Source: Archaeoglobus fulgidus DSM 4304 (GTDB taxonomy: Archaea; Halobacteriota; Archaeoglobi; Archaeoglobales; Archaeoglobaceae). From it: a stretch of DNA of 32,000 nucleotides. A program made the translations under genes and the position numbers. Of the stretch, positions 1 to 32,000 are shown piece by piece. The first letter of the stretch is position 1. Every line of letters starts with the position of its first letter. Location of the stretch: NCBI RefSeq assembly GCF_000008665.1, contig NC_000917.1, forward strand, positions 180,001-212,000. The letters run 5' to 3'. Under the pieces are notes generated by a model. That model was not told where the DNA came from. It made no database searches and saw only the letters and a list, made by a program, of their open reading frames with translations.

Positions 1-432
1 TGGTGGAAGATTCCCTTCAAGCATTCTGCTGGCTTGCACGCCACGAAGTTCTTTCAGGGGCTGAAGGAGGGGAAGATTTTTGGAGTGAGATGTGATAGGT
101 GCGGGAGAGTTCTCGTTCCCCCCAGAGCCTTCTGCGAGAGGTGCCATGTTGAAACCAAAGAATGGGTTGAGGTGAGCGATGAAGGCGTGGTTGAAACACT
201 GACAGTAACCTACATGAAGTTTACTGGCTTACCTGACCCGCCTTACGCCATTGGTGTTGTCAGGCTCGATGGGGCAGATACGGGAATGCTCTGCTTTCTT
301 GGCGGTGTTGACTTGTCAGACTGGAGGAAAATCCACGAGACATTCAAACCGGGAACGAGGGTTAAAGCAGTGTGGAAGGAGGAGAGGGAGGGGAAGATAA
401 CGGACATCCAGTACTTTGAACCAGTGAAATAA
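1..432 (+). CDS. DUF35 family protein (zinc ribbon plus OB fold; thiolase/HMG-CoA synthase- or acyl-CoA-associated). The 5' end is probably outside the window.
   Basis: Motif CDRCGRVLVPPRAFCERC followed by an OB-like C-terminal half (AIGVVRLDG...GTRVKAVW). The frame is open back to base 1 (WWKIPFKHSAGL...). The track start at 34 is a TTG only 4 residues before the conserved FFxGLxxGK motif, so the true start is likely upstream. Confidence 0.75.
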   Translation, partial: WWKIPFKHSAGLHATKFFQGLKEGKIFGVRCDRCGRVLVPPRAFCERCHVETKEWVEVSDEGVVETLTVTYMKFTGLPDPPYAIGVVRLDGADTGMLCFLGGVDLSDWRKIHETFKPGTRVKAVWKEEREGKITDIQYFEPVK

Positions 433-463
433 ACTTTCATTTTTTGCATGAAACGATATCAGC

Positions 464-481
464 GCAAAGCAAAGTTTAAAT
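464..481 (+). promoter_or_regulatory. Putative BRE/TATA promoter for the DUF116 operon
   Basis: GCAAAGCAAAGTTTAAAT. The TTTAAAT is centred about 27 nt upstream of the ATG at 505, which suggests a leaderless transcript. The same 12-mer occurs at the liv promoter (20179-20190, minus strand). Confidence 0.4.
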
Positions 482-504
482 CCTCAACAAATAATTCCTA
501 ACGA

Positions 505-1095
505 ATGATAGACAGGATCATATCGAAGCTTGTCTCCGCTGGAGCAGACTTAAGCTCGAAAAACGCCATAAAGGCTGCCCTGAAAATTCTCGGGGAGGAC
601 GAAGGGCTTGCGGACTACATTTACATTCTCGTAAAGAACAGAGCCTACAGGAAAGACTGGGCGGAGCTTCCTGTGGAAAAAAGGCTGATATTCCTGCCCC
701 AGTGCCTCAGAAACTCGAAGAGCTGCCAGGCAGAGCTAACTGAGAAAGGATACATTTGCAAGAAGTGCGGGGGCTGCGATATAGCCGAAATTGTAGAGAC
801 TGCGGAAGAGCTTGGGTATAAGCACGCCTACATAGTTCCCGGGGGAAGCATGATTTACAGAATCCTAAAAAGTCTGGATATGGGTTCCTTTGCGTGTCTC
901 GGCGTTGCTTGTCTTCCTGAGCTTTGCGAGGCCAGTGAGAGGCTTACGCTGAAGGACATTCCACACCAGTGCGTCCCCCTTCGGAAAACAGGATGTGTGG
1001 ACACGGAGGTAGATGTCGAAGAGGTCAAGGCTTTTTTAAAAGCTGGTATAGAGCATGAAGAAGAAAAAGCTGGAAATAGTGCTGGAAAAAATTAA
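505..1095 (+). CDS. Cys-rich DUF116-like protein of unknown function
   Basis: 196-aa ORF with FLPQCL...SCQ...CKKCGGC...ACLGVAC...LC...QCVPL...GC cysteine pattern, which I recall as DUF116. Promoter-like box upstream. Overlaps the next gene by 41 nt. Confidence 0.7.
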   Translation: MIDRIISKLVSAGADLSSKNAIKAALKILGEDEGLADYIYILVKNRAYRKDWAELPVEKRLIFLPQCLRNSKSCQAELTEKGYICKKCGGCDIAEIVETAEELGYKHAYIVPGGSMIYRILKSLDMGSFACLGVACLPELCEASERLTLKDIPHQCVPLRKTGCVDTEVDVEEVKAFLKAGIEHEEEKAGNSAGKN

Positions 1096-1669
1096 GGGTT
1101 TTCAGAATCCGAAAATAGAGCTTGAGCAATACGTCACCCCACCTTCGCTTGCTGCCTTCATAGCAACCACAGCGGAACTTAACGGTGACCTCGACCTAAT
1201 CATCGATTTGGGGTGCGGTACGGGAATTCTGGCAATAGCTTGCTCACTGCTTGGCCACTACTCAGTTGGAGTTGATCTGGATGTTGAGGCATTGAAAATA
1301 GCGAGAGATAACGCAGCAGAGCTTGGGGTTGAGGCAGACTTCGTGAGGAGCGAGGTATCGAAATTCCGGTGCAAGAGGAAAGTTACAACTGTGATGAACC
1401 CTCCTTTCGGCATACAGAGAAAGCACGCGGACAGACCTTTTTTGCTCAAAGCCTTTGAGATTTCGAAGGTAATTTACACCGTTCACTCCGCAGGAAGCTC
1501 AAATTTCGTTCGAAAGCTTTCGGAAGAGCATGGCTTTAAAGTTACGTACCAGTGGAACTTCTCCATCCCCCTTAAGAGGACCTACTCTTTCCACGAAAAA
1601 GCATTTAAGTATATACCCGTAGAGGTGTTTAGGATTGAGAAACATGAGATTCGTAATGCCGGGAGATAG
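1055..1669 (+). CDS. METTL5-like SAM-dependent (N6-adenine type) RNA methyltransferase
   Basis: LEQYVTPP N-terminal motif, SAM motif DLGCGTGILAI, catalytic NPPFG. This is the COG2263-type predicted RNA methylase. Confidence 0.8.
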   Translation: MKKKKLEIVLEKIKGFQNPKIELEQYVTPPSLAAFIATTAELNGDLDLIIDLGCGTGILAIACSLLGHYSVGVDLDVEALKIARDNAAELGVEADFVRSEVSKFRCKRKVTTVMNPPFGIQRKHADRPFLLKAFEISKVIYTVHSAGSSNFVRKLSEEHGFKVTYQWNFSIPLKRTYSFHEKAFKYIPVEVFRIEKHEIRNAGR

Positions 1670-2183
1670 GATAGGTTCTGCGGAGGAATACGTTAAAGGG
1701 GAGGGAGTTTACGAGGAGGGAGGAGAGCTTTTTGCCGCCGTTGCGGGAAAGCTCATCATCAAGGACAGAGTTGCAAAGGTGGAGAGCATCTCTCCGATCC
1801 CGGAGATAGTTAAGGGAGATGTTGTCCTCGGCAGAGTTGTGGACCTCAGAAACTCAATCGCTCTGATCGAAGTTTCAAGCAAAAAGGGAGAGAATAGGGG
1901 TCCGAGCAACAGGGGAATAGGAATTCTGCACGTCTCCAATGTCGATGAGGGATACGTAAAGGAAATTTCGGAAGCTGTGGGCTACCTCGACATTCTGAAG
2001 GCAAGGGTTATCGGGGACAACCTCAGGCTATCAACGAAGGAGGAGGAGATGGGCGTTTTGAGGGCTTTGTGCAGCAACTGCAAGACGGAGATGGTCAGAG
2101 AGGGCGACATCCTTAAATGCCCGGAGTGCGGGAGGGTTGAGAAGAGAAAAATCTCGACAGATTACGGCAAGGGAGAGTGGTAG
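1644..2183 (+). CDS. csl4: Exosome complex RNA-binding subunit Csl4
   Basis: MRFVMPGDRIG... with a central S1-like domain (GDVVLGRVVDL...) and a C-terminal zinc ribbon CSNC...CPEC. I chose the ATG at 1644 rather than the TTG at 1635. Confidence 0.9.
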   Translation: MRFVMPGDRIGSAEEYVKGEGVYEEGGELFAAVAGKLIIKDRVAKVESISPIPEIVKGDVVLGRVVDLRNSIALIEVSSKKGENRGPSNRGIGILHVSNVDEGYVKEISEAVGYLDILKARVIGDNLRLSTKEEEMGVLRALCSNCKTEMVREGDILKCPECGRVEKRKISTDYGKGEW

Positions 2184-2184
2184 T

Positions 2185-2445
2185 ATGGAGGTAAAGATTA
2201 TCGACATCGGAGAAGACTACGTAAGGCTCGTGATTAAAGGGGAGGGGCACACGTACCTCAACCTTCTCCAGCACTATCTGGTTGAGGATGAGGACGTAAT
2301 TGTTGCCAGATACAACATCCCCCACCCTCTCATCGGAGAACCCGAGATTTACATAAAGACGAGTGGCGTTGACCCGCTTGAGGCGGTTAAAAGAGCCAAT
2401 GAGAAGATTATAGCAGCTTGCAACACACTTTTAGAGCAGCTCTGA
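2185..2445 (+). CDS. rpoL: DNA-directed RNA polymerase subunit L (Rpo11)
   Basis: MEVKIIDIGEDYVRLVIKGEGHTYLNLLQHYL... is the typical RpoL sequence (EGHT motif). The ATG at 2185 lies 1 nt after the csl4 stop. The longer track ORF from 2137 overlaps csl4 and is not needed. Confidence 0.9.
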   Translation: MEVKIIDIGEDYVRLVIKGEGHTYLNLLQHYLVEDEDVIVARYNIPHPLIGEPEIYIKTSGVDPLEAVKRANEKIIAACNTLLEQL

Positions 2446-2490
2446 GCTCAGAACTCAAAACCCTCATCACCGTTCAGAGGGGCCCTTTCA

Positions 2491-3978
2491 TCATCGCTCA
2501 CTCAGCTTTACCCTCGCAGCTTTTAACCTTATCACAAAGGTCGCTCCGTGGGGCTTTGTATCTTCAACCCACACTTTACCCCCATACCTCTCCACGACCC
2601 TCTTGACGATGTAAAGCCCCAGTCCCGTCCCGCCAGTCTCACCGTACTTGAAGCTCTCCTTGAAAATCTGCCTCCTGATTTCCAAGGGGATTCCTACTCC
2701 GTAGTCCACAACCCTAATCTCGCAGTCATCCTCAAACTCACTGAGGATTATGTCCACCCTGTTCGTCCTTCCGTGCTTGATTGCGTTTGAAATGAGATTT
2801 TCAAGGACGGAGTATATTGCACCGTCCGCCATTGCAACACAGCTTCCCTTTATGTTTATCTCGATATTGAAAGACTTTGCCACCTCCTCTGCAACCTCTC
2901 GCATGTTGATGGGCTTCAGCTTCTCGCTCATCGTGAGAACAATTTTTTCGAGCTCCCTTATCTTGTCTATGTAGGAGCTGCTTTCCTCAACAGCTTTCAT
3001 GACCTTGTCGAGAAGCTCCTCCCTTTTCGTCATTCGGTACGTCTCGACGTATCCCGATATGATCTGCAGCTTGTTCAAAATATCGTGTCTCAGCATCCTG
3101 TTTATCAGCTTGAGAATTTCCTGCAACTCGTTTACTTGAGCGTAGAGTTCTGCATATTTCTTCCTCTCCGCGTCGAGGTCGTAGTAGCTGAGAAGCGTGA
3201 TTTCTGTCCTGTAGAATTTGTAGAGAACTGTCAGTAGCACTATGTTTGAGAATGTGAAAATGGCTGTAGAGAGGTCGAAGTCCAGCCACCCCCTGAAAGA
3301 CCTCAGGAGGGCCACATCGCTGATGTACTTCAGTATGAAGTAAAGCAGAAAGGATTTGTAGTAAGCCGCAGACTCCGTTTTGAAGTAAGCAGCTGTGAGC
3401 GTTAACAGAGAAAGAATTATCACAGAGTCGCATATCAGAGTTTCCAGATGTATAAACGTTGACAGATTGGAGTACTCAAGACCTACCAGCTCATAACTGG
3501 AAAAAACAAGGATGGGTATTGCGAGGATTGCGGGCAGAAAGTGCTTTACATCGAAATACCTCATCTCCCTCAAAATCTTCCAGAGGAAGAATCCGAGAAT
3601 CGGCGTTTCTGCCAGAAGGTATATCGGTATAAAGTACTCAAAGTGCTCAACCTTCAGTTGAAAGTCGCTCCTCACCCAAACCATCTGACCAACGCTGAGA
3701 ATCGAGAGCAGCAATAATCCCGAAAAAAATGCGAGGGTGGAGAAGAGCGTTCTCCTTTCGCTCTTGGATGCTCTTGCTAAGTAGACTGAAGCGATAAATG
3801 CAACCATTACCAAAATAATATTAAATAGGTATATACTTGGCAGAAATACATAGGGGGGCAGACCGTAATAGTAATTTACGGTGAACAGAGTAAGCTCAAA
3901 CAGTGATAGCAGCAATCCAACTGCGTAGATACTCATTATTGTTATTACGTTGAGGTAATTAATAAACCTAACTGCCAA
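2491..3978 (-). CDS. Membrane-bound sensor histidine kinase (polytopic N-terminal domain, HisKA-like H box, HATPase_c)
   Basis: About 260 aa of hydrophobic helices, followed by an H box (RMLRHDILNKLQII), an N box (ENLISNAIKHG), G1 (VDYGVGIP) and G2 (GGTGLGLYIVKRVV). The start is uncertain: TTG at 3978 or ATG at 3936. Confidence 0.85.
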   Translation of the reverse strand: MAVRFINYLNVITIMSIYAVGLLLSLFELTLFTVNYYYGLPPYVFLPSIYLFNIILVMVAFIASVYLARASKSERRTLFSTLAFFSGLLLLSILSVGQMVWVRSDFQLKVEHFEYFIPIYLLAETPILGFFLWKILREMRYFDVKHFLPAILAIPILVFSSYELVGLEYSNLSTFIHLETLICDSVIILSLLTLTAAYFKTESAAYYKSFLLYFILKYISDVALLRSFRGWLDFDLSTAIFTFSNIVLLTVLYKFYRTEITLLSYYDLDAERKKYAELYAQVNELQEILKLINRMLRHDILNKLQIISGYVETYRMTKREELLDKVMKAVEESSSYIDKIRELEKIVLTMSEKLKPINMREVAEEVAKSFNIEINIKGSCVAMADGAIYSVLENLISNAIKHGRTNRVDIILSEFEDDCEIRVVDYGVGIPLEIRRQIFKESFKYGETGGTGLGLYIVKRVVERYGGKVWVEDTKPHGATFVIRLKAARVKLSER

Positions 3979-4048
3979 TTCTTTTCAAAAAAATTTATGT
4001 CTTTGTATAAACCAATAAAACTTTTTTACCTTGGGGCGAGGAGGAGCG

Positions 4049-5494
4049 ATGGCCTACGAAGACCTCAGGGAGTTTATAGGCAGACTTGAAGATAAGGGGG
4101 AACTGGCGAGAGTGAAGCACGAAGTCAGCCCGATTCTCGAAATGAGTGAAGTTGCTGACAGAACTGTAAAGGCCGGAGGGAAGGCTCTGCTTTTCGAAAG
4201 GCCGAAGGGTTACGACATCCCGGTTTTTATGAACGCCTTCGGAACTGAGAGGAGGATGAAGCTCGCTCTCGAGGTGGAAAGGTTGGAGGAAATCGGGGAA
4301 AGATTACTTTCCGCGCTGGAATTCAGACCATCTTCTTTTATGGATGCTTTGAAGGGAGTTGGGATGCTAAAGGACTTCATGTCGTTCATCCCTAAAAAGA
4401 CAGGCAAAGCTCCCTGCAAGGAGGTGGTGGCTGAAAGTCTGGATAAGTTCCCAATTCTCAAGTGCTGGCCGAAGGATGCGGGCAGGTTCATAACTTTTCC
4501 GGTTGTGATAACTAAAGACCCCGAAACCGGGGAGATGAACGCTGGAATGTACAGAATGCAGGTTTTCGATGGAAAAACAACCGGAATGCACTGGCAGATT
4601 CACAAGCACGGGGCGGAGCACTTCAGGAAGATGGCTGAGAAGGGAGGGGGGAAGATTGAGGTTGCCGTTGCCATTGGAGTTGACCCTGCAACCCTCTACG
4701 CTGCAACGGCCCCTCTGCCTTCGGGCATTAGCGAGTTCATGTTTGCCGGCTTTATAAGAAAGGAGAGGCTGAAGGTGACTGAATGCGAGACAGTTGACCT
4801 GCTCGTCCCAGCGAATGCGGAGATTATCCTTGAAGGATACGTGAGGGTGGATGAGATGAGAGTGGAAGGGCCCTTTGGAGACCACACCGGCTACTACACC
4901 CCACCAGAACCTTATCCTGTTTTTCACATAACCCACATCACTCACAGGGAGAACCCAATCTACCACGCCACCGTCGTTGGAAAGCCGCCGATGGAGGACG
5001 CATGGCTCGGCAAGGCGACGGAAAGAATTTTCCTCCCGATACTCCGGATGATGCATCCTGAAATTGTGGACATCAACCTTCCCGTGGAGGGAGCATTTCA
5101 CAACCTCGCAATCGTTTCAATCAAGAAAAGATATCCGGGGCAGGCCAAAAAGGTCATGTACGCAATCTGGGGTACAGGAATGCTCTCTCTCACGAAGATT
5201 GTGGTTGTGGTGGATGATGATGTCAACGTGCACGACATGAGGGAGGTTGTCTGGGCGGTAACCTCGCGCTTCGACCCTGCAAGGGATGTCGTTATCCTTC
5301 CACCCTCTCCCACCGACTCCCTCGACCACTCCGCCTACATTCCAAACCTGGCGGGGAAGCTCGGAATCGATGCGACCAAGAAGTGGAGGGATGAGGGCTA
5401 CGAGCGCGAGTGGCCGGATGTGGTGGAGATGGACGCAGAGACAAAGAGGAAAGTTGATGCAATCTGGAACGAGATAAGGAACATGGTTTTATGA
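4049..5494 (+). CDS. UbiD-family (prFMN-dependent) decarboxylase
   Basis: Full-length similarity in pattern to UbiD (DLREFIGRLEDKGEL..., GMYRMQV, GDHTGYY). GGAGG lies 5 nt upstream of the ATG at 4049. The track's TTG at 4031 is probably too early. Confidence 0.85.
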   Translation: MAYEDLREFIGRLEDKGELARVKHEVSPILEMSEVADRTVKAGGKALLFERPKGYDIPVFMNAFGTERRMKLALEVERLEEIGERLLSALEFRPSSFMDALKGVGMLKDFMSFIPKKTGKAPCKEVVAESLDKFPILKCWPKDAGRFITFPVVITKDPETGEMNAGMYRMQVFDGKTTGMHWQIHKHGAEHFRKMAEKGGGKIEVAVAIGVDPATLYAATAPLPSGISEFMFAGFIRKERLKVTECETVDLLVPANAEIILEGYVRVDEMRVEGPFGDHTGYYTPPEPYPVFHITHITHRENPIYHATVVGKPPMEDAWLGKATERIFLPILRMMHPEIVDINLPVEGAFHNLAIVSIKKRYPGQAKKVMYAIWGTGMLSLTKIVVVVDDDVNVHDMREVVWAVTSRFDPARDVVILPPSPTDSLDHSAYIPNLAGKLGIDATKKWRDEGYEREWPDVVEMDAETKRKVDAIWNEIRNMVL

Positions 5495-6987
5495 GGAGCG
5501 TTGAAGCTTTATACTACAAGCTTTTCTCAATACCGAGAGCGGAAATAATGCTTGTAGCTTCTCTTTTTGCAGCTTTACTGCTTTCCCTGCTGGATGCTAG
5601 CCTTCTCTATCTGTGGGCTTTGGTTTTCGCTGTCTCACTTGCAGCCTTGAAGGTTGCAAAGCTGAAATTCGACCTTAAGAGAATCTCCTTCCTCGCAATC
5701 TTCATAACAACCCTCAGCACGCCGGCTGTTGTGTTAAAGGGCAATGCAACGGCTTCAGCCTTCGTCCTTTTCATCACTTACTACTTCTGCTCTGAAAGAA
5801 AGGCTCTATCAGTCCCGCTCGCATCACTGCCGTATATTGCCCTCAGCCCCCAAATTTCGACTCTGATAGGCCTTCTTATCTCAACCCTCCTTTTTCTGCT
5901 TTACATCAGAATTCTCGACGTCAAAGTTGGGGTTGTCAGGATTAGAAACTTCGTCGAGAAGTTCGTCCTGTTCTGGCTGACCTCCAATCCCAAATTCATG
6001 GAGGAGTTCCTTGAAGACTCTGCAGATGATTTCGAAGGCAGAGTGAGGTGCTTGGCGGTTAATGAAGCAAGGCTTGTTCAGACGGACTTCCACCCCGGCC
6101 CCTTCAGAAACGTTGGCGGAGCGATGCTTGTGGAGAAGCTCTCCGATGGTGGTATTTACCTCCACTCTCCCACTTCCCACGCCAGGAATCCAGTGAGTGC
6201 GGAGGAGGTGGAAAAAATCGTTTCGGCGGTCAGGTGCTCTGAAAAGGCTCTCACACCTCAAAAACCCTTTAAGGTTGAGAGCGAGAACTTTGAGGCCTAC
6301 TGCTTTCCCTTTGCAGAAACGAGGATGGTCTTTGTCAGCGGAAAAAGGCACATCGACGATTTTATCATAAACTCCGAGAGCTTCGTTGTTGACTGCCACA
6401 ACGCATACGAGGAAAACTACGACCCTGATGAAGGCGAGGTGGGGGAGATAGCGAGGCTGGTAAAGGTAGCGGAGGAAAGAACTTCTGAGCCCTCAAACGC
6501 TAAATCGGCATTCGTCCGCGTTGATGCCGAAACCGACAGCCTGTGCGGCTACGCTGCTGCGGTTCTGCTGGATTACGGGGAGGAGAGGTATGCGATTGTT
6601 GTTTTTGATGCCAACAACGTCGATTTGAGGTTCAGAAGACACGTCGAAAAGCTTTTTGGCGAGATGGGTTACACGGCGGTTGTTGCATCAACGGACAACC
6701 ACGCCAAAACCGGAATGAGAGCCAAGCTCGCCTACAAGCCAGCGGGTCAGGATGAAAGGGACTGGGAAGTTGCGGAGAAGCTGGCCAATTGCTGCAGGGA
6801 AGCTGAGTTGAAAGATGCTGTTTTCAGCTACGGTGAGCGGAGAGTTAAAGTCAAGGTTATGGGGGAGAAGCTTTTGAGGGATGCCGAGGTGGCTGTTGAG
6901 AGAAGAGCAAAGGGGCTCATCGCAACTTTTTTAGCGTTCGCGGCCACAAACTATTTGTTAAGCACAATGTTGAGATTCATTGCTTAA
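5491..6987 (+). CDS. Polytopic membrane protein with a large soluble domain and a C-terminal TM helix (possibly the archaeal DUF2070 family); function unknown
   Basis: Its ATG overlaps the ubiD stop (ATGA at 5491-5494). It has about 5 N-terminal TM helices, a soluble region with HPGPF, HSPTSHARNP and STDNH motifs, and a terminal TM helix. The family assignment is from memory and weak. Confidence 0.6.
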   Translation: MRSVEALYYKLFSIPRAEIMLVASLFAALLLSLLDASLLYLWALVFAVSLAALKVAKLKFDLKRISFLAIFITTLSTPAVVLKGNATASAFVLFITYYFCSERKALSVPLASLPYIALSPQISTLIGLLISTLLFLLYIRILDVKVGVVRIRNFVEKFVLFWLTSNPKFMEEFLEDSADDFEGRVRCLAVNEARLVQTDFHPGPFRNVGGAMLVEKLSDGGIYLHSPTSHARNPVSAEEVEKIVSAVRCSEKALTPQKPFKVESENFEAYCFPFAETRMVFVSGKRHIDDFIINSESFVVDCHNAYEENYDPDEGEVGEIARLVKVAEERTSEPSNAKSAFVRVDAETDSLCGYAAAVLLDYGEERYAIVVFDANNVDLRFRRHVEKLFGEMGYTAVVASTDNHAKTGMRAKLAYKPAGQDERDWEVAEKLANCCREAELKDAVFSYGERRVKVKVMGEKLLRDAEVAVERRAKGLIATFLAFAATNYLLSTMLRFIA

Positions 6988-7002
6988 AAGGAGGTGATCG
7001 TT

Positions 7003-8175
7003 ATGGACGCAGAGACGTTAAAAGAGTTAATCAGGGATGATTTCGAGGTTATTAACGCAAATGAGACGGTTTCGAAGCTGTTTCCGATGCTTGAAAAGCT
7101 GGACAGGGATAAGGCAAATGCGATACTTGTGGAGGAAGACGGAAAAATAGTCGGTGTTGTTAGGGAAAAGGACCTGATCAGGGGGAGTGTTTTGAAAAAC
7201 CCCCATGAAACTAAGGTTAAATCCCTTCTTGTAAGAACGGGAAAAATTGATTTGAACGAGCTTGACCCCTACAAAGTTGCGAGGAGGTTTGTTGAAGACT
7301 CCACACCCTTCGTTATAGTCCAGATTGACGATAAAAGGGTTGGAGTCATCTACATTAACGACTTCCTAAGCGCCCTTAAGGACGAGTTTAAGGACGTGAA
7401 GGTCAGAGAAGTGATGAATCCAGAGGTAATCACAGTAAGGAGGTTCGACAGCGCCGCTAAAGCGCTTTCGGTGATGAGAACTCACGGAATTGACAGGGTT
7501 GTGGTTGTGGATGAGAACAACAAGGTAATTGGAATTCTCACAGGCAAAGATGTAGTGGACAGGGTTATCTCCCCGAGAAAGAGAGCAAGGATGGGAGATT
7601 CGAGCGGAGAGAAGGAGAAGACACTATCGATCATGGTGGAGAGCATAATGAGCTCTCCGGTGGTCTCGGTTAGCAGGAACGACAGCGTTGCAGAGGTCAT
7701 CGACCTAATGGTTGAGAACAGAATTTCGAGCGTTGTTGTTACCAGAGACGGCCTGCCCGACGGCATTGTAATAAAGAAGGACATTCTGGAGTACTACCTT
7801 AAGAAGGAGTCGAGAAAGGAGTTCAACGTTCAGATTTCGACTGCAGACATAACACTCGATGAGTTCGATAGGGAAGCAATATTGGAGGACGTGGAGAAGC
7901 TGATGAGAAAGTTTTCCGACTTTCTCGGAGAGTCCTTCTTGTTTATCTACATAAAGAGGCACAAGGAGCATTTCCGCAATCTGCCTCTGATTCACGTCAG
8001 GCTGAAGCTCGCAAGCGAGAAGGGTAACTTCATGGTCAGTGGCGAGAGCTGGGGAGTGGAGTACGCCGTCCATGTGGCGCTGAAGAAGCTCGAAAGAGAG
8101 ATACTGAAGGAGAAAGAGCTGCTGGAAGACAAAAGAATGATAAAAAGGTTCTACGAAGAAGTTCTCGAATACTAA
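7003..8175 (+). CDS. Four-CBS (two Bateman modules) protein with a C-terminal HPF/RaiA-like domain
   Basis: AAGGAGGTG lies upstream of the ATG at 7003. There are four CBS repeats (e.g. GIDRVVVVDENNKVIGILTGKDV, RISSVVVTRDGLPDGIVIKKDI). The C-terminal ~100 aa follows the YfiA/HPF pattern (see findings). Confidence 0.8.
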   Translation: MDAETLKELIRDDFEVINANETVSKLFPMLEKLDRDKANAILVEEDGKIVGVVREKDLIRGSVLKNPHETKVKSLLVRTGKIDLNELDPYKVARRFVEDSTPFVIVQIDDKRVGVIYINDFLSALKDEFKDVKVREVMNPEVITVRRFDSAAKALSVMRTHGIDRVVVVDENNKVIGILTGKDVVDRVISPRKRARMGDSSGEKEKTLSIMVESIMSSPVVSVSRNDSVAEVIDLMVENRISSVVVTRDGLPDGIVIKKDILEYYLKKESRKEFNVQISTADITLDEFDREAILEDVEKLMRKFSDFLGESFLFIYIKRHKEHFRNLPLIHVRLKLASEKGNFMVSGESWGVEYAVHVALKKLEREILKEKELLEDKRMIKRFYEEVLEY

Positions 8176-9386
8176 ATTTTTTCCAACCTTTTTCTCACAC
8201 TCTCCGCATGCCACCTCAACCCTTCAGCTTCTGCAATTTTTACTACATCCCCTCCAATTCTCCTCATGCTCTCCTCGCTCAGCATCTGGAAGGTGAAGTG
8301 CTTCAGAAAGCTCTCAACGCTCAGGCCGCCGTAAATCTTGGCGTAGCCTGCAGTGGGTAAAACGTGGTTCGTTCCAGAGGCGTAGTCTCCTGCTGCGACG
8401 GGAGAGAAGTTTCCGAGAAAAACGCTGCCAGCATTTCTGACTTTCCCGAGCCATTCCTCCGGATTTTTAACCGCTACCGTGAGGTGCTCCGGAGCAAATT
8501 CGTTCGAAATTTCAAAGGCCTCCGCCAAGTCCTCAACAACGAAAACGGCGAAGTTGCTGAAATCTCCTTCCGATTTGACCTTTTTTTCCACCTCGTCGGC
8601 AACTTTCCGGGAGGTTGTGAGAACCACAGCCACTGCCATCGGGTCGTGCTCAAGCTGAGCGAGGCAGTCGCAGGCTATGAAGTCCGCATTAGCAGTTTCG
8701 TCCGCTATAACGAGAATTTCCGAAGGGCCTGCAGGCATGTCTATTGCCACATCCTTTGCCACAAGAAGCTTGGCCGCTGTGACGTAGATGTTTCCAGGCC
8801 CCACAATCTTGTAAACCTTCTCAACAGTTTCGGTTCCGTATGCCATGGCCGCTATCGCCTGCGCTCCGCCTGCCTTGTAAACCTCATCAAATTCGGCAAT
8901 ATCGAGGGCAACGAGGGTTAGTGGGTTTACTTTACCATCCTTGTTGGGAGGGGTGCAGGCGACCAGTTTCTCAACTCCCGCAATCTTTGCCGGAACGCCT
9001 ATCATTAAGGCCGTTGATGGATAGCTTGCTCTCCCGCCTGGAATGTAAGCGCCAACCTTCTCTATGGGGGTGTAGATTTTCCCCATAACGCAGTCCTCGA
9101 ACTCAACCTTCATATCCCTCTCAACTGATGTGACGTAGTGGAACCTGTAGATGTTCTCCTTCGCCACTTCAAGAGCGTCAATGAGGCCGTCATCCACCGC
9201 ATCATAAGCCTTCTCAAACTCATCCTCCGTAACTCTCAGGCTGTCAAGCTCGACTCCGTCCAAATCCCTCGTAAATCGGATTACAGCTTTATCTCCCTCC
9301 CTTTTGACGGCCTCAACGATTGGCTTTACCTTTTCAATGTAATCGTCAATGCTGACACTCCTTCTGAGCCTCAGAATTTCCTCCAT
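8172..9386 (-). CDS. hisD: Histidinol dehydrogenase
   Basis: 404 aa with typical HisD sequence throughout (GGAQAIAAMAYGT, EHDP, APEHL, GDYASGTNHVLPT). Confidence 0.95.
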   Translation of the reverse strand: MEEILRLRRSVSIDDYIEKVKPIVEAVKREGDKAVIRFTRDLDGVELDSLRVTEDEFEKAYDAVDDGLIDALEVAKENIYRFHYVTSVERDMKVEFEDCVMGKIYTPIEKVGAYIPGGRASYPSTALMIGVPAKIAGVEKLVACTPPNKDGKVNPLTLVALDIAEFDEVYKAGGAQAIAAMAYGTETVEKVYKIVGPGNIYVTAAKLLVAKDVAIDMPAGPSEILVIADETANADFIACDCLAQLEHDPMAVAVVLTTSRKVADEVEKKVKSEGDFSNFAVFVVEDLAEAFEISNEFAPEHLTVAVKNPEEWLGKVRNAGSVFLGNFSPVAAGDYASGTNHVLPTAGYAKIYGGLSVESFLKHFTFQMLSEESMRRIGGDVVKIAEAEGLRWHAESVRKRLEKI

Positions 9387-9411
9387 GCTTTAAGTAGGCG
9401 GGTGGAATAAA

Positions 9412-10125
9412 TCACTTTGCCAGAAGTCCGAGGAAGATCATCCTCTGAAAGAGTATGATTATCGGAAGGCTTATGCTCACGCCAAGAAGCTCGTCTCCAG
9501 CTCTGTAAACGCCGAAGGACTCGTAGCCTGAGATGAGGAGGAGCTCAAAGCGGTATCGGACCCCATCAATGACAGCATCGTTGAAAATGCCTGAAAACTC
9601 CTTTTTCAGCTCAAGGGTTTTTACGCTCAGGTCTGAAAATTTTTCAGCGTTATCGGTAACGACCGTAATATCCTCAGGACTCTTGATTTTTAGAATCATG
9701 TCGAGGTACACTCTCTTGGCGGTGATGACAAAAACCTCTTCACTTCTCTGGAGCATGGCCTTTGCTCTGTTCTTTATTCCTGCAAGACCTCTGACACACC
9801 ACACGGGGTGAAGGGTTGAGAAGTCCTCGGACTCCCTTATGCTTCTGATGGCTGTATCGACGGCGCTGACAAGCTGCTCCTTGTATTCCTCAAGAACGCT
9901 TTCAGGGTCTATCGCCCTGAAAACGGCTGGGGAGCTTTTTATCGTCTCAATCATCCCCCTGTCTTCAAGCGACCTGAGAACTTCGTAAACTTTGTTCCGC
10001 GGGACTCCGCTGACTCTGTGAATTTCGCTTGCCGTAGCCTCACCCCTCGTGGCGAGGGTTGCGTAAACTCTCGCCTCGTAATCCCTGAATCCGAGCCTTT
10101 TCAGAACCTCTATTATTTCATCCAT
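9412..10125 (-). CDS. TrmB-family transcriptional regulator
   Basis: The N-terminal winged helix MDEIIEVLKRLGFRDYEARVYATLATRGEATASEIHRVSGVPRNKVYEVLRSLEDRGMIE is a classic TrmB N-domain. I take the ATG at 10125. The 22-aa track extension to 10191 would run through the divergent promoter. Confidence 0.85.
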   Translation of the reverse strand: MDEIIEVLKRLGFRDYEARVYATLATRGEATASEIHRVSGVPRNKVYEVLRSLEDRGMIETIKSSPAVFRAIDPESVLEEYKEQLVSAVDTAIRSIRESEDFSTLHPVWCVRGLAGIKNRAKAMLQRSEEVFVITAKRVYLDMILKIKSPEDITVVTDNAEKFSDLSVKTLELKKEFSGIFNDAVIDGVRYRFELLLISGYESFGVYRAGDELLGVSISLPIIILFQRMIFLGLLAK

Positions 10126-10145
10126 TGTTACTACGAAGGTAACAA
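10125..10145. promoter_or_regulatory. Inverted repeat TTGTTAC-N7-GTAACAA; candidate operator (TrmB autoregulation?)
   Basis: Perfect 7-bp arms at 10125-10131 and 10139-10145. They lie between the shared TATA-like box and the trmB-like start codon. Confidence 0.35.
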
Positions 10146-10146
10146 C

Positions 10147-10158
10147 AAAATTATAAAC
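10147..10158. promoter_or_regulatory. Shared TATA-like box AAAATTATAAAC of a 53-bp divergent intergenic region
   Basis: Palindromic TTATAA at 10151-10156. It lies 25.5 nt from the plus-strand ATG (10179) and 28.5 nt from the minus-strand ATG (10125). Confidence 0.4.
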
Positions 10159-10178
10159 TTTTTTGATTTCAATGAGAC

Positions 10179-12209
10179 ATGCGTGCGCCATTACTCGCGA
10201 CAGCCGTCGCGTTCCTTCTCATCTATCCCGCGGTGGCCCAAGAAATTTCAGCAAGTATCGATTTTCACGCAAGCGTTGCCGGAAGCAATGTTCTGCATCC
10301 CGGGGATAAGAAGGCTATAACAATCGTTCTCAGTTGCGAGGTAGTAGGGTGGTTGGATAATCCTCTTCCAATTAACGAAAACACCTCAAACATACTACCA
10401 ATGCTTACAACTGCAAAATCAGTCATTCTTGAACCCAGAAACTCCCAGATCGAAGTGGAAAGCGAGAGTATTCTCGTAGGAGATGTACCATGTGGCAGAG
10501 CAATACCTGTTAGCGTCGTTGTTAGCGTTGATAAGGACATCTACGAGGGAAAGCGCGCCCTATATTTCGACATCACTTACTCGAAAGCGAAAATGGTTCC
10601 TGTGGGGAATAACTACACAATAAACTTTGAAACTGGTCTGGAGACTTCAGTTGATGTGGAATTTGAAGTGAAGAAAAAGGACTATGATTTCGATGTAATC
10701 TCAATCACATCAGACCTCGTCGCAGGAAGGGAGGGGGTTTTGAAAGTTAAGCTGGAAAACACCGGTGAGAAGGCCTTGGAGGATGCAATCTTCATTTTAA
10801 ACGCAACACCACCTCTGATGGTCGAGCCGAAGGCGATGAGCGTTTATGCCGGTAATCTCGATGCTGGGGAGTCCTTTGAGGCGATGTTCAAGGTTTACGT
10901 TCCGGAAGGTGTTTTCCAGCAGTCCTATCCTGCAGAAGTTGTGGCAGTTTTTCGAACATCTTCCGGAATGCCGTACAAGCTCTCAAAGCCCATCGGCCTG
11001 AAAATTGAGGGTGCAGGTTATTTCGAGGTCGAGAAGATTGGAGAGTTTCTAAGTCCTGCCAAAACCTTAAGAGTTGAGCAGAGCGTCCAGATTCCATCAA
11101 TTCCGTTGCTTCAGCAGCAGAGTTCGGAGCAGAAAATGAGCAACGTCGTGACAATTCCTTCAAGAGGCTACCTTGCGTTGAGAATAACCAACACCGGCGA
11201 TGAGATCAGGGATGCCTTTGCAGTCCTGAGCTTCGACAATCCTCTTTTGAAGTCCACCAGCACACCCTACCTCGGAGAGGTGAAGAGGGGGGAGAGCAGG
11301 GATGTTGTGTTCTACATCACCTCCTCCGCCCCACCGGGAAGCTACCTCGGCTACGTGGTTGTGAAATACCGGGATGAGTACGGGGATGAGGCATTCGGCC
11401 CGAAAATTTACGTAAGCGTTAACGTCAGCCCCGCTCCCGCTCTGAAAGTTTCAAAGGTCGAGACGTCGAATCTCGGCATCGGTCTCGTTGGAGAGGTGAA
11501 GCTCAGCTTTGCTCAGTCAGATGCTAGAAACGTAAAGCTCTACCTGCTCTCCCCAGACTCAACCGTCAGTCCAGTAACATCATCCTCCTACGTCGAAAGC
11601 TCCGGCGATACGGCAACGTTCAGAGTGAAAGTTTCAAACGACGCCGTTGCGGGAAATCATCTCCTTTACCTCGTCGAGACCTTTGACGATGATTTTGCGA
11701 GTGACCTTGTCAGCGTTGAGGAGTTTCCGATTTACGTCGCTCCAAAGCTCGCGGCGTTTCAGTTAGTGTCGGTTAGGAGTGATTTGAATCCCGATTCGAC
11801 AGGAGATGTGGTGGTTGAGCTCAAGAACGCCGGGAATGCTGAAATCTACAACGCGGTGGTCATGCTCGAGGTATCCCCGCCGCTCAGCATCGCAGGCACG
11901 GGAACTTTCGGCGGTATGCTCGGAGAATCACAGCCCGGTGAGTACTTCGTTGGAACGGTGAAGCCCGGAGATGTTGTTACCGCACGCTTCAGAGTTGATG
12001 TTGACAAGGATGCAGGCGAGGGAAGCTATCCAGCATCGATAAAGGTTAAGTACTACGACGAAAGCAACTACGAGCACACATCCAACTCCATTGTCGTATC
12101 CCTTGAAGTCAAGCCGTCTCCACCTTACATTCTTTACGCTGCGATTTGCATCGCTGCAATCGGTTTCATCATAGCCGCAGCATTCGTGAGGAAAAGAAGA
12201 AAGCAGTAA
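10179..12209 (+). CDS. Secreted, C-terminally membrane-anchored cell-surface protein with repeated beta-sandwich (CARDB / COG1361 S-layer-like) domains
   Basis: Signal peptide MRAPLLATAVAFLLIYPAVA/QE. Repeated modules: LKVKLENTGEKALEDAIF..PPL, LALRITNTGDEIRDAFA..NPL and VVVELKNAGNAEIYNAVV..PPL, each followed by G(E/D)S/V..F.V and a Y..V.Y.DE.G segment. C-terminal PSPPY, a TM helix and RKRRKQ. Many N-x-S/T sequons. Confidence 0.75.
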   Translation: MRAPLLATAVAFLLIYPAVAQEISASIDFHASVAGSNVLHPGDKKAITIVLSCEVVGWLDNPLPINENTSNILPMLTTAKSVILEPRNSQIEVESESILVGDVPCGRAIPVSVVVSVDKDIYEGKRALYFDITYSKAKMVPVGNNYTINFETGLETSVDVEFEVKKKDYDFDVISITSDLVAGREGVLKVKLENTGEKALEDAIFILNATPPLMVEPKAMSVYAGNLDAGESFEAMFKVYVPEGVFQQSYPAEVVAVFRTSSGMPYKLSKPIGLKIEGAGYFEVEKIGEFLSPAKTLRVEQSVQIPSIPLLQQQSSEQKMSNVVTIPSRGYLALRITNTGDEIRDAFAVLSFDNPLLKSTSTPYLGEVKRGESRDVVFYITSSAPPGSYLGYVVVKYRDEYGDEAFGPKIYVSVNVSPAPALKVSKVETSNLGIGLVGEVKLSFAQSDARNVKLYLLSPDSTVSPVTSSSYVESSGDTATFRVKVSNDAVAGNHLLYLVETFDDDFASDLVSVEEFPIYVAPKLAAFQLVSVRSDLNPDSTGDVVVELKNAGNAEIYNAVVMLEVSPPLSIAGTGTFGGMLGESQPGEYFVGTVKPGDVVTARFRVDVDKDAGEGSYPASIKVKYYDESNYEHTSNSIVVSLEVKPSPPYILYAAICIAAIGFIIAAAFVRKRRKQ

Positions 12210-12221
12210 AAACTTTTTTAA
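12206..12221 (+). promoter_or_regulatory. Putative BRE/TATA for nac (GTAAAAACTTTTTTAA)
   Basis: The T-rich box is centred about 26 nt upstream of the ATG at 12243. It overlaps the stop codon of the preceding gene, and the T6 run could also act as its terminator. Confidence 0.35.
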
Positions 12222-12242
12222 CCTCCTCTTACAATTTTCCCC

Positions 12243-12572
12243 ATGCTTCCGATGAACCCAAAGCAGATGAAAAAGATGATGAAGCAGATGGGAATAGAAA
12301 TGGAGGAACTCGATGCCGAGGAGGTTATTATCAGAACGAGTGATGAGGAGCTCATTTTCCGCAACCCTAACGTTTCCAAGATTTCCGCGAGGGGAGTTGA
12401 GACGTTCCAGATTGTTGGGGAGTATGAGGTTGTAAAGAGGCCGCCGAAAATAAGCGAGGATGATATCAAGCTCATAATGGAGCAGGCCAACGTTGATGAA
12501 GAGACTGCAAGAAGGGCGCTTGAGGAGGCGGGAGGAGACCTGGCGGAAGCTCTTATGAAGCTGCAGGAATGA
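12243..12572 (+). CDS. nac: Nascent polypeptide-associated complex protein (NAC domain plus UBA)
   Basis: MNPKQMKKMMKQMGIEMEEL... NAC domain and C-terminal UBA (EDDIKLIMEQANVDEETARRALEEAGGDLAEALMKL). Confidence 0.9.
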   Translation: MLPMNPKQMKKMMKQMGIEMEELDAEEVIIRTSDEELIFRNPNVSKISARGVETFQIVGEYEVVKRPPKISEDDIKLIMEQANVDEETARRALEEAGGDLAEALMKLQE

Positions 12573-13312
12573 AGCCTCCGGTTGTTTTAACTAGAGGGAA
12601 GTACAGCTTCCTGGTTGACAGGTTTGAAGGTAAGCTCCACACACATCACGGTATAATCAACCTTGAGGAGCTTAGGGGAAAGGACTACGGGGATGAGGTG
12701 AGGACGCACCTCGGTGTCAAGTACAGGATTGCCCCCTTCAACCCGGCAGATTTCTTCAGGCACTTCAAGAGAGGTGCAACTCCAATCATGCCCAAGGACA
12801 TAGGAGCGATAATTGCCTACACCGGCCTATCTCCGGACTCGCTGATTTTCGACGCCGGAACTGGGAGCGGAATTCTTGCTGCCTACCTCGCGTACTTCAA
12901 CAAGTACGGGGAGGTTGTGACCGTGGAGAAAAGGCCCGACTTTGCTAAAATTGCGAGGGAGAACTTCAGAACTGCAGGATTGAAGAACATTCACCAGATT
13001 GTTGGCGACGCTCTGGCTGTTGCGGACTCCCTTAAGGTTGAGTTTGACCTCATCACTCTCGACATGAAGGATGACGTTGCCTTCATTAGGAAGGCGAAAG
13101 AAATTCTGAAGCCGGGAGGGCATATCGTTGTTTACAACCCCTACATCGAGGCTGCGAGGGAAGTTTATCTGGAAATGGAAAGGCGCGGATTCAAGGAGCT
13201 CGAAGCGTTCGAGTTGCTTAGAGTGGACCTAGACATCAAAAGAGTTGGGACGAGAACCTCAACGAAGGTCTGGCACACAGGCTACCTCGTTTTTGGAAGG
13301 TATCTGGGATAG
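12569..13312 (+). CDS. trmI: tRNA (adenine-N1)-methyltransferase, TrmI/GCD14 family
   Basis: ATGA overlap with nac. Contains PKDIGAIIAYTGLSPDSLIFDAGTGSGILAAYLA (GCD14 motif plus SAM motif I) and a Rossmann-like remainder. Confidence 0.8.
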   Translation: MKPPVVLTRGKYSFLVDRFEGKLHTHHGIINLEELRGKDYGDEVRTHLGVKYRIAPFNPADFFRHFKRGATPIMPKDIGAIIAYTGLSPDSLIFDAGTGSGILAAYLAYFNKYGEVVTVEKRPDFAKIARENFRTAGLKNIHQIVGDALAVADSLKVEFDLITLDMKDDVAFIRKAKEILKPGGHIVVYNPYIEAAREVYLEMERRGFKELEAFELLRVDLDIKRVGTRTSTKVWHTGYLVFGRYLG

Positions 13313-14415
13313 AGGAAGCGGAAAAGCGTTGGGGAAAGCAGGCACGATATTATAGTGAATGTCACCAATGCGGTGCTCTCGAACTCGGTAATAACTCCTG
13401 AGGAGACTCCGATTGCCACACCGGCGATTGTAAGGCTCAGCTTCGTGGACTGAAGCATACCCATCGAAATCGCCCTTCTCAAACCGAAGTTTGAGGCAAA
13501 AATCAGGGATGGAATTCCCTTAACTGCAACAGATACGGCAAGCAGAAGGAGAATGAAACCAATCCCCTCTCCGGCCTGCGTGATATTGAGCTCACTACCC
13601 GTTTTGATGAAGAAGATGGGGATGAAGAATCCAAAACCCATACCGTAGAGCTTGTCGTAGAGCTTCTTTCCGCCCCTGAAGGTTATCGAAAGCAGAACTC
13701 CCGCAAGGAAAGCTCCCAGAATTGCCTCAACTCCGAGGAGGGAGCTCAGGCCAACGAAGAGAATCATGATGGCCAGGCTCCCCCTCACTCCGATTTCAGA
13801 AGGCTCATCCGAGAACCACCTCGATATGAAGTCAGGAAAGTGCCATATCACCAGCTTACCGAAGCGGTAGGCTGCGAGGAAAACAAGAATTATCAGGAAG
13901 GCAAAGGCTACCTGCAGGTAGCCAGTTATGAAGTAAATGGAAAGCAGAAACATCGTAGAGAAATCGGAAACCAGAGCGGTTACTATGTTCAGCTGCCCGA
14001 AATCCTCCTTTTCCAGTCCAATTTCCCTCAGCACAGAGACTACAACACCCACCGCCACGTTTGTAAGGATGATAGCGTAAAAGAGGTTTAATCCCATTAG
14101 AGCTGTTAACGCGACGCTGAGAGCGAGTGAGAGGGCGAAGAACGCTACAACCCTCTTTAAATGGCCGCTCTTCAAAACCACATCTGCGTCAATCTCAAGC
14201 CCGGCAAGGAACATGAGAAAAATGAGGCCGAAAAGTGAGAGAAATGAAAGCCATTCGGAAGCGTAGATTACGTTAAGGAAGCTAACACCGAAAATCATGC
14301 CGAGCACGATCTCAAGAACAACTACCGGAACCCTTAGCTTGTCTGCGATTAAAGGGGAAATGAAGGCGGTTAGGGAGATTAAAGCGATGGTGGCGAACTG
14401 CTCTACCTCACTCAC
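13282..14415 (-). CDS. Monovalent cation:proton antiporter membrane subunit (CPA2, Kef/NapA-like)
   Basis: 377 aa with about 11-12 TM helices. The N-terminus LIADKLRVPVVVLEIVLGMIFG is typical of the Na_H_Exchanger family. GTG start overlaps the upstream gene's stop (GTGA). Confidence 0.85.
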   Translation of the reverse strand: MSEVEQFATIALISLTAFISPLIADKLRVPVVVLEIVLGMIFGVSFLNVIYASEWLSFLSLFGLIFLMFLAGLEIDADVVLKSGHLKRVVAFFALSLALSVALTALMGLNLFYAIILTNVAVGVVVSVLREIGLEKEDFGQLNIVTALVSDFSTMFLLSIYFITGYLQVAFAFLIILVFLAAYRFGKLVIWHFPDFISRWFSDEPSEIGVRGSLAIMILFVGLSSLLGVEAILGAFLAGVLLSITFRGGKKLYDKLYGMGFGFFIPIFFIKTGSELNITQAGEGIGFILLLLAVSVAVKGIPSLIFASNFGLRRAISMGMLQSTKLSLTIAGVAIGVSSGVITEFESTALVTFTIISCLLSPTLFRFLYPRYLPKTR

Positions 14416-15581
14416 TCTACCACCAGAACGGAAGACTCCTTGTCGAGAATTATTTTCCAGAGAATGTCTCTGTCAATGTTCCCGATGTCATTGGAGAGGG
14501 AGAGAATGACGAGGTCGTAACCGCTCTTGAACTCCTTTACCGCATCAACCATGGGGTTTCCCCTTGAGACCTCCACTTCGAGGTCCGTTTCCGTAAACTT
14601 GGAGAAGTGCTTTATCTGCTCCTCGTCGAGGAAAAGGGCCTTCGCTTTGCCAAAAAACCTCGAGAAGGCCTTGGCCATGCTGATTATCGTGTCCGGGTTG
14701 GAGGTGTTAACAAGAGCGAGAATTCTCCTGTAGTCATCCCTTCCCGACAAAACCAGAGTTGGAAAGCTTGAAACAAGCTTTTTCAGAATTTCTTTGTTCT
14801 TCTCGGTCAAGGTCGTAGCGATCAGGTCAAGCTCGTCGCTCTTTTTAAGGATGTTGATAGCCTCCTCAAGCTCTACGCTCTCACCATAGCCTTCAAGAGC
14901 GCAGGCGTAAGCGCCACCGACTTTTTCAAAGGTAATCAGGTTCGCTCCGAACTTCTTGGCTACCATCTCAGCCTCTCTGATTTCCCCTTCACCCATGTCT
15001 CCTTTGAGCAGCAGAATGTTGTCGAAGGGATTTTTTGTGGTTCTCACCTGCTCGCCGCATACAAGCCCCAGCAAATCTCCCGCCTTCAGCTCAAGGTCCG
15101 GGAATGGCTGTAAGACTTTTCCATCACGGAAAACGGAGATGACCATGCAATCCTCGCCAGCATCGTATTCTTTCAGCGTCTTTCCCTCCATTTCAGCCTC
15201 AACTTGTATCTCAAAGTACCTGTTCTTCCTGAAAATGGTTGACAGCAGAGCTTCAACCGAGCCGCAAATTTTTGATACTCCTTCAACCTCGTAAAGCCAG
15301 CACTTGTCTTCATCTGCGGCAACAGCATAAACGTCAAGTCCCAGCAGCTTGGCGGTTTTTACAACCTTAATGTTGAAATCGTCGTTGTCTGCAAGAATTA
15401 TTTTCTCTCCCATGTCAAATCTCGCGAGAATTTCAGGATTGGAGGCGTCCCCGTTTAAAACGTTGAATCCCTTTTCCTTCAGCCTCTCGGCTGAGTCAGG
15501 GTCTCTGTCTATGATTATGCAGTCTGGTAGCTTTGAGGCTATCCTTGCTGCTCTGTCTCCGGTTGATACGACAATGTACAT
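14412..15581 (-). CDS. Cytoplasmic regulatory protein: RCK (TrkA-N-like plus TrkA-C) fused to two USP-like modules
   Basis: TrkA-N-like fold with a degenerate glycine motif (IVVSTGDRAARIA in place of GxGxxG). TrkA-C segment (EGKTLKEYDAGEDCMVISVFRDGKVLQPFPDLELKAGDLLGLV). The C-terminal half has USP-like ends (DLIATT..., YDLVILSLS...SSVLVVE). Confidence 0.7.
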   Translation of the reverse strand: MYIVVSTGDRAARIASKLPDCIIIDRDPDSAERLKEKGFNVLNGDASNPEILARFDMGEKIILADNDDFNIKVVKTAKLLGLDVYAVAADEDKCWLYEVEGVSKICGSVEALLSTIFRKNRYFEIQVEAEMEGKTLKEYDAGEDCMVISVFRDGKVLQPFPDLELKAGDLLGLVCGEQVRTTKNPFDNILLLKGDMGEGEIREAEMVAKKFGANLITFEKVGGAYACALEGYGESVELEEAINILKKSDELDLIATTLTEKNKEILKKLVSSFPTLVLSGRDDYRRILALVNTSNPDTIISMAKAFSRFFGKAKALFLDEEQIKHFSKFTETDLEVEVSRGNPMVDAVKEFKSGYDLVILSLSNDIGNIDRDILWKIILDKESSVLVVE

Positions 15582-17092
15582 CAGCTCTTTCTCCTCTTCA
15601 TCCTCAGGAGGTAGTTAACTGCATTGATGACCGCATCGATTGAGGCCATCACTATGTCCTGTGCCGCTCCTCTGGATGTGAACGAATGCCCTTCATCGTC
15701 TTCAACCGTTACGTAAACCTCAGCAAGAGCATCGCTGCCTCCAGTTATGGCGTCCATTCTGAATTCCGTGATTCTTATGCTCTCCCCAACCAGAGATGTA
15801 ACAGCCTTGAGGGAGGCGTCAACAGGCCCCACACCGATTGCTGAGGTGACCTTTCTGTGACCGAAAACCTCGGCGTTCAGAACTGCGGTTGGCGTGATTT
15901 TGTTGCCGGTCAAAACTGTAACCTCGTCAACGAGAATGGCCTTCTCTTCCCTCTTCAGTTCGCCTATGACCACTTCAGCTATGGCAAATAAATCCAGGTC
16001 TGTAACTCTCTTCCCCTTGTCCCCCATCTCCTTTACCTTCTCGAATATCTGGTTCAGCTTCTCGTCGTCAAGATGGTAGCCGGCCTCCTCAAGAATCTTC
16101 TTTATTTGATACCTCCCCGCATGCTTTCCTATGACGATTCTCCTTTTATGTCCGACCATCTCCGGCGTAACTACACCCGGCTCGAAGGTTGAGTACTCTT
16201 TCAGCACTCCGTGGGCGTGTATCCCGCTCTCGTGGCTGAATGCGTTCTCCCCCACAATCGGGTGGTTTGGTGGCATCTTAACTCCGGTGAGCCTCTCAAC
16301 GAGCTTTGAGGTCTCGAAGAGGTGCTCCGTTTTGATGTTCGTCTTTATCCCCTCGATTGCGTGGAGAATCATCACAACCTGCGCGAGGTCAGCGTTACCG
16401 GCCCTCTCCCCAATTCCGTTCACTGTCACCTGCACCTCATTGGCTCCGGCCATCACTGCCGCGTAGGTGTTCGCAACCGCCAGCCCGAAATCGTTGTGGC
16501 AGTGGACGTCTATCGGAACCTTGAGGTGCTCCCTCAGCTGCTTGATGAGCTCGTAAAACTTGAAGGGCGTCGCTACACCGACGGTGTCTGGAACATTCAC
16601 GATGTCAACTTTTGCATTTTCAACGGCCTTGAAAATCTGCTTGAGGTATTCAACCTCCGTCCTTGTCGCATCCATCGCGGAGAACATGCATTTTACGCCG
16701 TGAGATTTGATGTACTCAACGCATTCGACCGATTTTTCAATAATCTCTTCTTTCGACATCTTTACGGTGTGCTCTATCTGTATTCTGGAGGTGGGGACGA
16801 AAATGTGAACCATATCAACGTTAGCGTTAATGGCAGCATCAATATCCTCCTTAACGATTCTCGCAAGACCGCAAATTTCAGCATTAAGGCTGAGCGAGCT
16901 TATCTCCTTAACCGACTCGAACTCCCCCTTCGTTGCTGAAGGGAATCCGGCCTCGATAACATCCACGCCGAGCTTGTCGAGTTGCTTGGCTATTCTGATT
17001 TTGTATTCAAGGGGGAGCGAAACTCCGGGCATCTGCTCTCCATCTCTCAGGGTGGTGTCGAAAACTCTGATTGTCGTCATCACTGCTGACAT
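15581..17092 (-). CDS. leuA: 2-isopropylmalate synthase / (R)-citramalate synthase family enzyme
   Basis: Contains RVFDTTLRDGEQ, HCHNDFGLAVANT and a C-terminal LeuA-dimer regulatory domain. LeuA and CimA cannot be distinguished by eye. Confidence 0.9.
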   Translation of the reverse strand: MSAVMTTIRVFDTTLRDGEQMPGVSLPLEYKIRIAKQLDKLGVDVIEAGFPSATKGEFESVKEISSLSLNAEICGLARIVKEDIDAAINANVDMVHIFVPTSRIQIEHTVKMSKEEIIEKSVECVEYIKSHGVKCMFSAMDATRTEVEYLKQIFKAVENAKVDIVNVPDTVGVATPFKFYELIKQLREHLKVPIDVHCHNDFGLAVANTYAAVMAGANEVQVTVNGIGERAGNADLAQVVMILHAIEGIKTNIKTEHLFETSKLVERLTGVKMPPNHPIVGENAFSHESGIHAHGVLKEYSTFEPGVVTPEMVGHKRRIVIGKHAGRYQIKKILEEAGYHLDDEKLNQIFEKVKEMGDKGKRVTDLDLFAIAEVVIGELKREEKAILVDEVTVLTGNKITPTAVLNAEVFGHRKVTSAIGVGPVDASLKAVTSLVGESIRITEFRMDAITGGSDALAEVYVTVEDDEGHSFTSRGAAQDIVMASIDAVINAVNYLLRMKRRKS

Positions 17093-17177
17093 TAGGCTAA
17101 GCTGTAAATCGTTTTCGGTGCCTTAGATAACAATTTATCGAAATAAATAAAATTCTCGGCAACTGCTACAAATCAAA

Positions 17178-27213: not shown

Positions 27214-27961
27214 ACTCCATCACTTCCTCCATATGCATATTGCCATGGACTATCATGTGCAGTGCTTTGGCAATTCTCACTGGATGGTCGCTGTTAAATA
27301 CGTTTCTCCCCGCAGCCACTCCCGCAGCACCTTTTGCAATTGCATCTTCTACCCTCTTCAGGAACTCGTGCTCGCTTCCCTTGCTCCCCCCAGCTACGAC
27401 GACGGGAATATCGCACACCGCAACGACCTCCTCGAAACTCTGCACGTATGGAACCTTCAGAATGTCAGCTCCGAGCTCGTATCCGATTCTGGCCGCATGC
27501 CTTACGGTTTCAGTGGTTACATCGATGCTACCTCTCGGATACATCATCGCCAGAAGGGGAATCCCGTAGTCATCGCAAATCTCTGAAATTGTTCCTGCCT
27601 TTTCTATCTGCTCAGCCTCCGTTTTGCTGCCAATGTTTACGTGAATGCTCACAGCATCGGCCCCAAGAGCGATTGCCTTCTCAACGCTCGTAACAATTCT
27701 CTTGTCGTTCGGATCAGGAGCGAGGGAGGTTGAGGCGCTGAGATGGATGATTAAAGCTGCATCAATATCTGCAAGAACTGCAGAGCGTTTCGCGACGCCT
27801 TTATGCACTATGACTGCGTCGATATAATCCTGCACCTCCTCAACGACTCTATCCACTTTTTCAATCCCTTTTTCCGGTTTCGTTATCCCGTGGTCCATCG
27901 GGAGTATTACTGTCCTTCCGTTTTTCATTATTCTGGACATCCTTCTTCTTTTACCTAACAT
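27188..27961 (-). CDS. aroA': 2-amino-3,7-dideoxy-D-threo-hept-6-ulosonate synthase (class I aldolase/DhnA family, MJ0400 type)
   Basis: Contains GRTVILPMDHG and the DhnA-type aldolase pattern (KVPY...VVVAGG). I take the ATG at 27961, with GAGGTG 6 nt upstream, rather than the GTG at 27970. Overlaps aroB' by 26 nt. Confidence 0.85.
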   Translation of the reverse strand: MLGKRRRMSRIMKNGRTVILPMDHGITKPEKGIEKVDRVVEEVQDYIDAVIVHKGVAKRSAVLADIDAALIIHLSASTSLAPDPNDKRIVTSVEKAIALGADAVSIHVNIGSKTEAEQIEKAGTISEICDDYGIPLLAMMYPRGSIDVTTETVRHAARIGYELGADILKVPYVQSFEEVVAVCDIPVVVAGGSKGSEHEFLKRVEDAIAKGAAGVAAGRNVFNSDHPVRIAKALHMIVHGNMHMEEVMEYEGNMVVG

Positions 27962-28042
27962 ATAAAACACCTCTTATATTTTTAGAGCATAAACCCATAC
28001 ACAAGCACGGAGCCACTGCAGAACACCTCCCGCTAATTAGAA

Positions 28043-28127
28043 GCTAAACCAGTAGCCAAAGCTAAACCTAAAATAAAATCCAAACACCCTGGTTTTGGCT
28101 ACACCATGCATTGGAGGAAGGTTTAGC
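28043..28127. other. Nested or alternative inverted repeats in the 232-bp aro/glnH divergent intergenic region (candidate structured RNA or multi-site operator)
   Basis: GCTAAACC occurs at 28043-28050 and 28061-28068, with its complement AGGTTTAGC at 28119-28127. GTAGCCAAA at 28052-28060 has its complement TTTGGCTAC at 28094-28102. Confidence 0.3.
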
Positions 28128-28202
28128 AGCATGTATTTAAGCTTTTCCAATTTTTGATTTATCTATCGAAAATTTTTTAAGTTTTAAAAATTGTGAGCCC
28201 TC

Positions 28203-28997
28203 ATGAAAAAAGTAGTTCCAATACTGGTTTTACTGGCCGCTCTGCTTCTGCTCGGTTGCACTCAGCAGGCAGAGCAAAAGGAAGAAAAAGCTCAGATAAA
28301 GCTCGTGGAACCGGGCTATCTGACTGTGGGGAGCGATATAGCCTATCCGCCTTTTGAGTTCACAGACGAGAAGACCGGAGAGTACGCTGGCTTCGACATC
28401 GACCTCATGAAGGAAATTGCAAAGAGGATGGGGCTCGAGGCAAAGTTCGTGAACACTGCATGGGACGGCATCATTCCGGGCCTGCTGGCTCACAAGTACG
28501 ACGTCATCTGCTCTGCGATGACAATCACGGAGGAGAGGGCAAAGCAGGTTGACTTCAGCGACCCGTACTTTGAGGCTAAGCAGGTGATTATCACAAGGGC
28601 CGATGAGACCGACATTCAGGACGTCGAAGACCTCAACGGGAAGGTCGTTGCGGTGCAGCAGGGAACCACGGGAGACTTTGCAGCTCAGAGACTTAAGGAT
28701 GAGAAGGGAATCCAGCTAGAAATAAAGAGGTTTGAAGGCACACCCGAGGCTCTGATGGCTGTACAGAAGGGAGATGCTGATGCTGCCATCATCGACAACT
28801 TCGTAGCCTACATTGCAGCAAAAGAGAATCCTGGACTTTACCGCATTGTCGAGTCCGACGAATTTGCACCCGAGTACTACGGTATTGCTGTGAACAAGGA
28901 TAATCCTGCTCTGCTGGAGAAAATCAATGAAGTTCTCAAGGAAATCAAGGAAGACGGGACCTACGACAAGATTTACAACAAATGGTTTGGAGAGTAA
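28203..28997 (+). CDS. glnH: Polar amino acid (glutamine-type) ABC transporter substrate-binding lipoprotein
   Basis: Lipobox LLLLGC. Type 3 SBP pattern (LTVGSDIAYPPFEF, GFDIDL, WDGIIPGL...YDVICSAMTIT.ER). Confidence 0.85.
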   Translation: MKKVVPILVLLAALLLLGCTQQAEQKEEKAQIKLVEPGYLTVGSDIAYPPFEFTDEKTGEYAGFDIDLMKEIAKRMGLEAKFVNTAWDGIIPGLLAHKYDVICSAMTITEERAKQVDFSDPYFEAKQVIITRADETDIQDVEDLNGKVVAVQQGTTGDFAAQRLKDEKGIQLEIKRFEGTPEALMAVQKGDADAAIIDNFVAYIAAKENPGLYRIVESDEFAPEYYGIAVNKDNPALLEKINEVLKEIKEDGTYDKIYNKWFGE

Positions 28998-29036
28998 CAA
29001 AAAAATTTTTTATATCCCTCCTTTTTTTAAGGCTCA

Positions 29037-29711
29037 ATGGCAGCTATAAACCAGTTCGACATTGACCTATTCATACGGATACTTCCCGACCTCGCATTCG
29101 GGGCGAGCGTGACGCTGAAGCTAACTCTAATCTCCATTTTCTTCGGACTTATCATTGGCACCATTGCCGGCCTTGGAAGGGTTTCAAAAAATCCCCTGCC
29201 CTTCGCAATCTCTACTGCCTACGTGGAGGTAATCAGAGGAACACCTCTGCTCGTGCAGATACTCATCGTCTACTTCGGCCTTCCAGCCATCGGCATCAAC
29301 CTCCAGCCAGAGCCAGCCGGAATAATTGCGCTCAGCATCTGCAGCGGTGCCTACATTGCCGAAATTGTGAGGGCAGGAATAGAGTCGATTCCAATCGGCC
29401 AGATGGAGGCTGCAAGAAGCCTCGGCATGACCTACCTTCAGGCCATGAGGTACGTGATTTTTCCGCAGGCTTTCAGGAACATTCTGCCTGCCTTGGGCAA
29501 CGAGTTCATAGCCCTGCTGAAGGACTCTTCGCTGCTGTCGGTCATCTCCATTGTGGAGCTGACAAGAGTGGGAAGGCAGATAGTCAACACAACCTTCAAC
29601 GCCTGGACTCCCTTCCTCGGGGTGGCTCTCTTCTACCTGATGATGACCATCCCCCTCAGCAGGCTCGTCGCATACTCGCAGAAAAAGCTTGGCACGTATC
29701 AGGTGAAGTAG
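29037..29711 (+). CDS. glnP: Polar amino acid ABC transporter permease (HisM/GlnP family)
   Basis: Contains YVEVIRGTPLLVQI and the EAA loop MEAARSLGMTYLQAMRYVIFPQA. 224 aa, which is full length for the family. Confidence 0.9.
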   Translation: MAAINQFDIDLFIRILPDLAFGASVTLKLTLISIFFGLIIGTIAGLGRVSKNPLPFAISTAYVEVIRGTPLLVQILIVYFGLPAIGINLQPEPAGIIALSICSGAYIAEIVRAGIESIPIGQMEAARSLGMTYLQAMRYVIFPQAFRNILPALGNEFIALLKDSSLLSVISIVELTRVGRQIVNTTFNAWTPFLGVALFYLMMTIPLSRLVAYSQKKLGTYQVK

Positions 29712-29721
29712 TTACAAGTTT

Positions 29722-29899
29722 GGCCTAAAACAGTAAAGGTTACATGTGGGCCCGGGCATCGAAGATTTTCAAAAGCTCCAACCCACATTCAGAGCTTTTC
29801 TGACGTACCCGACACAGAGCCTTCGGTTTTACCCTCCGGCCCCATGTGTTCCGTCACTCTTCTTTGCCCGGTTTGCCCTGCAACAATAACTGTTTGGCC
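29722..29899. ncRNA. Candidate structured RNA or MITE-like element (very tentative)
   Basis: Terminal pairing of GGCC(U)AAA(A)CAG at 29722-29733 with CUGUUUGGCC at 29890-29899. An inner 12-bp helix pairs 29742-29755 with 29836-29847. A hairpin pairs AAAAGCUC (29771-29778) with GAGCUUUU (29792-29799). GC is about 52%, against AT-rich neighbouring intergenic regions. No family recognised. Confidence 0.2.
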
Positions 29900-29952
29900 T
29901 GAGGGCATATAAAATTTTTGTTTATTTGTCATGATGAATTTAAGTCCCCCTT

Positions 29953-30562
29953 TTAAGTCCCCTTCAGGATCTTCGAGAGCAGGACGTCGTAATCAGCTCT
30001 GCTGCCGGCGTTTCCGTGTCCCGGGTAAACCCCTGAGAAATTCAACCCTGAAATTTTTCTTACTGATTCGACATACTGGCTGTAGTCGGAGCAGAAGCTT
30101 TTTGGAGAAAGCGATAGTCCTTTCCTGCCCCTCAGCAGGTCTCCGCAGTAAAGGTTTCTCTCATGAAGAATGCAGATAACTGCCGGGAGTGTGGCCGGGT
30201 GTGTGGATGATGGTGGCGTTGATGTTCAGCTTCTCAATGCTTTTCAGATCTTCTGGAGGTTCAGCCCTGAATATTCTCTCCCCAACTCTCGCAAACAAGC
30301 CGAGAAAGCCAGAATACATCATTCTCTTCTCTCCAAGGATAAAGGGGATGTCTTCGCTGTGTACATAGACAGGGCATCCGAACTCTCTCTGCAGAGCGCT
30401 TGCAGCAGCGTAGTGGTCGAAGTGGGCGTGGGTGATGATTATGCCATCAATCTCCTTCAACTGCTTTGAAATTAGCCCTTCATCTGTCCCCGCATCAATC
30501 AGGTATGTGGAATCTCCATCTTTTATGAGATAAACATTGCAGCCCTTTGACTTAAGCTTCAC
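29953..30562 (-). pseudogene. Metallo-beta-lactamase-fold hydrolase, interrupted by a frameshift near 30178-30184
   Basis: The N-terminal part, ...IIITHAHFDHYAAA...IIHTPGHTPGS, stops at 30161. The C-terminal part, VICILHERNLYCGDLL...VYPGHGN...KGT*, continues in another frame from 30180 to 29953. Together they give about 203 aa, normal for the family. Confidence 0.8.
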
Positions 30563-30599
30563 AAAAGAGTGTTATGTTTGAAGTTAAAAAATTTTACAG

Positions 30600-31607
30600 C
30601 TAAAAAACTCTTATACTCTCGATAAACCTCAGCCTTTTCGGCAGTGGCGGGTGTGTTGAAAGGAACTCCTGAATGGGGCTGACTTTCATGTTCTTCAGCG
30701 CTTCAATGTCAGCTCTCGTTATTGGCTCAGCCACCGCATTGGTGAAGGCGTAGATGAAGAGAGTTCTGAACTTGCTGTCCTGGATGGGGGCGAGGTAGTC
30801 GGGGTAGCGGTGGTAGAAGAGGTGTATCTTCGCCAGACTCCTCTGCATTGCATCCTTGTTTGTCGCCCTAACTCCCTCGAAGTCCGCATAGTACTCTCTG
30901 AGCCTGCTGAAGGCGAGAACGAGAATCTGGACTATAAATGAAACTATAACTGCTGCAATGCCAATTGCTGCGAGCTGCGCTCCCCTCCTGTCGTCCCTCA
31001 TTGAGGAGTGGAGCAAGGCGTAACCGAGGTAGAAGATTACTGAGGGCAGCAGGCCGAAGAGGAGCATCACGGCATTGTCCCTGTGCTTGTGGTGGCCGAT
31101 TTCATGACCAATGACTGCCTCAAGCTCCTCCTGGCTGAGCATCCTCATCAGCGACTCTGAAACCGCCACGAACTTTCCCGTCAAAAAGTTTCCGTAGGCG
31201 AAGGCGTTCGGGGGACTTCTCACAACCACCGCCTTTGGCGGCTTTACGTTCAGCCTCCTCGCAACGCTGTTCACAACCATCTGCAGCCTCTCGTCTCTCT
31301 GCGCTCCGTAGCTGAGGTTGATGATGTAGGGGGAAAGCAGGTACATCAGCAGGTTGATTATCAACAGGAAGATTATAAGCCCGTAGAAGCTGATGTAAAC
31401 TCCAGCGTAGGCCAGTATGAGGTAGATTATTGCTGCCGAAATGGCGAGAATCATTCCGGCGAGAAGTACCATTGAGGTGAAGAGCGAGAACTTCCCTGAA
31501 ACTCTGCTGGCCACCTTGGGGGCGATGGTGGAGGCTAAGAGCAGCATTACGAAGTAGCCCAGCACGGCCAGCATCATGTACACGGGGTCGAAGAAGTACA
31601 GCATCAT
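30600..31607 (-). CDS. htpX: HtpX-like M48 family membrane zinc metalloprotease
   Basis: HEIGHHKHRD (HExxH), 4 or more TM helices, and C-terminal STHPPLPKRL, typical of HtpX. Confidence 0.9.
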   Translation of the reverse strand: MMLYFFDPVYMMLAVLGYFVMLLLASTIAPKVASRVSGKFSLFTSMVLLAGMILAISAAIIYLILAYAGVYISFYGLIIFLLIINLLMYLLSPYIINLSYGAQRDERLQMVVNSVARRLNVKPPKAVVVRSPPNAFAYGNFLTGKFVAVSESLMRMLSQEELEAVIGHEIGHHKHRDNAVMLLFGLLPSVIFYLGYALLHSSMRDDRRGAQLAAIGIAAVIVSFIVQILVLAFSRLREYYADFEGVRATNKDAMQRSLAKIHLFYHRYPDYLAPIQDSKFRTLFIYAFTNAVAEPITRADIEALKNMKVSPIQEFLSTHPPLPKRLRFIESIRVF

Positions 31608-31713
31608 GTTGGTTTATAGGCTGCTGCGGTATTTATAGTTTAAAAGGTGTCCGCTAATTTCAAATCCCCAGTCTCCCATAAACAGCACAACCAAAAACAA
31701 TAAAAACAACTTC

Positions 31714-31729
31714 TCGAACATATGTTCGA
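31714..31729. promoter_or_regulatory. Perfect 16-bp palindrome TCGAACATATGTTCGA; candidate operator
   Basis: Verified base by base. It lies just downstream of an A-rich box (CAATAAAAAC, 31698-31707), and its last base is the A of the ATG at 31729. Confidence 0.45.
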
Positions 31730-31872
31730 TGAAGCTGCTTGAAGGAATTGTGGTTATTGCTGCCATGCTGGTTCCGTTTGTTGCGATAAGAAGCCATGAC
31801 ATGACCACTTACCTTTACTGGACTGCTGTAACTGCTGCATACCTTACATACTTGACGATTAAGAGGTGGTGA
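31729..31872 (+). CDS. Small (47-aa) two-TM membrane protein; likely accessory subunit of the downstream sodium:solute symporter
   Basis: MKLLEGIVVIAAMLVPFVAIRSHDMTTYLYWTAVTAAYLTYLTIKRW. Its stop overlaps the GTG start of the symporter (GTGA). It is below the 60-aa cutoff of the ORF track. Confidence 0.55.
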   Translation: MKLLEGIVVIAAMLVPFVAIRSHDMTTYLYWTAVTAAYLTYLTIKRW

Positions 31873-32000
31873 AGTTGATCGAGTTTCTTTACGCCTTTAT
31901 AGGTTACATAATCATCGGAACTGCCATTGCAATAATGGCGATGAAGGGGCTGAGAACGCAGGAGGAGTACTACATAGCTGGCAGAAAAGTTAGCGGTGTC
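31869..32000 (+). CDS. Sodium:solute symporter (SSS family), N-terminal fragment running off the window
   Basis: (V/M)KLIEFLYAFIGYIIIGTAIAIMAMKGLRTQEEYYIAGRKVSGV. The first TM helix followed by the YxxAGRxxxG motif is typical of SSS transporters. The frame is open to base 32000. Confidence 0.75.
   Translation, partial: MKLIEFLYAFIGYIIIGTAIAIMAMKGLRTQEEYYIAGRKVSGV

Follow-up and report, generated by a model that had tools for sequence, protein, structure and literature searches.

The gene at positions 7003..8175 of the window (the whole 32,000-nt stretch of Archaeoglobus fulgidus DNA that was analysed) very probably encodes the A. fulgidus orthologue of the ribosome hibernation factor HibA (Hib/AHA), a protein that would, judging from its sequence and from its solved relatives, silence idle 70S ribosomes. 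To our knowledge, no factors of archaeal ribosome hibernation were known until 2024-26. The HibA/AHA family, whose first archaeal descriptions date from 2025-26, is already published, and the gene is a further copy of it. The initial annotation had mentioned reports of CBS-containing hibernation factors in archaea; this is correct, and the A. fulgidus protein belongs to one such family. Its accompanying view of HPF-type factors as generally bacterial or plastid is now out of date.

HibA was described in Pyrococcus abyssi (PAB0961), Thermococcus barophilus (TERMP_00697) and T. kodakarensis (TK1186), with structures PDB 9SR9-9SRF and 9T7H (Madru et al., Nat Commun 2026, PMC13324472). AHA is a second name for the same family, of which a Haloferax volcanii member was studied (bioRxiv 2026, PMC12934967). 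The evidence for these orthologues comprises cryo-EM of 70S ribosomes and the phenotypes of ΔhibA and ΔAHA strains, and their inhibition of translation in vitro requires the C-terminal domain (PMC13324472; PMC12934967). The members for which 70S binding, inhibition of translation and ribosome preservation in stationary phase are known are those of P. abyssi / T. barophilus and H. volcanii. In the complexes the HPF domain plugs the 30S decoding site, while the CBS disc docks on the 50S subunit with AMP bound. Archaeoglobi genomes were included in the database of the HibA authors (supplementary source data, PMC13324472), whose taxonomy places Archaeoglobi and Haloferax in the phylum Halobacteriota (PMC13324472). 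The features of the locus are as follows.

4031..5494, + strand: UbiD-family decarboxylase (Pfam)
5491..6987, + strand: DUF2070 membrane protein (Pfam)
6990..6997, + strand: Shine-Dalgarno GGAGGTGA, read from the sequence, with ATG 7003 5 nt downstream
7003..8175, + strand: hibA/AHA-family gene (predicted), 390 codons and a stop codon
7003..7809, + strand: N-terminal CBS module (residues 1-269), two Bateman modules with four CBS motifs in all
7531..7551, + strand: CBS3 nucleotide motif G177-I-L-T180-G-K-D183, which includes the canonical Thr/Asp pair for ribose binding
7564..7629, + strand: extended basic CBS3 loop, residues 188-209, VISPRKRARMGDSSGEKEKTLS (model and alignment)
7762..7782, + strand: CBS4 motif G254-I-V-I257-K-K-D260, with Ile in place of a near-universal Thr
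7810..8118, + strand: HPF/RaiA-like domain, residues 270-372 (AF2, Foldseek and profile matches)
8119..8172, + strand: C-terminal extension of helix α2, residues 373-390 (helix 352-389 in the models)

The gene product and its relationship to HibA

Translation of the open reading frame at 7003..8175 (+) gives 390 aa, a 100% match to WP_048064188.1 / AIG97029.1 of A. fulgidus. The automatic list of open reading frames starts the gene at GTG 6994 (6994-6996), and AAB91022.1 of the DSM 4304 annotation has a GTG start and 393 aa, against 390 aa for WP_048064188.1. Since this GTG lies within the Shine-Dalgarno sequence and the lengths of nearly all orthologues fall within 384-394 aa, ATG 7003 is taken as the right start, as the initial annotation had it; the 390-aa translation quoted there is reproduced.

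The product aligns with P. abyssi HibA as seen on the 70S ribosome (9sr9_H, with eight ribosome entries) over residues 6-386 against 6-387, at E 2.3e-49. The two proteins are very similar in length (390 and 392 aa) and organization, each with a four-CBS region of ~269 aa ahead of an HPF/RaiA-like domain, and the alignment is collinear, without large indels. A global alignment gives 33% identity overall; by region, CBS1-2 reach 23%, CBS3-4 37% and the HPF domain 36%. The C-terminal domain alone matches P. abyssi HibA at E 1.6e-25. Common elements include the P-R...G...GEK loop signature, the CBS3 Thr/Asp motif, identical Y, E, F, R, H and R residues at the decoding centre and an identical C-terminal K-R-F. 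The differences lie in M197 of the A. fulgidus protein (Y195 in P. abyssi), in the Ile that replaces Thr in CBS4 and in a UbiD-DUF2070 neighbourhood that is specific to the Archaeoglobus clade. A second solved homologue, the haloarchaeal-looking 406-aa CBS protein 9l96_a, is matched across both domains (E 3.7e-27); a literature search for 9L96, 9L98, 9L9C and 9L9V returned nothing relevant. The likeness to AHA was judged by description: in AHA a CBS tetrad sits on the 50S subunit with its loop 3 in the peptidyl-transferase centre (PTC), and the HPF domain lies on the 30S subunit. The two differ in that two AMP molecules are bound in AHA, whereas the A. fulgidus protein has a canonical motif in CBS3 only.

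The full-length homology supports the earlier guess of a ribosome silencing factor, and the collinear match, together with the domain tests below, bears out the proposal that four CBS motifs and an HPF-like domain are fused in one polypeptide.

Domain architecture

The approximate limits of the four CBS motifs, taken from the model, are 1-62 (CBS1), 70-129 (CBS2), 131-189 (CBS3) and 210-269 (CBS4). Pfam recognizes four CBS stretches (E 5.7e-34), the AF2 model of the module has a pLDDT of 82.3, and Foldseek matches it over ~280 columns to the CBS tetrads of SriA-D, MJ1225, SSO3205, AMPK-gamma and Dri (E 1e-17 to 1e-13); residues 1-270 had rightly been read as four CBS motifs. AMPK gamma features the same four-CBS disc fold (Foldseek E ~1e-14, TM 0.62-0.67 to target) and canonical Thr/Asp adenylate motifs, but the identity is only ~17%. 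It works in a kinase heterotrimer and has no ribosome-binding domain.

The best fold matches of the module, with sequence E-values of 1e-11 to 1e-12, are Dri of Thermoproteota (9E6Q/9E7F) and SriA-D / ARC-P and ARC-A of Methanosarcina and Methanolobus (PDB 9ZNF, 9ZNG, 9ZNI), which are homologous ribosome- and adenylate-binding CBS tetrads. Dri consists of two CBS tetrads in 655 aa, while Sri/ARC are standalone proteins of ~270 aa that carry a small occlusion element and bind the ribosome two at a time (in tandem or as an ARC-P/ARC-A complex); in contrast to the A. fulgidus protein, none of them has an HPF-like domain. Their reported phyletic distribution is largely exclusive with that of HibA/AHA. 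Assignment to Sri, ARC or Dri was rejected, as the matches are limited to residues ~87-266 or to the N-terminal module and the A. fulgidus protein carries an HPF-like domain; the ARC dual-factor system was likewise set aside, ARC-P and ARC-A being standalone CBS proteins that lack it.

The C-terminal domain is modelled with high confidence (AF2 pLDDT 90.7) in the order β-α-β-β-β-α, with β1 at 274-281, α1 at 287-308, β2 at 311-324, β3 at 327-338, β4 at 341-349 and α2 from 352. FNVQIST starts at residue 274, that is nt 7822, where the stretch had been placed approximately. Foldseek was run against a PDB set that extends to 2026-04-08 and holds no HibA entries; in it, ranks 1-35 are all ribosome-bound bacterial or plastid factors of the HPF/RaiA/pY/RafH type (E 1.3e-5 to 5e-3, probability 1.00), the best being Listeria HPF (8uu7_w, TM 0.86, rmsd 2.1 Å). 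The full-length model retrieves CBS-tetrad proteins only from this set, which lacks HibA entries.

The sequence signal for an HPF-like domain is weak but consistent. Residues 276-372 align with positions 1-85 of the 88 positions of Pfam PF02482 (Ribosomal_S30AE) at E 8e-4 when the domain is searched alone, with scores of 17.9 bits (full protein) and 20.5 bits (domain alone) that lie below the 23.7-bit gathering threshold. NCBIfam TIGR00741 (yfiA) scores 13.8 bits against a cut-off of 40.9, and the domain is recognized neither by Pfam nor by NCBIfam release 20. PF02482 is nevertheless matched independently by 24 of 27 Archaeoglobaceae orthologues (best E 2.5e-5), and bacterial HPFs, those of A. 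baumannii, E. coli and B. subtilis included, are matched by the archaeal profile A3 (E 1.3e-4 to 9e-3). An hhalign comparison of the Archaeoglobaceae C-terminal profile with a single E. coli RaiA sequence (23.6% probability, 37 columns) pairs the segment GNFMVSGESWGVEYAVHVALKKLEREILK, the same as in the initial annotation; it is too weak alone and is superseded by the A3 profile matches and Foldseek. The C-terminal profile gathers 232 clusters, containing both fused proteins of ~380 aa and standalone proteins of ~110 aa, a mix that agrees with the published distribution of HibA and 'HPF/RaiA-like' proteins. Judged from these profiles and the model, the domain is a remote homologue of PF02482 with the same fold, and by the curated criterion it is not a member. 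Among the checks that the initial annotation had proposed, model and fold search gave HPF-fold matches only over ranks 1-35, and the Pfam scan gave the alignment but a score below threshold; the HPF/RaiA-type β-α-β-β-β-α domain that it had described holds, on the Foldseek ranks, the A3 profile and the orthologue matches.

The fold is common to bacterial and plastid HPF, RaiA (YfiA, pY) and the N-terminal domain of long HPF (TM up to 0.86, rmsd 2.1-3.5 Å). Homology to bacterial HPF is remote in sequence, and the solved orthologues use the same 30S A/P-site channel. Compared with the E. coli and B. subtilis proteins, the A. fulgidus domain has ~6 additional residues in the β2-β3 hairpin and ~3 in the α1-β2 loop (HMMER gaps of 6 in E. 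coli and 5+2 in B. subtilis for the former, and of 1+2, in E. coli only, for the latter), and helix α2 (352-389) is much longer. Archaea-specific insertions and a lengthened terminal helix are features of the HPF domain of HibA/AHA, and the additional residues may be the two insertions described there. The A. fulgidus domain is joined to a CBS tetrad, whereas bacterial HPF is standalone or carries the dimerization domain of long HPF. We know of no 100S-type dimerization in the HibA/AHA family.

In P. abyssi HibA, the equivalent of the α2 extension reaches into the mRNA exit channel and touches h23, h24, h28, uS7, uS11 and eS28 (PMC13324472). Its contacts L374, R379, K382, R383 and F384 correspond to L373, R378, K381, R382 and F383 here. 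For the decoding centre, where contacts with h44 (A1461/A1492), h18 (G496/G530), h31 and uS12 were considered, the identical residues are Y316, E322, F324, R325, G341, H357 and R365 (P. abyssi/A. fulgidus pairs Y317/Y316, E323/E322, F325/F324, R326/R325, H358/H357 and R366/R365). Across the diverse family set, Y316, R325 and R365 are the majority residue, while F324, H357 and K381-F383 are not conserved, and the ribosome-contact positions are barely above the background of the domain (identity 40% vs 38%, similarity 70% vs 61%). By analogy with the solved complexes, the HPF-like domain is predicted to lie at the 30S decoding centre and in the A/P-site mRNA-tRNA channel.

A generic CBS regulator, of the HhpR type or an enzyme-regulating Bateman protein, with a superficial likeness to HPF and no ribosome binding, would account for the public labels ('CBS domain-containing protein' for WP_048064188.1, 'conserved hypothetical protein', and elsewhere 'histidine kinase', 'signal-transduction protein' or 'predicted transcriptional regulator'), for the partial NCBIfam matches to HhpR and PrdR and for the sub-threshold S30AE score. 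This is extremely unlikely: the score for HhpR (NCBIfam NF053603) is 45.2 bits where 520 would be required, and the match is confined to CBS motifs, so that an HhpR-type assignment was rejected; published phylogeny, too, puts HhpR in a separate family, CM-3. The C-terminal domain, moreover, has the fold of solved HPFs at every one of the first 35 ranks and is matched in sequence by that of ribosome-bound P. abyssi HibA.

For the HibA orthologue that is favoured here, a putative nucleotide site can be placed by its motifs. All 81 Archaeoglobaceae sequences compared carry T180 and D183 in CBS3; among 52 diverse family representatives, position 180 is T or S in 47 and position 183 is D in 47. The CBS3/CBS4 interface with T180/D183 is predicted, on sequence, to be the adenylate site. 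The ATP/AMP site of P. abyssi HibA lies between CBS3 and CBS4 (PMC13324472), and two AMP molecules were seen between the same motifs in AHA (PMC12934967). The corresponding Thr of CBS4 is replaced by I257, beside a retained D260. This position is T in 50 of the 52 representatives, with I in the A. fulgidus protein only, while within the Archaeoglobaceae 68 of the 81 sequences have I, M or V.

The CBS3 loop (residues 188-209) is basic (pI 10.3) and disordered in the model, where residues 193-205 are the sole stretch with pLDDT <50. It aligns with residues 186-207 of P. abyssi HibA, IKPRFKAQYGELAGEKIPPFS, with P191, R192, E203 and K204 identical, and keeps the family signature P..(R/K)...G...GEK..L. 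The 'PTC loop' of P. abyssi HibA (190-207) inserts into the peptidyl-transferase centre, where the Tyr at its tip stacks on a universally conserved adenine (PMC13324472), and 'loop 3' of AHA also enters the PTC (PMC12934967). By this alignment, loop 188-209 is the counterpart of the HibA PTC loop and AHA loop 3. The tip is not conserved, P. abyssi Y195 corresponding to M197; with the CBS4 Thr-to-Ile change, this is a local peculiarity of A. fulgidus HibA.

Genomic neighbourhood and copy number

The UbiD and DUF2070 genes overlap by 4 nt and 15 nt separate DUF2070 from hibA; the three are probably co-transcribed. The arrangement UbiD-DUF2070-hibA occurs at 28 of 80 Archaeoglobaceae loci, all in one clade. 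A single-protein metagenome scan with P0121 gave two informative full-length loci only (L081 and L083), and UbiD-DUF2070 is absent from both of these distant homologue loci. A functional link between hibA and UbiD/DUF2070 was rejected as unsupported, the synteny being limited to a single clade.

The apparent operon with a membrane protein and a UbiD enzyme could also point to another main role in Archaeoglobus for a true HibA-family protein, as a constitutive ribosome-associated regulator or in nucleotide-controlled binding of partners such as replication or recombination proteins. AHA levels are equal in exponential and stationary phase (PMC12934967), DNA replication and recombination proteins were found in pull-downs with Thermococcales HibA, for which a sequestering partner was suggested (PMC13324472), and the Archaeoglobus lineage shows drift in the CBS4 motif and at the PTC-loop tip. 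Such a role is nonetheless very unlikely, given that the 30S decoding-centre contacts and the loop signature are retained, that the synteny is missing in distant homologues, and that deletion phenotypes in two distant archaea indicate ribosome preservation (PMC13324472; PMC12934967).

It is hardly credible that the gene is a degenerating or redundant copy, with another hibernation factor of the genome doing the work, whether a CBS protein of the Sri/ARC type, a member of a second HibA lineage or aSBDS. Several Archaeoglobaceae MAGs do appear to carry two HibA-like genes, and AHA paralogues are multiple per genome (PMC12934967). The A. fulgidus gene, however, is intact, its ribosome-binding site is strong, and in the 81 Archaeoglobaceae sequences 62 positions are at least 97% conserved. 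A second A. fulgidus paralogue was also looked for and rejected: the 32,000-nt window holds no other copy, and no A. fulgidus protein is found among the second-lineage relatives in a search of 5.8 billion proteins. That second Archaeoglobaceae lineage (A. sulfaticallidus / Geoglobus type) has a completely rewritten PTC loop.

Proposed mechanism and significance

A mechanism for the A. fulgidus HibA orthologue can be proposed from the solved orthologue complexes. Residues 270-372 would occupy the 30S mRNA/tRNA channel at the decoding centre, covering the A and P sites, with the terminal helix (373-390) extending toward the mRNA exit channel. The N-terminal four-CBS disc would sit on the 50S subunit above the tRNA paths, from where the basic CBS3 loop could enter the peptidyl-transferase centre. 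Because a single polypeptide would grip both subunits, the idle 70S ribosome would stay assembled, silent and protected from degradation in stationary phase or stress. The CBS3/CBS4 cleft may bind an adenine nucleotide, AMP being favoured in the orthologue. The analysis itself establishes the domain architecture, the folds, the homology to HibA and the conservation of key contact residues; that the A. fulgidus protein binds ribosomes, arrests translation and binds a nucleotide is inferred by analogy.

The affinity of HibA is higher for AMP than for ADP or ATP, and no clear change in HibA-ribosome complexes was seen with ATP or AMP (PMC13324472). The link between energy charge and ribosome inactivation that the initial annotation proposed is still hypothetical, even in the type members, and the adenylate control of HibA is a question general to the family, beyond the A. 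fulgidus locus. It is conceivable, if rather doubtful, that the Archaeoglobus lineage has rewired the regulatory half of HibA; this reading draws on a CBS4 position that in most Archaeoglobaceae holds Ile, Met or Val where Thr is near-universal in the family, on the non-conserved loop tip and on the rewritten loop of the second lineage. A weaker extension of it would make the upstream, translationally coupled DUF2070 membrane protein the 'sequestering partner' postulated by the HibA authors. If such rewiring alters nucleotide stoichiometry or 50S docking, these proteins would be natural variants in which to test adenylate gating of ribosome binding and release.

For A. fulgidus, the value of the locus is chiefly one of annotation, with hibA as a possible new gene name. 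A reading of the raw sequence had correctly found a fusion whose discovery took cryo-EM. The fusion of four CBS motifs with an HPF domain, which joins bacterial HPF to energy sensing of the AMPK-gamma type, is the most widespread archaeal hibernation factor, reported in 47% of genomes.

Identity of the protein encoded at 7003–8175

The 390-residue product, here called HibA, is very probably the A. fulgidus orthologue of the archaeal ribosome hibernation factor HibA/AHA and would work as a two-handed ribosome plug. Searched against every PDB chain, it matched over its full length (residues 6–386 against 6–387, E 2.3e-49) with 9sr9_H, a 392-residue chain that carries the label 'Dehydrogenase' and is present in eight entries. 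Entries 9SR9–9SRF and 9T7H are 70S–HibA complexes of Pyrococcus abyssi, in which HibA is defined as a CBS module (1–269) fused to an HPF/RaiA-like domain (270–392); it is reported in 47% of archaeal genomes, and the authors' database included Archaeoglobi (Madru et al., Nat Commun 2026, PMC13324472). The same family was described independently as AHA in a preprint on Haloferax volcanii, with 3,160 homologues in 2,723 species (Souza et al., PMC12934967). A further solved 'CBS domain-containing protein' of 406 residues (9l96_a; also 9l98, 9l9c and 9l9v) is homologous over CBS3–4 and the HPF-like domain (E 3.7e-27). It looks haloarchaeal by composition and may represent another HibA/AHA–ribosome complex; a literature search found no paper citing these four entries.

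The initial annotation had proposed, from the raw sequence, a fusion of CBS and HPF domains as a candidate ribosome silencing factor, and this was correct: the fusion matches the published HibA/AHA. The start and surroundings of the gene are defined by the following features.

4031–5494, + strand: UbiD-family decarboxylase (Pfam)
5491–6987, + strand: DUF2070 membrane protein (Pfam)
6985–6987, + strand: stop codon of the gene 5' of hibA (sequence)
6990–6997, + strand: strong Shine-Dalgarno sequence, 5 nt before ATG 7003
6994/7003–8175, + strand: hibA open reading frame (ORF listing); 390 residues when translated from ATG 7003
8172–9386, − strand: hisD (Pfam Histidinol_dh, E 5.7e-157)

The 5' region reads ...TAA AA GGAGGTGA TCGTT ATG, and the alternative start GTG 6994 falls within the Shine-Dalgarno sequence. 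ATG 7003 is taken as the right start because the Shine-Dalgarno spacing and the lengths of the orthologues (nearly all 384–394 residues) fit a protein of 390 residues; the translation is identical to the protein first quoted, whose coordinates thus hold. An exact-sequence look-up identified it as WP_048064188.1/AIG97029.1, 'CBS domain-containing protein [Archaeoglobus fulgidus]', encoded on a contig of 2.3 Mb. In DSM 4304 the homologue AAB91022.1/O30028 has 393 residues, a GTG start and the label 'conserved hypothetical protein'; judged by the ribosome-binding site, the 390-residue ATG form of RefSeq fits better. The protein is under-annotated, and mis-annotated in that sense only.

The HPF-like domain

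The protein consists of four CBS stretches (Pfam, E 5.7e-34) followed by a C-terminal domain, of which residues 276–372 align below threshold to positions 1–85 of the 88 in Ribosomal_S30AE. Against a cut-off of 23.7 bits, this match scores 17.9 with the full sequence as query and 20.5 (E 8e-4) with just the domain. NCBIfam lacks a model for the protein, its yfiA scoring 13.8 bits against 40.9. When the C-terminal domains of 27 Archaeoglobaceae proteins were scanned singly, 24 matched PF02482, at E-values as low as 2.5e-5, and any other family recurred in five at most; at the sequence level, the weak signal is reproducible across orthologues.

A profile built from the C-terminal domain and 41 standalone archaeal homologues detected P. 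abyssi HibA (1.4e-27) and 9l96_a (1.4e-25), and also reached the bacterial HPFs of A. baumannii (7m4z_v, 1.3e-4), E. coli (4v8h_AX, 2e-3; 6h4n_x, 4e-3; 2rql_A, 9e-3) and B. subtilis (5njt_x, 3e-3). The archaeal profile differs from E. coli HPF by extra residues in the α1–β2 loop and the β2–β3 hairpin, and from B. subtilis HPF by extra residues in the hairpin; helix α2 is much longer than in bacterial HPF. These features agree with published descriptions of the family, which note a longer helix and two archaeal insertions (PMC13324472, PMC12934967).

The whole-protein AlphaFold2 model, computed from an alignment of 39 sequences (pLDDT 82.3, pTM 0.79), contains the four CBS units and then β(274–281), α(287–308), β(311–324), β(327–338), β(341–349) and α(352–389). 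Only residues 193–205 fall below a pLDDT of 50, and the C-terminal domain modelled alone reaches 90.7. Foldseek comparison of this domain with the PDB confirmed the HPF/RaiA resemblance first noticed in the sequence: ranks 1–35 are all HPF, RaiA/YfiA, plastid pY or mycobacterial RafH/MPY (E 1.3e-5 to 5e-3, probability 1.00), with Listeria HPF 8uu7_w giving the top superposition (TM 0.86 on target, rmsd 2.1 Å).

Ribosome contacts and the nucleotide site

In the P. abyssi complexes the C-terminal domain lies in the 30S mRNA/tRNA channel, touching h44, h18, uS12 and the uS19 tail. On the 50S subunit the N-terminal disc is seen at three sites (PTC, uL5 and L1 stalk), and loop 190–207 inserts into the PTC around A2834 (PMC13324472). 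HibA inhibits translation in extracts, for which the C-terminal domain is required, and T. barophilus lacking hibA shows a doubled regrowth lag and a 70S pool reduced by ~60% (PMC13324472). Knockout of AHA, whose loop 3 also occupies the PTC, leads to poorer stationary-phase survival and loss of ribosomal proteins (PMC12934967).

Global alignment with P. abyssi HibA is collinear with short gaps only, at 33% identity overall (23% in CBS1–2, 37% in CBS3–4 and 36% in the HPF domain). Contacts listed in Supplementary Data 1 of the HibA paper were mapped onto the A. fulgidus protein: 21 of the 53 contact residues in the C-terminal domain are identical and 37 similar, the values for its non-contact positions being 38% and 61%. 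Identical decoding-centre contacts are Y316 (h31 U937), E322 (G496), F324 and R325 (A1461, uS12), and H357 and R365 (h44), as is the K381-R382-F383 cluster near h23, uS11 and eS28. Among 52 diverse family representatives, Y316, E322, R325 and R365 are the majority residue; F324, H357 and K381–F383 are more variable. In the basic CBS3 loop, P191, R192, E203 and K204 are identical to P. abyssi HibA, and the loop carries the family signature P..(R/K)...G...GEK..L. Met197 takes the place of the Tyr that, in P. abyssi, stacks on the PTC adenine.

By analogy with these systems, we infer that A. fulgidus HibA binds ribosomes and nucleotides. On the 30S side, the HPF-like domain would fill the decoding centre; on the 50S side, the CBS disc and its loop would cover the tRNA paths and PTC; and the tether between the halves would keep silent 70S particles intact. 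Three other readings share between them a small probability beside the plug: the protein could be a generic CBS regulator, it could belong to the family but serve mainly another role, or it could be a redundant copy.

The canonical CBS nucleotide motif, G-h-h-T/S-x-x-D, is intact in CBS3 (G177-ILT180GK-D183), where T180 and D183 are invariant in 81 Archaeoglobaceae sequences. CBS4 carries the following form.

7762–7782, + strand: CBS4 motif GIVIKKD, residues 254–260, with the Asp (D260) kept

The Thr position of CBS4, which is T in 50 of the 52 representatives, is occupied by Ile in this protein; 68 of the 81 Archaeoglobaceae sequences have Ile, Met or Val there. The protein may thus have one intact and one altered putative adenylate site, perhaps one site instead of two. 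The CBS module of P. abyssi HibA takes up a single nucleotide, between CBS3 and CBS4, and binds AMP (Kd 12 µM) more tightly than ADP or ATP; nucleotides caused no clear change in the ribosome complexes (PMC13324472). In AHA, the place between these two CBS motifs holds two molecules of AMP (PMC12934967).

Gene neighbourhood and related lineages

The UbiD and DUF2070 genes overlap by 4 nt, and a 15-nt gap with the Shine-Dalgarno sequence precedes hibA; given this short spacing, the three genes are likely co-transcribed as an apparent operon (4031–8175, + strand). hibA and hisD converge, their 3' ends sharing 4 nt (8172–8175, including the hibA stop codon), which leaves no room for an intergenic terminator. 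One genome per species was scanned, returning 80 Archaeoglobaceae loci, and 28 of these retain the arrangement UbiD–DUF2070–HibA–convergent hisD, whole or in part. Together with the A. fulgidus protein they form one clade in a neighbour-joining tree; these neighbours are absent from the other Archaeoglobaceae clades and from two distant full-length metagenome homologues (L081, L083). The synteny is read as shared ancestry because it is confined to one clade, and a functional link of hibA with UbiD or DUF2070 is not drawn.

Elsewhere in the window, translation- or RNA-related genes, none adjoining hibA, lie at 1055–2183 and 12243–13312 (+ strand): a PrmA/MTS-like methyltransferase, exosome Csl4, NAC (nascent polypeptide-associated complex) and a GCD14-like tRNA methyltransferase. 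A C/D-box sRNA match (Rfam snoPyro_CD, 2445–2498, − strand; E 1.7e-6) scores 45.1 bits, right at the gathering threshold of 45.0; it overlaps 8 nt of the 3' end of a histidine-kinase ORF (2491–3978, − strand) and abuts the final base of the + strand ORF 2137–2445. A single 620-residue ORF (23791–25653, − strand) fuses prephenate dehydrogenase, chorismate mutase, prephenate dehydratase and an ACT domain; with type I dehydroquinase, DHQ synthase II and a DeoC-type aldolase (25650–27970, − strand; at higher coordinates, reported as downstream) it is an archaeal-type aromatic amino-acid cluster.

A separate clade of eight HibA-like loci (L062, L066, L068 and L070–L074; match at ~5001–6160 in most) marks a second lineage in Archaeoglobaceae, whose named isolates are A. 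sulfaticallidus and Geoglobus acetivorans. Its proteins are 55–60% identical to A. fulgidus HibA and keep the HPF domain and CBS3 motif; the PTC loop SPRKRARMGD.S-GEKEKTLS becomes (F/S)LGKDDRLG(H/Y)LS(M/K)KEKEKTLS, one residue longer. Five MAGs hold this copy together with one of the other type. The lineage may be a genuine paralogue or may result from mixed bins. No A. fulgidus protein was found among its relatives, and the gene at 7003–8175 appears to be the only hibA of this organism.

The CBS–HPF fusion, its fold, ribosome complexes, phenotype and distribution are already known, having been published in 2025–26 as Hib/HibA and AHA, and this hibA is unlikely to surprise a specialist today. 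It is useful for annotation, and as a mild lineage-specific variant of the family, marked by the CBS4 Thr-to-Ile change and the loop tip.
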